Assembly (NCBI GenBank): GCA_046704665.1
Contig: JBJKRJ010000007.1
Coordinates: forward strand, 3,024 to 67,023
Origin: Thermoplasmata archaeon
Lineage (GTDB): Archaea; Thermoplasmatota; Thermoplasmata; Lutacidiplasmatales; UBA184
Reading direction: 5' to 3'
Length of the DNA stretch: 64,000 nt
Part shown: one piece after another, positions 1 through 64,000 of the stretch
Position numbering within the stretch: position 1 is the first letter of the stretch
How the letters are laid out: every line of letters starts with the position of its first letter
Translations under genes and position numbers: made by a program
The notes under the pieces: model-generated
What the model saw: only the letters and a program-made list of their open reading frames with translations
What the model was told of the DNA's origin: nothing
Database searches by the model: none

Positions 1-261
1 CGCCTGGGTGCCACGGTCGATCGGGTCGGGGTCATGGACCGATCGTACACCTTCGGACCGATGGGACCCGCGGCGACCGAGGTGAGCGCGGCGCTCTACT
101 CGGGGAACCGACGCCCCGCGGTCACCAGCTTCCTCGCCGGGATCGGCGGACGCGACGTGACCCCGCACGAGGTGCGACGGATGTTCGACACGCTGCTCTC
201 CGGCTCGCCCGCGGCCACGCACTGGGCGGATCTCGAGGAGGAGGTGACGGTCCATGGCTAA
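1..261 (+). CDS. porA: Pyruvate/2-oxoacid:ferredoxin oxidoreductase alpha subunit, C-terminal fragment (5' truncated by window)
   Basis: Open frame from base 1; VGVMDRSYTFG and GIGGRDVT are typical of the PorA C-terminus; overlaps the porB start. Confidence 0.85.
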   Translation, partial: RLGATVDRVGVMDRSYTFGPMGPAATEVSAALYSGNRRPAVTSFLAGIGGRDVTPHEVRRMFDTLLSGSPAATHWADLEEEVTVHG

Positions 262-1204
262 GCTCACGATCCCTGCGCAGGAGCTCGTCTACTCCGGCCA
301 CGCGGCCTGCCCGGGATGCGGGGCGGCGCTCGCGATGCGCCTGCTCCTGAAGGGGCTCGGCCCGCGAACGATCGTCTCGATTCCCGCCTGCTGCTGGACC
401 GTGATCGGGACGCCGTACCCGACGACCGCGCTCAAGGTCGGCGTCCTGGACAACGCCTTCGAGGCGACCGGCGCCTCGATCTCCGGCCTTCGGGCGGCCG
501 CGGACGCGATGGGGTTGAAGGACGTCAACATCGTCGGATGGGCCGGAGACGGAGGCACGGCCGACATCGGCCTCCAGGCGCTGAGCGGGATGCTCGAGCG
601 CCGCACCAATGCGATCTACGTGATGTACGACAACGAGGCCTACATGAACACCGGCATCCAGCGGAGCGGGGCGACGCCCAAGGGTGCCTGGACGACGACG
701 ACGCCGACCTCGGGAGAGACGCGAGGGAAGGCCGAGCCGAAGAAGGACATGATGGGGATCGTGCTCGCCCATCGACCGGCCTATGCGGCGACCCTGAATC
801 CGAGCTACCCGGAGGACTTCGACCAGAAGGTCGAGCGCGCCCGCGACATCGTCGGTCCCCGGTTCCTGCACGTCTTCGCCCCGTGCCCACCGGGCTGGAA
901 GTTCGATTCCGCTCAGACGATCGCCCTGGGGCGTCTCGCGACCGACACCGGGGTCTTCCCGCTGTACGAAGTCATCGACGGCCGTCTCCGGATGACGCGG
1001 AAGACCGGGGAACTCAAGCCGGTCTCCGAGTACCTCACCGCCCAGGGTCGGTTCCGCCACCTCACGGCCGAGGAGATCGCCGAGCTCCAGACCCGCGTGC
1101 GAGAGGAGTGGGAGGCCCTGCTCCGGCGGGAACGCGAGGACCTGAGCCGCGCGATGAGCCCTACTCCCGTCGTACGTATGGTCTCGGCAGCGACCGCTAA
1201 ATAG
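254..1204 (+). CDS. porB: Pyruvate/2-oxoacid:ferredoxin oxidoreductase beta subunit (TPP-binding)
   Basis: GHAACPGCG, GDGG..DIGLQALSG, YDNEAYMNTGIQRS and PCPPGW motifs. Confidence 0.93.
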   Translation: MAKLTIPAQELVYSGHAACPGCGAALAMRLLLKGLGPRTIVSIPACCWTVIGTPYPTTALKVGVLDNAFEATGASISGLRAAADAMGLKDVNIVGWAGDGGTADIGLQALSGMLERRTNAIYVMYDNEAYMNTGIQRSGATPKGAWTTTTPTSGETRGKAEPKKDMMGIVLAHRPAYAATLNPSYPEDFDQKVERARDIVGPRFLHVFAPCPPGWKFDSAQTIALGRLATDTGVFPLYEVIDGRLRMTRKTGELKPVSEYLTAQGRFRHLTAEEIAELQTRVREEWEALLRREREDLSRAMSPTPVVRMVSAATAK

Positions 1205-1227
1205 GGCCTCCTCGTCCGTGGCCCCGC

Positions 1228-1330
1228 AGCGGGGTAGGGTAGTCAGGAAAACGGTCGGCCAGCTCGACCGTCCTGAAATCCCGACGGGCTCATAACCCGT
1301 AGATCCATGGTTCAAATCCATGCCCCGCTA
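1228..1330 (+). tRNA. Initiator tRNA-Met(CAT) with a 28-nt intron (1250-1277) in the D-loop
   Basis: Acceptor AGCGGGG/CCCCGCT (A1-U72); anticodon arm ACGGG-CTCATAA-CCCGT with 3 consecutive G-C pairs; T arm CATGG-TTCAAAT-CCATG; D-loop interrupted by a hairpin with bulge-helix geometry. Confidence 0.92.
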
Positions 1331-1449
1331 TCTCCCGCCGCGGTCGTTCTGAACTCGCGAGCCCGCGGCGTGAGCGCCCCCGGCGGCGGTCGGTCGGGGA
1401 AGCCCCCAGGCCTCGGCGGATTCGATCCGGTCCTGATTCTGCCTTCCGC

Positions 1450-3201
1450 TCAGGCCGATCCCGGGACGAGCGCTCCGGTAGGGAACCCGTAGGACCTCCG
1501 CCGACTCAGGGAGGCGTGCACCGAGTACTCCTGGATCTCCCGGGACTCGACCTCCCCCGCGCGTGCGGGCACGCTGAGAGGGCCTTCGCCCGGCCGGGGC
1601 GGGCCCGAGAACCGCACGATCACGAAGGGCGCCAGCATCATGGGGACGAGCCAGACCGCGTTGAAGACCGAAGCGAGCGGGTTCACCATGACCAGGCCGG
1701 CGATGAGCGCGACCTCCAGGGCGATCGAATACCGCGCGATCGCGACGACCTCCCGAAGGGGGAGGGCGGGTTCGTTCTTCGGGGTCACCGGTACCTGACG
1801 GATCCGGCGGGAGAGGTACGAGGCCATACTGATCGCCTCGTACGGCAGGGAGATCGCGCTCACCGCGGCACTGAGCCATCGTTGCCGCCAGTAGGTGCCG
1901 AAGGTCACCCGGCACCGGTGATAGATCACGGCCGTGGGGATCGCGGTCAGAACGCCGACCAGGAGAAGGAACCGTAGCAGAGGGATCGACCAGAACGTCA
2001 GGACCGGATTGGCCGCGAAACGCAGGAGGAAGGCCGAGGCACCCGCGGGCGTGGAGACGAAACCGAAGACCGTGAGGAGCATACCGACCGGCAGAATGAG
2101 GTTCGTGAAGTGCGACCAGGGGGTCTGCCAGAGGTGGAACTTGCGGGTCCGGCTGATGCGGGAGCGACGGGAGAGTTCGAGGAACTCCATCGCGCCGCGG
2201 GTCCACTTGTTCTGACGCTTGAGGAAACCCCGCACGTTTTCGGGCATCGCCTCGTACGTGTGCAGCGGAACGAACCGCGAGTGCCATCCTCGATCGGCGA
2301 GGGCGACCGCGGTGGCGAAGTCCTCGGAGACGTACCCTTCGACGAACCCGCCGATGGCCTCGACGGCGCGCGCGCGGAGGAGAACGTTGTGGCCGTAACA
2401 GAAGACGGCATCCAGGGCGTTCGCGAGGCCGGACTCCCAGACGAACTGCCCGACCCGTGACATGGGTGCGAGCGTCTGGACAAAGCGGGTGTCGAGGTTC
2501 CAGATGTTGATCTGGCCCTGGAAGACCGCGACGCGCGCGTTCGCCGGATGCTCGGCGAACTTGAGCGCCTCGCGCACCCAGTCGACCGGAAGGAACGAGT
2601 CCGCGTCGAGGAGGACGAAGTAGTCGTACTGCGCACCCCACCGCGCGAACCAGTCGTTGATGGCGCCGGCCTTGAACCCGCGTCGTGCGGGCCGGCGGAC
2701 GACGCGGAATCCGAACGAGCGGGCGATCCGGTCGACGGTGTTCCGTGCCCCGGCATCGCTCGAGTCGTCCAGCACGAACACATCCGTCGGATAGTCCTGG
2801 TGGATCGCCGCCAGGCACTCCGGCACGACATCGTTCATCGTGGTGTACAGGATGGCGACCTTGGGACGGCCCGCGAGGTCCGAAAGCGCCGGGAGCTCCC
2901 CGCGTCGGCGGTAGACCAGGGCCACCGTCTGCCGGGCGAGCCCGTAGGCGCCTCCGAGGAACAGCACGGTGAGGACGGTGAAGAGGGCGATCGACGCCGG
3001 GTGGCTCCAGCGGATGACGAAGTAGCCCATCGCCCCGACCAGCGCGGCGAAGTACGCGAAGTACAGCGAGTAGAAACTCCGCCGGACGCCGGGGAGGTCG
3101 GGGACGGCCGTCGAGTAGTCGACCGGGCCCTGAGAAGCGGCGGACGGTGGATCCCGCAGGGGGAGCGGCCCTCGCAAGATCCCACGCTTCGAGGCGCCCA
3201 T
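1450..3201 (-). CDS. Membrane GT2 processive glycosyltransferase, OpgH/MdoH- or cellulose-synthase-like
   Basis: LDDS, KAGAINDWFARWG, LLDADS, YGHNVLLR, SEDF and RQNKW motifs; N- and C-terminal TM helices; start placed at ATG 3201 (uncertain). Confidence 0.85.
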   Translation of the reverse strand: MGASKRGILRGPLPLRDPPSAASQGPVDYSTAVPDLPGVRRSFYSLYFAYFAALVGAMGYFVIRWSHPASIALFTVLTVLFLGGAYGLARQTVALVYRRRGELPALSDLAGRPKVAILYTTMNDVVPECLAAIHQDYPTDVFVLDDSSDAGARNTVDRIARSFGFRVVRRPARRGFKAGAINDWFARWGAQYDYFVLLDADSFLPVDWVREALKFAEHPANARVAVFQGQINIWNLDTRFVQTLAPMSRVGQFVWESGLANALDAVFCYGHNVLLRARAVEAIGGFVEGYVSEDFATAVALADRGWHSRFVPLHTYEAMPENVRGFLKRQNKWTRGAMEFLELSRRSRISRTRKFHLWQTPWSHFTNLILPVGMLLTVFGFVSTPAGASAFLLRFAANPVLTFWSIPLLRFLLLVGVLTAIPTAVIYHRCRVTFGTYWRQRWLSAAVSAISLPYEAISMASYLSRRIRQVPVTPKNEPALPLREVVAIARYSIALEVALIAGLVMVNPLASVFNAVWLVPMMLAPFVIVRFSGPPRPGEGPLSVPARAGEVESREIQEYSVHASLSRRRSYGFPTGALVPGSA

Positions 3202-3315
3202 CGGAGCGGTCGAGAGGGGGCGTGCTTGACCTCGTTTTTGGCGCAAGACCCGCCGCCGTTGGCGCAAGCTCCGCTGAGAGCAAACTCAATTACCCCCCGT
3301 GGCGCGTGGGCGCAC

Positions 3316-3606
3316 GTGGACCTCGCCACCCTCTTCTTCGCCGCCGTCGTCGCGGGCCTCTCCGCGGCGCTCGCGGTCCTCGGCGGGATCGCGGCCGGTC
3401 GCTACGGCGACGTGCGCCTGACCCTCGTCAGCGGAGCGCTGGCGCTCATCGCGGCCGTGGGGCTCCTGGGCGTGCTGAACCAGGTCTCCCCGCGCTACGG
3501 TGGGGCGTTCCGGATCGATCTCGTGCCGCTCGCAGTGCTGCTCCTGGCCGTGGTCCTGCTGTACCTGGCGCTGGTCCGTGGGACTCCCCGCCGACCGGCC
3601 TCCTAG
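3316..3606 (+). CDS. Small 3-TM membrane protein (96 aa)
   Basis: GTG start; three hydrophobic segments; stop lies 1 nt before the wHTH gene ATG. Confidence 0.75.
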   Translation: MDLATLFFAAVVAGLSAALAVLGGIAAGRYGDVRLTLVSGALALIAAVGLLGVLNQVSPRYGGAFRIDLVPLAVLLLAVVLLYLALVRGTPRRPAS

Positions 3607-3607
3607 C

Positions 3608-4132
3608 ATGGCCAGCCTACTCGAGCAGCCGACCCGTCGACGGATCTTCGACGTGGTCGCACAGCATCCGGGGTCGAGCGCCCGCGAGGTCCAACGACGG
3701 GCCGAGCTCGGTTGGGGCGAGACGGCGTACCACCTCGACCAGCTGACCCGGTCCGGTCTCCTCCGCCGCGAGCGCGGGGGGCGTCGTGATTATTACTTCC
3801 CCGCCGAGATGTCCTGGGACGACCGTCGCATCCTCCAAGCGCTCCGGAGCGCCGCCGAGCGACGCGTGCTGCTCGAGCTGGTCGACCGACCCGGCCGCAC
3901 CCTCGCCGAGCTTCGGGCCGCGACCGGACTGAGCCTCTCGACGACCTCGTTCCACGTTCGGCACCTCCTGCGCCAGTCGATCGTGGAAGCGGCCCGGGAC
4001 GGCAACCTGCGTCGGTACCACGCGCTTCGACCCGAGCGCGTGCGAGAGTTCCTGCACCGCTTTCAGGAGTCGTTCGAGGACCGCTGGGTCGACCGGTTCG
4101 TGGAGGCATGGAGCGGACTTCTCGGGGGGTGA
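3608..4132 (+). CDS. Tandem winged helix-turn-helix transcriptional regulator (ArsR-like)
   Basis: Two repeats of R..I...V...PG....EL.......T..YHL/FHV..L. Confidence 0.88.
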   Translation: MASLLEQPTRRRIFDVVAQHPGSSAREVQRRAELGWGETAYHLDQLTRSGLLRRERGGRRDYYFPAEMSWDDRRILQALRSAAERRVLLELVDRPGRTLAELRAATGLSLSTTSFHVRHLLRQSIVEAARDGNLRRYHALRPERVREFLHRFQESFEDRWVDRFVEAWSGLLGG

Positions 4133-4227
4133 GGGAGACGGGAGACCGACTCGCCCTGCGGTGCGCCAACGATTACGGGGATTGCGCCAAAACCGACCTA
4201 TCCCGAAGAAGCCGGTCTCCCGGAACG

Positions 4228-5214
4228 ATGCCCCCCCTCCTTCGCGCCGCGACCGTGGTCGTCGCGATGGTCCTGATCACGGTCGCCGGTCTCGCGACCG
4301 GGACCGCGAGCGGATCCGTTCCGGCCTCCTCTCTGTCCTCCGCCGCCGCTCCGAGCCCCGGTGGCCTCACCCTCTCGAACGGCGTCGTGTCGGTCTCGTT
4401 CGCCCGCCCGCAGCCGGTCCTGACCATGAACACGAGCGGTGGCCCGGTCGTACTGTCGCAGGCGCTCGAGGGGCTGGCGGAAGTGAACGGATCCGGAGGG
4501 ATCACCGCGTACGCCTACTTCGACACGCCCACTCTCAACTGGACCGTGGGGCGCTCGGAGTTGCCCAACGCGAGCACCGCCCTGTTCTCGGCCACGGTGC
4601 CGGCCTACGCGGCCTCGGGGGAGTGGGAGTCGGGGGATGGGTCGGGGGACGGAGAGAACCAGACCATTGGTGCGGTCAATGTGTCGATCACGTTCGTTCT
4701 CAATGGCTCGGCGGGCCCCTCTCCGCACACCCTCACGTACGTGCTCAACGTCTCGGGCTGGCCATGGCAGCGGTCGAACGACTCCCTGGGGCTCGAGGTC
4801 CGAACGAACGCGAGCGGGGCGCTGGGCCGGTGGGAGGGGGTCGGTGCGAGCGGTCTCCGGATGCGGTCGAACAGTGCCAACGCCACCTATGCCACGTTCG
4901 TCTGGAGCCCGTCCGCCGTGGCCCGGTACGGCGGCGGAGCGGCGCAGGACAGCCTCGTGGAATCCTACCAGAACACCTCCGGCGGAGGACTCGACTCCCT
5001 GGTCCGCTTGAGCTTCGCGATGGTCCCGGGGGGGTATGAGTCACTGGAGTTCGACCCGTGGCTCAGTCTGTACACCGTGCTCCTCTCGGGCCCCGTGCCG
5101 GCGTGGGTGTTCACGCCCGCGGTATTGAGCGTCCTTGGGGCGGGGACGGCCGTGTCGATAGCGCTCGCGGTCTACGCGAGCGGCCGTCGCCGCCCGCCGG
5201 ACCGTGACCTCTGA
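4228..5214 (+). CDS. Secreted/membrane-anchored beta-rich protein
   Basis: N-terminal signal-like hydrophobic stretch, N-X-S/T sequons, C-terminal TM followed by RRR. Confidence 0.8.
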   Translation: MPPLLRAATVVVAMVLITVAGLATGTASGSVPASSLSSAAAPSPGGLTLSNGVVSVSFARPQPVLTMNTSGGPVVLSQALEGLAEVNGSGGITAYAYFDTPTLNWTVGRSELPNASTALFSATVPAYAASGEWESGDGSGDGENQTIGAVNVSITFVLNGSAGPSPHTLTYVLNVSGWPWQRSNDSLGLEVRTNASGALGRWEGVGASGLRMRSNSANATYATFVWSPSAVARYGGGAAQDSLVESYQNTSGGGLDSLVRLSFAMVPGGYESLEFDPWLSLYTVLLSGPVPAWVFTPAVLSVLGAGTAVSIALAVYASGRRRPPDRDL

Positions 5215-5395
5215 CGATCCGGTTCGTTCCCGGCGAGAAGGAACGGGAGCCGTCTCCGGACGGGGGCGGCACCATGGAACCGGGGAAGACCCGCGTTCGC
5301 ATCCTCACGGCCCTACGGTTCGCACGCCGTGATCGATCTTCCGGGTCGACCGGCCCACGAGGGAGGGCCATCGGGGACGGAAGGACGCCCGCGCC

Positions 5396-5983
5396 CTAGT
5401 GAGACTTCTTCGTTGTTCGACGGCGCGTCGCGGGTTTGGCCGCCGACTTCTTGCCACCAGGTTCTGTGGCGGGCGACTCCGTCGGGGCCTCTGCGAGGAG
5501 AGGGACCTCGCCGTCGGGTGCGGCCGGAACGGCCGTTCCGGCCGTTTCGCTAGACGGCGGGGCCGGGGCGGGAGCCCGGCTCTCCTCCGTTGGGGGGGAA
5601 GGAGGCGCGTCCTCTCGCGCCGGTGCTGCCAGGGAAGGGGGCCGGACGGGCCCGTTCGCGACGAGGGTCGGTGCCGGGACGGACGGCGGTGGCGCCGTCG
5701 GGGTCGAGGAGGGGACGTGGCGCGACGGCGCCGGACCACTCACCCGAGCCGGAAGGGGGACGAACTCACCCGGTCGCCAGGTGTGGGGCGAATTGAGGAC
5801 TTTGAGGTCCTTCAGAAAGAGATCGGCATGACCGCAGTTGCGGCAGATCCGGGTGCCGAGAGCAAGCTCTCCTCGAGAGCGAATGGAGAGAGCACCACCG
5901 CCAAACGAACCGGTCTTGAGCTCGTTCACCCACACGAAGTCACTGGCACCACAATTCGAACAGACGGGAGGCACGGACGACAC
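5396..5983 (-). CDS. Zn-ribbon protein with Pro/Ala-rich linker and basic tail
   Basis: CSNC...CRNC then low-complexity P/A region, ending KKSAAKPATRRRTTKKSH; GTG start at 5983 or 5974. Confidence 0.7.
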   Translation of the reverse strand: MSSVPPVCSNCGASDFVWVNELKTGSFGGGALSIRSRGELALGTRICRNCGHADLFLKDLKVLNSPHTWRPGEFVPLPARVSGPAPSRHVPSSTPTAPPPSVPAPTLVANGPVRPPSLAAPAREDAPPSPPTEESRAPAPAPPSSETAGTAVPAAPDGEVPLLAEAPTESPATEPGGKKSAAKPATRRRTTKKSH

Positions 5984-6082
5984 CCTGGCACGCTGAAAAG
6001 GTGAGCCATCCGTTAAAAATGATTTCGTTGCGCCCGCTCGAGGGCGTAACGACCATGTAGCGGACGAGGTGTGACTCCTTCG

Positions 6083-6559
6083 ATGCCCGAAGTGTCGTTC
6101 CAACGCATTGCCGTAGCGATCGACGGCTCCTCGAACGGTCGGGTGGCACTCGATGTCGCGATCGACCTCACGAAGCGGTACGGGAGCGATCTCGTCGTGA
6201 TCTCGATCGCCCCCCTCATCCCCGTCTATGTGACCGCGGCCGAGCCGTACATCCCGTCCACGGTGCCCCAGGACGAGCTCGCGAGGTACCGGGCGATCGT
6301 CAACGAGGCCGTACAGTACGCCGAAAAGTCGGGGGTTACGAACGTGACCGGGTTGTGCGACGAGGGGGTCGTCGTCGACGAGGTCCTCGCCTACCTGGAA
6401 CAGCACCCGTCCGACCTTCTCGTCGTCGGGTCGCGGGGCCTCTCGACCGCGCGGCGCCTCCTGCTCGGGAGCGTCTCGTCGGCACTCGTCAACAACGCCC
6501 CGTGCCCGGTCTTGGTCGTGCGCCCAACGGCTACGAAGCCGACGTCGACGCCACAATGA
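6083..6559 (+). CDS. Universal stress protein (UspA family)
   Basis: IAVAIDGS ... DLLVVGSRG ... LLLGSVS...V..APCPVLVV. Confidence 0.93.
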   Translation: MPEVSFQRIAVAIDGSSNGRVALDVAIDLTKRYGSDLVVISIAPLIPVYVTAAEPYIPSTVPQDELARYRAIVNEAVQYAEKSGVTNVTGLCDEGVVVDEVLAYLEQHPSDLLVVGSRGLSTARRLLLGSVSSALVNNAPCPVLVVRPTATKPTSTPQ

Positions 6560-7040
6560 CCCGGGTCGGAACCGGCAGCTTGTGCGCCGCCTTGCGGAGC
6601 GCCTCGCGGGCATCCGCGAGGTGCGCCGGGGTCGTGTAGACCGTCAGAAGGGCGGTCCCGATCGCGGCGCGCACCGCATGGCCGACCGGCTTTCCGAACG
6701 CGCGGCGCATCCCGTCGGAGATACGGTCCGCGCCCGCCCCCATCGCCATCTTGTGCTCCCGGAGCACCTGATGGGGGTACCGACGCACCTTGAGGTGGAA
6801 CTCGTTCGGCGCCGTCTTCTCGAGCACTCGGACCGCGCTCACGCGCGCCGCCTCGAGCGCGATGTCCCGGACTTGGGCCGCCTCTTCGGTGTCGAGGGTC
6901 AGGCTGAGAGGGAACTCGGCCCGTAGGTTCCCGGTGTCGAACTGGGTCACGCGACAGTTCGGCACGCCGCCCATGTACTCACGACGCGTGTAGACCTGCC
7001 CCTCGACCTTCCGGTACATCCGGGCCGGCTTACGCGTCAT
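6531..7040 (-). CDS. rpl10e: 50S ribosomal protein uL16 (L10e)
   Basis: MTRKPARMYR, ALEAARV, LREHKMAMGAGADRISDGMRRAFGKPVG. Confidence 0.96.
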   Translation of the reverse strand: MTRKPARMYRKVEGQVYTRREYMGGVPNCRVTQFDTGNLRAEFPLSLTLDTEEAAQVRDIALEAARVSAVRVLEKTAPNEFHLKVRRYPHQVLREHKMAMGAGADRISDGMRRAFGKPVGHAVRAAIGTALLTVYTTPAHLADAREALRKAAHKLPVPTRVIVASTSAS

Positions 7041-7103
7041 GGGCGCGGGCGAGACGGGCCCCTCTCTAAAAGGATTACGCTCGGGCGCTCGGGGACGGCA
7101 CGC

Positions 7104-8030
7104 TCAGCCCGCGGTATTCGCATGAGCTTCGAGGAGCGGAATCACCCTCGCTCCCCGGGAGGATGTGCCGAGCTCCACGGCACGGACCCCGGAGCGTCGG
7201 AGCCACTCGGCGATCGCGTGCGACGAAGCGGAGGAGCGGGGGAGGGCTGCGAAGCTCTCCCCGAACATCGCCTGAAATGCCCGGGCCCCGCGGTGGCGCA
7301 GTCCGCGCAGCACTCCGCGAAGCCTCGGAGAAGCCAGACCGACGCGGTCCGTGAATCGTTCTCCGAGATCGAAGAACATCGGGGGGCTAAGGTCCCGATC
7401 GACGGGAAGGAGCGCTCGGGCGGCCGCGTCGATCCGTCGGAGCCGGCGCGCATCGCCGAGAACTCCCGGCGAAGGGATCGGTCCGCCCACGATCCCGACC
7501 CAGAGCGTTCCGGGGAACGGCCGGTGGGTGATCTTGCCGAACGGCGGAATGCCCGGACGGTGTCGCACCTCAAGACCACCCCCGAGAATGGCGGCAACGC
7601 CCCCGAGACCTCCTCCCCCGAACAGATCGGCCAGGTGGGCCACCTCCACGGCACGGCGCCGCGGAAGGTCGAGCACCTCGGCACTCGCGAGGGCCGTGGC
7701 GACGGCGTCGGCGGCGCTCGTGCCGAAGCCCTGGCCCACGGGGAGCCGGTGGGAAAGCGCGACGTGCAGGTACCCTCGTCGGTCCCCCAGGAGGCGATGC
7801 GCGACCTCCCCCGATATCGACAGAGGTGTCGGCAACTCGCTCGTGACCCGGACGCGGTGCCCGCCCCCGGGACGGAAGGTCGCCGTCGCTCGCACGCCGA
7901 GCTCGAGCACGAGACCGGCGCCCACCGACCCTCGCGCCCGGGGATCTCGTGCCTGCGGTACCGGACGGAACACGCCGGTGATATGGCCCGGAGCGAACGC
8001 CGAAGCGACTCGCTCGGCACGGACGGTCAT
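7104..8030 (-). CDS. Pantoate kinase (GHMP kinase family)
   Basis: AFAPGHITGVF, GSVGAG, LPVGQGFGTSAA and GGLEVR..PG motifs. Confidence 0.82.
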   Translation of the reverse strand: MTVRAERVASAFAPGHITGVFRPVPQARDPRARGSVGAGLVLELGVRATATFRPGGGHRVRVTSELPTPLSISGEVAHRLLGDRRGYLHVALSHRLPVGQGFGTSAADAVATALASAEVLDLPRRRAVEVAHLADLFGGGGLGGVAAILGGGLEVRHRPGIPPFGKITHRPFPGTLWVGIVGGPIPSPGVLGDARRLRRIDAAARALLPVDRDLSPPMFFDLGERFTDRVGLASPRLRGVLRGLRHRGARAFQAMFGESFAALPRSSASSHAIAEWLRRSGVRAVELGTSSRGARVIPLLEAHANTAG

Positions 8031-8064
8031 CGCGGACCCGGCTGCGGGTGCGAAGCCCGGCTAC

Positions 8065-8070
8065 TTATAA
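8065..8070. promoter_or_regulatory. Palindromic TATA box (TTATAA) between divergent pantoate kinase and pan
   Basis: AT-rich hexamer in GC-rich context, 35 nt from the kinase start. Confidence 0.55.
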
Positions 8071-8126
8071 GTGGGCATGTTCTAAGATTGACGTCTGTCC
8101 GCCCGGGAAGGTCCGTCGAGACAACC

Positions 8127-9332
8127 ATGAGCGAACCGGAAGCGCCTTCAGCCCCCCACGACGCCTTCGACCGGGTGAACTTTCTCGAGCTGCGGAACAC
8201 TCAGCTGGCCGAGGCGATCAAGCGGGTCGAGAGCGAACGCCACTACATGGAGGCCGAGATCTTGCGCCTTCAGCGTGAGGTGAAGCGCCTCAAGACGGAG
8301 CTCGACCGGCTGCGCTATCCGCCCCTTATCGTCGGGAGCGTGCGTGACGTCCTGACCGATGGCCGTGTGATCGTGAAGTCGTCCACGGGCCCGGACTTCG
8401 TGGTCAATTCGGCGGAGACCGTCGAGCACACGAAGATCACCGTGGGCAGCCGGGTCGCCCTCAACAAGCAGACCCTCGCGGTCATGGGGGTCCTGCCCGC
8501 CTCACTCGACCCGCTCGTGACGGCGAGCGAGATCGTCGACAAACCGAACGTGACCTACACGGACATCGGGGGTCTCACCGAGCAGATCCGTGAGATCCGG
8601 GAGGCGGTCGAGTACCCGCTGCTCCGCTCGGAGCTCTACAAGAAGGTCGGGGTCGACCCGCCGAAAGGGGTCCTCCTCATCGGTTCCCCCGGTACCGGGA
8701 AGACGCTCATCGCGAAGGCGGTCGCGCAGCACACGAACGCCACGTTCGTGCGCCTGGTCGGCAGCGAGCTCGTGCAGAAGTACATCGGGGAAGGTGCGCG
8801 CCTGGTCCGAGAGCTCTTCCAGCTCGCACGGGAGAAGGCCCCGACGATCATCTTCATCGACGAGGTCGACTCGATCGGCGCGAAGCGCCTCGAGGTCGCG
8901 ACCAGCGGGGACCGAGAGGTCCAGCGGACGTTGATGCAGCTCCTCGCCGAGATGGACGGGTTCGAGCCGCTCTCCAACGTCAAGATCATCGCGGCCACCA
9001 ATCGCCCGGACATCTTGGACGATGCCCTCCTGCGACCGGGACGGTTCGACCGGATCATCGAGATCCCCGTGCCGACCTACCAAGGACGGGCGGAGATTTT
9101 CCGGATCCACACTCGCGGCATGGCGATCCGCGAAACGATCGACTTCGAAGCGCTCGCGAGCCGATGCGACGGCGCCACGGGGGCCGACATCCGTGCGATC
9201 TGCACCGAGGCCGGAATGTGGGCCATCCGGGAAGAGCGGGACAGCGTGACCGCGGCGGACTTCGATCGCGCGATCGAGAAGGTCGTCGGCGAAGAAGAGC
9301 TCCGCAAGGAATCGGTCACGATGTTCGCGTAG
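8127..9332 (+). CDS. pan: Proteasome-activating nucleotidase
   Basis: N-terminal coiled coil, PPL, OB domain VKSSTGP, Walker A GSPGTGKT, DEVD, GDREVQRT, LLRPGRFDR; C-terminal MFA. Confidence 0.96.
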   Translation: MSEPEAPSAPHDAFDRVNFLELRNTQLAEAIKRVESERHYMEAEILRLQREVKRLKTELDRLRYPPLIVGSVRDVLTDGRVIVKSSTGPDFVVNSAETVEHTKITVGSRVALNKQTLAVMGVLPASLDPLVTASEIVDKPNVTYTDIGGLTEQIREIREAVEYPLLRSELYKKVGVDPPKGVLLIGSPGTGKTLIAKAVAQHTNATFVRLVGSELVQKYIGEGARLVRELFQLAREKAPTIIFIDEVDSIGAKRLEVATSGDREVQRTLMQLLAEMDGFEPLSNVKIIAATNRPDILDDALLRPGRFDRIIEIPVPTYQGRAEIFRIHTRGMAIRETIDFEALASRCDGATGADIRAICTEAGMWAIREERDSVTAADFDRAIEKVVGEEELRKESVTMFA

Positions 9333-9547
9333 CCCGCACGCGGCGCCGACGGCGTCGTGCGACGTCGCGGGAACCCTAGGGCCTCCGACCCGCGCGGATT
9401 TTGCCGGCACCGGCCCCGGCTCGGGATGTCGTCCCCCCCCGGCCGGGTTCCCCCGGGGACCCGGAGGTCCCGGATTCGGGGGTCCTCTCCCTCTTCATTT
9501 TAAGCCGCAAAGGCCGGCGGGGGGCTCGAGAGTCCCATCCTCCCAAG

Positions 9548-10708
9548 ATGACGCGTGCTCCCCTGGGCCGCAACGTGGTGGACGATGTCTCCTTCGGGGC
9601 CATCGTCAAGATCCGCGACCAGCTGCTCGAAATGCAACGCAAGGGCGTCAACGTCTATCGGCTCGAGTCCGGCGACCCCTCGTTCGCGGTCGAGGACCAT
9701 GTGGTCCGAGGCATGGAAGATGCCTTGGAGCAGGGCAAGACCCACTACACCGAGTCGACGGGTATCCGAGAGCTCCGGGAGGCGATCGCGCAGGAGCTGA
9801 GGGATCGCAACGGCATCCGGGACGCCACCCCCGACAACGTCCTGGTCACGAACGGGGGGATGAACGCGCTCTACGTCGCCTTCCGATCGCTCGTGAGTCC
9901 GGGCGACCGCATCCTGATTCCGGATCCGATGTGGACGGAGATCGCCGAGATCGTGAAGCTGGCGGGCGGAGTGCCGGTCCCTCTGCCGGTCGAGGAGTAC
10001 CCGGACCGCCTCCCGGAACATGGAGGGGAGGACCGCCTCAAGGGCGTCTTCCTGAACTCTCCCCACAACCCCACCGGGAAGGTCTTCGAAGCGTCCGAGA
10101 TCCGGAGGATCATCGAGTTCGCCTCCGCCCACCGCCTGTTCCTGATCAGCGATGAGGCCTACCAGGACGTGATCTTCGATGGCCGGCGGGCCTTCAGTCC
10201 GGGCTCCGAGTACGAGAACACGGTCTCGCTGTTCTCGATGTCGAAGACGTACGCGATGAGCGGCCTACGGGTCGGCTACGTCCACGCCCGAGATCCCGTG
10301 CTTCTGGAGCGGATGAAGAAGATGCTCCGGGTCACCATCAACGGAGTGAACTCGGTCGCCCAGTACGGGGCGCTCGCGGCACTTCGGGGCTCGCAGGAGT
10401 GGGTGCGCCGGATGCGGCAGGAGTACCAGACGCGGCGGGACCTGATCTACCACGCCGTGAAGGAATCCCCGTACCTTGAGCCGAGGTACCCCGAGGGGGC
10501 GTTCTACCTCTGGTGCCGGATCCGAAAGTATCCCGAGGGGGTCTCGGACCCCGCGGGGATGGCGGAGTACATCCTACGCCGGACCGGCGTGGGCTCCGTC
10601 CCGGGTCCCGTCTTCGGGAACGCGGGCAAGGACTCGCTCCGGTTCGCCTTCAGTGCCGGTACGGAGAAGGTCCGGGTGGCCTCCGAGCTCCTGAGGGCTC
10701 TCGCGTAG
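9548..10708 (+). CDS. PLP-dependent aminotransferase class I/II (aspartate aminotransferase-like)
   Basis: NSPHNPTG, ISDEAY, SMSKTYAMSGLRVG. Confidence 0.92.
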   Translation: MTRAPLGRNVVDDVSFGAIVKIRDQLLEMQRKGVNVYRLESGDPSFAVEDHVVRGMEDALEQGKTHYTESTGIRELREAIAQELRDRNGIRDATPDNVLVTNGGMNALYVAFRSLVSPGDRILIPDPMWTEIAEIVKLAGGVPVPLPVEEYPDRLPEHGGEDRLKGVFLNSPHNPTGKVFEASEIRRIIEFASAHRLFLISDEAYQDVIFDGRRAFSPGSEYENTVSLFSMSKTYAMSGLRVGYVHARDPVLLERMKKMLRVTINGVNSVAQYGALAALRGSQEWVRRMRQEYQTRRDLIYHAVKESPYLEPRYPEGAFYLWCRIRKYPEGVSDPAGMAEYILRRTGVGSVPGPVFGNAGKDSLRFAFSAGTEKVRVASELLRALA

Positions 10709-10792
10709 CCTCTCGCGACGCCCCGAGGTCCGGCCGGGGCCGGGCCCACCGATCCCGTGAGGTCGGAAGATCGGGCGCGCGAGTCCCGTCCC

Positions 10793-11218
10793 TCACTTCT
10801 GAACCATCACCTTGCAGGAGGCGTGATGGATCACGGCCTCGGAGACGCTGCCGAGGAGGAGCCCTCGGAACGTCGACTGGCCCCGCGAACCGACGATCAC
10901 GAGGTCGGGACGGCTCGTCTTGAGGAACCGGAGGATCTCGGGGACGACACCCCCCGCGCGGACCTCGACCGAGACCCTCGCGACCCGGGCCCGGCGGGCT
11001 CGGGCGGCCGCCTTTTCGGCCAGGGCCCGGTACGCCTCGACCTGGCGCTTCTCGACCCGGACCGGTACACCGGGGGCCTCGCCCACATCCGGATGGATGG
11101 GTGCGATCGAAAGGACGACCAGGCTCGAGCCGAACTGCCGGGCGATCTCGATCCCGTCCTCCAGCGCACGGTCGGAGTACTTCGAACCGTCGTAGGCGAC
11201 CACGACTTTGGCGAACAC
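10793..11218 (-). CDS. Universal stress protein (UspA family)
   Basis: VVVAYDGS ... DLVIVGSRG ... LLLGSVSEAV. Confidence 0.92.
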   Translation of the reverse strand: MFAKVVVAYDGSKYSDRALEDGIEIARQFGSSLVVLSIAPIHPDVGEAPGVPVRVEKRQVEAYRALAEKAAARARRARVARVSVEVRAGGVVPEILRFLKTSRPDLVIVGSRGQSTFRGLLLGSVSEAVIHHASCKVMVQK

Positions 11219-11347
11219 GGAGCCCCCCTCGGAGGAGCGGCGAGGTACCCCATGGGACTAGCGTCGGGCGGTCTTGACAAACCCCCGGACCACAGGGGAG
11301 GGAGGGGGCGGGACCGCGCGATGATCGAACCCCCGTTCCGGGCCGGA

Positions 11348-12291
11348 TCAGGGGGTCGAGGGCGTGCCCGTCTGCCCCCTCCCGAAGATCCGTGGTCCGG
11401 CCGGCACGTCGAGGTCGAGGAGGTACGCCGGCTCTCGGGGCGCGAAGACGACCGGTCGGTCGATGGCCAGTAGGGTCTCCGTGGACGATAGTTGATCGAG
11501 CGCCACCGGGACCGACTGGAGGTCGAGCGAGAGATGGAGCCGCGCGCCCGGCCCGGCGTCCCCCCGGTAGTACCGGCACCGCGTGAGGGGCCCGAGACGG
11601 AGCGCGCTCGCCACCTCGAGAGAACCCTCCGGCGCGAGGACCTGCCCACGCGCGAGCTCGTCGGCCTCGACTCCCTTGAGGGCCAGGCCGACCCGCTCCC
11701 CCACCACCGCCTCCTTGCGATCGACGTCGTGGACCTGAACCGAACGGATCTCCACGACCTTCGGGGTGGGGAACAGACGGAGTCGGTCGTGGGCTCGCAG
11801 GGTGCCCCGACGCACGACACCGAGCGCGACGGCCCCGACGCCCTTCACGGGGAACGCATGGTCGATCGGCACCCGGACGGGCCCTTCCCGAGGCGGGTCG
11901 ACCCAGCTCTCGACGAGCTCTCGGAGGTGGGGGAGATCGAGCGGGACGCGGGGAGCGTCGGCCAGGCGCCCGCCCTTCAGCACCCGGGCGATCTCGGTGT
12001 CCCCGACACCCGGACCGACGACCACGGTCGTGGGGACCTCCGTGAGCTCGAGGACGGCGATCGTCTCTGCGACGGGTCGGGAGAGCTCGGGGACCACGAG
12101 CAGGCATCGGTCGGCCATCGCGACCGCGGTGAGGAGCGGGGGGATCTTCTCGGGGAACTGCGTGGGCTCGACGATCGTGACCGCGTGCTCGTCGTGGACC
12201 AGGTTGAAGAGCGTGAGGTCGGAGGCGGTCCCCTTCTTTCCTAGCTCCTTCGCGATTTCGGCGGCTCCGAGGAGGGCGACCGTGACCCCCG

Positions 12292-12295
<4 letters not shown>
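11348..12295 (-). CDS. Archaeal SelB-like / EF-Tu domain-2 protein (aSelBL, MJ0495-like)
   Basis: KELGKKGTASDLTLFN (degenerate G domain), IDHAFPVKGVGAVALG, IRSVQVHDVD, GERVGLALKG; ATG overlaps the clpB stop (ATGA). Confidence 0.85.
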
Positions 12296-14901
<2,606 letters not shown>

Positions 14902-14928
14902 AGAACAGCCATCATCCGGGCGAGCCGA

Positions 14929-14934
14929 TTTAAG
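14929..14934. promoter_or_regulatory. Candidate shared TATA element (TTTAAG / CTTAAA) for divergent clpB and pyrD
   Basis: Main AT-rich hexamer in a 56-bp gap, about 24-28 nt from both start codons (leaderless spacing). Confidence 0.55.
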
Positions 14935-14957
14935 CGCACCACCTGTCCGCCACCGTC

Positions 14958-15875
14958 GTGGCGGACCTATCCGTACAGTTCGCCGGCCTGGCGCTCCGGA
15001 ACCCGTTCCTCCTCGCCTCCGGGATCTGGGGGGAGAGCGGGGACTCCCTCGTCGGAGCGTGGGCGGCCGGCGCCGGTGGGGTGATCACGAAGTCGATCGG
15101 TTCGGTACCCCGCCCGGGATACCCGAACCCGACGATCGAAACGTACGAGCGATGGGGTCTCCTCAACGCGATGGGACTCCCGAACCCCGGGATCGAGGAG
15201 TATCCGCGAGAGATCGAGGTCGCCCGGGCCGCGGGTGCCACGATCGTGGGTTCGGTCTTTGCGGGCAACGCCGGCGAGTTCGCGCGGCTCGCCGCCCGGA
15301 TGGCGTCGACCGGGGTGGTGGCCATCGAGCTCAACCTGAGCTGCCCCCACGCGGAAGGGTTCGGCACGGAGGTCGGGAGCGACCCGGAGGAGGTCGAGCA
15401 GGTGGTCCGGGCCGTCGTCCAGGCGGTCCGGGTCCCCGTGATCGCGAAGATCACGCCGAACACCTCCGACCCGGCGGCGCTCGCCAAGGCGGCCGAGCAC
15501 GGCGGAGCCTCCGCGATCAGCGCGATCAACACGCTGCGCGCGCTCGCGATCGACGTGCGCCTGCGCCGCCCCGTGCTCTCCCACGGACTGGGGGGTCTCA
15601 GCGGCTCGGCGATCAAGCCGGTCGGGCTCGCCTGCGTCTGGCAGATCTACGAGGCGGTCTCGATCCCGGTGATCGGGGTCGGTGGGATCATGAGCGCGCA
15701 GGACGCGCTCGAGTACGTGATGGCCGGCGCCCGCGCGGTCGAGGTGGGGACCGCCATCGCGTTCGAAGGTGTCGGGGTCTTCGGGACGCTGACCCGGGAG
15801 CTCTCGGCCCTCCTCGACGAGCTCGGCTACGCCGGGCTCGAGGAGGCGGTCGGCGCGGCCCATCCCACGCGCTGA
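14958..15875 (+). CDS. pyrD: Dihydroorotate dehydrogenase 1B, catalytic subunit
   Basis: LASGI, ITKS, NAMGLPNPG, ELNLSCPH, AKITPN, GGLSG..IKP. Confidence 0.95.
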   Translation: MADLSVQFAGLALRNPFLLASGIWGESGDSLVGAWAAGAGGVITKSIGSVPRPGYPNPTIETYERWGLLNAMGLPNPGIEEYPREIEVARAAGATIVGSVFAGNAGEFARLAARMASTGVVAIELNLSCPHAEGFGTEVGSDPEEVEQVVRAVVQAVRVPVIAKITPNTSDPAALAKAAEHGGASAISAINTLRALAIDVRLRRPVLSHGLGGLSGSAIKPVGLACVWQIYEAVSIPVIGVGGIMSAQDALEYVMAGARAVEVGTAIAFEGVGVFGTLTRELSALLDELGYAGLEEAVGAAHPTR

Positions 15876-15934
15876 TGCGCCGAGTCCGAACTCTCCCGGC
15901 GAGGGGCTATATCGGCGCCCCGCTAGCCCGCGTC

Positions 15935-16711
15935 GTGCGGACGGTCGTCCGGGTCACGGAGCGGGCGGAGGAGACCCCCTCCACCGTCACCTTACGGTTC
16001 CCGTACGCTCCGGTGGCCGAGCCCGGTCAGTTCGTGATGACCTGGGTCCCGGGCGACGATGAGCTCCCGATGTCGCTCTCCTACACCGACGGTCCCTCGA
16101 AGGGGATCACGGTGAAGACCATGGGGGCGACCAGCCATCGACTCCAGGCGATCGGACCCGGTACCCTTCTGGGGATACGAGGTCCGTACGGGAACCGCTT
16201 CGCCGTCTCTCCCCGAAGCGTCCTCGTGGTCGCCGGAGGCTCGGGAGCCGCGGTGCTCGCGCCGGCCGCCGAACGCGCCCGGGGCCGCGGCAGCGAGGTC
16301 GTGGTCGCCCTCGGAGCGACCCGGTCCTCCGAGCTCCTCTTTCGCGACCGCTTCCTCCGGATGGGCGCCCGGGTCGAAGTGGCGACCGATGATGGTTCCG
16401 AGGGGCTCCACGGCTTCGTCACCTCGGTCGCGGAACGCCTCCTGGGCACGGAGGAGTTCGAGGCGGTGTGGACCTGCGGACCCGAGATCATGATGCGGAA
16501 GGTCGTCGCCGCCGCGACGGCCCAGGGGGTGAGGGTCTACGGCTCGATGGAACGCCACATGAAGTGTGCCCTTGGGATGTGCGATGCCTGCGCCTTCGGT
16601 CCCTACCATGTCTGTACGGACGGGCCGGTCTTCTCCGGCGACCAGCTCGGCCGGGTGGCCGATTTTGGGAACTTCCACCGGGACCCGACGGGCCGCCGGG
16701 TGCCGTTCTGA
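15935..16711 (+). CDS. pyrK: Dihydroorotate dehydrogenase electron transfer subunit
   Basis: PGQFVM, GPYGN, VAGGSG, TDDGS, CGP, MKCALGMCDAC...C.DGPVF; start GTG 15935 (TATA-like at about 15908) or ATG 15875. Confidence 0.92.
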   Translation: MRTVVRVTERAEETPSTVTLRFPYAPVAEPGQFVMTWVPGDDELPMSLSYTDGPSKGITVKTMGATSHRLQAIGPGTLLGIRGPYGNRFAVSPRSVLVVAGGSGAAVLAPAAERARGRGSEVVVALGATRSSELLFRDRFLRMGARVEVATDDGSEGLHGFVTSVAERLLGTEEFEAVWTCGPEIMMRKVVAAATAQGVRVYGSMERHMKCALGMCDACAFGPYHVCTDGPVFSGDQLGRVADFGNFHRDPTGRRVPF

Positions 16712-16813
16712 GCGCGACGCAGAACCGTCGCCCACCGTTCGTCATCCGCCGGTTCGCTTGCGCGCTCCACCAACTTTATCGTCCACCCATTCTACAAGAC
16801 CGCGGAGACATCG

Positions 16814-18448
16814 TTGAAGGTCATCGTAGTGAGCGGCGGCGTGATCTCGGGCCTCGGGAAAGGGATCACGACCTCCTCCCTGGGTCGCCTCCTGAAGGCG
16901 CGCGGGATCGCGGTCACCATCCTCAAGATCGACCCGTACCTGAACGTCGACGCGGGGACGATGAACCCGTACCAGCACGGGGAGGTCTTCGTGCTGGACG
17001 ACGGCACCGAGGTCGATCTCGATCTCGGGAACTACGAGCGGTTCCTGGGCCAGAACCTCGGAGGAACGCACAACGTCACGACCGGCAAGATCTACCGTTC
17101 GGTCATCGAGAAGGAGCGCCGCGGGGACTATCTCGGCAACACCGTGCAGATCATACCCCACGTCACCGGGGAGATCAAGCGGACGATCCGCGAGGTGGGC
17201 CAGGCCGCCGGGGCCGACGTCGTCCTGGTGGAGGTGGGAGGCACCGTCGGCGACATCGAGTCGATGCCGTTCCTGGAAGCGCTTCGGGAGCTTTCCTACG
17301 AGCTCGGCGAGGGGCACATGGCGTTCGTCCACACGACCCTGGTGCCCGTCGTGGGCCCGGTCGGGGAGGCGAAGACGAAGCCGACCCAACACTCGGTCCG
17401 CGAGCTCCGTGCGATCGGGATTCGTCCGAACCTCATCATCACGCGCGGCCCCCTGCCTCTTTCGCCCGACATCAAGGCCAAGATCTCGCTCTTCTGCGAC
17501 GTCCCGCCGGAGGCGGTGATCTCCATCCCGGATCAACCGGTGATCTACGAGGTGCCCCTCGTCCTCGAGGCTCAGGGCGTGGGAACGCTCCTGACGCGGC
17601 TCCTCGGGCTCCCCGAGCGCGCGCCGGACTTCACCACCTGGAAGGAGTTCCTCGCGACGTACCGTCGGGGGCACGGCGCGATCGAGGTCGCCATCGTCGG
17701 GAAGTACACGGAGCTACGGGATGCCTACCTCTCCCACTCGGAGGCGTTCCATCACTGCCAGGGCCACCTGGGCGTGGACATCCGGCTCCAGTGGTACGAC
17801 TCCGAGGACATCCCACGGAACCCTCACCTTCTCTCCCGGATCGAGCGCGCGGACGCGGTCCTGGTCCCGGGCGGGTTCGGCACCCGGGGGGTCGAGGGGA
17901 AGGTCCGCTCGATCGAGATCGCCCGGACGCAAGGAATCCCGTACCTCGGGGTCTGTTATGGGTTCCAGATGGCCGCGGTCGAGTTCGCGCGCAACGTGCT
18001 CGCCCTTCCTCAGGCGAACACGACCGAGGTCGAGCCCGAGTCCCCCGACCCGGTCGTCTGTCTCCTCGAGGACCAGCGATCGGTCGCCGACCTCGGGGGG
18101 ACGATGCGCCTCGGGGCCCAGCGCGTCGTGCTCACCGCGGGGTCGAAGATCGCGCAGATCTACGGGAAGACCGAGATCTGGGAGCGGCACCGGCACCGCT
18201 ACGAGATCAACCCACGGTACCTCGACCGGTTCCGCGCGGCCGGGCTCGTCGTCACCGGCACCTCGGTCGACGGGCGGGTCGAGGTCTTCGAGGCCCCTTC
18301 TCACCCCTTCTTTGTCGGGGTCCAGTACCACCCCGAGTTCCTCTCTCGTCCGGAGTCGCCGCACCCGCTCTATCTGGCCCTCGTGCGCGCGGCCCTCGCC
18401 CGCAAGGAGGTCGCTCACCCTGTCGGCGCCCCGACGGCTCTCGCGTGA
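16814..18448 (+). CDS. pyrG: CTP synthase
   Basis: GGVISGLGKG, KIDPYLNVDAGTM, KTKPTQHSV, GVCYGFQ, ERHRHRYE, QYHPEF; TTG start. Confidence 0.97.
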   Translation: MKVIVVSGGVISGLGKGITTSSLGRLLKARGIAVTILKIDPYLNVDAGTMNPYQHGEVFVLDDGTEVDLDLGNYERFLGQNLGGTHNVTTGKIYRSVIEKERRGDYLGNTVQIIPHVTGEIKRTIREVGQAAGADVVLVEVGGTVGDIESMPFLEALRELSYELGEGHMAFVHTTLVPVVGPVGEAKTKPTQHSVRELRAIGIRPNLIITRGPLPLSPDIKAKISLFCDVPPEAVISIPDQPVIYEVPLVLEAQGVGTLLTRLLGLPERAPDFTTWKEFLATYRRGHGAIEVAIVGKYTELRDAYLSHSEAFHHCQGHLGVDIRLQWYDSEDIPRNPHLLSRIERADAVLVPGGFGTRGVEGKVRSIEIARTQGIPYLGVCYGFQMAAVEFARNVLALPQANTTEVEPESPDPVVCLLEDQRSVADLGGTMRLGAQRVVLTAGSKIAQIYGKTEIWERHRHRYEINPRYLDRFRAAGLVVTGTSVDGRVEVFEAPSHPFFVGVQYHPEFLSRPESPHPLYLALVRAALARKEVAHPVGAPTALA

Positions 18449-19730
18449 GCTCCGGGAGCGGGACGGCGAGCGCGTCCGCGTCGCGGGTCACTTCGAGGAG
18501 TACCGGGCCCTGGGCGGGGTCGCCTTCGCGATCCTCCGGGACGGCAGCGGGTCGACCCAGGTCACGCTGAAGAAGGGGAGCGCGGACCCGTCCTGGTTCC
18601 CGCTCTTCGAAGAGCTTCCCCGCGAGTCGGTCGTCGAGGTCGAAGGGACCGTCCACCGCTCGGCGAAGACCCGACGGGGGGTCGAGGTCGAGCCGTCCGA
18701 CGTGCGGGTCATCGCGCGCGCCGAGGTGCCGCTCCCCCTCGGGATCGTCGACAAGGTCGGTGCCGAGCTCGGAACGCGTCTTGATCACCGGGTCCTCGAC
18801 CTGCGCAAGCCGACCGTGCGGGCGATCTTCGAGCTTCGTACGAGCCTCCTCGCCGGCTTCCGGGCCAGCTTCCTGAACCAGGGCTTCCTCGAGGTCGAGA
18901 CGCCGAAGATCCTGCGCCAGGGCGCCGAGGGAGGCGCGACGCTCTTCCCGGTCGAGTACTTCGAGACCCGGGGCTACCTCGCGCAGAGCCCCCAGCTCTA
19001 CAAGCAGATGCTGATCGGGGCGGGGTTCGAGCGGGTCTTCGAGATCGCGCCCGCGTTCCGCGCCGAACCGTCGGACACGGTCCGCCACCTGACCGAGTTC
19101 ACCAGCCTCGATGCCGAGATCGGGTACATTGACGGCGCGGACGATGTCCGGAAGGTCATCGAACAGCTCCTGGTCGACACGCTGGGCCACGTGCGCGAGG
19201 ACCTCGCCTCCCGGGAGAACCCGTTCGCCGATCGAATCCCCCTGCCGAAGCCGCCGTTTCCCCGGATCCCGTTCCAGGTGTGCGAGGAGTGGCTCGGCCG
19301 ACCGGGCGCGGAACAGGACCTCGGTACCGAGGACGAGAAGGCGATCGGGGAACGGGCGGTTCGGGAGTACGGCTCCCCCTTCTACTTCCTGACCGACTTC
19401 CCCACGTCCGTGAAGTCGCATACCTTCTACGCCCAGCGCCAGGACGCCGACCCCCGTCTCACCGGGTACTTCGACCTCGATTACCAGGGCCTCGAGCTCC
19501 TGAGCGGAGGACCGCGGGAGCACCGGATCGACCGGCTCCTGGAGAACATCCGCACGGCGGGCCTCGACCCGAAGAGCTTCACCGGCTACCTCGAGGCGTT
19601 CCGGTACGGGATGCCTCCGCACGGGGGCTGGGGGATGGGCCTGGACCGCGTCGTGCAGGTGCTCGCAGGGCTCTCCAATATACGGGAGGCCCGCCTCTTC
19701 CCTCGGGACCGCTATCGCCTGGACCCGTAG
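18420..19730 (+). CDS. aspS: Aspartyl-tRNA synthetase (archaeal type); probable CTG start
   Basis: OB fold (ILRDGSG..QV), RLDHRVLDLR, LAQSPQLYKQ, FRAE, GMPPHGGWGMGLDR, LFPRD; GGAGGT Shine-Dalgarno upstream of CTG 18420. Confidence 0.93.
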   Translation: MSAPRRLSRELRERDGERVRVAGHFEEYRALGGVAFAILRDGSGSTQVTLKKGSADPSWFPLFEELPRESVVEVEGTVHRSAKTRRGVEVEPSDVRVIARAEVPLPLGIVDKVGAELGTRLDHRVLDLRKPTVRAIFELRTSLLAGFRASFLNQGFLEVETPKILRQGAEGGATLFPVEYFETRGYLAQSPQLYKQMLIGAGFERVFEIAPAFRAEPSDTVRHLTEFTSLDAEIGYIDGADDVRKVIEQLLVDTLGHVREDLASRENPFADRIPLPKPPFPRIPFQVCEEWLGRPGAEQDLGTEDEKAIGERAVREYGSPFYFLTDFPTSVKSHTFYAQRQDADPRLTGYFDLDYQGLELLSGGPREHRIDRLLENIRTAGLDPKSFTGYLEAFRYGMPPHGGWGMGLDRVVQVLAGLSNIREARLFPRDRYRLDP

Positions 19731-19744
19731 AGGAGATCACGATC

Positions 19745-21862
19745 ATGGTCGCGGCACGGAGGAGCCTCCCCGCACCCCCCGAGCTCCAGAGCCGGTGGGC
19801 TGCGGTGCTCGAAGAGGCCGGGCTCCGCCCCCGGATCCTTCAGGTGCACGACCGCTTCCCGGAGGAGCGCTCGCTCGAGGTCCCGTTCTCCGCGGTGGAC
19901 GCGGTCGATACGGCGCTCGCCGACCTTCTCCTGGAACGTCCCGATGAGGTCCTGGGCGCCGGCGTCCGGGCCATGCGGGAGCTTCTGCCCGTGGCGGGTC
20001 CCGAGGCGGACGGCCTGCGTCTCCGCGTGATCGGCCTCCCGTCGACCGCCCGTCGCACGATCCGGGGGATCCGGGAGACGGATCTCAACCGATTCCTGGC
20101 GCTGGACGGGATCGTCCGTCGGGTCAGCGAGGTCCGTCCCCAGATCCGGGATGCGGTCTTCGAATGCGTCGCCTGCCGCACGAAGTTCCACGAGCCGCAG
20201 GATGAGGCATCCCTGGTGTTCCGCGAACCGCTCGAGTGCCCGGAGTCCCAGGGAGGCTGCGGAAAGACCCAGGGCCGCACCCGCTTCCGCCTCGTCACGG
20301 AGGAGTCGACCTATGTGGACGCCCAACGGATCGAGATCCAGGAGCATCCGGAGCAGCTGCGCCACGGCGCGCACCCGCAGGGGCTCTCGGTCCTCCTCAC
20401 CGAGGACCTTACCGGCAAGGTCCTGCCCGGCAACCGGATCGTCCTCAACGGCGTCCTCAAGAGCTTCCAGCGGGCGAGCGCCTCCCGCGGCGGGGTCATC
20501 CGCAACACGACCTTCGATCTGATGGTCCTCGGAAGCTCGATCGAGTCGAAGGTTCGCGAGTACGAGGAGATAGAGATCTCGCCCGAGGAGGTAGCGCTCA
20601 TCGAGAAGTTCCGGGGCGATCCCACGGTCGTCGACAAGATCGTCCTCTCGCTGGCCCCGACCATCAAGGGCATGGAGGAAGAGAAGGAGGCGATCGCGCT
20701 CCAGCTCTTCGGGGGGGTCGAGAAGCGGCACGCCGACGGCGTCCGCGTGCGGGGGGACATCCACTGCCTGATCGTCGGGGACCCGGGCACCGCCAAGAGC
20801 CAGTTGCTCCGGTATGTCGCGGATGTCGCGCCCCGGGGGATCTACACCAGCGGCAAGGGAGCGACGGCCGCGGGGCTCACGGCCGCCGCGGTGAAAGACG
20901 ATTTTGCCGGAGGTCGCTGGGTGCTCGAGGCCGGCATGCTCGTCCTGGCCGACGGAGGCATGGCCGTGATCGACGAGCTCGACAAGATGAGCGCCGAGGA
21001 CCGATCGGCCATGCACGAGGTGCTGGAGCAGCAGACGTGCAGCATCGCGAAGGCCGGCATCACCTCGACCCTCAACGCGCGATGCCCGGTGCTCGCCGCC
21101 GCCAATCCGAAGTGGGGCCGGTTCTCGAGCGACCGATCGATCTCCGAACAGCTCGACCTTCCTCCGACCCTGCTCTCCCGGTTCGATGTGATCTTCTCGA
21201 TCAAGGACCTGCCCGACGCCGAGAGGGACCGCAAGCTCGCCTCGCGCATCCTCGCCTCCCATCGGGACGTCGAGAAGGAGTCCCGGGAAGGCAGCCGCCC
21301 GGGGTTCGAGCTCTCTCCGTTCTCCCCCGACCTCCTGAAGAAGTACATCGCCTACGCCCGGAAGAACCTCAAACCGTCGCTCTCCCAGGAGGCGCTCGAC
21401 GAGCTCGAGAACTTCTACGTGCGGGTACGGAGGCAGGGCGAGGAACCGAACTCCCCGGTGCCCATCACCGCGCGGCAGCTCGAGGCGCTCGTCCGCATGA
21501 GCGAGGCCGCCGCGCGTGCCCGCCTGTCTCCCGTGGTCGAGACCGAGGACGCGCGCCGGGCGATCCACATCATGGAGGCGTTCCTCAAGCGGGTCTCGAT
21601 GACCGAGGAAGGAAAGCTCGACATCGACCTCGCGCAGTCGGGGGTCAGCCACAGCCAGCGCGAACGTCTCGACATGGTGATGCGGATCATGCGGGACCTC
21701 CAGGACGAGCACGGCGGCTTCTTCACGATGGAGCAGTACCGCGCGGCCGCGGAAAAGGCCAGCATCGCGATCCCCAAGGCGGAAGCGCTCCTCCAGTCCC
21801 TGCGCAATCAAGGGGAGATCATCGAGGCCCGCCCCAACCAGCTCCAGTTGGTCCGGTTCTGA
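19745..21862 (+). CDS. mcm: MCM replicative helicase
   Basis: Zn finger CVAC...C..C, GDPGTAKSQ, IDELDKM, AAANP, LLSRFD, ITARQLEALVR. Confidence 0.96.
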   Translation: MVAARRSLPAPPELQSRWAAVLEEAGLRPRILQVHDRFPEERSLEVPFSAVDAVDTALADLLLERPDEVLGAGVRAMRELLPVAGPEADGLRLRVIGLPSTARRTIRGIRETDLNRFLALDGIVRRVSEVRPQIRDAVFECVACRTKFHEPQDEASLVFREPLECPESQGGCGKTQGRTRFRLVTEESTYVDAQRIEIQEHPEQLRHGAHPQGLSVLLTEDLTGKVLPGNRIVLNGVLKSFQRASASRGGVIRNTTFDLMVLGSSIESKVREYEEIEISPEEVALIEKFRGDPTVVDKIVLSLAPTIKGMEEEKEAIALQLFGGVEKRHADGVRVRGDIHCLIVGDPGTAKSQLLRYVADVAPRGIYTSGKGATAAGLTAAAVKDDFAGGRWVLEAGMLVLADGGMAVIDELDKMSAEDRSAMHEVLEQQTCSIAKAGITSTLNARCPVLAAANPKWGRFSSDRSISEQLDLPPTLLSRFDVIFSIKDLPDAERDRKLASRILASHRDVEKESREGSRPGFELSPFSPDLLKKYIAYARKNLKPSLSQEALDELENFYVRVRRQGEEPNSPVPITARQLEALVRMSEAAARARLSPVVETEDARRAIHIMEAFLKRVSMTEEGKLDIDLAQSGVSHSQRERLDMVMRIMRDLQDEHGGFFTMEQYRAAAEKASIAIPKAEALLQSLRNQGEIIEARPNQLQLVRF

Positions 21863-21924
21863 GAGGGCGCGACGAGAGGCGCTTTATCCACTACGCTTCC
21901 TAGGTCTCCCGGGAGGAGCCTCGC

Positions 21925-22242
21925 ATGACGGACGACGGTTTCGTGATGCGGGTCCACAAGGTGCGGACGGAGTTCGTCGTCGCGGCCTGCGATGCGGAGC
22001 TGGTCGGCCGCGACCTCCCGGTCGGCGATGCGGGACGCACGGTCCGGGTCTCGTCCCAGTTCTACGGGGAGCGGAAGGTCTCGGCCGAAGAGCTCCTCTG
22101 GGCACTCGAACGGGCCACGATCGCGAACCTCCTGGGAGCGAGGGTGCTCCGGCTCGCGGAGGAGGGCGGCTACCTCGCGCCGGGGGCCGCCGGGAGCCTC
22201 GGTGGCGTGCCCCATGCCGAGATCTTCTCGGTGGTCAGCTGA
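21925..22242 (+). CDS. DUF424 family protein
   Basis: VVAACDAELVG ... V...FYG ... ATIANLLG. Confidence 0.85.
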   Translation: MTDDGFVMRVHKVRTEFVVAACDAELVGRDLPVGDAGRTVRVSSQFYGERKVSAEELLWALERATIANLLGARVLRLAEEGGYLAPGAAGSLGGVPHAEIFSVVS

Positions 22243-22261
22243 CCCCAAGGGAGGGTCGGAC

Positions 22262-23017
22262 GTGGCCGAGGGAGAGTTCTGCGTGGTCTGCGGGGCCACC
22301 GATCGTCCGCTGGAGGGCGGCGTGTGCCCCCCGTGTGCGGTCGAGCGGACGGTACTCGTTCGCTCCCGTCGCCACGGTTCCGTGGTCCTGTGCCCCCACT
22401 GCGGGGCCCGCGAGGCAGGGGGTCATTGGGAGCGTGCCGGTGCCAGTCACCTCCTGACGGCCGAGGACCTGGTCCCGTTCCTCGAGGTCCATCCCGAGGC
22501 GGGGATCCGCCGGACCCGCTGGGAGGAGGTCGCCCACTCCGCGAACCAGCGAGAGCTCCGGGGGAGATTTCATGTCGTGTTCCGGGGCGAGCCTCGGGAC
22601 GTGGAGGTCCCTCTCACCGTTCAGGTGGTGTCCCGCAGCTGCCCCGAGTGCAGCCGGAAGAGCGGGCGGTACTACACGGCGATCGTCCAGCTCCGCGGGC
22701 CGTCCGACCGCCTGCGAGAGAATCCGCGGACGCTACGGGACCGTCTCGAGAAGTACTGGTCACGGCTCTTGCGGGAGGCCCGTCCCGAGTGGCGGAAAGC
22801 GCTCTCCTGGCAGGAGGAGCGGCCCGAAGGCTGGGATTGCTTCTTCACCGAGACCCTCCCGGCCCGGGCGATCTCGAAGCTCGCGAAGCAGAAGTTCGGC
22901 GTCTCGGTCAAGGAGTCCGCGAGCCTCTTCGGCCGGCGGCACGGTCAGGAAGTGTACCGGGTCACGTTCTGTCTGCGATTCCCGCCCGCGGCTTCGGACG
23001 CGCCCCGGGCGGCCTAG
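22262..23017 (+). CDS. nmd3: NMD3-family ribosome-associated protein
   Basis: FCVVCG..C..C, CPHCG, CPECSRKSGRYYTAIVQLR, YRVTFCLR. Confidence 0.88.
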   Translation: MAEGEFCVVCGATDRPLEGGVCPPCAVERTVLVRSRRHGSVVLCPHCGAREAGGHWERAGASHLLTAEDLVPFLEVHPEAGIRRTRWEEVAHSANQRELRGRFHVVFRGEPRDVEVPLTVQVVSRSCPECSRKSGRYYTAIVQLRGPSDRLRENPRTLRDRLEKYWSRLLREARPEWRKALSWQEERPEGWDCFFTETLPARAISKLAKQKFGVSVKESASLFGRRHGQEVYRVTFCLRFPPAASDAPRAA

Positions 23018-23099
23018 CGCGAGGAAAGCTCCCGCGGTACGCTCCGCCCGGGAGAGAACGAGGGGCCCTCCGGAGAAGCCAGCCCCTCGTGCGGGGGCG

Positions 23100-23661
23100 C
23101 TACTGCATCGGTGTCTGATCGCTCGCGGTCGCAAGGACCCACCCTTGGATGTCCACTCCGACCACGGTCATCTGGAACGAGTACAGGCGCGGACCTGCCG
23201 TGAACGAGAAGTTCCCGGTCGTCCCGCTCTGACAGAAGGGGGCGTTCGTCAGTCCCACGACCGATAGGTTCGAGGTGGAACCCGACGGGCCCGACCAGGT
23301 CACGGTGACCCGTACCCCCGAGGGGTAGCGCCAGGCCCAGTCGAAGACGGCAGATCCGTTGACACCCCCCGATATGCTCGCCGAGAAGTGACGAGTGTGG
23401 CCCACGGGGATCGTCGCCAGGACGAGGAATACCGCCCCTACGATCACCACGGCCGCGATGAGTCCGATTCCGACGGCGCTGCGGAAGAAGCCGGGACGGT
23501 GCGTGGGCCGACCTCCCTGGGTGTCAGCGGCGACGGTCCCCGGCATCGGAGCGGCCGCGACAGCCGGTCCCGCCCCGCCCCCCACCGCTCCCGCACTGTG
23601 TGCAGAATCTCCTACCGGGGGCGAGTAGATGGCCGCACCATACGCAATACCCCCCGGCCAT
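23100..23661 (-). pseudogene. Double-zinc-ribbon single-pass membrane protein split by a frameshift
   Basis: ATG 23661 frame reads MAGGYCVWCGHLLAPGRRFCTQCG and stops at 23524; linker, TM helix and extracellular beta domain are in another frame ending at 23100; the frames switch around the G6 run at 23578-23583. Confidence 0.65.
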
Positions 23662-24011
23662 CGGGCCGTCGAGTAGCTCCGGAGTATTCTATCCTGCGGC
23701 CGCCGCCCCGAATTGGGCCCAAGACGTACGCTCCTCCGAGCAAACGCCGAACGGCCAGCGAGAGCACCGGGCCTTCGCTCTGCCTTCGGGTCCTCCGCGG
23801 AGTCCCTCCCGACCCGGCCGACGGCACTTCCGGGGACGGGCGTTCGGGGACCGCCCCTACCGAGACGACCCGCGACCGCGCGATGGGGGCGCCGCGAGGC
23901 CCGGCGGTCCGGACGCTCCCCGCCCGGATTGACGGGGCGCTCTCGAGAGTGGAACCATAAACTTAAGAATCGACTCCGGCCTCGAGCCTCTCGGAAGCGG
24001 GGCGCGTCTCC

Positions 24012-24392
24012 ATGATGAAGAAAAGCGGAATCCTCCGGCGACACCACGGTTCGGACACGTTGGAAGAGGGGTCGTTCCTTGACCTCGGAGCGATGCAGTT
24101 CGAGGACGAGGCGGGTGCGCTTACGGGCACGAAGGGAACCGTCCGGCTCGCCGAGATCATCCGGTTCGAGGACCTCCACGAGGTGACGAAGCTCGCCTAC
24201 CAGGGTGACATCGTCCTCCTCGACTACACGTCGATCGCCAACGACCAGATCGCGGTGAAGAGGATGAGCGTCGACCTGAAGAACGTCGCCAAGGACACCG
24301 GCGGCGACGTCGCGGGGATCGCGAAGAACCTTCTCGCGATCACGCCGGCCGGCATTCGTATCGATCGCCAGAAGATCCGACCGTCGTTCTAG
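24012..24392 (+). CDS. sepF: Cell division protein SepF
   Basis: GDIVLLD ... L...AKDTGGDVAGI..N....TP.GIRIDR.KIR. Confidence 0.88.
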   Translation: MMKKSGILRRHHGSDTLEEGSFLDLGAMQFEDEAGALTGTKGTVRLAEIIRFEDLHEVTKLAYQGDIVLLDYTSIANDQIAVKRMSVDLKNVAKDTGGDVAGIAKNLLAITPAGIRIDRQKIRPSF

Positions 24393-24407
24393 GCCCGTCG
24401 CCCAGCC

Positions 24408-25937
24408 ATGAAGGTCCTCGTGGACCGGCGGGACGGCCTTACGGCAACGTCCGACGCCGTGGTGACTGGAGTGTTCGAGCGTCCGGAAAAGGACGATACG
24501 TTCCCCCATGCGCTCGTCAAGGAGGACGAGGCCTCGAAGGGGCTCGTCCGTGCGGCGTGGGAGAAGAAGGAGATCCGAGGAAAGCCGACCGAAGTGACGG
24601 TCGTCCATCGCGCGGACGGAAAAGGACGCCTGATCCTCGTGGGGCTCGGCCCCCGGGCGAAGTACTCCGCCGACACGGCCCGCCGCGCGGCGGCGGTCGC
24701 GGTGCGGAACGTTCGCGGGAAGGGGGTTCGCACGCTCGGGTTCCGTCTTTCGTCGTTCGTCTACGAGTCCACGACCTCCGACGCGGCGGCGCGGGCCCTG
24801 ACGGACGGTGCCGTACTGGGGGCCTACCAGTTCGTCCGGTACAAGTCGAAGTCCGAAGGGACCGCGGAGGAGGTGACGGTCCACCTTGGCGAAGAGCTGG
24901 GGCGGGATGAGGCCGTCCTGAAGAAGGCGGTCGCCGAGGAGCTCACGATCACGGACATCGTGATCTGGACGCGCGAGATCGCGAACCTGCCGGCCGATAC
25001 GGCGACCCCGGAACGGCTCGCGGAAGAGGCACGCTCCCTGGGTAAGGAGGCCGGTCTCAAGGTCACGGTCTTCGACGAGAAGAAGCTCGCCGAGATGCAT
25101 TGTGGCGGGCTCCTCGCGGTCGGGGGCGGCTCCTCCCATCCCCCTCGCATGATCGTCCTCGAGTATCCCGGTGGCTCGAAGCGGGGACGGACGGTCGCGG
25201 TCGTCGGGAAGGGGATCACGTTCGATTCCGGCGGGATCTCGATCAAACCGTCCGCCAGCATGTCCCACATGAAGTTCGACAAGTCGGGGGCGGTCGCCGT
25301 CCTCGGCATCCTTCGGGCCGCGGCGGCCCTCAAGGTCGCCCCGCGGGTCGTCGGGGTGCTCTGCGCGGCCGAGAACCTCCCCGGCGGCAGCGCCTACCGA
25401 CCGGGGGATGTCGTCCGTACCTACTCCGGGAAGACGATCGAGGTCCTCAACACGGACGCGGAGGGCCGGGTCGTCCTGTCGGATGGCCTCGGCTACGTCG
25501 TCCAGGAGTACAAACCGGACGAGGTGATCGACCTCGCCACCCTTACCGGCGCCGAGGTCGTCGCGCTCGGGGACGATACGGCGGGGCTCGTGGCGACCGA
25601 CGACCGGCTCGCCCAGGGCCTGCTCGCCGCATCCGCCTCCACGGGCGAACCGGTCTGGAGGATGCCGCTGACCGACTACCATCGCGAGCTCGTGAAGAGC
25701 GAGATCGCCGACGTACGGAACTCCACGGAGATCCGCGTCGCCGGGATGCTGACGGCGGCGGCGTTCCTCGAGACGTTCGTCGGCAGTACGCCCTGGGCCC
25801 ACCTCGACATCGCCGGGCCTGCCTACACGACGCTCACCACCCGGAAGTACCAGCCCCAGTACCAGAACGCCGGGGCGACCGCGTTCGGGGTACGCCTGGT
25901 GACCCGGTACCTCATGGACTCGGCGCGGGGCAGCTAG
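24408..25937 (+). CDS. pepA: Leucyl aminopeptidase (M17)
   Basis: VGKGITFDSGG..IK, MKFDKSGA, NTDAEGR, DLATLTGA, WAHLDIAG. Confidence 0.95.
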   Translation: MKVLVDRRDGLTATSDAVVTGVFERPEKDDTFPHALVKEDEASKGLVRAAWEKKEIRGKPTEVTVVHRADGKGRLILVGLGPRAKYSADTARRAAAVAVRNVRGKGVRTLGFRLSSFVYESTTSDAAARALTDGAVLGAYQFVRYKSKSEGTAEEVTVHLGEELGRDEAVLKKAVAEELTITDIVIWTREIANLPADTATPERLAEEARSLGKEAGLKVTVFDEKKLAEMHCGGLLAVGGGSSHPPRMIVLEYPGGSKRGRTVAVVGKGITFDSGGISIKPSASMSHMKFDKSGAVAVLGILRAAAALKVAPRVVGVLCAAENLPGGSAYRPGDVVRTYSGKTIEVLNTDAEGRVVLSDGLGYVVQEYKPDEVIDLATLTGAEVVALGDDTAGLVATDDRLAQGLLAASASTGEPVWRMPLTDYHRELVKSEIADVRNSTEIRVAGMLTAAAFLETFVGSTPWAHLDIAGPAYTTLTTRKYQPQYQNAGATAFGVRLVTRYLMDSARGS

Positions 25938-26032
25938 CCCAGCGGACCGGTCCGCGGCGGCCCACCTACCTACCGGTCCGTCCCGCCAGGACCGTCCGAC
26001 CGGAGGTCTTCGGCCGCCGAGGGGGGCTTCCG

Positions 26033-27493
26033 TCAGGCGGCAACGATCTGCACGCTCTCACCACCGTGCCGGGTGGCGCGCGGACGGACCTCGCAGAAGA
26101 GGGGGCTGTGATAGCCACCCCCCGTGATGAGCGCGACCCCGACGGGAAGGGACTGGATCATCTCGGTCATGCCCGCGGTGAGCCCCTCGATCGACTGGGA
26201 GATCGCCTTCAGGTCGAGAGGGTTGGTCACCTGCAGGATGAGCTGCGTGTTGCACTGGGAAAGGACGCTCTTGTCGATCCGGGCGGCCCGCTGAGTGACG
26301 ACGCAGAGTCCGAGGCCGAACTTCCGGCCCTCGCTCGCGATGTTCTTCAGGATCCGCGAACAGGTCGCGGTCCCCTGCTGAGGGGCGAAGTTGTGCGCCT
26401 CCTCGATGACGAGGAAGAGCGGCGGGATCTTGTCCTTCTTGCGGTTGTCGAAGAGGGTCGTGGCGATCCGCGCGACGACCAGCTCCTGGACGTCCGGGGC
26501 GACCCCGCGCAGATTGATCAAGGTCGCCTCGCCGCGTTTCACGAGGTCGTTGAGACTCGTGCCGACCGGACCGAGGAGCTTCGTCTGTTCCACGTACTCG
26601 AGCCGCTCGTGGAGCGTCTCGGCGACCGGTCCTTCCCCGCTCTCGGCCGCGCGCACGAGGTCTCGGATCGTGAAGTCCGGGTTCGCGGAGGAGACCCGGT
26701 CGATGAGCGACTTCAGCGGGGCCAGGAACGTCTTGACGTTCGTCAGCCCCATGAAGACGAGCAGCTCCCGCGGGTCGATGTGGCGCAGCGAGAAGGTGAG
26801 GGGCTTGGCGCTCGGGTTCAGCGAGACGTCGGGAGAGTATTCCTGGAGGTGGCGGGCGAATCCCTGCGGCTCCACGCTGAAGCGTGCGTGCACCCCGTTC
26901 TTCTCGGCCGGGAACCGAAGGGAACCGTACTCCCCGTGCGGATCGATGATCACGCACGTCACCTTGTGCCGGAGGAGCTCCTCGATGAGGTCACCGAGCA
27001 GGTAGCTCTTCCCCCCGCCGGTCTTGGCGAGGACGCTCACGTGGCGCTGGACGAGCTGGTTGATGTCCAGTTCGACCCGGAGGCCGTGGTTGCGCAGAAG
27101 CCCCACGTAGGCCCCGCTGTTCGCCCGATGCTTGAGGCCGAGGACCTCGGCGATGAGCGGCTCCTCGGCCCGATAGACGCGGGCGCCGGGGCGGAACGGG
27201 AGGGTGGGGATCTTGACGAGACCCTGCCCGTCCCGGTACCCTATGATGCGGGCGATGCCGAGGAGGTTCTCGTGGATGGCGGTCTCGTCGGTCCCCTCGA
27301 CGGCCCCGGCCTTCTCGAGATCGAAGTCGCTCTTGCGCTTGAGGTCGTCCAACTGGCACAGGACCCGGCCGTGGAGCTCGTCCTCGACCGCGAGGTAGTC
27401 CCCTCGCTCGACCGGGTGGGCGAGGTTCAGCTGGAACTGACCCAGTCCGACGTCGCCGAAGATCCGGCCGACCTCCTGCACAACCGCAATCAT
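26033..27493 (-). CDS. HerA/FtsK-like ATPase (HAS barrel + DUF87)
   Basis: RHVSVLAKTGGGKSY, IIDPHGEY, IEEAHNFAP, EGRKFGLGL..VTQR, SQCNT. Confidence 0.9.
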   Translation of the reverse strand: MIAVVQEVGRIFGDVGLGQFQLNLAHPVERGDYLAVEDELHGRVLCQLDDLKRKSDFDLEKAGAVEGTDETAIHENLLGIARIIGYRDGQGLVKIPTLPFRPGARVYRAEEPLIAEVLGLKHRANSGAYVGLLRNHGLRVELDINQLVQRHVSVLAKTGGGKSYLLGDLIEELLRHKVTCVIIDPHGEYGSLRFPAEKNGVHARFSVEPQGFARHLQEYSPDVSLNPSAKPLTFSLRHIDPRELLVFMGLTNVKTFLAPLKSLIDRVSSANPDFTIRDLVRAAESGEGPVAETLHERLEYVEQTKLLGPVGTSLNDLVKRGEATLINLRGVAPDVQELVVARIATTLFDNRKKDKIPPLFLVIEEAHNFAPQQGTATCSRILKNIASEGRKFGLGLCVVTQRAARIDKSVLSQCNTQLILQVTNPLDLKAISQSIEGLTAGMTEMIQSLPVGVALITGGGYHSPLFCEVRPRATRHGGESVQIVAA

Positions 27494-27557
27494 CGGGAGG
27501 TCGGCATATTAGACTGACGTGGCAAGAGAAGCGCGAGCGGGCACCGTCCCGGAAGCC

Positions 27558-27564
27558 TTTATAT
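27558..27564. promoter_or_regulatory. TATA box (TTTATAT) in the divergent gap between the HerA-like and coiled-coil genes
   Basis: Canonical archaeal TATA in GC-rich context. Confidence 0.5.
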
Positions 27565-27625
27565 CGAACGCGCCCGTGAAACCGCTCCCCGACCGGGAGA
27601 CTCCCCGGCGCGCGGCGGTGGCCCT

Positions 27626-28489
27626 TTGAGCGACGCAACCGAGGAGCTGGAAAAACGACGCGCGGAGTCGAACTCCCGCGCCGACGAGGCGCGGGCTCGC
27701 CGCGACCGGCTGAACGCCGAGGCGCGCGCCACGGCCGAGGAACGCTCGCGGATCCTCGACCAGCTTCACGAGCAGAGCGCCGGGGCCCAGGAGCACCGCC
27801 ACCATCGGGACGAGCTCAACGCCCAGGTGCGCGAGGCGAAACGTCTGCGGGAAGAGTGGAACCACAAGCTCCAGGAGCTCGGAGACAAGGTCCAAGATCT
27901 CCGGCGCGCCCGCACCCCGAGGACCGGTGCCGTCCCCGTCTGGCGGCTTCGCAAGGAGCTCAAAGAGCTCGAGTTCCGCCACATGACGACCGCGCTGACG
28001 GGTGATCAGGAGAAGCGCCTCGTGGAGGAGATGAAACGTCTCGAGGCGGCGATCCGGGAGCAGGACGAGCAGCTCCGGCAGGATCCCGAGGTCGAGCAGA
28101 CGCTCCAGGCGTTCCAGGAGGCCCGGGACGAGGCCGAGAAGCACCACGCGGCCGTCGGTCAGTTCGCGGAGGAAGCCCAGCGCGAGCACGAAGCGATGGT
28201 CACGCTGTACGAAGGGGTCGACGAGCTCCGCCGGCAGGCGGACGACGTCCAGACGAAGCTCCTCGAGGTGAAGGGTCAGGCCGACGAGGCGCACCGTGAG
28301 CACATCGCGGCGATCGAGGAGGTGCGCGACATCGAAAAGCTCCTGTACGCTGCACGCGGGGGCCGCGCGCCCTCGGCCTGGGGCGAGGTCGAGCCCCCCC
28401 GCGAGGAAGATTTCCTCGCGCGCCTGAAGAAAGGCGAGAAGGTCTCGACCGAGGACCTTCTCGAGCTCCAGAAGAGCGGTCGCGGCTGA
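27626..28489 (+). CDS. Archaeal coiled-coil protein (COG1340-like)
   Basis: Long heptad E/R/Q-rich helix; RDELN, LEFRHMT..L....EK.LV, C-terminal LKKGEKVSTEDLL. Confidence 0.85.
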   Translation: MSDATEELEKRRAESNSRADEARARRDRLNAEARATAEERSRILDQLHEQSAGAQEHRHHRDELNAQVREAKRLREEWNHKLQELGDKVQDLRRARTPRTGAVPVWRLRKELKELEFRHMTTALTGDQEKRLVEEMKRLEAAIREQDEQLRQDPEVEQTLQAFQEARDEAEKHHAAVGQFAEEAQREHEAMVTLYEGVDELRRQADDVQTKLLEVKGQADEAHREHIAAIEEVRDIEKLLYAARGGRAPSAWGEVEPPREEDFLARLKKGEKVSTEDLLELQKSGRG

Positions 28490-28501
28490 TCCGGAGTCCC
28501 T

Positions 28502-29257
28502 GTGGCGCTTCGGCTGGGCGACAGCGAGGTCGACGGGGTCCTGTTCGACCTGGACGACGTGGTGGTGCCGTTCCACACCCCCGCGATGTGGCAGTGGGCC
28601 TGGCGGCCCCAGGGGCCCCTGATCGGCGAGCGGAGGGTCCGCGTAGCGGTACGCCGCTCGCTCAAGGCCTGGGACCGCCGCCGGTGGCTAGGGCTCACCG
28701 GCAAAGCACCGCCGACCGACCTCGCGGCCCTCCGGGAGCATCTCGCCGATACCCTGCGGGCGATCGCCGGCCATTCGCTTCCGATTGCCGAGACCGAGGC
28801 GGTCGTCCGACGCGTTCTCCGGCCCGCCGGAGAGGTCGAGCGGTACGAGGACGTCTCTCCCGCGTTCGGGCGGCTGAAGGAGAAGGATGTGCGGCTCGGT
28901 ATCACGACCCCCCTCCCCGCAGAGACGGCGCGATGGCTCGTGCGCCGGGTCGGTCTCTCGGAGGAACTCGTGCTCCTTACCGGCGATTCGGAGGGTCCGG
29001 CGCTTCCCGACCGGTCCGCGTTCCGGTCGGTGGCCGAGCGACTCGGGGTCCCGGTGGCCCGGACCGCCTTCGTGGGCGACCTCTTCTGGAGCGACGTACG
29101 CGCCGCGGCACGGGCGGGACTCCGGGCCGTCCTGCTCGATCGTCATGAGGGATGGCCCAAGGTCCTCTCCGGTCGCATGACGTCGCTGGACGCCCTGGAG
29201 TCGACGTTTGTCGCCGGGGAGGCGGCCACCGGAGACGACGGGGCCGAGACGTCGTGA
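28502..29257 (+). CDS. HAD-superfamily hydrolase
   Basis: LFDLDDVV motif I; FVGDLFWSDV motif IV. Confidence 0.85.
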   Translation: MALRLGDSEVDGVLFDLDDVVVPFHTPAMWQWAWRPQGPLIGERRVRVAVRRSLKAWDRRRWLGLTGKAPPTDLAALREHLADTLRAIAGHSLPIAETEAVVRRVLRPAGEVERYEDVSPAFGRLKEKDVRLGITTPLPAETARWLVRRVGLSEELVLLTGDSEGPALPDRSAFRSVAERLGVPVARTAFVGDLFWSDVRAAARAGLRAVLLDRHEGWPKVLSGRMTSLDALESTFVAGEAATGDDGAETS

Positions 29258-29279
29258 ACGACGTCCGTCATTGCATACA

Positions 29280-29285
29280 TTTATA
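29280..29285 (+). promoter_or_regulatory. TATA box (TTTATA) of the V4R-roadblock operon
   Basis: About 28 nt upstream of ATG 29313, consistent with a leaderless transcript. Confidence 0.6.
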
Positions 29286-29312
29286 CCCGGGTCGGCGGTG
29301 ACGGCCCCCGAC

Positions 29313-29714
29313 ATGCGTTCGGTCAAAGTCGATCAGGCCGAGCTCCGACTGATCAAGGAGCTCTACGAGGGTGTGATGTCCCACGCGTGCCACGGCCTTT
29401 TTTTCAAGGAAGGTTCGGTCATCGGCTCCGGCATGGCCGAGGAGGCGCTCAAGGAGCGCCCGAAGTTCTTCGAGCGGGCCGGGCACATCCTCAAAGAGCG
29501 CGGTTGGGTGGAAGAGATCACCTTCGAAGACCACGAAGTCATCGTCAAGGGATCGATCGAGGTCAGCCCGAGCGATATCCCTACGTGCCACCGGCTCCGG
29601 GGCATGCTGCGCGAGTTCTACGAACGTTTTAAGGGGGGGCGCGTTAAATGTACCGAGGAGATGTGCGCCAGTACCGGGACTGGCGAATGCCATTTCCGAG
29701 TCGAGGAGCTGTAG
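29313..29714 (+). CDS. V4R (4-vinyl-reductase)-like domain protein
   Basis: EG...G, RGW, CH..RG......E, E..C...G...C.F motif. Confidence 0.8.
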   Translation: MRSVKVDQAELRLIKELYEGVMSHACHGLFFKEGSVIGSGMAEEALKERPKFFERAGHILKERGWVEEITFEDHEVIVKGSIEVSPSDIPTCHRLRGMLREFYERFKGGRVKCTEEMCASTGTGECHFRVEEL

Positions 29715-29730
29715 GCAGGGCGGACAAACG

Positions 29731-30090
29731 ATGATGGCAACGGGAAACGTGGGAGCGGTGGTCAAAGACCTTAAGGCCCGCATCGCGGGCATCGCGACGG
29801 CCCTCGTCTCTCGGGACGGCCTCGTGCTCTACGCCGACGTCCCCGCCGGGGTCTACACCGAAACGTTCGCCATCATGTGCGCGACGATCCTGGGGGCGGC
29901 CGCCACCGCCAACACCGAGCTCAACCGGGCCCCTCCCGAGCGGATCGTTATCGAAGGGAACGACTCGAAGACGATCATCGTCGGCAGCGGCAAGAAGGCT
30001 CTCTTGGTCGCCGTCGTCGACCAGACCGCCGAGCTCTCGAAGGTTCTCGGCGAGGTTGTGAAGGTCGCGGACCTCCTCAAGGCGAACTAG
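29731..30090 (+). CDS. Roadblock/LC7 domain protein
   Basis: ALVSRDGLVL, FAIMCATILGAA.....EL, IVIEG....II. Confidence 0.88.
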   Translation: MMATGNVGAVVKDLKARIAGIATALVSRDGLVLYADVPAGVYTETFAIMCATILGAAATANTELNRAPPERIVIEGNDSKTIIVGSGKKALLVAVVDQTAELSKVLGEVVKVADLLKAN

Positions 30091-30941
30091 ACCACGAGGG
30101 CATTCCGCCGGCCCGACGCGTCCTCTCGGGTCGTCAGGCGCGACGCGGTACCCGCAAGCACTCGGGCGCCGTATCCGGCCAGGGCGGCGGTGAGCCGGGC
30201 CCATGCGATGGGCCCTTTCTGACCGGCGAGCAGACGGCGGAGCCGGTACCGACCCCACAGGCTGCCGTGCTTCTCCGTGAGCTGCTTGCGCCCGTAGCCG
30301 TTCCAGAACGCCTGGTAGAGGAACCGGAGGAACGTGGTGCGCATGTGGTGTCGGACGACCGCGTCGTCGCGGTACGTGATGGCCGCGCCCGCACGCACGG
30401 CCCGCAGGTTGAGGTCGATGTCCTCGGCGGTGATGAACCGAGGGTCGAATCCGCCGAGACGCTCAAAAAGGTCGCGACGGTAGGCGAGGTTGCAGGACGG
30501 GTAGGTCACGTCGAACCCGCTCTGGAAGAGCTCGACGCGTTCGAGCTCCGCATAGTGGGTCTTCCCGATGTTCACGGTCCGTCCGGCGACCACCGGGGCG
30601 CTCCGAAGGCCGTCCCGGAATGCGTGGAGCCAATCGGCGTCCGCAAAACAATCCCCGTCCACAAAGGCGACGAAGTCGCCCCGGGCGGCCCGGACCGCGG
30701 TGTTCCGCCCGATCCCGCGGGAACCGGACCGACGGTAGACCCGGAACAGGTCCGGACGGCGTCGCGCGTACTCCGTCGCGATCTCGAATGTCCGGTCGCG
30801 ACTCTCGGCGTCGACGAGGACCACTTCGTACGGCCCCTCTTGAACGAGGAGGCTGTCGAGGAGCTGACGCAGGTGGCGTTCCTCGTTCCGAACGGTGATG
30901 ACGACCGAGATCAGGGCGCGACCCGATGGCTTACTTTCCAA
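30087..30941 (-). CDS. Glycosyltransferase family 2
   Basis: ISVVITVRNEE, VDAES.D.T, GRN, FVDGD, GGFD....AED.DL..R. Confidence 0.9.
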   Translation of the reverse strand: MESKPSGRALISVVITVRNEERHLRQLLDSLLVQEGPYEVVLVDAESRDRTFEIATEYARRRPDLFRVYRRSGSRGIGRNTAVRAARGDFVAFVDGDCFADADWLHAFRDGLRSAPVVAGRTVNIGKTHYAELERVELFQSGFDVTYPSCNLAYRRDLFERLGGFDPRFITAEDIDLNLRAVRAGAAITYRDDAVVRHHMRTTFLRFLYQAFWNGYGRKQLTEKHGSLWGRYRLRRLLAGQKGPIAWARLTAALAGYGARVLAGTASRLTTREDASGRRNALVV

Positions 30942-31173
30942 TGTCCATCACGACGACGTCCTTGACCGCGCGCATGCTCTTGAAGGGGAGCACGAGCCGT
31001 CCCGACGCGTCGCTCTGGAAGAGTCTCTGTTCGACGTCCTCGCTCGGCGTCACGAGGACGTGCGCAATCGCTCCGGTCATGGTATCGACGACGAAGTTGT
31101 CGATCAGTCCGAGGATCTGCCCGTCATTCGTCATCACGGTTTTGCCTCGGAGCTCGGTCAGGAACTTGCGCAT
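30931..31173 (-). CDS. PRC-barrel protein (CdpB-like cell division factor candidate)
   Basis: ELRGKTVMTNDG..LG.I.N.VVD..TG.I ... PF....AVKDVVV, 80 aa. Confidence 0.85.
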   Translation of the reverse strand: MRKFLTELRGKTVMTNDGQILGLIDNFVVDTMTGAIAHVLVTPSEDVEQRLFQSDASGRLVLPFKSMRAVKDVVVMDIGK

Positions 31174-31337
31174 GGAGGAGCCTCGCGGCGCAGATGGCGG
31201 AGGCGCGTATTTAATCGTTGGCGAATATCGGAAGCCGTCGCCGACGTCCCCGGTCGCCGAGCGGCGGGCGGGCCGGGCGACGGTTTCTCGGAGCGGCAAC
31301 GCTTATATCGGGCACCCGGGTCGGAGGCATCCCGCCC

Positions 31338-31703
31338 ATGGCCCCTCCCGTTCGAAAGCAGAACTCTGAGCTCGTCCGCTTAGTGGGCGAGCTTCGACGG
31401 ACCGCACGGACCACGCACGCGCCGATCTGGGCCGCGGTCGCGGACCGGCTCCAGCGACCCCGCCACCAGGTCACCCCCGTCAACGTGGGGCACCTCGAGC
31501 GGTTGGCCCAGGCCGAAGAGACGGTGGTCGTGCCCGGCAAGTTGCTCGCGGACGGCCGGCTCACGAAACGTCTCACGGTCGCCGCCTTCTCCTATTCCGC
31601 TGACGCGCGGTCGAAGGTGCACGCGGCCGGGGGTCAAACCCTGACGCTTCACGACCTCATGAAGTCCCGACCGGACGGCGCGGGGGTGCGACTCCTTGCC
31701 TGA
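31338..31703 (+). CDS. rpl18e: 50S ribosomal protein eL18
   Basis: IW..VA.RL.RP, VNV, VVVPGKLL..G, AAFSYS..A. Confidence 0.95.
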   Translation: MAPPVRKQNSELVRLVGELRRTARTTHAPIWAAVADRLQRPRHQVTPVNVGHLERLAQAEETVVVPGKLLADGRLTKRLTVAAFSYSADARSKVHAAGGQTLTLHDLMKSRPDGAGVRLLA

Positions 31704-32133
31704 CCCGGCCGGCTCCGCCACCGTCATCGATGTCAGCGGCCTCGTGGTCGGCCGGGCCGCGAGCCTGATCGCCCAGCGTCTTCTCGCCGGCGAGTCGATC
31801 GTGGTGGTCCACGCGGAGAAGAGCGTCGTCACCGGCAGCCGCCGAACGGTGCTCGAGCACTACCGGGCCGCACGCGCGCGCGGGTCGAAGCGGACCGGGC
31901 CGCACTATCCCCGATATCCCGACCGCATCTTCCGCCGGACCGTCCGCGGGATGCTTCCGCACCTCAAGTCCCGTGGAAAGGCCGCGTACGCCCGGCTCGA
32001 GGTCCACATCGGAGTGCCTTCCCAGTACTCGACCGTCACGAGCCAGACCTTGGCGTCGGCCCGGGTGGGTCCGTCCGTCCGTGCCCCGATGACGTTGGAA
32101 GCAATCACTCGCCTTCTCGGAGCCCGCGTGTGA
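31696..32133 (+). CDS. rpl13: 50S ribosomal protein uL13
   Basis: GRAAS.IA..LL.GE, GPHYPRYPDRIFRRTVRGMLP. Confidence 0.95.
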   Translation: MPDPAGSATVIDVSGLVVGRAASLIAQRLLAGESIVVVHAEKSVVTGSRRTVLEHYRAARARGSKRTGPHYPRYPDRIFRRTVRGMLPHLKSRGKAAYARLEVHIGVPSQYSTVTSQTLASARVGPSVRAPMTLEAITRLLGARV

Positions 32134-32537
32134 AGGCCCCTACCATCGTCCTCACGACCGGCAAGCGGAAGTCCGCGGTCGCCCGCGCGACCGTGCGAAA
32201 GGGGATGGGGCGCGTACGGTTCAACGACCGCCCCCTCGAGCTCGTCGAGCCCGAGCTCGTCCGGCAGAAGATCCAGGAGCCGCTCATGATGGCCGGGGAC
32301 CGGGCGAAGAACCTCGATATCCTGGTCCGGGCCCGAGGGGGAGGCGTCGTCGGCCAGGCCTCGGCGGCGCGGACCGCGGTCGCTCGGGGGCTTCTCGAGT
32401 GGATCAAGGACGACGATCTCCGGGCGCAGTTCAAGCACTACGACCGGTCCCTGGTCGTCAACGACCCCCGAAGGAAGCTACCGAAGCGGCCCGGCGGACG
32501 GGGCGCCCGGAAGCGCCGCCAGAAGTCGTATCGTTAG
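32130..32537 (+). CDS. rps9: 30S ribosomal protein uS9
   Basis: GKRKSAVARA, GGGVVGQA, DPRRKLPK..GGRGARKRRQKSYR. Confidence 0.96.
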   Translation: MKAPTIVLTTGKRKSAVARATVRKGMGRVRFNDRPLELVEPELVRQKIQEPLMMAGDRAKNLDILVRARGGGVVGQASAARTAVARGLLEWIKDDDLRAQFKHYDRSLVVNDPRRKLPKRPGGRGARKRRQKSYR

Positions 32538-32560
32538 CGAGGTACCGAGGAGGAGCAACC

Positions 32561-32758
32561 ATGACGATGATGGTGCCCGTGCGGTGCTTCACCTGCGGAT
32601 CCGTGATCGGGCAGTACTGGGACGAGTACCGGGAGCGCACCTCCCGTGGAGAACCTGCGGGCGCGGTGCTGGACACGCTCGGGCTGCACCGGTACTGCTG
32701 CCGCCGGATGCTGCTCACGCACGTCGACCTCCTGGACGAGGTCGGCCCGTACGGATAG
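32561..32758 (+). CDS. rpoN: DNA-directed RNA polymerase subunit N (Rpo10)
   Basis: PVRCFTCG ... LD.LG..RYCCRRM; GGAGGAG Shine-Dalgarno. Confidence 0.95.
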   Translation: MTMMVPVRCFTCGSVIGQYWDEYRERTSRGEPAGAVLDTLGLHRYCCRRMLLTHVDLLDEVGPYG

Positions 32759-32880
32759 CCGGGGCCGCCCGCGGGCGGTACCGGCCGCGCCCCCTCCACC
32801 CGGACGGGACGGATCGACCGCTCATTCCACGTGGAACGGGAGAGGGGAGACCCCGACCCGAACGGTCGGTGAGAACGGCA

Positions 32881-32899
32881 GAAGAAAGGAAGGAAGGGG
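32881..32899 (-). terminator. Pyrimidine-rich tract downstream of the surface-protein gene (candidate terminator)
   Basis: CCCCTTCCTTCCTTTCTTC on the minus strand, about 30 nt after the stop. Confidence 0.35.
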
Positions 32900-32926
32900 T
32901 TCGTCGAGCCGCGAGGTCCGGTCGAC

Positions 32927-35900
32927 TCAATCCTCGTCTTCGTCCCGGCGCCCTCCGCGCTCGAGACCCGATCGGCCCGTCGACTTCGGTCGCGTTCCTC
33001 CCCGGGAGCGGCGCCGGTAGTAGACGACGATCAACCCGATGACGACGACCACGGCGACCCCGATCGCGACGTACTCGAGGAGCTGGGTGGTCGGGTTCGG
33101 ACTGATCGTGACCGACATCGACGCGGTGCTGGTCGTGACGGGGTAGGCGACGAACATGTTCTGGGCCGTGACGTTGGCGTACAGGTCGTAGTTGCCGGTG
33201 ACCCCCGGGTTCCACGTGATCTCGGCGCGCACCGTCTGGTTGTACGAGAGGCTCGCAAGCACCCCGTTCTGGCTCGGGATCAGCGAGTTCACGACACCCG
33301 AGCTGTAGTTGTAGAACTTCACGGAGGCCGGCGAACCGGCGATGATGGTCTTGCTCGTCCCACCCGGACTCGTCAGGTAGAACGAGACCGAGATGTTCTT
33401 CGCCACCGCCGACGAGCCGCTCGCGGCCAGCGTGGTGACGTTCACCCAGAAGGTGTACGACGTTCCCTCGTTGAGCTTCGTGGGGCCGGTCAGGTTCCGC
33501 GCGTACATCACCGGTGTCGTGACCGAGTTCGCGGTCACGGAGACGGCCTGGGTCGTCCAGCCGAGGTTCCCGTTCGCGTCCGTGACGGTCAGGTTCACGG
33601 TGTACGCGTTCGTCTGGGCCGGGAGCCAGACCAGTGGGTAGGGGCTCACCGTCGAGACGTTGTATCCCCAGTGGAGCGACGAGTTGCCGGAGTTGTAGAC
33701 GTGCCAGTAGTAGTGCGAGATCGAGCCGTTGTGGGGGTCGGAGGCGTTCCGACCGTTCAGCCGGACGAGGGCCGAGAGGTTCGAGCCCGCCACCACGCCC
33801 TTGCCCGAGATCACCTGATAGTTCGAGTTGAGGAGCTCGAACGCCGAGGTCGGCTTCTCCGTGTCGTTCACCAGGATCGTCAGCATCTGGCTGGCCTTGT
33901 GTCCGGTCACGGACCAGACCGTCAGCGTGAGGTTGTACTGCCAGCCCTTGAACGTCACGGAATTTCCGTTCACGACGCCCTTCGACAGGTAGGAACCCGC
34001 TCCGAGGAACTGGTAGGTGACGTTCGAGAAGGAGAGGTAGGAGCTGCCCTGGGCGACCGAGAAGTTCGCGATGGTGGTGTTGAAGCCGCCCCACGCGCTG
34101 AGTCGATACGACGCGACCGAGATGTTCGCGGTGGGTCCGCCGGTGACGATCAGAGCGTGGCTCAAGGTCGCGTTGAACTTCAGCACGGTGCTCCAGTTCA
34201 CGAAGAGATACGTCGTGCCTCCCGCGGTCCGGGTCTCTTGCGCCGAGGCGTTGTTCGCGATCCCGGCCGTGACGGGGCCGGCCCCGACCCACACATGGAA
34301 CGCCGTCGAGTCGACATAGCCTCCCGAGCTCGTGACCGTCAGGGTGCCGTTCAGCGGTCCCTTCGGGGTGGTGCTGGTGTAGGTGTGGTAGCCGCTCCCG
34401 TTGGTCGTGGTCTGCGTTCCTCCGTCCCCGAACGTCCAGGCGAAGCGGGTCCCGTTCGTCCCGGTGGGATAGATCGAGTTGGCCGCGGTGAACGAAACGT
34501 TCTGGTCCAGTCCGACCACGACGGTGTAGTTCCCGCTGGTCTGGTTGAGGACGTTGTGGCGCGAGAACGCGAAGTTGGAGACCGAGGCGTTGACGATGGC
34601 GGTCAGGTGCGAGGTGGTCTTGGTGAACTGGAACGAGAAGCTCCCGGGCCCGGAGGGGCTGTAGAGCGACTCGAGGACGAACGTGTTCCAGGTCCCCGAA
34701 GAGCCCGCCGCGACCAGCTTCGTGTTCGCGGGTGCCGCGGTCCCGGCCGCGAGAACGTAGTCGGACGGGAGCACGACCGTGTAGTTGTAGACGTCCCCAC
34801 CCGTCGTCGGGTGACGGAAGTTGAACGAGGCGCTGTACGTCGAGCTGTTGTGGAAGAGCGACCCGTTAAGCGTGTACGACTGCGACCATGTGAGGCCGAT
34901 CGAGGCCGAGCTCGCGAGCCCGCAGCTCCCGACGCAGTTGGACGACACGCTCGAGAGACCCACCGGGGTGGTCGGGCCCTTGAAGTTCGTGCCGTTGATC
35001 GCCGTGTTCGCCTGGACCGCGGGGAAGAACGGGCCGGTCGAGTTCTCCCACGCGTAGACCTGCGAGAGCGAGGTCTGCGGCAACGAGAGCGCATGGGCGA
35101 AGTCGAGCCCGAGCTGCGCCCACATCTGGCCCACGGTCGCGTTCGGAAGGTTCGGGAACACCGAATTGTTGCCCAGGGTCGCCACGGTCTTCACGTTCAG
35201 GGTCCCGGTACCGGTCGCGACGTCGAACCCGGAGAAGTCGAGGGTCGTGTTGTAGTCGCCGGCCTGGCCGGGGAGCAGTGTCGCGAGATTGACGTTCCGT
35301 GTCGTGGTGGGGGAGGAGGGAGATACGCTGAACGGATAGGCGGTCGTCGCGTAGCCGGAGGCGGAGAGGATCATTTCGAACGATTGGGTCCCGCCGGTCG
35401 TGAAGCCCGCGGGGTACGTCCCGAGCGCGTAGTAGCCGCCCGGTGGCGTGGCCATCGAGTAGATGTAGCCGTTGGCGGCGTCGTAGAGCGTCGCGTTACC
35501 GGTGGTTTGGATCAACCCCCCGGAGCTGGTGCGCATCGTGCCCGAGGCAAGGTAGCTACGGATGACCGGGTTGACGGCCGGGGGCGACGGACTGGAGATG
35601 ACCACCTGGGTCTCGTTCGAGGACTGCGGCAAGGGCCCGGGAGCGACCGACTGCACGACGTACGTGCCGAACGGCGCCTTCAGGCCGAAGGCCGCGGTCG
35701 TCGTGTTCGTGGTGTTGGTGTAGAGAACCAGACCGTTGTACAGCGGGTCGATCAGGCGGACCTGCGTCCCCGGGGAGGCGAGGTTGGGTCCCTGGTGCAC
35801 GACGCCCGAGATCGTGGCGTTGTAGTAGAGGGCCGATACGCCGCCGATCTCGACCGGCGGGGAGCTCGACGAGGCGAGCACGCTCGCGCTGTAGAAGGCG

Positions 35901-36274
35901 AAGGTGGGGTTCTGGCTCAGCGGAAGGATCGCGCACGGAGAACACGTCGGGAGCGACACGTTCCCCTCGGCCGGGACCGACAGGCCCCAGTAGCCGGGGG
36001 CAAGGACGCCCGAGGTGCTCGAGCTCGTGAACGTGAACTGGCCGCCGCCTCCCGTGGTCGTGGCGGTGAACACCGCCCCCGTCGCGCTCGAGACCAAGTC
36101 GACCGAAACGCCATTGGGGACGGGCGCCCCATTGGGTTGGTGGACGAAGCCGGTCAGGGTATAATCCGGGGACGCCCCCTGGGCCAGAGGGATCGTGGCA
36201 AACGCGCTCGCGACCACGATCACGACCAACGCCCAAAGGGCCGCTCGATACGCCGGGCGGGCCAACTGATTCAC
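32927..36274 (-). CDS. Large surface glycoprotein / S-layer-like protein with PKD and Ig-like domains
   Basis: Signal peptide; S/T/N/G-rich beta repeats; PKD motif FAWTFGDG; many N-X-S/T sequons; C-terminal TM plus basic/acidic tail; AAGGAG Shine-Dalgarno. Confidence 0.88.
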   Translation of the reverse strand: MNQLARPAYRAALWALVVIVVASAFATIPLAQGASPDYTLTGFVHQPNGAPVPNGVSVDLVSSATGAVFTATTTGGGGQFTFTSSSTSGVLAPGYWGLSVPAEGNVSLPTCSPCAILPLSQNPTFAFYSASVLASSSSPPVEIGGVSALYYNATISGVVHQGPNLASPGTQVRLIDPLYNGLVLYTNTTNTTTAAFGLKAPFGTYVVQSVAPGPLPQSSNETQVVISSPSPPAVNPVIRSYLASGTMRTSSGGLIQTTGNATLYDAANGYIYSMATPPGGYYALGTYPAGFTTGGTQSFEMILSASGYATTAYPFSVSPSSPTTTRNVNLATLLPGQAGDYNTTLDFSGFDVATGTGTLNVKTVATLGNNSVFPNLPNATVGQMWAQLGLDFAHALSLPQTSLSQVYAWENSTGPFFPAVQANTAINGTNFKGPTTPVGLSSVSSNCVGSCGLASSASIGLTWSQSYTLNGSLFHNSSTYSASFNFRHPTTGGDVYNYTVVLPSDYVLAAGTAAPANTKLVAAGSSGTWNTFVLESLYSPSGPGSFSFQFTKTTSHLTAIVNASVSNFAFSRHNVLNQTSGNYTVVVGLDQNVSFTAANSIYPTGTNGTRFAWTFGDGGTQTTTNGSGYHTYTSTTPKGPLNGTLTVTSSGGYVDSTAFHVWVGAGPVTAGIANNASAQETRTAGGTTYLFVNWSTVLKFNATLSHALIVTGGPTANISVASYRLSAWGGFNTTIANFSVAQGSSYLSFSNVTYQFLGAGSYLSKGVVNGNSVTFKGWQYNLTLTVWSVTGHKASQMLTILVNDTEKPTSAFELLNSNYQVISGKGVVAGSNLSALVRLNGRNASDPHNGSISHYYWHVYNSGNSSLHWGYNVSTVSPYPLVWLPAQTNAYTVNLTVTDANGNLGWTTQAVSVTANSVTTPVMYARNLTGPTKLNEGTSYTFWVNVTTLAASGSSAVAKNISVSFYLTSPGGTSKTIIAGSPASVKFYNYSSGVVNSLIPSQNGVLASLSYNQTVRAEITWNPGVTGNYDLYANVTAQNMFVAYPVTTSTASMSVTISPNPTTQLLEYVAIGVAVVVVIGLIVVYYRRRSRGGTRPKSTGRSGLERGGRRDEDED

Positions 36275-36377
36275 TTCTCCTTACGGTCTCCCCCTATCGA
36301 GGGCGGCGCGGCGAACCTTGCCTCACTACTTATAGCTTGGCCTTGTCGACCGGCGGTACGCGAGGGCCCAGGGGCCG

Positions 36378-38603
36378 CTAGCGGTAGATCGCCTCGACCG
36401 GCTCTTCGCGCCGACGGGCCGGCCGCTCCCGGACCAGCCGCTTTTCGAACTCCTCGTAGAAGCGAAGGCTTTCCGGGTCGCACGACGCGTGCACCTGCTT
36501 GAACGCCGTGTCGAAGTGGGCCCGGGTCACTTTCGTTGCCTTGAGGTTCTCCCGGATGGCGGTGAGCCCCGCTTCGCGGCAGAGCGCCGCGAGATCGCTC
36601 CCGACGTACCCCTCGGCGCGCACCGCGAGCGCGTTCAGGTCGACGTCGTCGGCGAGCGGCATCTTGCGCGTATGCACCTTCAGGATCTCGAGCCGTCCCG
36701 CGACCTCCGGTGGCTCGACGTAGAGCAGCCGATCGAACCGCCCCGTCCGGAGCAGGGCCTCGTCCACGATGTCCGGTCGGTTCGTCGCGGCGATGACGAG
36801 CACCCGTTCCAAGCTCTCGAGCCCGTCGATCGACGTGAGGAGCTGGTTCACGATACGTTCGGTCACACCGCTCGAGGTCTGGAGACCGCGGCGGGGTGCG
36901 ATCGAGTCGATCTCGTCGATGAAGACGATCGAGGGGGAGGCCTGCCGGGCCTTCTTGAAGATCATCCGGACGGCCTTCTCGCTCTCTCCGACCCACTTGC
37001 TCATCACCTCGGGGCCCTTCACCGAGATGAAGTTCGCCTGGCTCTCGGTGGCGGCCGCCTTCGCGAGCAGGGTCTTGCCGACGCCCGGAGGACCGTACAG
37101 CAGGATCCCGCGCGGCGGTTCGATCCCGATGTGACGGTAGACCTGCGGGTTCCTGAAGGGAAGTTCGACGGACTCCTCCAGGATGCGACGGACCCGGTCG
37201 ACCCCCCCGACCTCCTCCCAATGGGTCGTCGGGACCTCCACCGCGACGTCCCGCAGGCTCGAGGGCTCGATCTGCTTCAGGGCCTCGCGGAAGTCGTTCT
37301 CGGTGACCTTCATCCGCTCGAGCAACGAGAGCGGGATCGGCTGATCGAAGTCGATCTCCGGTAGATAGCGGCGGAGCGCGCGCATCGCCGCCTCCCGCGC
37401 GAGCGAGGAAAGGTCGGCGCCGACGAACCCGTGGCTCTGGGCCGAGAGCTCCTTCAGGGTGCGGTCGCGGTCCCGGTCGCTCCCCTCGATCGGCATCCCG
37501 CGGGTGTGGATCTGGAGGATCTCAAGGCGCCCTTCCTGCGTCGGGACGCCGATCTCGATCTCCCGGTCGAAGCGGCCGGGACGCCTGAGCGCCGGGTCGA
37601 TCGCCTCCTCCCGGTTCGTCGCCGCGATGACGATCACGTTCCCGCGGCCCGAGAGCCCATCCATGAGGGTGAGCAGCTGCGCGACGACCCGACGTTCGAC
37701 CTCCCCGACGACCTCGTCGCGGCGGGGGGCGATCGAATCGAGCTCGTCGATGAAGATGACGGACGGAGCGTTCTTCTCGGCCTCCTCGAACTTCTCCCGG
37801 AGCTCCTTTTCGCTCTCCCCGTAGTACTTCGAGATGATCTCGGGCCCTTGGATCCCGATGAAGTGGGCGCCGGCCTCGTTCGCGACCGCCTTCGCGATGA
37901 GCGTCTTACCGGTCCCGGGAGGACCGTAGAGCAGCACCCCTTTGGGAGGGGTGATCGCCAGTCGGTCGAACAGCTCCGGGTGCTTCAACGGAAGCTCGAT
38001 CATCTCCCGGACCCGGCCGAGCTTCTCCTTGAGGCCGCCGATATCCTCGTAGGAGACCCGCGGAGCCGCGACCTCCGTCTCGCTGACCGTCTCCTCCTTG
38101 ATCGTGATGAGGGTCGACGGGGCGACCTGCACGATCCCCTTCGGCTGCGTCGAGACGACCATGAACGGTAGCGAGCCGCCCATCAGGAAGACGCCCGGTA
38201 TGACGAATACGTCCCCGCGGACGAACGGGCGCCGGGCGAGCGCCTTCGCGACGAAGCTCTCGAGTCCCGGACCGAGGTCCATCCGCGCCGACCCGGCGTA
38301 GATCGGAGCGATCGTGATCGCGTCCGCCGTCGGGCAGTCAACGCGCTGCACGACGACCCGGTCGCCGATGCTGACACCGGCGTTGCGGCGGACGACCGCC
38401 TCGATCCGGACCATCCCCTTCCCTTCGTCGTCCGGCTGGGCGCGGCTCACGATGGCCGGTGTCGGTTTGCGGCCCCGGATCTCGACGATGTCCCCGAGCC
38501 CTACCTTGAGGCGCTGACGGGTCTGGACGTCGAGGCGCGCCGTCCCGAGACCGATGTCCTGCTGGAACGCCTCCGCGACCCGCAGGGTGAACGCCTCGGA
38601 CAT
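36378..38603 (-). CDS. cdc48: Cdc48/VCP (VAT) AAA+ ATPase
   Basis: N domain, two AAA modules ([16 protein letters not shown]), C-terminal IYR HbYX. Confidence 0.96.
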
Positions 38604-38705
38604 CGACCCCCGTTCGACCCCGACACCGACTAAAAAGAATTTGGGTCCTTCGCCGGGAAGCGGTACGCGGACCGCGCGCCCGCCGCCCGGGGGCCGAGTT
38701 CGGCG

Positions 38706-39536
38706 TCAGCTCGGAGGGATCCCGTCGGTCCACGGCCCGTCGAGCCGTCGCTGGCCCGGGTCGCGTGCGGCCGCGGCCAGATCGGGCCGCTCCTCTCCGA
38801 GGACCTCGGCGAACTCCGCCGTCGTCCCGGGGCCGAAGCCCATGAAGTGGTTGTTCGAGAACGCAAAGACCGTGGTCGCGGAGCGTCCTTCACGATCGAA
38901 GAGGTCCCGCATCGTCTCGAGCTCCCGACGGCGGTCGCGCTGGATCCGGTCGAACCGTGTCAGGGCCCGGTCCCCGATGAACCTCGCGTAGAGGAAGTCC
39001 CCCGTGACCCAAGGGGGAGGGCGGGTCGTGGGAACGACCGACCAGACGAGCGAGGCACCCCGGTCGGAGAGAAGGTTCCGGGTCGCCTCGGTCCACCACG
39101 AGCCGTGCCGGAGCTCGACCGCGAGGGAGTACTCCCGAGGGACCGCCCGAAGGAGCTCGGAGAGTCGTCCGATCTCGGTCGCGCGGAAGGAAGCGGCGAA
39201 CTGGAGGACGATGGGACCTAGTTTCTGTGCCTCGCGCAGGGGTCCGAGGCTCCCGAGGAATCGCGCGAGCACCTCGTGACCATCGGTCCCTTCGACGGGA
39301 TGCGTGACGTCGCGGGGGACCTTGAGGGCGAAGCGGAACCCCGACGGAGTCACCGAGGCCCATCGGTGCACGAGGGACACGGAGGGAGGCCGGTAGAAGC
39401 TCGAATCGACCTCGACCGTGCGAAAGACCCGGGCGTACCTCGGAAGGAACTCGGCCGCCGGGGTGCCCGGCGGATAGAACGGTCCCACCCAGTCGTCGTA
39501 GGACCAACCGGAGCAGCCGAGCCAGTAACGGCTCAC
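38706..39536 (-). CDS. DUF72 (YecE-like) protein
   Basis: GCSGWSY..W.G.FYP, VEVDSSFY, FALKVP, AVELRH.SW, Y.RF.G, F.NN. Confidence 0.92.
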   Translation of the reverse strand: MSRYWLGCSGWSYDDWVGPFYPPGTPAAEFLPRYARVFRTVEVDSSFYRPPSVSLVHRWASVTPSGFRFALKVPRDVTHPVEGTDGHEVLARFLGSLGPLREAQKLGPIVLQFAASFRATEIGRLSELLRAVPREYSLAVELRHGSWWTEATRNLLSDRGASLVWSVVPTTRPPPWVTGDFLYARFIGDRALTRFDRIQRDRRRELETMRDLFDREGRSATTVFAFSNNHFMGFGPGTTAEFAEVLGEERPDLAAAARDPGQRRLDGPWTDGIPPS

Positions 39537-39650
39537 ATCGTACCCGGAACCGTCCCGGAAGGAGAGCCTTTCGGACGGGCTTCGGGGGGGCCACCGGCGC
39601 CGCCGGAGGAACGGAAGCGACATATCCCTCTCACCGGCATCGCACTTCGG

Positions 39651-40562
39651 ATGACACAGAAGGCACCCCCCTCGTCCGTTCTGGGCCGCCTTCTCGAGGC
39701 CGCCGGATATCACGTCGAGGTGCGGCACCACGCGACGATCGCGCATCGTCCTCGCGACCACCGCGCCGTCGTCATCGCCTCGAGCGCCCGCTCCCCGGTC
39801 GAGGCCGAGCCGTGGTTCCCGGCGGATGCGGTCTACCGGACGATCGTCTACGACGACGAACCCGGTCCCGTGGCGCGCCGGCTCGCCTCGGAGCGCGGAA
39901 TCGAGGTGCTGGACCCCTCGACCCTCGGCGCCGCCCTCGCCGAGATCCTCCTTCCCTCCCCGATCGACCCTCCGACCGGGGGAGTCCCTCCGAACGAGGG
40001 AACGCTCGATACGCCGTTCGCGACCCCGTTCGAATCCGAGCGTACGGTGCGACCCCGCCTCGGCCGGGCCGAGGCCCAGGTGATCGCCGGGATCGACTCG
40101 CCCCGCTACCTCCTGCGTCTCGTGCCGTTCTTGGTGGCTGCCTACCACGTCCGTCCCGCGGCGCCCCACGGCGAACCCGGTCGAGTGGTCCGACAGCTCG
40201 TGGCCGTGAATGCGATCTCCCGTCGGGCGGAGGTCTGGGACGACCTCGAACGGGAGCTCGTCGCGGAGCTCGAGGAACCGCACCAACGCTTCTCGCCCCA
40301 GATCGGGGACTCCGAGGCGCTCACCCTGGCCCGGGAGGCGATCCGCCGGTTCCACACCGTCCATGTCGACCACACCGAGCAACACGGTGGGGCGCTCGTG
40401 ATCGAGGCGCGTCGCATCCCTCCGGCCTCCGAGGACGTTCGGATCGGTCCGTTCGTCCTGCTCTACGTGCCGTACTGGTACGCCGAGGGAGCCGACGGCC
40501 GCGTCGTGCTCGACGCGGTCACGGGCCGGCGGGTCAGCGGGACCGAGGCGGGAGCTGGCTGA
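39651..40562 (+). CDS. Hypothetical protein with a degenerate restriction-endonuclease-like (Mrr-like) N domain
   Basis: LLEAAGYHVE ... ARRLASERGIEVLD...L frame resembles Mrr_cat but lacks D..ExK; coding-like composition. Confidence 0.65.
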   Translation: MTQKAPPSSVLGRLLEAAGYHVEVRHHATIAHRPRDHRAVVIASSARSPVEAEPWFPADAVYRTIVYDDEPGPVARRLASERGIEVLDPSTLGAALAEILLPSPIDPPTGGVPPNEGTLDTPFATPFESERTVRPRLGRAEAQVIAGIDSPRYLLRLVPFLVAAYHVRPAAPHGEPGRVVRQLVAVNAISRRAEVWDDLERELVAELEEPHQRFSPQIGDSEALTLAREAIRRFHTVHVDHTEQHGGALVIEARRIPPASEDVRIGPFVLLYVPYWYAEGADGRVVLDAVTGRRVSGTEAGAG

Positions 40563-40603
40563 CGCTCCCCCGGGGTCAAATACCGCCCGTCGTTCGCGCG
40601 AGC

Positions 40604-41215
40604 GTGCTGCTGGACCAGTACCGGGTCGGTCCGTATCTCAACTTCACCTACCTCGTGGCCGACGAGGAGGGCGGAGAGGGGGTCGTCATCGACCCGTCGT
40701 TCGGGATCGACCCGGTGCTCGAAGGGATCGACCGGCGCCATGTCAAGGTCCGCTTCATTCTGAACACCCACAGTCATCCCGACCACATCGCCGGCAACCA
40801 GGACGTCCGCGATCGCACCGGGGCCAAGGTCGTGGCGCACCGGGTCGCTCCGTTGCACCAGGACCTCTCGGTGGACGACGGGGACTCCTTCGACACCGGT
40901 CGCCTGAAGTTCCGGGTGATGCACACCCCCGGCCACACGAAGGACAGCGTGCTCTACCTCTTCGCGGGCCACGTCGCGACGGGCGACACCCTGTTTGTCG
41001 GGGAGTGCGGTCGCACCGACCTTCCCGGCGGTGATCCCTCGGAGATGTACGACAGTCTCCACCGACGCCTCCTTTCGCTCGACGACGCCCTGATCGTCCT
41101 GCCGGGGCACGACTACGGCTCGACCGCCACGTCGACCATCGGGCGGGAGCGGGCGGAGAACTACACCCTCGTCTCCCGGACCCGGGAGGAGTTCCTACGG
41201 TTCTTGGCCGAATGA
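40604..41215 (+). CDS. MBL-fold metallo-hydrolase (glyoxalase II-like)
   Basis: THSHPDH, HTPGHT, TGDTLF...GRTDLPGG, PGH. Confidence 0.92.
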   Translation: MLLDQYRVGPYLNFTYLVADEEGGEGVVIDPSFGIDPVLEGIDRRHVKVRFILNTHSHPDHIAGNQDVRDRTGAKVVAHRVAPLHQDLSVDDGDSFDTGRLKFRVMHTPGHTKDSVLYLFAGHVATGDTLFVGECGRTDLPGGDPSEMYDSLHRRLLSLDDALIVLPGHDYGSTATSTIGRERAENYTLVSRTREEFLRFLAE

Positions 41216-41226
41216 GGTGACCAGCG

Positions 41227-41790
41227 GTGCCTCTCCCTCCCCCCGAAGATCGTACGCTTCGGGCTCTCGGGGCCCGACGGCACTCGCCGGGGGTCCCGAG
41301 GAAGGACGCGCTCGTTCGCACCCTCCGCTCCCTCGGTCAGGAGTCGCCGGCCCTCGTGGCCGTCTTCGACGCACGGGCCGTGGGCGGAGAGCGTCACCTC
41401 CTGTCGGCGTGGGCCCATCTCGGTCGGGCACGGACCCGGGGGGAGACCCGCCTTCGCGATCGGGGTGCCGAGCTCGCGCTGTATCTCGCCGGGGACGACC
41501 AACTGCCCCGGGCCCTCGAGAAGGTCGGGGTCTCGGACGCGACCGAGCGGTTCGTCGTGGTCGCCGAGCGACCGCTCGACCCTCAGCAACTGCTCCCCCG
41601 GTTCGACCTCGAGGAGGACCCGAGCGCGTACCCGAGGGCGGTGGACGAGGAGACCCTCGACCGTCTCGGCATCACCGGTCCGGAGCGCGCGAGCGTCCCC
41701 CGGGAGCGCTGGGAGGCGCTCGTCCTCGAGCGTGTGGCGCTGCTCGAGCTCACGGCCCCCTCCGGCCGCACTTCACCGGAAAAGAAATAA
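41227..41790 (+). CDS. cgi121: KEOPS complex subunit Cgi121
   Basis: FDA..V.G.RHL..A, E..LY.AG..Q...AL...G, LVLERVALL. Confidence 0.82.
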   Translation: MPLPPPEDRTLRALGARRHSPGVPRKDALVRTLRSLGQESPALVAVFDARAVGGERHLLSAWAHLGRARTRGETRLRDRGAELALYLAGDDQLPRALEKVGVSDATERFVVVAERPLDPQQLLPRFDLEEDPSAYPRAVDEETLDRLGITGPERASVPRERWEALVLERVALLELTAPSGRTSPEKK

Positions 41791-41829
41791 CCCAAGGCAT
41801 CGCTCGCCGCGGCGCCCGCGGGCGGCCGT

Positions 41830-41932
41830 GCAGGTGTAATCTAGTGGCAGGATGTCAGCCTTCCAAGCTGACCACCCGGGTTCGAATCGGCCGGACCGAT
41901 CGCGTCCGGCCGCGGAGCTCCCGGCACCTGCA
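41830..41932 (+). tRNA. tRNA-Gly(TCC) with a 32-nt intron (41887-41918) at position 59/60
   Basis: Acceptor GCAGGTG/CACCTGC; anticodon arm TCAGC-CTTCCAA-GCTGA; T stem CCGGG/CCCGG; T-loop TTCGAA|T split by a hairpin forming a strict BHB. Confidence 0.92.
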
Positions 41933-41996
41933 TCCGCCGCGTCGCGGGCTCTTCCGGCGGAGGGCTTAATCGGTGGGACCCGGTCCCGGGGCCCGC

Positions 41997-42080
41997 GCTG
42001 AGGTAGCCTAGTCCGGTAAGGCGCCAGCCTTGAAAGCTGGTGGCGGTCTCGCCTCGGGAGTTCAAATCTCCCCCTCAGCG
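41997..42080 (+). tRNA. tRNA-Ser(TGA)
   Basis: Acceptor GCTGAGG/CCTCAGC; CCAGC-CTTGAAA-GCTGG; long variable arm; GGGAG-TTCAAAT-CTCCC; discriminator G. Confidence 0.95.
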
Positions 42081-42144
42081 CCCCCGGTGTCTCCGCCCCC
42101 TCCCGAGGCTGTTATAGGCCAAGGTCGGGTCGACCGACCGGACC

Positions 42145-44772
42145 ATGCACGACGCGGCCCCCCTGACTCCGCTCCTCGAACAGTACGAGGGGGTGAAGGC
42201 GCAGTACCCGGGCCACCTCGTGCTGTTCCGCGTGGGCGACTTCTACGAGACGTTCGGCGACGATGCGCGCCTGCTCTCGCGGGAGCTGGACGTCGTCCTC
42301 ACCGCCCGGGCCCCCGATACGCGGGGCGAGCGGACCCCGATGGCCGGCGTGCCGCATCACGCGGTCGAGAGCTATCTCGGCCGGCTCGTACGCAAGGGGT
42401 ACAAGGTCGCGCTCTGCGACCAGGTCGAGGACCCGCGGCTCGCCAAGGGGCTGGTGCGCCGCGAGGTCACCCGCGTGGTGACCCCCGGGACCGTGGTGGA
42501 GGACCGGATCCTCGGAGGCCCGGACCACAACTTCCTCGCGAGCGTCGTGCTCGAGCCGGACGGGTCCGGACGGTACGCCGCGGTCGACATCTCCACCGGT
42601 GAGTGGTTCCGCGGGGCCAGTGACGGACGAGGGCCGGAGGGCGTGATCTCGGCCCTCGCCCCCCTCGGGCCGCGGGAGCTCCTCTACACCGTTCGGGGCG
42701 GGGAGGGTCGCGAGCTCACCGCCGCGCTCCGGCGCGAGTTCCCGACCGCGCGTCTCGAGAGCGCGCCGGAACCGATGGGCCCGTCCGAGCTACCGGCGTC
42801 CTTCGTCCTGCCGTCGGCGTCCGCCGGCGTCTCCCTCGAGGCGGACCTCCGCCTCGCCGCCTACCTCCGGGCGACCCAGCCCCGCATCCTTCCGCATCTC
42901 TCCCTCGTCGATCGCGCGGCGGGAGATCTGCGGCTCGTGCTGGACTCGAAGACGCTCCGGCATCTCGAGATCACGCGGCCGATGAACCCCGACGACCCGA
43001 ACGGTGAGACCCTCCTCCGCACCTGGGACGAGACCGTGACGGCCTCCGGCCACCGGACGCTCGCCTTCTGGCTCGCGAACCCTCTCGCCGATCCCTCCGC
43101 GATCCGACGGCGACAGGACGAGGTGGAGCGTCTGGCGGATCGCGGCACCGCCCTGAGCGAGCTCCGCGCGACGCTCCGGGGGTTCGGCGACGTGGCCCGG
43201 ATCGCGGCGAGGGTGGCGGGCCGGAGGGTCCAGGCGACCGAGCTCGGAACACTGCGGGCGAGCCTGCGCGTGATCGGACGGGTCCGTGCGTTCCTCACCG
43301 AGGGCCCCGCGCCCGATTGTCTCGCCCGGCTCGAGGCCCTGCTGGACCATCCTCCCGAGCTCCTCGGGCTGCTGGAGACCGCCCTTCCCGACCCGGTCCC
43401 CCCGAGCGCGGACGAAGGAGAGCGGTTCCGCCGGGGCCATGCACCGGAGGTCGATGCATGGCGCGCGGCCGAGCGTGCGGCCGTCGAAGAGCTCGCCGCC
43501 CTGGAACGCGGCGAGCAGGAGGCGACCGGCATCAAGACGCTGAAGATCGGCTACAACCAGGTCTTTGGCTATTACCTCGAGGTCACGCGTCCGCACCTTT
43601 CCCGCGTACCGGAGCGCTTCCGCCGTCGCCAGACGGTCGCCCAGGCCGAGCGGTTCACCTCCGACCGCCTCGAGGAGGTCGAACGGAAGATCCTCGAGGC
43701 CCGGGACGGAGTTCGAGAGGCGGAGGCCCGACGGTGGGAGGAGCTCCTCGCGTCCCTCGAGGGGCACGTGCCGGCGCTTCAGCGGGTCGCGCGCGGCCTC
43801 GGGGAGGTCGACGCGCTCGCGACGTTCGCCCACCTCGCCCGGACCCGCGCGTACGTTCGCCCGCTCGTGGACGACTCGGCGGCGATCGTCATCCGGGACG
43901 GCCGCCACCCGGTGCTCGACCGCGTACTGAGCGAGGAGTTCGTCCCGAACGACGTCGAGCTCGACCTCGACGCACGCCGGCTCCTCGTGCTCACGGGGCC
44001 GAACATGTCGGGCAAGTCCACGTACATGCGGCAGATCGGCCTCCTCGTCGTCCTCGCTCAGGCCGGCTCGTTCGTACCGGCCCGCTTCGCCCGGATCGGG
44101 TGCGTGACCCAGCTGTTCACGCGGATGGGATTCACCGACGAGATCGGACGGGGGAAGTCGAGCTTCATGGTCGAGATGACCGAGGTCGCCGAGATCCTCC
44201 GCCGGGCCGATCCGCGCTCGCTCGTCCTCTTGGACGAGGTCGGACGTGGAACGAGCACGTTCGATGGTCTCGCGATCGCCTGGGCGACGCTCCGCTACCT
44301 TCACGACTCCGTTCGGGTCCGCTCGGTCCTCGCCACCCACTACCACCAGCTGACCGACCTCATCCGGGGGCTCTCGGCCGCCGAGAACGCACACTTCGCG
44401 GTCGCGGACCGCCCGGACGGGATCGTCTTCCTGCATCGGCTCGTGCCCGGTAGCACCGATCGTAGCTACGGGATCCATGTCGCCCGCCTCGCGGGCCTCC
44501 CGAAGGAGGTGCTCTCGGAAGCGGATCATCTCCTCGCCCGGCTGGAGCGCGACGGCGTGGGCATCTCCGTCAAGCGCACCGGCCGCTCGCGGTCTCCCCG
44601 ATACACGCAGGCCGTGCTCCTGCCGAGCGCCGAGGCCCCGATCGACCCGCTCCTCCGGGAGCTGCGCGCGCTCGAGGTCGATCGGATGACCCCCGAGGAG
44701 GCGGTCGCGAAGCTCAAAGAGCTCCGACGAAGGGCTGGCCCCCGCTCGGACCGGGAGGACCCCGGCGCGTGA
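42145..44772 (+). CDS. mutS: DNA mismatch repair protein MutS (MutS1)
   Basis: GDFYETF (F-x-E), MAGVP, VTRVVTPGT, GPNMSGKS, DEVGRGTST, ATHY, SYGIHVA. Confidence 0.96.
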   Translation: MHDAAPLTPLLEQYEGVKAQYPGHLVLFRVGDFYETFGDDARLLSRELDVVLTARAPDTRGERTPMAGVPHHAVESYLGRLVRKGYKVALCDQVEDPRLAKGLVRREVTRVVTPGTVVEDRILGGPDHNFLASVVLEPDGSGRYAAVDISTGEWFRGASDGRGPEGVISALAPLGPRELLYTVRGGEGRELTAALRREFPTARLESAPEPMGPSELPASFVLPSASAGVSLEADLRLAAYLRATQPRILPHLSLVDRAAGDLRLVLDSKTLRHLEITRPMNPDDPNGETLLRTWDETVTASGHRTLAFWLANPLADPSAIRRRQDEVERLADRGTALSELRATLRGFGDVARIAARVAGRRVQATELGTLRASLRVIGRVRAFLTEGPAPDCLARLEALLDHPPELLGLLETALPDPVPPSADEGERFRRGHAPEVDAWRAAERAAVEELAALERGEQEATGIKTLKIGYNQVFGYYLEVTRPHLSRVPERFRRRQTVAQAERFTSDRLEEVERKILEARDGVREAEARRWEELLASLEGHVPALQRVARGLGEVDALATFAHLARTRAYVRPLVDDSAAIVIRDGRHPVLDRVLSEEFVPNDVELDLDARRLLVLTGPNMSGKSTYMRQIGLLVVLAQAGSFVPARFARIGCVTQLFTRMGFTDEIGRGKSSFMVEMTEVAEILRRADPRSLVLLDEVGRGTSTFDGLAIAWATLRYLHDSVRVRSVLATHYHQLTDLIRGLSAAENAHFAVADRPDGIVFLHRLVPGSTDRSYGIHVARLAGLPKEVLSEADHLLARLERDGVGISVKRTGRSRSPRYTQAVLLPSAEAPIDPLLRELRALEVDRMTPEEAVAKLKELRRRAGPRSDREDPGA

Positions 44773-46553
44773 TGCCCCCGTCGGTGCCGGCGCGCGCTCC
44801 GATCCGTCGGCTCGCGCGGGAGACCGTCGAGCGGATCGCGGCGGGCGAGGTCGTGGAACGTCCCGCCTCGGTCGTCAAGGAGCTCCTGGAGAACGCGATC
44901 GACGCCGGAGCGCATGCGGTGACCGTCCGCATCACGAACGGGGGTCTTGACCGCATCGAGGTCGCCGACGACGGGGCGGGGATCGCTCCCGAGGAGCTCG
45001 AGCTCGCGGTCGAGCGCCACGCGACCTCGAAGCTCTCCCCGGAGGGACCGGTGGAGCGGATCGACTCGCTCGGCTTCCGCGGAGAGGCGCTGGCGGCGAT
45101 CGCGACCGTTTCCCGGCTCCGTCTCGTCTCCCGGCCTCCCGACCGAGAGGTCGCCGAGGGCCTCTCGGTGGTCGGCGGGGCTCCGGCGGGACGGTTCGCG
45201 GCGCCCCGTTCGCCGGGGACCACCGTCGAAGTGGAGGACCTGTTCTTCAACACGCCCGCCCGCCGCAAGTTCCTCAAGAGCCCGCCGTCCGAGCAGGTCG
45301 AGATCGTGCAGGCGGTCGAGCGGACGTACCTCGCCCGGCCGACGGTCACCGTACGGCTCGAGTCGGAGGGACGCGAGCTCGCGGTCTATCCGGCGAGCGC
45401 CGAGCTCACGGACGCCGCGGCGCTGGTTCTCGGTGTCGAGTTCCTTCGTGGTTCGTTCCCCGTGGCGGGGGAACTGCCCGGGGGCCGCGTCTTCGGCGCC
45501 CTGGGTCGGCCCCCGCTCTCCGCGGTGTCGTCCCGGAGCCTCTACCTCGCCATCAACGGCCGCCCCATCGTCTCCCGAACGCTGCAGCAGGCGGTGCGGG
45601 CCGCGTTCGGTGACTACCTTCCCCGCACCCGGTATCCGGTCGGGATCCTGCACCTCGAGCTGGTCCCGACCGGCCTGGACGTGAACGTCCACCCGACCAA
45701 ACGCGAGGTGCGCGTCGCCCAGGAACGCGAGGTCACCGAGGCATTGCGGATCCGGGTGCGGGAGTCGCTGATCGCCGCGCCGGCGATCTCGGAGCTCACC
45801 GCGGGAAGGTGGTCGGGCGTCGCTCGCCCCGGCCCCGGAACCGCGATCCCGTCTCCGTCCGCCGTCGCGGCGGCCGCCAAACCTCTGCCGCTGCCGCGCC
45901 TCGCCGATCGCGGCCAGCGTCGTCTCGACTCGCTTTCCCGTGAGGAGACGGACCGGTCGGCTCCGGGGAGGAAGGCTCCCCGGCTCGAGCTCATCGGGTG
46001 CATCCAGGCGCTGTACTGGGTCGGCGAGTCCGAGGAAGGATTGGTCCTGATCGACCAGCACGCGGCGAGCGAGCGCCTCCTCTACGATTCTCTCCTCCGT
46101 TACCAGGCGCTGGCCCGCCAGACCCTCGTCGAGGATGTCGTGGTGCGGCTCACCGGCGCCCAGCGCTCCGCCCTCGCGGCCCACTCGGCCGAGGTCGCCC
46201 GGGCCGGTTTCGAGGTCGACGCCTTCGGGCCGAACGAGTTCCGCGTACGCGCGCTCCCGTCGTTCCGGGGTCGGCGCGCCCGTCCCGAGACCCTGGGAGA
46301 GCTGCTGGACGAACTTGCGGGCGGGGGACGCCCCACGCTGCCGGACGGACTCCGCGAGCGGACGGCCGCCACGCTCGCCTGTCACGCGGCGATCCGCGCC
46401 GGCGACACCGTCTCGGTCGAAGAGTTCTCCCGGGTCCTCGACGCTCTCGGTGCCCTCCCCAATGCCCCCCCGAGCTGCCCGCACGGTCGCCCGATCCTCC
46501 TCGGGATCCCCCGTGCGCGCCTCGACCGTTGGTTCCTCCGGAGCGGAGCGTGA
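44769..46553 (+). CDS. mutL: DNA mismatch repair endonuclease MutL
   Basis: IAAGEVVERPASVVKELLENAIDA, GFRGEAL, DVNVHPTK, DQHAASER, ACH, CPHGRP. Confidence 0.96.
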   Translation: MMPPSVPARAPIRRLARETVERIAAGEVVERPASVVKELLENAIDAGAHAVTVRITNGGLDRIEVADDGAGIAPEELELAVERHATSKLSPEGPVERIDSLGFRGEALAAIATVSRLRLVSRPPDREVAEGLSVVGGAPAGRFAAPRSPGTTVEVEDLFFNTPARRKFLKSPPSEQVEIVQAVERTYLARPTVTVRLESEGRELAVYPASAELTDAAALVLGVEFLRGSFPVAGELPGGRVFGALGRPPLSAVSSRSLYLAINGRPIVSRTLQQAVRAAFGDYLPRTRYPVGILHLELVPTGLDVNVHPTKREVRVAQEREVTEALRIRVRESLIAAPAISELTAGRWSGVARPGPGTAIPSPSAVAAAAKPLPLPRLADRGQRRLDSLSREETDRSAPGRKAPRLELIGCIQALYWVGESEEGLVLIDQHAASERLLYDSLLRYQALARQTLVEDVVVRLTGAQRSALAAHSAEVARAGFEVDAFGPNEFRVRALPSFRGRRARPETLGELLDELAGGGRPTLPDGLRERTAATLACHAAIRAGDTVSVEEFSRVLDALGALPNAPPSCPHGRPILLGIPRARLDRWFLRSGA

Positions 46554-47110
46554 CCCCGAGTTCCGCCCGCCCTCGAGCGCTTCCGAGCGAAGCCGAGATG
46601 GTGCGCGCGGTGGCGCTCCATCTCGAATCTCGCGGGTATCGGGTCCGGGTCGATCCGGACGGGACCGACTACTTCGATCTCGTCGCGCGGAACGATACCG
46701 GGGTCGGGCTGGTCGAGGCCAAGGTCGCCGACGCACGGAAGGTCTGGGCGCAAGCGGTCCGCCGTCGGGGCTGGGGGACCTGGAGCGCGGTGGTGCTCGC
46801 GCGTCCGATCACGGCCGAGCGTCTCGCGGCGCGCACCGCGATGAGCCGTGCCTCCCGCATCGGTGTCTGGAGCCTCGACGATGGAAAGGTCCGAGTCCAC
46901 CGGCCGGCGCGCCCATGGGTCGCGCCCGACGAGCCGGACCCGTACGCCGAGCTTCGGGAGCGGTTCCTGCGCATCCTGGACGCCCTCGATGCCGGCACCC
47001 TGCCGATCGACGCGCGCTGGGAAGGGGTCCCTCGGGCCGTCCGGCGCGCATCGAAAGGACGCGGATTTTCGGAGTGGCGGCTCGACGAGCCTCCGGCCCG
47101 CCCCGATTAG
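46550..47110 (+). CDS. Predicted PD-(D/E)XK nuclease
   Basis: SEAEM...HLESRGYRV ... YFDLVA ... GLVEAK ... AQA; GTG overlaps the mutL stop (GTGA). Confidence 0.78.
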   Translation: MTPSSARPRALPSEAEMVRAVALHLESRGYRVRVDPDGTDYFDLVARNDTGVGLVEAKVADARKVWAQAVRRRGWGTWSAVVLARPITAERLAARTAMSRASRIGVWSLDDGKVRVHRPARPWVAPDEPDPYAELRERFLRILDALDAGTLPIDARWEGVPRAVRRASKGRGFSEWRLDEPPARPD

Positions 47111-48252
47111 GGGGGCCCGCCGATCGCCCGGTCGACCTCTTCCCAGAAGCGGCGGGGGTCGAAGCGCAGCGCGAACTCGCGGCCGGCGACCGCCATTTCG
47201 CGGCACGCCGCCGGGTCGGCCACGAGTTCGGCGAGGGTCGACGCGATGTCGCCCGTATCCTCGCTCGGGGTGAACCGGAGGGCTGCACCGGGGGCGACCG
47301 GGAGCTCGGCCGAGCCCGTCGCGATCGTGGCACAGCCGGCGCGTTGAGCGAAGATCACTCCGGGATCGAACCCTCGATGGTGGGGGGCGATGAGCGCGAC
47401 GTCCGCCGCCGCGAGGGCAATCGTGAGCGCTCCCCCGTCGCGCGCAGGAAGAGCGATGACCCCGGGCTCGCTCGGTGCGCTCGCCCCCGCGAGCACGAGC
47501 CGCACGCCGGGGAACAACGGTCGGATGCGGCGGAACGCCTCGCGTACGACCCCCGTCGCCGGGCCCTCGATCGCGTCCGGGGCGATCGGCGCGACGACCG
47601 TGGGGACGTCGGGCGGAATGCCGAGCCGACCTCGGGCCTCCGTGCGCGAGGGGGCCTCGGCGAGCGTGGGCACCGGGGAGGTCGTGAGCCGCAGTCGCGT
47701 CCGGGGGAGGCCGTACTCCGTGACGAGCGCGTCGGCGATCCCCGGCGCATCGCAGAAGACGACTTCGGGCTCGAGCAGGGCGGCGCGCTCGAGCCGGCGA
47801 ACGGCGCGCCGGTCCCGCCAGAGACCGATCCGGTCGACGAAGCCCCCGGTGGGGATACCCCCTTGCGCATGGTCGAACTCCCGGATCCCGATCGAACGGG
47901 CGAACGAGATGAGGTGCGGTGCCGCCCCGCGTCGCCCGCCGATCCCGAGCGGTCCGATCCCGGCGGGATCGCGGAGGACGAGGTCGGCCTCCGGTCGGAT
48001 CCGGCGGCCGGCCGCGCTCGCGAAGTCGGCGTCCTCGAGCGTGGTTCCCGGTCGACGCAAGGGGAACGACACGCCCTCCGCCAGGACGCCGTCCGGCGGT
48101 GGCCCGCCGGTCGCTCCCTGGGGATAGAGCACCCGCACCCGATCGCCTCGTTCCGCGGCCGCTCGGGCGACCGACCAGACCGCCGCGAGGGGGGAGTACG
48201 GGTCGGTCGGAGCGGGAGCGACGGCGACCAGGTCCACGGTCCGGAACGCCAT
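47107..48252 (-). CDS. GT-B fold glycosyltransferase family 4-like (divergent)
   Basis: RG..V.V, RRLERAAL, EAR.RLG.P, LVLAG, AADV, F.P.D...IA..L..L; lacks the usual EX7E. Confidence 0.75.
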   Translation of the reverse strand: MAFRTVDLVAVAPAPTDPYSPLAAVWSVARAAAERGDRVRVLYPQGATGGPPPDGVLAEGVSFPLRRPGTTLEDADFASAAGRRIRPEADLVLRDPAGIGPLGIGGRRGAAPHLISFARSIGIREFDHAQGGIPTGGFVDRIGLWRDRRAVRRLERAALLEPEVVFCDAPGIADALVTEYGLPRTRLRLTTSPVPTLAEAPSRTEARGRLGIPPDVPTVVAPIAPDAIEGPATGVVREAFRRIRPLFPGVRLVLAGASAPSEPGVIALPARDGGALTIALAAADVALIAPHHRGFDPGVIFAQRAGCATIATGSAELPVAPGAALRFTPSEDTGDIASTLAELVADPAACREMAVAGREFALRFDPRRFWEEVDRAIGGPP

Positions 48253-48455
48253 CGGGGCGCGCCCACCGGGACCGAAGCGAAAAAGACTTCCGATGGACGA
48301 CCCGCTACGAAGAGAGGCCGGGTTTCCCCGCGTACGGGCCATGCGGGAGGGCGATCGGCGCGGCCGCGCCTCCGTTCAGAGAGCGTCGGGGCCTCCCCCG
48401 GGGACCGACGGGAACCGGACGTCCGCCTTCCGGCGCCGGCCGCGCGTCGGTCGCG

Positions 48456-50360
48456 TCAGAGCACCCGGATCGCCTCGAGGTTGAAGGGGGCTCGGGACTC
48501 GAGGTTGAACCTCTTGTGGAGGCTCGAAGCGAGGTCGAGGGTCTTCGACTCCTCCCCATGGTTCAGGATGACCCGCTGCGGTCTCGGGTCGAGCGATGCG
48601 ACGAAGTTCATCAGCTGGACACGATCGGAGTGCCCGGAGAACCCCTCGATCGTTGCGATCTCGAGCTTCACCGGGACCGACGCCTGTCGTGACCCGTCGA
48701 GGAACGTCGCTTCGCTCAGACCGCGCTGGAGGCGTTTGCCGAACGTTCCCTCGGCCTGGTAGCCGACGAACAGGAGGCCACTGTTCTCCTCGGGCGCCCA
48801 GGATCGGAAGTACTCCATCACGGGCCCTCCGCTCATCATGCCCGAGGTCGCGAGGACGATGCAGGGCTCCTTCGAATCGACGATCGAGGAACGCATCTGG
48901 GAGGAATCGACGCGCCGGAAGATGTCGGACAGGAACGGATTGTCTCCCTGCTGGAAGATCTGGGTCCTCAGCTGGCTGTTCAGGAACTCGGGATAGGCCG
49001 TGTGGATCGCGGTCGCCTCGAAGATCATCCCGTCGAGGTAGACCGGGACGCGCGGGATCTTCCCTTCGCGCATCTTCTCTTCGAGGACGAGCATCACCTC
49101 CTGCGACCGGCCCACGGCGAAGACCGGGACGATGAGCTTGCCGCCGCGGGCGAGGATCTTCGTCGCGAGCGCCGCGAACTGGTCGGTCGCCTGCTGGCGG
49201 CTCGGCTGGAGGTCGCGATAGCCCCCGTACGTCGATTCCAGCACGAGGGTCTCGAGCCGGGGGAACCGGTTGGTGGCGGGATTGAACAGCCAGCTCCGCT
49301 CGAACTTGATGTCCCCGGAGTAGGCGAGGTTGTGATCGCCCTCCCCGAGGTGGAAGTGACAGATCGAGGATCCGAGGATGTGACCGGCGTTGTGCATGGT
49401 CAGGCGGATGTCCGGGGCGATGTCGGTCGTCTCGCCCCAGCGGAGCGGGATCGTCCGCGTGACGAGCTCGCGGACGTGCGAGGAGTCGTAGAGGCCGCGC
49501 CGCGCCTCCTGGTTGACGACCTTGATCGCATCGAGGAGCATGAGGGTCATCATGTCGCGGGTCGGGGCGGTCGCATAGATGGGCCCCTTGTACCCGTACT
49601 TCAGGAGGACCGGCACAAGCCCGCAGTGATCGAGGTGGGCGTGCGTGACCACGACCGCATCGAGCGAGTCGAGGGGGAGGAGCTCGGGGGCGTTGAAGAA
49701 CGGCGTGCGGTCGGAACCCGGGTCGATGCCGCAGTCGATGAGGACCTTCGAGTTCTGGGTCGTGAGGAGGTGCGCGCTCCGGCCGACCTCGCGGTAGCCG
49801 CCGAGGGCCGTCGTGCGGGCCCAGAGCTTCTCGGGCAGCGGGTCGCGGGCGATGCGGATCCCGACCTTCTTCAGGAACGATCGGCGGTCGTCGAAGGAGT
49901 TGCGAAGGTGGATGCGGACCTCCTCCACGGTCTTCGACGGGATCGGGGGCGTCCGGACGACCGTCGGGACCCAGCCGATGCGACGCTTGAGGTCGTTGAG
50001 GACCGACCCGCCGCGCCCGATGGCGGCGCCCGGGTTCGCCGCCTCGATCGTGACCTCACCGGTCTCGGGCTCGAAGAAGAGCTGGTTGATCTCGGCCTCG
50101 ACCGGGATCACCTCGCGGATCGACTTCTCGGCCTCCTTCGGGTCGATCAGCGTGGCGGGATCGGAGCGGACGACGACCCGTCGATGGAGGCGTTGCGCGA
50201 CCTGGCGGAGGTAGTCCCCCCCCGAGAGAAAGGCGTCAAGCTGCTTCGTATAGAGGACGACGTGCGGGCCCTCGAGCTCGATGTCGGTGACCTCGATCGT
50301 CTCCGGGAGGACCTCGGTGAGTGCCTGCCGGACCTGTTCTATGAGCGAGTCGAAACTCAT
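48456..50360 (-). CDS. fttA: beta-CASP ribonuclease aCPSF1 (transcription termination factor FttA)
   Basis: N-terminal KH domains, GGYREVGRS, THAHLDH, AGHILGS, ESTYG, GFSGHSD, HGE. Confidence 0.95.
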   Translation of the reverse strand: MSFDSLIEQVRQALTEVLPETIEVTDIELEGPHVVLYTKQLDAFLSGGDYLRQVAQRLHRRVVVRSDPATLIDPKEAEKSIREVIPVEAEINQLFFEPETGEVTIEAANPGAAIGRGGSVLNDLKRRIGWVPTVVRTPPIPSKTVEEVRIHLRNSFDDRRSFLKKVGIRIARDPLPEKLWARTTALGGYREVGRSAHLLTTQNSKVLIDCGIDPGSDRTPFFNAPELLPLDSLDAVVVTHAHLDHCGLVPVLLKYGYKGPIYATAPTRDMMTLMLLDAIKVVNQEARRGLYDSSHVRELVTRTIPLRWGETTDIAPDIRLTMHNAGHILGSSICHFHLGEGDHNLAYSGDIKFERSWLFNPATNRFPRLETLVLESTYGGYRDLQPSRQQATDQFAALATKILARGGKLIVPVFAVGRSQEVMLVLEEKMREGKIPRVPVYLDGMIFEATAIHTAYPEFLNSQLRTQIFQQGDNPFLSDIFRRVDSSQMRSSIVDSKEPCIVLATSGMMSGGPVMEYFRSWAPEENSGLLFVGYQAEGTFGKRLQRGLSEATFLDGSRQASVPVKLEIATIEGFSGHSDRVQLMNFVASLDPRPQRVILNHGEESKTLDLASSLHKRFNLESRAPFNLEAIRVL

Positions 50361-50420
50361 CCTGCGTTGGAAGTGGTTCGGAAGAAGGGGTTGAGTTAGC
50401 TGTCCCCGGGCCGCCCGTCG

Positions 50421-51095
50421 CTACGGGAGCGGCGGAGGCAACGGTATCTTGAGGGCCTTCAAACGTTTATTAATTTCGTCCTCGGAAAGCTCGCGGTATT
50501 CCCGGGGCGAGATCACGTGGACGAGGTAGCCGTCCCCGCTCGCGCTGTCGCGTTTCATCGCCGCGGTGAGCCCCCGGAGCGCGAGGTCGACCCCATCGGC
50601 GGTCGACATGTCCCGGGCGTATCCCTCCTCGAGCAGGCCGTAGACGAACGGCGAGCCCGAACCGACCGAGACGAACCGGTCCTCGATGCAGCCCCCGGCG
50701 GGGTCGACCGAGAACACGTGACTCCCCTTCGCGTCGACCCCTCCCAGGATCAGCCACGCGTAGTACGGGTAGAACCGGTTCCCGTTGAGGATGTTCGCGA
50801 GCAGCGTCGCGGCGCCCTCGGCCGTGAGCGGTGCGTTCCGTCGGAGGCGGTAGAGCGAGACCTCCGCCTTCAGATAGCGCGCGAGCACCTGGGCGTCGCC
50901 GACGAGCCCGGCGATGGTGATGCCGATGTTCTGGTCGATCTTGAAGACCTTCTGGGTCTGCTTGTTGGAGATGAAGTTCCCCGCCGTGGCCCGACGCTCG
51001 GTCGCGAGGACGACACCGTCCTTGCAAACGAGTCCGATCGTCGTCGTGCCCTTCAGGAAACGGTCCTCCTCGGCCGCGCTGACCACGCTCTGCAT
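50421..51095 (-). CDS. psmB: Proteasome subunit beta
   Basis: Propeptide then G|TTTIGL, ATERRAT.G, AGLVGDAQ, GSGS, RDSASG. Confidence 0.96.
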   Translation of the reverse strand: MQSVVSAAEEDRFLKGTTTIGLVCKDGVVLATERRATAGNFISNKQTQKVFKIDQNIGITIAGLVGDAQVLARYLKAEVSLYRLRRNAPLTAEGAATLLANILNGNRFYPYYAWLILGGVDAKGSHVFSVDPAGGCIEDRFVSVGSGSPFVYGLLEEGYARDMSTADGVDLALRGLTAAMKRDSASGDGYLVHVISPREYRELSEDEINKRLKALKIPLPPPLP

Positions 51096-51143
51096 CGTAC
51101 CACCTCCGGTAACCCGGAAGATGAGAGGCGGACCCGGGTGCGC

Positions 51144-51150
51144 TATATAA
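51144..51150 (-). promoter_or_regulatory. TATA box (TTATATA) of the psmB-aCPSF1 operon
   Basis: Canonical TATA about 50 nt upstream of the psmB ATG; GGAGGTG Shine-Dalgarno precedes the ATG. Confidence 0.6.
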
Positions 51151-51286
51151 GCGCTCACCGGTCGATTACCGATGGGCCACCGCCCGTGCCCGTCCGGGGG
51201 CCACCGCAGAGCCCCCGATGCCCCCGGGTTCCCGACCCGGGCGCACACACGATAAAAGCAGCCTTTGGCTCGGTCGCCCGATTCGC

Positions 51287-52969
51287 ATGCTGAAACACGA
51301 CGTTGTGGTCGTTGGAGCAGGCCTCGCCGGACAGCGTGCCGCCCTCGCGGCGGTCGAGGCCCACCTCGATGTCGCGGTCGTCACGAAGCTCCACCCCCTG
51401 CGCGCCCACTCGGGAGCGGCCCAGGGCGGGATCAACGCCTCGGTGGGGGCCAGCGATTCCATTGAGGCGCACACCTACGACACGGTGAAGGGCTCGGACT
51501 ATCTCGGCGACCAGGACGCCGTCGAGCTCCTCTGTCGCGAGGCCGGCCCCATCGTCATCGAGATGGAGCACTTCGGCACGGTGTTCAACCGGGCCCCGGA
51601 CGGCACGCTTGCGCAGCGTCCTTTCGGGGGGGCCGGGTTCCCGCGCACCGTCTATGCGGCCGACCGCACCGGTCTCGCGCTCCTCGTGGGTCTCTGGGAG
51701 CGCCTGATCGCGGAGCGGTTCACGCTCTACGAGGAGTGGCAGCTCGTGAAGCTCGTCGTACGCGACGGCCGGGTCCAGGGCTTGGTCGCCCTCGACCGCC
51801 GGAAGGGGGAGTTCCAGGAGATCGCCGCGAAGGCGGTCGTCCTCGCGACCGGACCGGCCGGACGCATCTTCGGCCGCACGACCAACTCGCACAGCTGCAC
51901 GGGAGACGGCGGGGCGGTCGCCTACGATGCGGGCGTCCTCCTCAAGGATATGGAGTTCGTCCAGTTCCACCCGACCGCCCTTCTCGAGTCGAGCGTGCTC
52001 ATCACGGAAGGGGCCCGGGGAGAGGGCGGCTTTCTCAAGAATGTCCAGGGCGAGCGCTTCATGTCGAAGTACGCGCCGAAGGCGCTCGAGCTCGCCTCGC
52101 GCGATGTCGTGTCCCGGTCGATCGCGACCGAGGTGCTCCAGGGCCGCGGGTTCTCCGGTCCCTACGGGGGGTACGTCACCCTCGAGCTGATGCACCTGGG
52201 GAAGGAGAAGGTGGAGAGCCGGCTCCAGGAGATCTGCGACTACTGCCGCTTCTTTGCGGGGATCGATCCCGTGACCGAACCGATCCCGGTCTATCCGGCC
52301 CAGCACTACATGATGGGCGGGATCGGGACCGACGTCCACGGCGCGACGAACATCGCCGGCCTCTTTGCGGCCGGCGAGGCGGCGTGCGTGTCGGTCCACG
52401 GGGCGAACCGTCTGGGCGGGAACTCGCTCCTCGAGGCGATCGTGTTCGGCAAGCAGGCCGGCATCGCGGCGGCGGCGTTCGCGGCCCAGGCCTCCCTTCC
52501 CGTGATGCATGCCACGGACCTCGAGGAGGCCATGGCCCCCGCACGGGGATGGTCGAGCCGGTCGGACGGCGAGGACCCCTCGACGCTCCGGACCGAGATG
52601 CAGCAGACGATGGACCGGTACGTCGGGATCTTCCGCAACGAGGCCGATCTGGCCGAGGGTCTAAAGCGGATCCGGGCGCTCCAGAAGCGGTTCGAACGGG
52701 TCCGGGTGGTCGACCAGTCGAAGGTGTACAACCTGAACCTCACGGACGCCTACGAGGCCGGACAGATGCTCAAGCTCGCCGAGGTCATCCTGGTCGGCGC
52801 GTACGCGCGTACCGAGAGCCGCGGCGCGCATACCCGGACGGACTATCCGAAGCGGGACGATGCCCGGTGGATGCGCCACACGCTGGCGCAGAAGGGACCC
52901 GAGGGACCGACCCTCTCGTACAGTCCCGTGACGATCACACGGTATGAGCCCAAGGAGAGGGTGTACTAA
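51287..52969 (+). CDS. sdhA: Succinate dehydrogenase/fumarate reductase flavoprotein
   Basis: GAGLAG, RAHSGAAQGG (FAD His), QFHPT, EGARGEG, ELASRD, HYMMGG, HGANRLGGNSL. Confidence 0.95.
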   Translation: MLKHDVVVVGAGLAGQRAALAAVEAHLDVAVVTKLHPLRAHSGAAQGGINASVGASDSIEAHTYDTVKGSDYLGDQDAVELLCREAGPIVIEMEHFGTVFNRAPDGTLAQRPFGGAGFPRTVYAADRTGLALLVGLWERLIAERFTLYEEWQLVKLVVRDGRVQGLVALDRRKGEFQEIAAKAVVLATGPAGRIFGRTTNSHSCTGDGGAVAYDAGVLLKDMEFVQFHPTALLESSVLITEGARGEGGFLKNVQGERFMSKYAPKALELASRDVVSRSIATEVLQGRGFSGPYGGYVTLELMHLGKEKVESRLQEICDYCRFFAGIDPVTEPIPVYPAQHYMMGGIGTDVHGATNIAGLFAAGEAACVSVHGANRLGGNSLLEAIVFGKQAGIAAAAFAAQASLPVMHATDLEEAMAPARGWSSRSDGEDPSTLRTEMQQTMDRYVGIFRNEADLAEGLKRIRALQKRFERVRVVDQSKVYNLNLTDAYEAGQMLKLAEVILVGAYARTESRGAHTRTDYPKRDDARWMRHTLAQKGPEGPTLSYSPVTITRYEPKERVY

Positions 52970-53940
52970 TGACCGAAGAACTTGTCTCCGCGTCCTTCGA
53001 CATCTACCGCTACGACCCTACGAAGGACGCGCGCCCCCGCTACCAGCGCTACACGCTCGAGCTCACCCCGCACACCCCCGTACTGACCGCGCTGCTCAGG
53101 ATCCGCGCCGAGATGGATCCGACCCTGACGCTGCGCTACTCCTGCCGTCACTCGATCTGCGGGTCGTGCGCGATGCAGATCAACTCGAAGAGCCGGCTCG
53201 CCTGCCAGACCCACATCGGCCCCGAGATGGCCCGGCACGGCAAGATCGTGATCGAGCCGATGCGCAACCAGCCGGTGCTGCGCGACCTCGTGGTCGACCA
53301 GACGCCGTTCTGGCGCCAGTACACCCGCATCGAGCCGTTCCTCAAGCTCGACCCGGCCCACCCGATGCCCGAGGGCCAACCGACGGCGATGACGGCCGAG
53401 CAGGTCGCCAAGTTCCACGAGACCCCCCGATGCATCGCCTGCGCCGCGTGCTTCTCGGCATGTCCGGCGGTCGAGTCCGATCCGGAGTTCCCGGGACCGA
53501 TGGCGCTCGCGAAGCTCTATCGGTTCGCCGTCGACCCGCGGGACCACGCCCACCAGGACCGACTCGTGCGGATCCAGCCGGGCGGTCTCTGGCTCTGCCT
53601 GCGCTGCCACCTCTGCACCGAATCGTGTCCGAAGGACGTCCGGCCGTCCGAGCGGATCCGCGACCTCAAGGAGATGGCGATCGCGGTCCAGGGTGCGACC
53701 GAGCACGGCTCGAAGCACGCGGTGGGCTTCAAGGAGAACATCCCGGCCGCCGGCCTCCTGAACGAGATGAAGCTCGTCCGCGCGACGTTCGGCTTCGGTG
53801 GGATGCTGGGACAGCTCGGCCAGGGGATCCGGATCTGGCGGAAGAAGCCCGAGATCCTCCGCAAGCCCCACACGATCCAGGCGGTCGAGGAGGTCCGGCG
53901 GATCTATGCGGCCCTCGACCGGGAGGAGGAACGGAAATGA
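52969..53940 (+). CDS. sdhB: Succinate dehydrogenase/fumarate reductase iron-sulfur subunit with HdrC-like tail
   Basis: CRHSICGSC..C, CIACAACFSAC, CLRCHLCTESC. Confidence 0.93.
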   Translation: MTEELVSASFDIYRYDPTKDARPRYQRYTLELTPHTPVLTALLRIRAEMDPTLTLRYSCRHSICGSCAMQINSKSRLACQTHIGPEMARHGKIVIEPMRNQPVLRDLVVDQTPFWRQYTRIEPFLKLDPAHPMPEGQPTAMTAEQVAKFHETPRCIACAACFSACPAVESDPEFPGPMALAKLYRFAVDPRDHAHQDRLVRIQPGGLWLCLRCHLCTESCPKDVRPSERIRDLKEMAIAVQGATEHGSKHAVGFKENIPAAGLLNEMKLVRATFGFGGMLGQLGQGIRIWRKKPEILRKPHTIQAVEEVRRIYAALDREEERK

Positions 53941-54818
53941 GGATTGCCTACTACCCCGGGTGCGTCGCCCAGGAGTCGGGCAAGGAGCTCGACATGGCGA
54001 CCCGGTACGTCTGTCGAGCGTTCGGGATCGAGCTGGTCGAGTTCCCGAGCTTCTCCTGCTGCGGCTCCGGCTTCATCGACGAGGCGAACGAGGCGCTGAA
54101 CATCGCGATCAACGCCCGGAACCTCGCGATCGCCGAGCGCGCCGGCCTCGATGTGCTCACGATCTGCTCGACCTGCCAAGGGATGCTGAACCTGGCGAAC
54201 GTCCGCCTCGAGGACCCCGCGATCAAGACGCGCGTCGACCGGGCGCTCCAGCCGATCGGGATCGAGTACAAGGGCACGGCGAAGGTCAAGCACCTGTTGC
54301 GGGTGCTGACCGAGGACATCGGGCTCGAGGCGGTCAAGGCGAAGGTCCGCCGCCCGCTCACCGGCCTCAAGGTCGGCGCCTTCTACGGCTGCCACCTCCT
54401 CCGGCCCGGCGACGAGATGGGCTGGGAGGACGGGGAGGAGCCGCACGCGTTCGAGGACCTTCTCTCCGTCCTCGGCGCCTCGCCGGTCGATTACCGGGGA
54501 CGCGTGATGTGCTGCGGCTTCCCGATCCAGTTCGTGAAGGAGGAGACGGCGAGCCGCATCGCCGGTCGGCAGATCCTCGACGCGAAGGCCCACGGGGCCG
54601 ACGCGATGGCGACGCCGTGCCCGCTCTGCCACATCTCGCTCGATGCCTATCAGAACAAGGCCGCGCAGGTCGTCCAGCAGCCGCTCGACATGCCGGTCTT
54701 CCACCTCCCCCAGCTGGTCGGACTCGCCCTCGGGGCCTCTCCCGAGGAGATGGGGCTCGCACGTCACCTGGTCCGGACCGATGCGACCCTCGCCAAGGTG
54801 AGCGTCTCTGCCCACTGA
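53937..54818 (+). CDS. CCG-domain (HdrB-like) subunit of type-E SDH/FRD
   Basis: YYPGC, CCG, CSTC, FYGC, CCG, CPLC; ATGA overlap with sdhB. Confidence 0.9.
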   Translation: MRIAYYPGCVAQESGKELDMATRYVCRAFGIELVEFPSFSCCGSGFIDEANEALNIAINARNLAIAERAGLDVLTICSTCQGMLNLANVRLEDPAIKTRVDRALQPIGIEYKGTAKVKHLLRVLTEDIGLEAVKAKVRRPLTGLKVGAFYGCHLLRPGDEMGWEDGEEPHAFEDLLSVLGASPVDYRGRVMCCGFPIQFVKEETASRIAGRQILDAKAHGADAMATPCPLCHISLDAYQNKAAQVVQQPLDMPVFHLPQLVGLALGASPEEMGLARHLVRTDATLAKVSVSAH

Positions 54819-55248
54819 ACGGACCCGCCGGGGCGAGCGTCGCCGCTACGCGAGCGGCACGCCGTGGGAGCCGAAGGTCGGCTACAGTCGGGCGGTCCGG
54901 GTCGGCGACCGCGTGCTCGTCTCGGGCACGACCGCGACGGCCCCCGACGGGACGATCGTGGGACGGGGGGATACCTACCGTCAGACCACCCAGGCCCTCG
55001 AGAACATCGAGCGGGCCCTCGGGGCGCTGGGAAGCTCCCGCGACGAGGTGGTGCGCCTGCGGATCTACGTCACCGATTTCGCCGACTTCGAGGAGGTCGC
55101 GCGGGCCCTGGCCGAGCGGTTCGGGACGGTCCTCCCCGCGGCGACCATGGTCAAGGTCGCCGGACTCATCGACCCGGCGATGCGGATCGAGATCGAGGCC
55201 GAGGCGGTGGACCGATCGACGCCGGGCTCGTCCGGGGCCCGTCGCTAG
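54808..55248 (+). CDS. RidA/YjgF/UK114 family protein; probable CTG start
   Basis: SGTPWE..VGYSRAVRVG..VLVSGTT, VVR.RIYV, PAATMV.V..L, IEIEA. Confidence 0.88.
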   Translation: MPTERTRRGERRRYASGTPWEPKVGYSRAVRVGDRVLVSGTTATAPDGTIVGRGDTYRQTTQALENIERALGALGSSRDEVVRLRIYVTDFADFEEVARALAERFGTVLPAATMVKVAGLIDPAMRIEIEAEAVDRSTPGSSGARR

Positions 55249-55553
55249 TCCTGCGCCGGTTCCTCAGAGGCCGACGCGGACGCCGCGCCGAGCCGTCGCG
55301 CTCCTTCGCCCTTCGTCACGTAGAGATGGAGTCGGTCGCACATGCGCCGGAAGTAGGCCTGCGACGCGTCCCGGCCGAACTCGGTACGAAGGTATTCTCC
55401 CAGATCGTCCTCGGAGAGCCCCGGATCGACCGACGGCGAGAACATGCACTCGAAGACGAGGAAGCGCCTTCCTTCCAGGTCGAAGCGGTCGGTCTCGGGG
55501 GCACCGCAGAACGGACAGTGGAGCACGGTTCCCGGATCGCCGACGGGGGCCAT
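55245..55553 (-). CDS. Small hypothetical protein with CPFC and further Cys/His (possible metal binding)
   Basis: HCPFCG, FEC, MCDRLH; follows guaAB on the same strand. Confidence 0.65.
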   Translation of the reverse strand: MAPVGDPGTVLHCPFCGAPETDRFDLEGRRFLVFECMFSPSVDPGLSEDDLGEYLRTEFGRDASQAYFRRMCDRLHLYVTKGEGARRLGAASASASEEPAQD

Positions 55554-55623
55554 AACGGTTCGCGGGTCCGCCCGACCGGGAGGCCGGGTGACCCGCCTCC
55601 GCGCACGGCCCGGACCCGGAGGA

Positions 55624-56571
55624 TCACTCCCACTCGATCGTGGCCGGCGGCTTGTCCGTCACATCGTAGAGCACGCGGACCACCTCGCCCGACAGCTCGC
55701 GGGTGATGCGTTCGGCGATGCGGGAGAGGACCGACCGCGGGAGCGCCATCGCGGTCGCGGTCATCGCATCGATGGATTCGACCGCCCGCACGCTCACCGC
55801 CTCCCCGTGGACCCGGTTGTCCCCCAGGACACCGACCGTGCGGACCGGCAGGAGGACCGCAAAGTACTGCCACGGTCGGGCGATCTCCCCCGAGGCGATC
55901 CCCCGTTCGATCTCCTCCTCTACGATCGCGTTGGCGACGCGGGCCCGCCGGACGCGGTCCGCCGTCACCGGCCCGTTCACCCGGACGGCGAGCCCGGGAC
56001 CGGGGAACGGCTGGCGCTCGGCCTCGGGGATGCCGAGGTGGCGTGCGAGCGCGCGGACCTCGTCCTTGTAGAGATCGCGCAGCGGTTCGACCAGCGTGAG
56101 CCGCAGATCGGCCGGGATCCCGCCGACGTTGTGGTGCGTCTTGATCGTGTCCCGGAGCGCCCCGCCGCTCTCGATCCAATCGGGGGCGATCGTCCCCTGG
56201 ACGAGCCGGTCGGCCCCGAACTTCTCGGCCTCGGCCTCGAAGACGCGGACGAACTCCCGTCCGATGCGACGACGCTTCTCCTCCGGGTCCTCGATCCCCG
56301 CGAGCTCGGCGAAGAACCGGTTCGCCGCGTCCACGACCTCGAAGGTGAGCCGGCTCGACCGGAAGAACTCCCGTACCCGCTCGACCTCCCCGGCACGGAG
56401 GAGCCCGGTGTCGACGAAGACCGCCCGTGCCCGGTCCCCGAGCGCCCGCTCCGCAAGGATCGCCGCCGCCGTCGAGTCGATCCCGCCCGAGGCCGCGATG
56501 ATCGCCCGGCCGGGGACCTCCGCGCGCAGGCGGCCGACCGCCTCCTCCTCGAACTTGGCCGGATCGATCAC
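55624..56571 (-). CDS. guaAB: GMP synthase subunit B (ATP pyrophosphatase)
   Basis: SGGIDS, DPEEKR..IG, QGTIAPDWIES, IKTHHNVGG, RQPFPGPGLAVR, KPPATIEWE. Confidence 0.95.
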   Translation of the reverse strand: MIDPAKFEEEAVGRLRAEVPGRAIIAASGGIDSTAAAILAERALGDRARAVFVDTGLLRAGEVERVREFFRSSRLTFEVVDAANRFFAELAGIEDPEEKRRRIGREFVRVFEAEAEKFGADRLVQGTIAPDWIESGGALRDTIKTHHNVGGIPADLRLTLVEPLRDLYKDEVRALARHLGIPEAERQPFPGPGLAVRVNGPVTADRVRRARVANAIVEEEIERGIASGEIARPWQYFAVLLPVRTVGVLGDNRVHGEAVSVRAVESIDAMTATAMALPRSVLSRIAERITRELSGEVVRVLYDVTDKPPATIEWE

Positions 56572-57029
56572 GGGGATCCCCCGGACGGTCGGGGGACCTC
56601 CTCCTGCCATTTCGCCCGGTAGCGAGCGAGCTGGCGGGTCAGCTCGGGGTACTTGAGCGCGAGGATCTCCGTCGCAAGGAGCGCCGCGTTCTCCGCCGCA
56701 TCCAGTCCCACCGAGGCGACCGGGACCCCCGGGGGCATCTGCACGATGGAAAGGAGGCTGTCGAGGCCCAGCCCCCGGTGGAGCGGGACGCCGATGACCG
56801 GTTTCACCGTCCGTGCGGCCACCGCCCCGGGCAGGGCGGCCGAGAGGCCGGCCATCGCGATGAACAGGTCCGTGTCGGGGTCCCGGGCGAGCCGCTCGAC
56901 CTTTTCCGGTGTCCGGTGTGCCGAGGCGACGTGGACCTCGCAGGGCACTTGGAGGTCCTCGAGGCGCGCGCGCACCTTCTCCGCGATCTCGAGATCGGAC
57001 TTGCTGCCTACGAGAACGGTTACCTTCAC
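56568..57029 (-). CDS. purE: N5-CAIR mutase / AIR carboxylase
   Basis: GSKSD, SAHRTP, AGLSAALPG, PVIGVP, SIVQMPPGVPVA. Confidence 0.95.
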   Translation of the reverse strand: MKVTVLVGSKSDLEIAEKVRARLEDLQVPCEVHVASAHRTPEKVERLARDPDTDLFIAMAGLSAALPGAVAARTVKPVIGVPLHRGLGLDSLLSIVQMPPGVPVASVGLDAAENAALLATEILALKYPELTRQLARYRAKWQEEVPRPSGGSP

Positions 57030-57276
57030 GCCGGCCAGCGAGGACACCCGGGAGAAAAGGCTTCGTGCGGGAGGCCCGTCGCGGTCCCCGGCCGACCCCG
57101 AGACTCCGCGGGAGGGGTTCCCCCGTCCCGGCCCGGTCGGGCCCGTCGCGGTCGGACCCGCCCGGGACTCCTCGGCGGGCCGTGGCCCGGTCGGCGGCGC
57201 GGGACTGACCGCGGCGCGGTGAGTGGCCGAACCTCGACCGAGCCTTGATAGCCCGTATCGTCCCTCGCCGACCATC

Positions 57277-57930
57277 ATGGGCACGGAGTTCCCGCGGTCG
57301 CCCCGGTTCCGCCGGTGGCTGGGAACACGGCTCGGCGGGGACGAGGTCCTCGGGGACCGCGTCTGGCGGCGATGTCTGCATGCGGCCGGTGCGGCGGCCG
57401 TCGTCTACCTCGTACTCCCCGCCGACTTCTTCGTCGTTCTGCCCAAGGAGTATGTGCTCCTCCTCGCGCTCGCCGCGATCCTCGTGCTCGAGGGGGTCCG
57501 CCACTCGGTGGGGGTCGACCTGCCTACCCTGCGGCCGTACGAGCACCACCGGGTCGGCAGTTATGTCTTCTACGCGATCGCGCTCACCGGTGCGCTCCTT
57601 CTCTTCCCGGCTCCGATCGCGGCGGCCGTGATCCTCGGGACGGCGCTGATCGACCCCCTGGCCGGCGAGCTCCGTCGTTCCGCCCGGTTCACCCGATTCT
57701 ATCCCTCCCTACCGTTGGCCGCGTACGCGGTCCTCGCCCTCTACGGTCTGGGAACGGTCGGCGGGTGGCCGCTCGTGCCGTCCGTGGGGCTCGCGGTCCT
57801 CGCCGCCGTCATCGCGATCGCGGTCGAGCGTCCGAAGGTCCCCTGGATCGATGACGACCTCGCGATGACGTTCGCTCCGGCGCTCGCGCTCTTCGTGGTC
57901 GGATCGCTCGCGCTCGGACTACCGGCGTGA
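57277..57930 (+). CDS. Polyprenol/dolichol kinase-like membrane protein (CTP-transferase family)
   Basis: RR.LH, LE..R, LR.YE, DPLAG, E......DD.L; multiple TM helices. Confidence 0.75.
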   Translation: MGTEFPRSPRFRRWLGTRLGGDEVLGDRVWRRCLHAAGAAAVVYLVLPADFFVVLPKEYVLLLALAAILVLEGVRHSVGVDLPTLRPYEHHRVGSYVFYAIALTGALLLFPAPIAAAVILGTALIDPLAGELRRSARFTRFYPSLPLAAYAVLALYGLGTVGGWPLVPSVGLAVLAAVIAIAVERPKVPWIDDDLAMTFAPALALFVVGSLALGLPA

Positions 57931-57936
57931 GCCCGC

Positions 57937-59481
57937 TCAGACGACCGGGGTCAGGACCGCGTGCGGCGCTCCCTTCTCGGGGTCGGGACTGATCGCATAG
58001 ATCGTCGTGCGCGGCCGGATCCCGTAGATGCACGGAGCATTGTCGATGTTGATGATGCGGAAGTACGTGTCCATCATGTTCAGGATCTCGCTCGAGACCA
58101 GGAGCCCGGGCTTGAGCAGTCCGATCCCGAGGTTTCCCACGTGCTTCGTGCGGGAGACCCCCTGGAAGTACATGCGGATCGCGACCTGATCGCCCATGAG
58201 GCTCTCGAACGTGTCGAACCCGGTGTACTCGATGAACGGCTTGCGCTCGGGGCCGGCGACCGCCTTCTCCGCGGTGACCATCGCGCGCATCGCCTCGTCC
58301 CGTCCGAACCGGGCCATCGGCAGGATGTACGGATCTTCGGTCTCGTTCGCGGTGTAGTCCGGGATCCGCACGCGCGTGTCGAACTGGTTCTGCGGGACGT
58401 GCCGCACGAGGGTCTCGCGGAGCTTCTCGGGCGACTCGCCCGCCGCCAGGACCGCGATGATCCCCCGACCCTGGGAGAGGAAGTTGAGGAACGTCGGGGT
58501 GAACAGTAGGTAGTAGTCGTCGATCCCGACGTTGACATCGACCTCGAAGGCGTTGAAGCTCCCCCGGCGGAACCCGCCGCCCAGGAGACGATCGAAGTCC
58601 GGGATCCCGGTCGAGTAGTGGCGTTCGGGGTCCGAGAGCGGTTTCCAGCTGCCGGGGGAGGCGTGTCCGTTGAGGGCGTCTCGGACCCCCAGCGCCTCGA
58701 ACCGTCCGCGGTCGAGGGTCACGGCGTATCGCGCGCGGCCGATGTTGGTCGCCCGGAGCTTCTCGAGGCGAAGGTGGCGCACGCGCCGCTCGTCGAGCTC
58801 CTCGCGCTGGATCGAGATCAGTCCGTCGACGAGGTATTCGATCCCGCCCGCCTCGGGCTTTTCCAGGATCATCACCACGTCGGTGCCCGAGCCCTCCACG
58901 AGGTCCTTCTGGAGGGCCATGACGAACTCCTCCATCTCGAGACCGTACTTGTGGGTCACACCCTCCAGCGAGTCGATCACGAGCAGCGACTTCTCCGGCA
59001 GCGCCCGCTCGATGCGGTTGTAGACGTTCTCGACCTCCGGCATCGGGCTCCGCTTCAGGAGCGCCTGGAGGTGCGTGCGGTCGACGCGCGTCGGGGGACC
59101 GCGTTCCTGACCGAAGCTTCCCAGGACCTCCTTCCCCGCCCGCACCTTGCGCTGCTCCGACTCGGGGAGGTCCGTCTCTCGGGGCTTCCCCGTGGCGTTG
59201 ATCGCGTCCAAGAACAGCTTCGCGGCATCGAGGACCCGCGTCCGGAGCTCGGTCGAACGGAGCCAGGGGAACTGCCGGTAGAGCGCCTCGTCCCCGACCC
59301 GGGTGGAAAGGTAGTACGAGCGGTTCGGTTGGCCCACCCGTTCGAGGAGCTCGAGGCCGAACGTCGTCTTTCCGGTCCCGGCCCCGCCCTTGATGATCAG
59401 CGACCGTCCGCCCTTCCCGCTCAGGAAGGTGACGACCTCCGGCGGAACTCCCCCGACCGTGCTCCCGTCGCTGGCATTCAT
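57937..59481 (-). CDS. RAD55/KaiC/GvpD-like double-domain P-loop ATPase
   Basis: IIKGGAGTGKTTF, VIDS, YLVDG, LEKLRA; second domain STGIPDFDRLLGGG without Walker A. Confidence 0.88.
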   Translation of the reverse strand: MNASDGSTVGGVPPEVVTFLSGKGGRSLIIKGGAGTGKTTFGLELLERVGQPNRSYYLSTRVGDEALYRQFPWLRSTELRTRVLDAAKLFLDAINATGKPRETDLPESEQRKVRAGKEVLGSFGQERGPPTRVDRTHLQALLKRSPMPEVENVYNRIERALPEKSLLVIDSLEGVTHKYGLEMEEFVMALQKDLVEGSGTDVVMILEKPEAGGIEYLVDGLISIQREELDERRVRHLRLEKLRATNIGRARYAVTLDRGRFEALGVRDALNGHASPGSWKPLSDPERHYSTGIPDFDRLLGGGFRRGSFNAFEVDVNVGIDDYYLLFTPTFLNFLSQGRGIIAVLAAGESPEKLRETLVRHVPQNQFDTRVRIPDYTANETEDPYILPMARFGRDEAMRAMVTAEKAVAGPERKPFIEYTGFDTFESLMGDQVAIRMYFQGVSRTKHVGNLGIGLLKPGLLVSSEILNMMDTYFRIINIDNAPCIYGIRPRTTIYAISPDPEKGAPHAVLTPVV

Positions 59482-59692
59482 GGTGACCCTGTGATGCACG
59501 GGCGGACCGAGGAGCCCGGAGCCCGACGATCCAGTCCGTGTTCGGTCCGTGATGTGCACCTTCGGAAAGTAAAGGTTTCGGCGTTGAGGCGGCGGAGGCT
59601 CGGGCCCGACGGCCGGGCATTCGGCGCGCTTCGGCCCCGCCCCTTCGTCGCGAGGGCCCGGGGGTCGGAAGGGACTTCGTGCGGTCCCCGGA

Positions 59693-62257
59693 TCACGTCG
59701 CCGCGGCCTGTCGGACAGCCGCCCGCGCCCGGTCGAGCGCGGCCGCGAGCGGGGCCCCCGGCTCGCCGACCGCCGTGGCGGAGGCGGGGCTCCCTCCGCC
59801 CTTGCCGGCGAAGGCCGGCTTCGCGGCCTCGACGACGGCCACCGCCGAGACCCCGGCCGCGGTCGACCCGACGAACAGAGTGCCCTTGCCCTCCCGCTCG
59901 GCCGCGAGGACGACGACCCGGTCGGACTCCTTCGACAGGATCCGGGAGAGCTCGGCGAGCTCCGTGCGGTCAAGGTCGAGGGAGGCGGTGATGAGGGTGA
60001 CCCGACCGAGCTTCACCGCGGAGTGCGGGTCCTCCTGGAGCCGTGAGGCGGTCGTGGTCAGGTCCTCCGTACGGCGCTCCCGGGCCTGCTTGTGTGTCTC
60101 GGCGATCTCTCCGAGAAGGCGGTCGATCCCCTCCGGGAGGCCCGTGACGGGCACGCCGAGACGGCGCGCCGCCTCTCGGAGGATCTCCTCGTGCTCCTCC
60201 CGGATCTCGAGGGCCCGGTCGCCGCTCGCGTAGGTGAGCCGCACGATCCCGTCCTGGATCCGCTCGACGTCCAGGATCTGGATCGCGCCGACCTCGCTGG
60301 TGTGCGTGCAGTGGGTCCCCCCGCAGGCCTCGACGTCGAACCCTTCGACCTCCACGATCCTCAGCTCGCGTCCCGGGACGGCCCCTCCCTGGTAGAGGCG
60401 GAAGCCGAAGCGTCGCTCGGCCTCCGCGCGCGCCTCGAAGTAGCTCTTCACGGGCCGGTCCTCGCGGACGACCTGATTGACGCGCCGATCGACCCGCGTC
60501 AGCTCCTCCTTCGACAGGGGCCGATAGTGCGTGATGTCGATTCGGCCCGACTCCGGCGACTTGTATGCCCCCGCCTGCCAGACGTGGGGCCCGAGGACCT
60601 CCCGGAGCGCCCCGTTCATCAGGTGGGTCGCGGTGTGGTGCTGCATCAACTGCGTGCGCCGGGCCGGGTCGACCCGGCCGTGGACCTTCTCGCCGACGCG
60701 GAACGGAGCGGGCCGCTCGAGCCGATGGAGCACGTAGGGCCCGTGCCGGGCGACCTCGACGACCTCGAGGTCGGAGAGGTGCCCCCGGTCGGTGACCTGG
60801 CCCCCGCCGGTCGGGTAGAAGTACGTCCGGTCGAGCGCGACGAACGGTCCGCTCGAGAAGACGACGTGGGCATCGAACCGGACCGTGTAGGGGTCGAGGT
60901 AGTACGGTGTCTCCGTCGCGGGAACGTCCCCCGGGACGTCCGGCAGCCCCTCCGTCTTCTCCTCGTAGTCGGTGGTCGGCGATTCGTTCTCATGCCGTGC
61001 GGCCACGCGCACGTAGAAGTCCTCCGGTATCGCCGGGGGCTGCTCGAGCTCCTCGACGGCGACCTCGGGCGGCACTCCCAGGGAGTCGTACCATTCGAGG
61101 AGTTCGGACTCTGTCACGGCGCGGCCGCCGGCGCGCAGGCGCTCCTCGGTGCGGCGGATCGTCTGGCGCGCTCGGGCGATCGACTCCGTGTACCGATCGA
61201 CCTCCGCGGTCACGACCCGGTGCAGGTCGTCCCGATGCTCGCCGATCTCGGGAAAGTCGCGGGCGATCTCGCGGGCCACGCGGTCCAGGATCGCGATGAG
61301 ATCCGGACCGTCCGGGGCCTTGCTCAGGATGCGCTGGGCGCGCCGGAGGAGCAGTCGCGCGAAGTACCCCTCCTTGCTGTTGGAGGGAACGACCCCGTCC
61401 GTCAGGAGGAAGTTGAGGGCACGGGCATGGTCGATGAGGATCGCCGCCTCGCGCGGGGGGAACGACCGGCGCATCTCCTCGTACTCCTTCCCGAAGACGG
61501 CTTCGTAGGCGCTCTTCGTCCCTTGGCTCGCCCAGGTGAGGCGCTCGAGGCCGTAGCCGGGGTCGACGACCGTCAGGGGCATCGGCTTCAGCCGGTCCCC
61601 GTCCCGGGTGTACTCCATGAAGACGAGGGTCGCGACCTCGAGCCCCTGGGAGGCGACGCTGAGCGAGGGCCCGAGGTTCCCACCGCCCTCCCAGACCTCC
61701 TCCTTGTAGGTGAGCGACTTGGGGTCGCCGCCGAGCGCGTCGACCAAGAGCTCGTGGCAGAGCTCCGTGCACCGCTCCTTGAAGTAGACCTCATGGTCGG
61801 GACGGTTGAAGGCGTGGTGGGCGAGCATCTCGAAGAGGGTGAAGTGCCGGCCGCTGCGGCCGACCTCCTCGAGGTCGATGAAGCGAACGGACGGTTGGCT
61901 GATCGTCAGAGGGTTCGCGGGCGGCGGTACGGCGCCGCTCGTCACCCACGGCTGGAAGTCGTAGATCGAGGCCTGCGTGAAGAAGACGTCATTGCGCCAG
62001 CGGGCCACGGTCGGATAGCGACGGAGCCGGGTGTGACCCCGTCGTTCGAAGAACGAGAGGAACTCCTCCCGCATTTCCCCGAGCGCGTAGGGCCGGCCGA
62101 AGATCGGATGGCCGACGAAGCCGTAGTCGCGGCACGGTGCCTCCTGGCACCGGTCGTGGTCCCCGAGGGTCCAGAACGCATGCCCGCACACGACACACGT
62201 CCGTCGGGCAAACCCGCCCCGGTGGAAGAACGGAAGGTCGTACTCGGAGGGGTCCAT
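59693..62257 (-). CDS. alaS: Alanyl-tRNA synthetase (archaeal type)
   Basis: N-terminal C..CG..FWT, ARWR.D, ASIYDFQP, GRHFT.FEM, QHHTATH, EACGGTHC, GKGGG. Confidence 0.96.
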   Translation of the reverse strand: MDPSEYDLPFFHRGGFARRTCVVCGHAFWTLGDHDRCQEAPCRDYGFVGHPIFGRPYALGEMREEFLSFFERRGHTRLRRYPTVARWRNDVFFTQASIYDFQPWVTSGAVPPPANPLTISQPSVRFIDLEEVGRSGRHFTLFEMLAHHAFNRPDHEVYFKERCTELCHELLVDALGGDPKSLTYKEEVWEGGGNLGPSLSVASQGLEVATLVFMEYTRDGDRLKPMPLTVVDPGYGLERLTWASQGTKSAYEAVFGKEYEEMRRSFPPREAAILIDHARALNFLLTDGVVPSNSKEGYFARLLLRRAQRILSKAPDGPDLIAILDRVAREIARDFPEIGEHRDDLHRVVTAEVDRYTESIARARQTIRRTEERLRAGGRAVTESELLEWYDSLGVPPEVAVEELEQPPAIPEDFYVRVAARHENESPTTDYEEKTEGLPDVPGDVPATETPYYLDPYTVRFDAHVVFSSGPFVALDRTYFYPTGGGQVTDRGHLSDLEVVEVARHGPYVLHRLERPAPFRVGEKVHGRVDPARRTQLMQHHTATHLMNGALREVLGPHVWQAGAYKSPESGRIDITHYRPLSKEELTRVDRRVNQVVREDRPVKSYFEARAEAERRFGFRLYQGGAVPGRELRIVEVEGFDVEACGGTHCTHTSEVGAIQILDVERIQDGIVRLTYASGDRALEIREEHEEILREAARRLGVPVTGLPEGIDRLLGEIAETHKQARERRTEDLTTTASRLQEDPHSAVKLGRVTLITASLDLDRTELAELSRILSKESDRVVVLAAEREGKGTLFVGSTAAGVSAVAVVEAAKPAFAGKGGGSPASATAVGEPGAPLAAALDRARAAVRQAAAT

Positions 62258-62365
62258 GCGATCGCGCCGACGCCCGCCGATGTTTAAGACGTTCGCTCGG
62301 TCGGTCGGTAGCGGGCTCCGGGGACGGCGGCCGGTACGGGCGGCGGTGAGGAGGACCTCCGAAGG

Positions 62366-63613
62366 GTGGGTGCCGTGGAGGAACTTCCGCGATCGGTAGT
62401 GCGGCGCGCCACCGCGGTCTTGATCGCGCTGCGTGTCGGCTACGCCTACAACTGGTTCTCGATCGGTCCGGCCCTCCCGTCGATCGGGACGCAGTTCGAT
62501 GTCGGGCCCGCCGAGTGGGGGCTCCTCGTGGCGACGTTTTTGGTGGGCGCCGGACTCTTTCAGGTGCCGGCCGGGTTCTTGTCGCGGGCCTACGGGGCCC
62601 GGAGGATCTCGCTCGCCGGCGTCGGCCTGCTCGCGGTCAGCGCGATCGGAAGTGCCGTCGCGCCCTCCTTCCCGATCCTCGTCGGAGCCCGCCTCGCGGC
62701 CGGCGTGGGCGCGGCCCTCTTCTTCTCGCCGGCGATCGGACTGGTCGCGAGCCTGTATCCCCCGGGACGCCGGGGCCTGCCGGTCGGCACGTTCAGCTCG
62801 GCGTTCAGTCTCGGCGCCGCGCTCGGGATCCTCGGGAGCTCCCTCCTGGTCCCGGAGATCGGCTGGCAGGGTGCGTTGGCGTTCGGCGGGCTCGCGCTCG
62901 GTCTCCTGGTCGTCCTCGCCGTGCCGATGATCCCCGCGCGGGCCGGTGCCCCCGGGCCGCGCCCCGCCCCCGCCCGAAGCCACCTCCCGGTCGCCCTCGT
63001 CCACCGCGGCGTGTGGGCGGTCGGGCTCGCGTTCGTCGGGCTGGAAGGGGCGAGCTTCGCGACCGGCCAGTTCATCGTACCGTATGGCGAATCGGTCGAG
63101 GGCTGGTCGATCGCGCTGGCGGGGGCCGTCGGGATGATGTTCGTCCTTCCGAGCCTCTTCGGGGGCCCGGTCGGGGGTCCGATGGCCGAGCGGTTCCGCA
63201 ACCACCGCACCCAGCTCGCGGTCCTCACGCTGATCGGCGGTGGCCTCCTCGCCCTCCTTCCCTTCGTCGGGCTCGCCGGAGTGATCCTGGTCGGTACCGT
63301 CTTCTCGTTCACCTACGGCATGATCTACGCGATCATGTACGTCCTCCCGCACTTCTGGCGGGAGGTCCCGGCCGAGGAGGTCCCCCTCGCGATCGGGCTC
63401 CTCAATTCGGTGCAGCTCGCCGGCGGGGCCCTGGTCTCGGCCCTGTTCGGCTGGATCGTCTCGATCCGTTCCTATCCGTTCGCGTGGGAGGTCCTCGCCG
63501 GGATGGTCGTCGTCTCGCTCGGGGCGCTCGTGCTCCTCCCCCCGACGCCCGCCCGCGAATCCGGTCCTCCCGTCGCGGGGGCTCCCGCCCCGATCGGAGG
63601 GCACGGCCGGTAG
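62366..63613 (+). CDS. MFS transporter
   Basis: About 12 TM helices; G.LS..YGARR motif A, R..AGVG; start 62366 or 62375. Confidence 0.9.
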   Translation: MGAVEELPRSVVRRATAVLIALRVGYAYNWFSIGPALPSIGTQFDVGPAEWGLLVATFLVGAGLFQVPAGFLSRAYGARRISLAGVGLLAVSAIGSAVAPSFPILVGARLAAGVGAALFFSPAIGLVASLYPPGRRGLPVGTFSSAFSLGAALGILGSSLLVPEIGWQGALAFGGLALGLLVVLAVPMIPARAGAPGPRPAPARSHLPVALVHRGVWAVGLAFVGLEGASFATGQFIVPYGESVEGWSIALAGAVGMMFVLPSLFGGPVGGPMAERFRNHRTQLAVLTLIGGGLLALLPFVGLAGVILVGTVFSFTYGMIYAIMYVLPHFWREVPAEEVPLAIGLLNSVQLAGGALVSALFGWIVSIRSYPFAWEVLAGMVVVSLGALVLLPPTPARESGPPVAGAPAPIGGHGR

Positions 63614-64000
63614 CGCACAGCTCGGCGATCGGGCACTCACCGCACCTCGGGTGGTTCGGCCGGCACAGGTTCTGGCCGTGCTGGACCAGGAGCGGATTGA
63701 GAGGCATCCAGTACCGGGGATCGACGCGGGCCCTCAAACGCGCCTCCGTCTCCTCGACCGTGCGGGTCCGGACCACCCCGAGACGGTTCGCGATCCGGTG
63801 CACGTGGGTGTCGACCGGGATGGCGGGGACCGCGTAGCCGAAGACGAGGACGCAGTTCGCGGTCTTCGGGCCGACCCCGGGCAGCGAGGTCAGCTCTTCG
63901 AACGAACGCGGTACCTCGCCGCCGAAGCGCCCCAGGAGCGCCCGGGCGCACTCGCGGATCGTCCGCGCCTTCACGTGGTAGAAGCCGGTCGCGCGGATCA
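63402..64000 (-). CDS. nth: Endonuclease III (HhH-GPD DNA glycosylase), 5' truncated by window
   Basis: GFYHVKA, LPGVGPKTA, PVDTHVHRIANRLG, C.P..PRC..CPI..LC 4Fe-4S motif. Confidence 0.93.
   Translation of the reverse strand, partial: IRATGFYHVKARTIRECARALLGRFGGEVPRSFEELTSLPGVGPKTANCVLVFGYAVPAIPVDTHVHRIANRLGVVRTRTVEETEARLRARVDPRYWMPLNPLLVQHGQNLCRPNHPRCGECPIAELCATGRALRSGREPPRREDRIRGRASGGGARAPRARRRPSRRGPPTRTDRNGSRRSSRTGPRPGPRRRAAPN

Follow-up and report, generated by a model that had tools for sequence, protein, structure and literature searches.

A 28-nt D-loop intron with a relaxed splice motif predicted in the initiator tRNA gene of a Thermoplasmata archaeon

The initiator tRNA-Met gene of a Thermoplasmata archaeon is interrupted in its D-loop by a 28-nt insert at position 20a/21. 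The gene occupies positions 1228-1330 on the plus strand of the window, the whole 64,000-nt stretch of DNA that was analyzed (contig C7 of assembly G000, positions 3024-67023), and the insert lies at 1250-1277. The assembly comprises 2.37 Mb in 69 contigs, with 68% G+C and an estimated completeness of 93.85%. Base composition and size fit the uncultured Lutacidiplasmatales, whose genomes are described as having about 69% G+C and a size of about 2.1 Mb (PMC9287336); the archaeon most likely belongs to this order (Lutacidiplasmatales/UBA184). The insert is most likely a real intron in a functional tRNA, the sole initiator found, from which the resident splicing endonuclease (EndA) would cut it and whose exons RtcB would join. 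The feature belongs to the known class of protein-spliced archaeal tRNA introns.

Gene anatomy and splice motif

Archaeal initiator tRNAs are distinguished by an A1:U72 pair, three consecutive G:C pairs at 29-31/39-41 and a CAU anticodon. All three marks can be read directly in the sequence of the locus. The acceptor stem (1228-1234 with 1323-1329) contains A1:U72 and is followed by the discriminator base A1330, the anticodon CAT stands at 1291-1293, and the anticodon stem ACGGG/CCCGT provides the three G-C pairs. The remaining parts of the tRNA comprise U8, a GGG/CCC D-stem, a 5-nt variable loop and the T-stem CATGG/CCATG with TTCAAAT. The 5' exon (1228-1249, plus strand) carries the acceptor 5' strand, U8 and A9, the D-stem 5' strand and the D-loop as far as A20a, while the 3' exon (1278-1330, plus strand) resumes with A21 and runs through the D-stem 3' strand, anticodon arm, variable loop, T-arm and acceptor 3' strand to the discriminator A.

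The tRNA gene occupies a 245-nt gap. It is flanked on one side by an ORF for a TPP enzyme (porB-like, 254-1204) and on the other by a minus-strand glycosyltransferase gene with its stop at 1450. A TATA-like box, CTAAATAG, is found at 1197-1204 on the plus strand, about 24-31 nt upstream of +1, where it overlaps the porB-like stop codon, and likely serves as an archaeal promoter. An A/T-rich box of the TAAATA, CATATA or TTATA type is similarly spaced upstream in 30 loci of the genus.

The splice motif is built from both exon and intron. CAGG at 1244-1247 (C17, A17a, G18 and G19) forms the exon strand of the central helix and pairs with CCTG at 1272-1275 in the intron. At the 5' splice site, AAA (1248-1250) forms a true 3-nt bulge between the central helix and an inner hairpin (1251-1271), in which 1251-1258 pair with 1264-1271 (7 bp between 1251-1257 and 1265-1271, plus G1258.U1264) around a loop at 1259-1263. 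A second AAA (1276-1278) provides the 3' splice site, and at both sites the predicted cut follows the second base. A central helix of 4 bp with a splice site two bases 3' of each strand places the motif in the BHB class, and cuts after 1249 and 1277 give the correct product in silico. Because both junctions are runs of A, a cut placed 1-2 nt further left, or 1 nt further right, would be equally possible and leave the product unchanged.

The motif is nevertheless not of the strict hBHBh' form, as the 5' site lies in a true bulge but the 3' site in one strand of an internal loop (3x3, or 4x4 if U13.U22 is counted). This loop is closed by the D-stem, in which GGGT (1237-1240) pairs with TCCC (1279-1282) through three G-C pairs plus U13.U22; in helical register, standard pairing of 1241-1243 with 1279-1281 is impossible. 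It is the unpaired A14, G15 and U16 (1241-1243), opposite the 3' splice site, that place that site in an internal loop and make the motif relaxed (HBh'), a form described by Kaneta et al. in which one bulge stays intact between the central and inner helices and the other site is disrupted (PMC5829648). The original prediction had called the motif BHL-like rather than strict BHB, which was right in substance given that the 3' site does not lie in a clean bulge. Its reading of the locus as an initiator tRNA-Met with a non-canonical D-loop intron at 20a/21 was confirmed by the sequence and by in-silico splicing, and every coordinate that it gave, intron boundaries included, was recovered.

The minimum-free-energy fold of the 103-nt RNA is a cloverleaf with an extended D-arm hairpin (-49.2 kcal/mol, z-score -5.77), and 0 of 200 shuffled sequences were equally stable. 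This fold uses a near-equivalent register in which A1248-U1271 replaces A1251-U1271; 1241-1243 stay unpaired in it save for an optional U1243-A1276 pair. As no 4-bp helix results from that register, the 4-bp register of the splice motif is not the optimum of the naked RNA. Deletion of 1250-1277 in silico leaves a 75-nt tRNA-Met(cat) that ARAGORN calls over positions 1-75, whereas the unspliced 103 nt give 0 genes. In its D-loop (window 1241-1250), the spliced form differs from the intronless orthologue L031 at a single loop position.

Gene finders in routine use fail at this locus. ARAGORN in default mode misses the gene and, when introns are allowed, calls on exactly these 103 bases a tRNA-Phe(gaa) with a 13-nt intron, a false call. 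Rfam cmscan misses it at the gathering threshold, and in E-value mode returns only a mis-registered match of 25.9 bits (cut-off 29) at 1257-1330, starting inside the insert. A whole-genome search with RF00005 gave 42.3 bits at C7:4252-4351 (window 1229-1328), covering model positions 2-69. Genomes of this abundant soil and sediment lineage consequently appear to be without an initiator tRNA.

Sole initiator gene, conservation and distribution

One initiator-type tRNA was found in the assembly (69 contigs, 93.85% complete), in which the anticodon-arm word GGGCTCATAACCC occurs once. The two other tRNAs with a CAT anticodon, one on contig C48 with a canonical intron and one on C60, have G1:C72-type acceptor stems and are without the GGG/CCC stem. 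With a sole initiator gene found, the cell must process a relaxed motif, and the proposal that such a motif sits here in an essential tRNA is supported, no other initiator gene having been found in the assembly. Among 36 same-genus genomes (including the unpublished G019), 33 contain a full-length match to the interrupted gene (88-96% identity) and 1 more has a match cut by a contig end; the 2 genomes with no initiator match of any kind are 67% and 75% complete. An intronless initiator was looked for and found neither in the assembly itself nor, as an intronless-type match, in these 36 genomes.

A search of sequencing runs for this stretch listed no RNA run, but the insert is present in assembled contigs of four DNA runs from one study, which may include the source sample. 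From run X3, a 466-nt contig matches 1100-1291 without a single difference; elsewhere the inner hairpin occurs in variant forms that belong to related strains, and among the contigs of the four runs none joins the exons across the insert. MAGs can be chimeric, and one of the 80 loci listed from a pattern scan of GTDB species representatives, a 3-kb contig (L084), sits in a bin labeled Acidobacteriaceae. Against an assembly or binning artefact stand the X3 contig, the lack of any contig that joins across the insert, and the recurrence of the architecture across many projects: the same scan, which accepted any stretch of 17-47 nt between G19 and the D-stem, found a D-loop insert in at least 119 species representatives, some on contigs over 1 Mb. 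The probability that the insert arose as such an artefact of this MAG is accordingly judged to be close to nil.

Conservation was assessed in an alignment of 31 interrupted genes, 28 of them distinct. The exon helices are invariant or nearly so, the three D-stem pairs being unchanged in 28/28 distinct sequences, and A9/G9 and U16/C16 are the sole variation in the 5' exon across the 31 genes. In the inner hairpin, by contrast with these exons, both sides change in 7 of 9 aligned pairs, yet 94.4% of cells remain paired. The covariation score of the whole structure is 0.100. None of 500 shuffles attained this value, and sliding the partners by 1-3 columns lowers it to 0.054 or less. The 80 loci listed from the GTDB scan extend this pattern to further species. 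Their introns range from 27 to 40 nt and comprise 70 distinct inner hairpins, while the central helix is fully paired (4 bp) in 77 of 80 species, with one mismatch in 3 and a G.U pair in 1. It reads CAGG/CCTG in 71 and TAGG/CCTA in 5, a compensatory change between exon and intron that separates lineages, and the AAA of the 5' and 3' sites is kept in 78/80 and 77/80, respectively. Near-invariant exons around a variable insert that keeps its pairing, its bulges and the 4-bp helix point to purifying selection on the splice motif rather than decay.

This evidence bears on the suggestion that the insert is retained, either in a decaying pseudogene or in a tRNA with an enlarged D-arm. Although the silence of standard finders at the locus is in keeping with that reading, the interrupted gene is the sole initiator gene here and the one form encountered in 34 of the 36 genomes of the genus, its exons are held nearly constant while the insert varies freely within its pairing scheme, and the central helix sequesters G18 and G19. 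These two bases are required for the D/T-loop contact of a working tRNA. Retention of the insert is hence very improbable, and excision is the preferred reading. The intron itself is probably tolerated, without further function.

Elsewhere in the family, in genera g21, g23 and g24, the gene is intronless and 75 nt long (four loci). Its exons there are identical to those of the interrupted gene save for two D-loop bases, and its 3' part is 100% identical to the 3' exon. The initiator gene is likewise intronless in families f2 and f3 of the same order, and across these intronless orthologues the gene measures 74-75 nt with the same exons. The 28 nt at 1250-1277 are thus absent from intronless orthologues of both the family and the order. 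An intron at the same site recurs in families f5, f11, f22, f23, f24 and f25 of the class (L033, L183-L185, L187, L188 and L190). In a class sample of 301 genomes, whose counts include the unpublished G019, G140 and G247 and in which there are 37 further matches beyond those listed, 37 match the whole 103 nt (27 from the genus, G000 included, 2 from g22 and 8 from other families). A further 13 matches in this sample begin at query position 44/45 and so include the intron strand of the helix; the 3 that were inspected all have the intron. Of the 80 loci listed from the GTDB scan, nearly all bear the title Thermoplasmata archaeon, with UBA184, a 'Candidatus Lutacidiplasmatales' MAG and AcS/SubAcS isolates represented; three are titled Methanomassiliicoccales.

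Other Thermoplasmata interrupt the same tRNA elsewhere. In L040, L042, L048, L049 and L050, inserts of 26-50 nt follow CAUA in the anticodon loop of the initiator. These 37/38 introns resemble the one described here in affecting the same tRNA in the same class and in being protein-spliced, but differ in position and in that their motif is built on the anticodon stem rather than in the D-loop. Across Thermoplasmata families the initiator tRNA is interrupted at three sites (D-loop, 37/38 and T-loop), which offers material for the study of intron gain and loss. Reports of such introns in Thermoplasmata were not found in a literature search largely confined to open-access articles, and the word 'intron' has 0 occurrences in the main text of the Lutacidiplasmatales paper.

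The splicing endonuclease and its precedents

A single EndA of 354 residues is encoded on contig C25 (L051:718-1779), with domains in the order N-C-N-C. PF02778 and PF01974 each match twice, all within one C25 frame, and a whole-genome search found no other match to either at E<=1 and hence no second endA gene. At the columns of Y295, H303 and K334, residues of the fused Methanopyrus kandleri enzyme reported to be catalytic by mutation (PMC5829648), the C-terminal unit retains Tyr, His and Lys; the N-terminal unit has Leu in place of Tyr and Pro in place of His. Judged by its sequence, EndA is of the two-repeat homodimer (alpha'2) architecture. RtcB is also present, split over two contig ends.

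Insertions tied to broad specificity in archaeal EndA are described as L1/CSL, L2/ASL and L3 (PMC5829648). None of these was found by alignment to the A. fulgidus enzyme (AFU) and to M. jannaschii EndA (1a79, which has no such loops). The catalytic repeat is collinear with 1a79 from end to end, with indels of 1, 1 and 2 residues. Where A. fulgidus EndA has E174-L178, EKGDL, the residues replaced when the Crenarchaea-specific loop (CSL) was grafted onto that enzyme (PMC3241643), the present enzyme has RVGDR, aligned to AFU 174-178 without a gap, and the turn has the same length in this EndA and in all 27 long-type orthologues extracted. The best match among solved structures is the fused beta-alpha M. 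kandleri enzyme 5x89 (1e-27, query 10-340). Thermoplasma acidophilum 2ohc aligns with the last 87 residues only; EndA is not of the Thermoplasma form, and its N-terminal repeat is full length.

The original prediction took the relaxed motif to imply an unusual endonuclease, for which loops of the CSL or ASL type were to be sought. The search returned one gene and no such loop. That implication is not borne out by an enzyme of the two-repeat homodimer type, collinear with 1a79 and with a CSL-site turn of the usual length, whose same-length orthologues also occur in relatives with an intronless initiator tRNA. As far as its primary structure goes, EndA is ordinary.

In the absence of a specific loop, how might a relaxed motif be cut? 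Transcription from the gene's own TATA-like promoter would yield a 103-nt precursor whose 4-bp central helix arises from pairing between C17-A17a-G18-G19 of the D-loop and the intronic CCUG. A canonical 3-nt bulge, set between this helix and the stable inner hairpin, would then present the 5' site, A1249|A1250. The 3' site, A1277|A1278, would lie two bases 3' of the helix, in the 3x3 internal loop that the D-stem closes. It is proposed that both sites are cut by the resident two-repeat homodimeric EndA and that RtcB joins the exons into a normal 75-nt tRNAi. A strong inner hairpin, an invariant helix with its bulges and the D-stem acting as a surrogate outer helix may together be sufficient, and the folded tRNA body (U8-A14 and G15-C48) may hold the opposite strand away.

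The closest precedent is pre-tRNA-Glu(UUC) of M. kandleri, which is described as having an HBh' intron at 20b/21 and an EndA without a specific loop (Kaneta et al., 2018, PMC5829648). On that description, it shares with the present case a relaxed D-loop intron, one position away, in a euryarchaeon with a loop-less enzyme. According to RNA-seq cited in the article, the mature tRNA-Glu is formed in vivo (PMC5829648). This euryarchaeal case was overlooked when the hosts of such introns were listed in the original prediction. The two systems differ, however, in several respects. In the published account the M. kandleri enzyme is an (alpha-beta)2 heterotetramer, whereas here it is a single two-repeat polypeptide; the M. 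kandleri tRNA is an elongator with a second, canonical intron, whereas the tRNA described here is the sole initiator; and M. kandleri is credited with one non-canonical intron in its genome, compared to about 16 here. In the same article, A. fulgidus EndA and the fused M. kandleri EndA are reported to process the 20b/21 HBh' intron inefficiently and mostly at the bulge (PMC5829648).

A second comparison is provided by pre-tRNA-Thr(UGU) of Aeropyrum pernix, whose D-loop intron is reported to be removed by EndA alone, without guide RNA or modification (Hirata et al., 2011, PMC3241643). The A. pernix enzyme carries a CSL with Lys44, described there as shown to be necessary (PMC3241643). As reported, the intron lies in the D-loop as here, but its motif is a canonical BHB, and the EndA studied here has no CSL. 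Wild-type A. fulgidus EndA is stated in the same work hardly to cut a D-loop BHB intron and to leave a BHL mini-helix uncut (PMC3241643). Since that enzyme is of the same subunit type as the present one, its reported poor cutting of a D-loop intron argues against easy cleavage.

A different view, in line with the original prediction, is that EndA is functionally unusual: substitutions, not an inserted loop, would have widened its specificity, or an accessory factor would assist it. Either would explain the spread of relaxed D-loop introns together with the many other non-canonical introns. It would fit the need to cut an HBh' motif in the sole initiator tRNA and in two further tRNAs, in addition to 13 T-loop introns in the genome, as well as the departure of EndA from the Thermoplasma/A. 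fulgidus form (its full-length N-terminal repeat and best match to 5x89) and the two arginines of RVGDR, against EKGDL in AFU. Distribution can be read in the same sense. Of 30 Thermoplasmata genomes compared, 27 have a long-form EndA (35-68% identity over the full length) and 3, from families f15 and f20, the short Thermoplasma form; all 15 genomes with a D-loop intron in tRNAi are long-form and none of the three short-form genomes has this intron. However, 12 of the 15 genomes without it are long-form too and, since a single tRNA defines the groups and related genomes are not independent, the relation between EndA form and intron is a description rather than a test. No L1-, L2- or L3-type insertion accompanies the small indels of the 1a79 alignment, and the CSL-site turn keeps a constant length. 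Basic residues at that turn were considered as a marker of the intron and rejected: G105 and family f5 bear the intron with one Lys only, and G037 has His and Arg there yet no tRNAi intron. A functionally unusual EndA is, on balance, rather unlikely, and cleavage by an enzyme of ordinary type is preferred.

Other interrupted tRNA genes in the genome

A script that sought a T-stem, TTCRAN, an insert, the matching T-stem strand and a matching acceptor gave 15 candidates in the genome. Two of these are chance matches in coding DNA, and 13 are convincing tRNAs with inserts of 26-38 nt at 59/60: Arg-TCG, Gly-TCC, Arg-TCT, His, Ala-GGC, Lys-TTT, Asp, Gln-CTG, Ser-GCT, Asn, Glu-CTC, Ser-GGA and Ser-CGA. 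Once the insert is removed in silico, 12 of these genes are recognized by ARAGORN under their expected anticodon; the exception, tRNA-Lys, has a second insert, in its D-loop. The T-loop introns come near to the strict hBHBh' form, with the T-stem as outer helix and both bulges of 3 nt. Their central helix has 4 pairs in 7 genes and 3 pairs in 6, the mismatch in the latter being A57.G in 5 of the 6 and C56.C in tRNA-Asn.

Two more D-loop inserts, with inferred borders, were found in tRNA-Arg(GCG) (C43:755-863) and tRNA-Lys(TTT) (C40:8855-8997). The borders in tRNA-Arg(GCG) follow the BHB rule alone, ARAGORN having accepted 359 different deletions. Introns at 37/38 occur in five tRNAs (Leu-TAA, Trp, Tyr, the C48 CAT tRNA and Glu-TTC). 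Roughly 20 of about 45 tRNA genes are thus interrupted, and about 16 of the introns are non-canonical. The failure of gene finders at such loci hides a third of the tRNA set of the lineage and affects MAG quality criteria that count tRNAs.

A large share of tRNAs interrupted outside 37/38 is described for Thermoproteales, ARMAN-2 and Korarchaeum (Fujishima and Kanai, 2014, PMC4033280), and 59/60 T-loop introns are reported in pre-tRNA-Cys and pre-tRNA-Pro of ARMAN-2 (Fujishima et al., 2011, PMC3239211). As portrayed in these articles, such genomes resemble the present one in having 59/60 introns and some tRNAs with two introns, but their enzymes are (alpha-beta)2, epsilon2 or alpha2 with a specific loop, whereas that found here is loop-less. 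Reviews hold that non-canonical introns co-evolved with loop insertions in EndA. The alpha4 and alpha2 enzymes of Euryarchaeota are assigned canonical BHB motifs only, and Korarchaeum, whose enzyme has a specific loop, is given there as the only alpha2 archaeon with non-canonical introns (PMC4033280). The Thermoplasmata lineage would be a further alpha2 case with non-canonical introns, without the loop.

It is tentatively suggested that Thermoplasmata with a long two-repeat EndA splice relaxed D-loop introns, even in their only initiator tRNA, and carry a load of non-canonical introns like that of Thermoproteales, without specific loops. If this is true, the rule that loop insertions enable the disruption of tRNA genes would not be general, and either EndA would have an intrinsically broad specificity or the folded tRNA body would help in recognition of the 3' site. 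Recognition of the mature domain has been described so far for eukaryal and Nanoarchaeum enzymes. An essential tRNA that depends on a loop-less, homodimer-type enzyme cutting a relaxed motif offers a natural test case.

IUPAC patterns proved unspecific for the T-loop introns, the best retrieving 12 of the 13 true sites among 41 matches, and the calls of ARAGORN with introns allowed (-i) at C43:48990, C50:3665 and C68:22768 were treated as false positives and kept outside the counts. One of the T-loop cases, tRNA-Gly(UCC), lies inside the window at 41830-41932. For three relatives, RF00005 match lists taken by themselves hint at fewer truncated matches of the T-loop-intron type than in this genome.

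Initiator tRNA interruptions and splicing enzymes

The initiator tRNA genes of other Thermoplasmata families carry introns at sites differing from that of the window gene (1228-1330, + strand), as seen at eight loci. In five the intron is canonical, lying at 37/38 and measuring 26-50 nt (L040, L042, L048, L049, and L050), one has a T-loop intron at 59/60 only (L186; genome G055), and two genes of 153-159 nt have both D-loop and T-loop introns (L187, G099; L188, G118). Positions 20, 20a, and 21 read AAA in the interrupted genes (window 1248-1250) whereas intronless genes from sister genera (L179-L182) have UCA or UUA at these positions. AAA thus accompanies the intron, which is what a role as bulge bases would predict. 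A 3041-bp contig (L084; JASIAO010000353.1) in a bin labelled Acidobacteriaceae bacterium also holds an interrupted initiator tRNA of archaeal type and is most likely a binning contaminant.

Thermoplasmata possess two forms of the tRNA splicing endonuclease EndA. The long form (~350 aa), present in most families (L174-L177, L191-L213), has a full-size N-terminal repeat, whereas in the short, Thermoplasma-like form of families f15 and f20 the match is confined to the last ~87 residues (L178, G054; L214, G186; L215, G133). A comparison of 30 genomes found D-loop introns in the initiator tRNA only alongside long EndA. The gene for RtcB, the ligase proposed to join the exons, is divided in the host genome (G000) between the ends of two contigs (C65:5-790, - strand; C5:1-642, + strand), which are therefore probably neighbours.

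D-loop and T-loop introns elsewhere in the host genome

D-loop introns with relaxed motifs occur in two further host tRNA genes, their borders being inferred from the BHB rule alone. In tRNA-Arg(GCG) (C43:755-863, - strand) the intron is ~34 nt with helix GUAG/CUAC, and in tRNA-Lys(UUU) (C40:8855-8997, + strand), which also has a T-loop intron, the helix is UAGG/CCUA.

Within the window, tRNA-Gly(UCC) (41830-41932, + strand; C7:44853-44955) contains a 32-nt T-loop intron at 59/60 and precedes tRNA-Ser(UGA) (41996-42083) by 64 nt. Its motif is a strict hBHBh' built on the T-stem, with helix TTCG/CGGA and bulges AAT and GCT. This gene was not called by ARAGORN at default settings, and the Rfam match (28.5 bits) covers its 5' part only. 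Twelve other host tRNA genes have 59/60 introns, of 26-38 nt: the tRNA-Lys(UUU) gene and those at C1:23470-23570, C16:22430-22539, C16:30686-30791, C16:88734-88841, C43:68201-68305, C52:98075-98181, C57:5556-5670, C60:11065-11168, C63:6805-6906, C66:28707-28824, and C68:104821-104940. Once the T-loop introns were deleted in silico, ARAGORN was correct for 12 of the 13 genes, tRNA-Gly(UCC) included.

Position 33 of tRNA-Glu(UUC)

The tRNA-Glu(UUC) gene (C48:38911-39009, - strand) has a 24-nt intron at 37/38 and the anticodon loop CCTTCGA. Judged from the gene sequence, C appears to replace the near-universal U at position 33, and the central helix includes this C33 paired with the intron.

Follow-up and report, generated by a model that had tools for sequence, protein, structure and literature searches.

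A mutS-mutL operon in a 64,000-nt stretch of the genome of a Thermoplasmata archaeon (the whole stretch is called the window below) ends with a third gene, ORF3, whose product has a PD-(D/E)XK fold with a conserved active site and whose occurrence is restricted to one family. Our preferred reading, which we hold tentatively, is that ORF3 may assist the MutS-MutL pathway as an accessory nuclease peculiar to its clade; a repair nuclease that is independent of this pathway and merely co-expressed with it is nearly as likely. In the accessory reading, an ancestor of one Thermoplasmata family would have gained ORF3 at the end of its mutS-mutL operon, translationally coupled to the genes before it, and the protein would be produced in step with MutL. 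Its clade-specific C-terminal extension and tail may bring it to MutSL-marked DNA, where it would add a second cut beyond MutL nicking, for example a flap, branch or excision-type cleavage. Both the contact of ORF3 with MutL, MutS or PCNA and its substrate are what we infer here.

Operon layout and linkage of ORF3 to mutL

The features of the locus are collected in Table 1. mutS, mutL and a 186-aa reading frame had been described in an earlier note on this DNA as chained by GTGA stop/start overlaps, and both junctions were confirmed. With this frame offset, ~3/4 of such junctions would be expected to show an NTGA start/stop overlap, so the evidence lies in the conserved zero-distance adjacency of the genes and not in the GTG itself.

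Table 1. Features of the mutS-mutL-ORF3 operon and its boundaries (window coordinates)
Feature	Coordinates	Strand	Basis or remark
tRNA-Ser (UGA)	41996..42083	+	ARAGORN; bounds the operon on the left, 62 nt 5' of mutS
mutS (MutS1, 875 aa; GDFYE mismatch motif)	42145..44772	+	NF003810, Pfam
GTGA overlap, mutS stop/mutL start	44769..44772	+	sequence
mutL (594 aa; DQHAASERLLYD, ACHAAIR, CPHGRP)	44769..46553	+	TIGR00585, MutL_C
GTGA overlap, mutL stop/ORF3 start	46550..46553	+	sequence
ORF3 (186 aa; closes the operon; predicted PD-(D/E)XK nuclease, family unnamed)	46550..47110	+	homologues, AF2 fold
ORF3 nuclease core, residues 13-118	46586..46903	+	AF2 secondary structure, invariant columns, hhalign
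ORF3 clade-specific C-terminal extension, residues 119-186	46904..47107	+	alignments, AF2
Convergent GT4 glycosyltransferase gene (stop overlaps ORF3 stop; right boundary of the operon)	47107..48342	-	

Long spurious ORFs are frequent in this ~70% G+C DNA, and the length of ORF3 therefore proves nothing by itself. It is the 249 homologues detected at E ≤ 0.01, all from Thermoplasmata metagenome genomes, that identify ORF3 as a real conserved gene. The sole nearby ATG, at 46598, corresponds to residue 17; it falls past the invariant E14, and most homologues carry I, V or L at this position. GTG at 46550 is thus the likely start, and the 170-aa version of the protein in the database (P0002) consequently looks mis-started. 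The three extra residues of MutL, R-S/T-G, were considered as encoding a ribosome-binding site for ORF3. This Shine-Dalgarno idea was dropped, GGAG or GAGG being present at -16..-3 in only 33 of 74 starts, a count with no background rate to set it against.

We compared 80 related loci, 79 of which extend upstream of ORF3 (locus L076 starts inside the gene). mutL lies directly 5' of ORF3 in all 79, and the full-length homologues thus sit consistently after mutL. mutS is found upstream in 70 of the 80 loci, the remaining 10 contigs beginning within mutL or ORF3. The mutL/ORF3 junction is a 4-bp NTGA overlap in 73/79 loci and the mutS/mutL junction a 4-bp overlap in 62/65. The triad mutS-mutL-ORF3 is never interrupted though its flanks have been altered on several occasions: in ~10 related loci the glycosyltransferase gene is absent or displaced, and an insert of ~1.1 kb separates a CGI-121-like gene from mutS in ~13. 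Apparent mutL/ORF3 splits in four genomes (G035, G212, G218 and G230), where both genes lie at contig ends, are assembly breaks.

All ORF3 loci form one syntenic clade, with MutS proteins 61-74% identical, and much of the mutL-ORF3 linkage is therefore explained by shared ancestry. When rate covariation was examined by partial correlation over 24 loci, MutS and MutL gave 0.64, ORF3 and MutL 0.03, and ORF3 and MutS 0.07; as the pairs are not independent, this counts as weak evidence. No MutL-ORF3 or other fusion was observed among longer proteins at E ≤ 0.001, again weak evidence.

ORF3 could well be an independent repair or recombination nuclease that, like Hjc, UPF0102 or MmcB, cuts branched DNA, crosslinks or lesions and has no more than its transcript in common with mutSL. 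Co-expression with genome-maintenance genes would then be convenient, and neither MutS nor MutL would be coupled to it physically or mechanistically. The covariation of MutS with MutL, and of ORF3 with neither, fits such an enzyme. A zero-distance coupling to mutL that stays unbroken in 79/79 loci despite changing flanks argues against it.

Fold and active site of ORF3

The motifs in which the earlier note saw an intact nuclease layout correspond to E14, D43, E56-x-K58 and Q68, which are invariant in two homologue alignments (30 and 40 sequences) as well as among 11 distant relatives. In hhalign, distant relatives align with ORF3 over columns 8-157 with 99.8% probability. The AF2 model (pLDDT 79, pTM 0.76) displays an alpha-beta-beta-beta-alpha-beta core (H14-27, E31-34, E44-48, E51-58, H62-75 and E78-83), with E14 in alpha1, D43, E56 and K58 in beta strands and Q68 in alpha2; one more strand and a helix follow alpha2, with a beta hairpin at 105-118. 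The core fold, the E in alpha1, the D at the start of beta2 and the ExK in beta3 are those of the PD-(D/E)XK superfamily. Fold searches agree with the model, as proposed earlier for this protein: the best PDB matches are PD-(D/E)XK proteins (3dnx with E 1.8e-4, Hjc, UPF0102 (3fov), AF1548, YaeQ and NucS/EndoMS), and phage 'MmcB-like DNA repair' proteins are among the 17 BFVD matches at E ≤ 1e-3. We predict that ORF3 is a catalytically competent DNA nuclease with this fold. No Pfam, NCBIfam, PHROG or PADLOC model matched it above threshold; in its modelled shape ORF3 is Hjc/UPF0102/MmcB-like, and its family is nameless in the libraries searched.

The C-terminal extension is composed of two helices (133-148 and 157-167) followed by a conserved tail, RRASGGRGFxEWRLDE, to which the monomer model assigns a low pLDDT. 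This extension is missing from the relatives of other lineages (131-176 aa) and confined to the mutL-linked clade. Such exclusiveness, shared by the invariant tail, suggests a clade-specific partner and speaks against an independent nuclease. Complex predictions of ORF3 with MutL 1-340 and with MutL 405-594 gave no answer (score 0.00 in both runs, performed without controls) and speak neither for nor against a contact.

Hjc (PF01870) and AHJR-like proteins (PF18743) have the same order of the PD-(D/E)XK core as ORF3, and the E14...D43...E56-x-K58 spacing resembles what we take to be that of the Hjc site. Hjc structures (4tkd, 2eo0, 1gef and 2wj0) are among the best PDB fold matches, with low TM-scores (0.26-0.31 of query). 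Sub-threshold matches were obtained for 5 of 30 family members with Hjc (best E 0.0047) and for 5 of 30 with AHJR-like; none of the 30 reached the Pfam cut-off, and the window ORF3 gave no match at E ≤ 1. Unlike Hjc, ORF3 carries the additional beta hairpin and, at its C-terminus, a conserved extension of ~65 residues. JGI annotates two ORF3 homologues as 'Holliday junction resolvase'. The genome encodes a separate canonical Hjc at another place (C57, 26 bits), which rules out ORF3 as the Hjc of this lineage and also counts against the independent nuclease. Alignment of the ORF3 family with this Hjc by hhalign found no relationship, an uninformative result since a single Hjc sequence was used.

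SPO1766 (3dnx), the top PDB fold match, superposes over 156 columns with TM 0.44/0.54, and the best-superposing BFVD match is a 'MmcB-like' protein of a Dickeya phage (TM 0.55/0.69, rmsd 4.5). With identities of 13-21%, this likeness is at fold level only; no match to MmcB-like (PF06319) or DUF2161 (PF09929) was found in the genome at E ≤ 10. According to a review (PMC13705206), MmcB is regarded as a nuclease that repairs mitomycin C damage independently of UvrA, although its enzymatic activity has yet to be demonstrated, and its family is described as almost exclusively alphaproteobacterial. UPF0102/YraN (3fov) is likewise a fold match and gave the only near-significant PDB sequence-profile match, still sub-threshold (E 0.0026, residues 19-70, covering the D...ExK strands); PF02021 was matched by 1 of 30 family members (E 0.069). 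We know of no link between YraN and MutSL.

NucS/EndoMS is an archaeal and actinobacterial mismatch endonuclease with a role in mismatch repair, and its catalytic domain is found among the ORF3 fold matches (2vld, 5gke). ORF3 differs from it in having the nuclease N-terminal and the extension C-terminal, without the N-terminal DNA-binding domain of NucS, and NucS_C (PF01939) had no match anywhere in the genome. None of the closest folds (Hjc, SPO1766 and phage MmcB-like proteins) is MutL-dependent, which favours an independent nuclease.

MutS, MutL and the comparison with MutH and Vsr

MutS is a full-length MutS1 (NF003810, 848.8 bits against an NCBIfam cut-off of 480) in which the Pfam domains MutS_I, III, IV and V were all matched, and the F-x-E mismatch motif attributed to it before is present as GDFYE. 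MutL is also complete (TIGR00585, 457.8 bits, cut-off 180; MutL_C, 97 bits), with GHKL ATPase, MutL_C and endonuclease motifs, as in canonical MutS1-MutL pairs. The endonuclease motifs listed in the earlier note (DQHAASERLLYD, ACHAAIR and CPHGRP) were found again, with Asp in place of the last Glu of the first. They are kept, as DQHAxxExxxx[E/D], ACH and CPHGRP, in all 75 of the 80 ORF3-bearing loci with readable motifs, the last Glu of the DQHA motif being E in 62, D in 11 and A in 2. Judged from these counts, the Asp seen here is a minority variant and there is no clade-wide degeneration. The idea that ORF3 compensates for a MutL degenerated by this E-to-D change is ruled out by the same counts and by the intact state of the other motifs. 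The ACH pattern was unmatched in locus L039. Since its MutL keeps the endonuclease motifs, the clade has a nickase of its own, and ORF3 would be no replacement for the MutL endonuclease.

MutH and Vsr are MutL-stimulated PD-(D/E)XK nickases of enterobacteria; the MutL of E. coli is not of the endonuclease type, unlike the MutL described here. The earlier note proposed that ORF3 may be their functional analogue, a MutL-activated nicking or strand-discrimination enzyme. Such an enzyme would nick one strand and thereby provide strand discrimination or mismatch-proximal incision. ORF3 does share with both their fold class, at superfamily level, and a genetic association with MutL, here a translational coupling to mutL. 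Nevertheless, no Pfam or NCBIfam match to MutH (PF02976) or Vsr (PF03852) was obtained and neither appears among the best 50 PDB fold matches. In addition, MutL retains its own endonuclease motifs, and the 93.85%-complete genome has no Dam (PF02086) or Dcm (PF00145), though N6/N4 methylases are present. ORF3 also occurs in one family only, shows no rate covariation with MutL and has core-only relatives in other gene contexts. A role of the MutH or Vsr kind is thus improbable. Of the earlier interpretation, the operon, the fold, the active site and the linkage to mutL stand, while this specific functional proposal does not.

Distribution, core-only relatives and the role of ORF3

ORF3 was detected in 31 of 37 genomes of a single family (0/3 in genus g2), and outside this family three weak, core-only matches were found among 301 genomes of the class. 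MutL was above cut-off in 158 of these 301 genomes. MutSL therefore works without ORF3 in most lineages; that such lineages are the rule, and that the MutL endonuclease is intact, both favour an independent nuclease. Neighbouring lineages carry mutS-mutL, or mutL, without ORF3. The gene 3' of mutL in genus g2 is convergent and was read from its translation as a cysteinyl-tRNA synthetase; in sister groups it is a transporter gene or a regulator-like gene, as identified from translations alone.

Within ~6 kb of the core-only relatives no MutS or MutL was found in 16/16 genome loci and 7/7 metagenome loci. A family-B DNA polymerase gene is located directly 5' of the relative in 5/16 genome and 7/7 metagenome loci, with a SRAP gene next in 2 of these 5 and 5 of these 7, respectively. 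These polymerase-linked relatives belong to one lineage of the phylum. In 3/16 genome loci the gene directly 5' encodes an RNase_H_2-type exonuclease. That the core occurs between PolB and SRAP, behind an exonuclease gene, or alone is again in line with an independent nuclease.

Two relatives are found in a toxin-antitoxin-like setting, beside PIN and SocA/Panacea genes, and PHROG 12193, a phage family with no assigned function, is matched by distant relatives (P0168, 1.2e-26; P0173, 4.3e-29). Together with the many phage structural matches in BFVD, this is what would be expected if ORF3 were a domesticated or selfish viral or defence-island nuclease, restriction- or toxin-like, that landed behind mutL and has no repair role. 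Such an origin is quite unlikely to account for ORF3, which itself matches no PHROG or PADLOC model, is encoded within a housekeeping operon and has no partner methylase or immunity gene adjoining it among the ORFs of the locus. Moreover, it has been stably inherited through four genera or more without losing any catalytic residue, and its divergence is close to that of MutL (mean distance 0.54 vs 0.50).

Taken together, the accessory reading is supported by the adjacency to mutL in 79/79 loci, the overlap junctions, the uninterrupted triad and the assignment of the split cases to assembly breaks. The invariant active site, the fold, the presence of relatives beside replication and repair genes, the separate canonical Hjc and the absence of NucS from the genome also support it. 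It is weakened by the narrow distribution, the shared ancestry of the loci and the missing rate covariation of ORF3, by relatives that are never near mutSL and, weakly, by the lack of fusions. A more far-reaching version, which we consider rather unlikely, is that the tail docks an Hjc-like nuclease on MutL, MutS or PCNA, making a three-component archaeal mismatch repair system, and that the family is a portable accessory nuclease. MutSL would in that case direct a second, structure-specific cut, such as cutting recombination intermediates that contain mismatches (a prokaryotic counterpart to MutL-gamma-type resolution) or a MutH-like strand incision. Thermoplasmatota lineages would have coupled the family to MutL in one case and to a family-B polymerase and SRAP in another.

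Our literature search found no mention of an archaeal mutSL operon with a nuclease as its third gene. The accessible part of a paper on the Lutacidiplasmatales (PMC9287336) gives the presence of mutLS only, and its supplementary tables may list ORF3 as hypothetical. ORF3 defines a PD-(D/E)XK family for which Pfam, NCBIfam, PHROGs and PADLOC contain no model. If its association with mutL reflects co-expression only, this case would mean that a tight and conserved overlap with mutL is by itself no proof of a MutH-like partner. To our knowledge, strand choice and processing are poorly known in archaea with bacterial-type MutS-MutL, and a nuclease gene tied so closely to mutL across a family of abundant, uncultured soil archaea provides a concrete candidate for a new accessory step.

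In one family of Thermoplasmata, ORF3 closes the mutS-mutL operon as a translationally coupled gene

The third gene after mutS and mutL, ORF3, belongs to the chain proposed in the earlier note: both junctions, mutS/mutL and mutL/ORF3, were confirmed as GTGA stop/start overlaps in the window sequence. NCBIfam NF003810 identifies the mutS product as a MutS1 of full length, scoring 848.8 bits where the cut-off is 480, and Pfam finds MutS domains I, III, IV and V in it; the F-x-E mismatch motif which that note had also claimed is present as GDFYE. The mutL product is likewise a complete MutL: TIGR00585 scores 457.8 bits (cut-off 180), MutL_C is included, and the motifs DQHAASERLLYD, ACHAAIR and CPHGRP are present. 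Since only 62 nt separate a tRNA-Ser gene from the mutS start downstream of it, and the stop of a convergent GT4 glycosyltransferase gene overlaps that of ORF3, the three genes form a compact unit. The operon promoter must lie inside the tRNA-Ser/mutS gap, unless transcription from the tRNA continues into mutS.

Coordinates of the operon, its surroundings and gene sets holding relatives of ORF3
Feature	Sequence	Position	Strand	Remarks
MBL-fold hydrolase gene	window	40580-41215		named from translation, without family search; kept in most related loci
CGI-121 (KEOPS subunit)-like gene	window	41227-41790		weak likeness; kept in most related loci
tRNA-Ser (UGA)	window	41996-42083		
mutS	window	42145-44772	+	875 aa
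mutL	window	44769-46553	+	594 aa
C-terminus of MutL	window	46541-46549	+	form typical of the ORF3-bearing clade
ORF3	window	46550-47110	+	186 aa from GTG start
CPSF1-type beta-CASP/KH ribonuclease gene (archaeal)	window	48456-50360	-	named from translation, without family search; most conserved of the neighbourhood, 86-94% identity across related loci
SocA/PIN four-gene set	locus L091	2308-5016		
SocA/PIN four-gene set	locus L125	5657-8334		
Polymerase cluster	locus L117	3089-7541		

One genome per GTDB species was scanned, which gave 101 relatives; the best 80 loci were kept, nearly all from Thermoplasmata archaeon MAGs. ORF3 consistently follows mutL, as had been asked of its homologues: mutL is directly upstream in 79 of these 80 loci and the last one starts inside ORF3. 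MutS is encoded upstream in 70, the remaining 10 contigs beginning within mutL or ORF3. At the mutL/ORF3 junction, 73/79 loci have a 4-bp NTGA overlap; of the others, one overlaps by 25 nt, one has a frame problem and the rest show gaps of 2-16 nt. A 4-bp mutS/mutL overlap occurs in 62/65 loci, a count leaving out loci without a MutS end and four with MutL frame changes. Those frame changes (L019, L023, L050 and L069) may be assembly errors or pseudogenes.

The loci share the order MBL-fold gene, CGI-121-like gene, mutS, mutL, ORF3, glycosyltransferase gene, CPSF1, and form one syntenic clade, so that much of the linkage reflects shared ancestry. The flanks were repeatedly remodelled: about 10 loci lack the glycosyltransferase gene or have it elsewhere, and about 13 carry a ~1.1-kb insert between the CGI-121-like gene and mutS. 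Despite these changes, the triad is uninterrupted in all related loci. In this clade MutL ends in WFLR-(S/T/A/R/P)-(G/S/P)-x, which extends it by three residues relative to genus g2 and the order's sister families, where MutL ends in WFHR or MFLR; the overlap with the ORF3 start falls within this extension.

Of 301 genomes of the class, 35 match the ORF3 profile and 158 have a MutL scoring above cut-off. Both tallies take in three unpublished genomes of genus g1 (G098, G212, G296), each with both genes. ORF3 is found in 31/37 genomes of the window's family (g1 26/28, or 23/25 without the unpublished ones; g3 3/3; g4 1/1; g5 1/2; g2 0/3); outside it, the 301 genomes gave three weak core-only matches. 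Among the family members lacking ORF3, one contig stops inside mutL (G065), two genomes also lack a real MutL match (G082, G272) and the remaining three are g2. Judging by names read from translations rather than family searches, mutS-mutL is followed by a convergent cysteinyl-tRNA synthetase gene in the two g2 loci examined, and mutL by a transporter-like or regulator-like gene in the order's two other families. This distribution marks ORF3 as an addition, specific to one lineage, to an operon that is itself widespread.

A full-text literature search turned up no mention of a nuclease gene as third member of mutSL operons in archaea, which is not proof of absence. Passages of the paper naming Lutacidiplasmatales (PMC9287336), the order to which locus L078 belongs, say of mutLS only that it is present.

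ORF3 as a gene and its predicted fold

Long spurious ORFs abound in the window DNA, whose G+C content is very high, and the length of ORF3 is therefore no evidence of a gene. Conservation of the predicted protein decided the matter and shows that ORF3 is a real gene. A search returned 249 homologues at E <= 0.01; among the 120 listed, most are of 178-194 aa and 57-83% identical, every source naming an organism is a Thermoplasmata archaeon, and two carry the JGI label 'Holliday junction resolvase'. The GTG at 46550 is very likely the true start, as judged from the alignments, since the sole nearby ATG (46598, residue 17) lies downstream of the invariant E14 and most homologues have I, V or L in its place. 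A stored protein, P0002 (170 aa), starts at this ATG and so lacks the catalytic E14; its start was probably mis-annotated in the source record.

ORF3 had no match in Pfam, NCBIfam, PHROG or PADLOC models, nor in the PDB by direct sequence search. An AlphaFold2 model built on 30 database homologues (mean pLDDT 79.2, pTM 0.76) has an alpha-beta-beta-beta-alpha-beta core. Beyond the core come one strand, one helix, a beta hairpin (105-118), another two to three helices and a tail modelled with low confidence. Foldseek against the PDB returned PD-(D/E)XK proteins: 3dnx/SPO1766 (E 1.8e-4, TM 0.44/0.54), several Hjc resolvases, YaeQ, UPF0102 (3fov), AF1548, PaqCI, NucS/EndoMS and tRNA-splicing endonucleases. 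Sub-threshold sequence signals from 30 members agree with this result (AHJR-like 5/30, Hjc 5/30, PDDEXK_5 3, Mrr_cat 2, UPF0102 1), and 3fov matched the ORF3 profile at E 0.0026. E14, D43, E56-x-K58 and Q68 are invariant both in the 30 database homologues and in 40 from genome loci, as are C-terminal positions including W157, R171 and E180. Model and alignments thus bear out the nuclease layout read earlier, showing a predicted PD-(D/E)XK fold with an intact active site and a clade-specific C-terminal extension.

MmcB-like and DUF2161 models had zero matches in the genome even at E <= 10; a separate canonical Hjc is encoded elsewhere in it, and NucS was not found there. From the fold matches and model searches, ORF3 is an intact-site member of the superfamily outside every named family tested.

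Core-only relatives and their neighbourhoods

A profile search over 1.84 billion representative proteins gave 133 at E <= 1e-3. Of these, the 23 reaching <= 1e-30 make up the ORF3 family; the others, of about 130-290 aa, match ORF3 residues about 10-120. No Pfam domain was found in ten relatives scanned. Eleven retain E, D, ExK and QA, and their profile matched ORF3 with 99.8% probability (E 3.8e-30, columns 8-157). Those in genome and metagenome loci (131-176 aa) lack the C-terminal extension and tail.

Some relatives match PHROG 12193, a phage family of unknown function. Against viral structure models, ORF3 had 17 matches at E <= 1e-3, among them Mrr, VRR-NUC and phage 'MmcB-like DNA repair proteins', one of which superposes best (TM 0.55/0.69). 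That ORF3 is a domesticated mobile-element nuclease appears improbable, less likely than either a MutSL accessory or an independent repair nuclease.

Relatives occur in 49/401 genomes of the phylum, and in none of 16 loci examined is MutS or MutL encoded within about 6 kb. Five of the 16, all from one family, have a Rad51-like ATPase gene and a small ORF, followed by a family-B DNA polymerase gene and then the nuclease, which overlaps the polymerase stop; SRAP follows in two of these five. In metagenome loci found with P0145, a divergent ORF3-family member, as query, the polymerase gene is directly upstream of the nuclease in 7/7 and SRAP downstream in 5/7. This cluster is conserved in low-G+C Thermoplasmatota (L117, L118, L126-L128; metagenome L134-L140), with an ORF of ~85 aa, a polymerase of ~750 aa, a nuclease of ~145 aa and, at its end, the SRAP (abasic-site peptidase) gene. 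In 3/16 loci an RNase_H_2-type exonuclease gene stands immediately upstream of the nuclease. The order SocA/Panacea, PIN, nuclease occurs in L125, among the 16, and in L091, from the class scan; together with a 425-aa protein without Pfam domain, this set looks like a toxin-antitoxin or defence cassette.

Bearing on mismatch repair

Passages of a review (PMC7690668) describe MutH as apparently lacking in Archaea, nicking of DNA by Methanosaeta MutL, and haloarchaeal mutS/mutL deletions that did not raise the mutation rate. The earlier note had proposed ORF3 as a MutL-activated, strand-discriminating analogue of MutH or Vsr. Its description of MutL held: DQHAxxExxxx(E/D/A), ACH and CPHGRP are kept in all 75 readable ORF3-bearing loci, the last residue of the first motif being E in 62, D in 11, including the window, and A in 2. 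ORF3 is thus not a substitute for a dead MutL endonuclease. MutH and Vsr are absent from the top 50 PDB fold matches. Models for methylases of the Dam and Dcm types had no match in the 93.85% complete genome, although it has several N6/N4 methylases. Together with the covariation result below, these observations make a MutH/Vsr analogue unlikely, less likely than an accessory or an independent nuclease.

Rate covariation was measured over the 24 loci holding all seven neighbouring proteins. The positive control, MutS-MutL, gave a partial correlation of 0.64; ORF3 gave 0.03 with MutL, 0.07 with MutS and 0.52 with the glycosyltransferase. This speaks against ORF3-MutSL co-evolution, as weak evidence, because the pairs are non-independent and fast-evolving proteins correlate mutually. 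No fused MutL-ORF3 form was found, also weak evidence. An independent Hjc/MmcB-like repair nuclease that shares only the transcript is favoured by the missing covariation, by the intact endonuclease of MutL and by how narrowly ORF3 is distributed; we rank this possibility close behind the leading one. On the other side, the coupling to mutSL is never broken and relatives are likewise coupled to other DNA machines. On these grounds our preferred reading, tentative as it is, is that ORF3 may be an accessory nuclease of the MutSL pathway in this family, to which its C-terminal extension would bring it.
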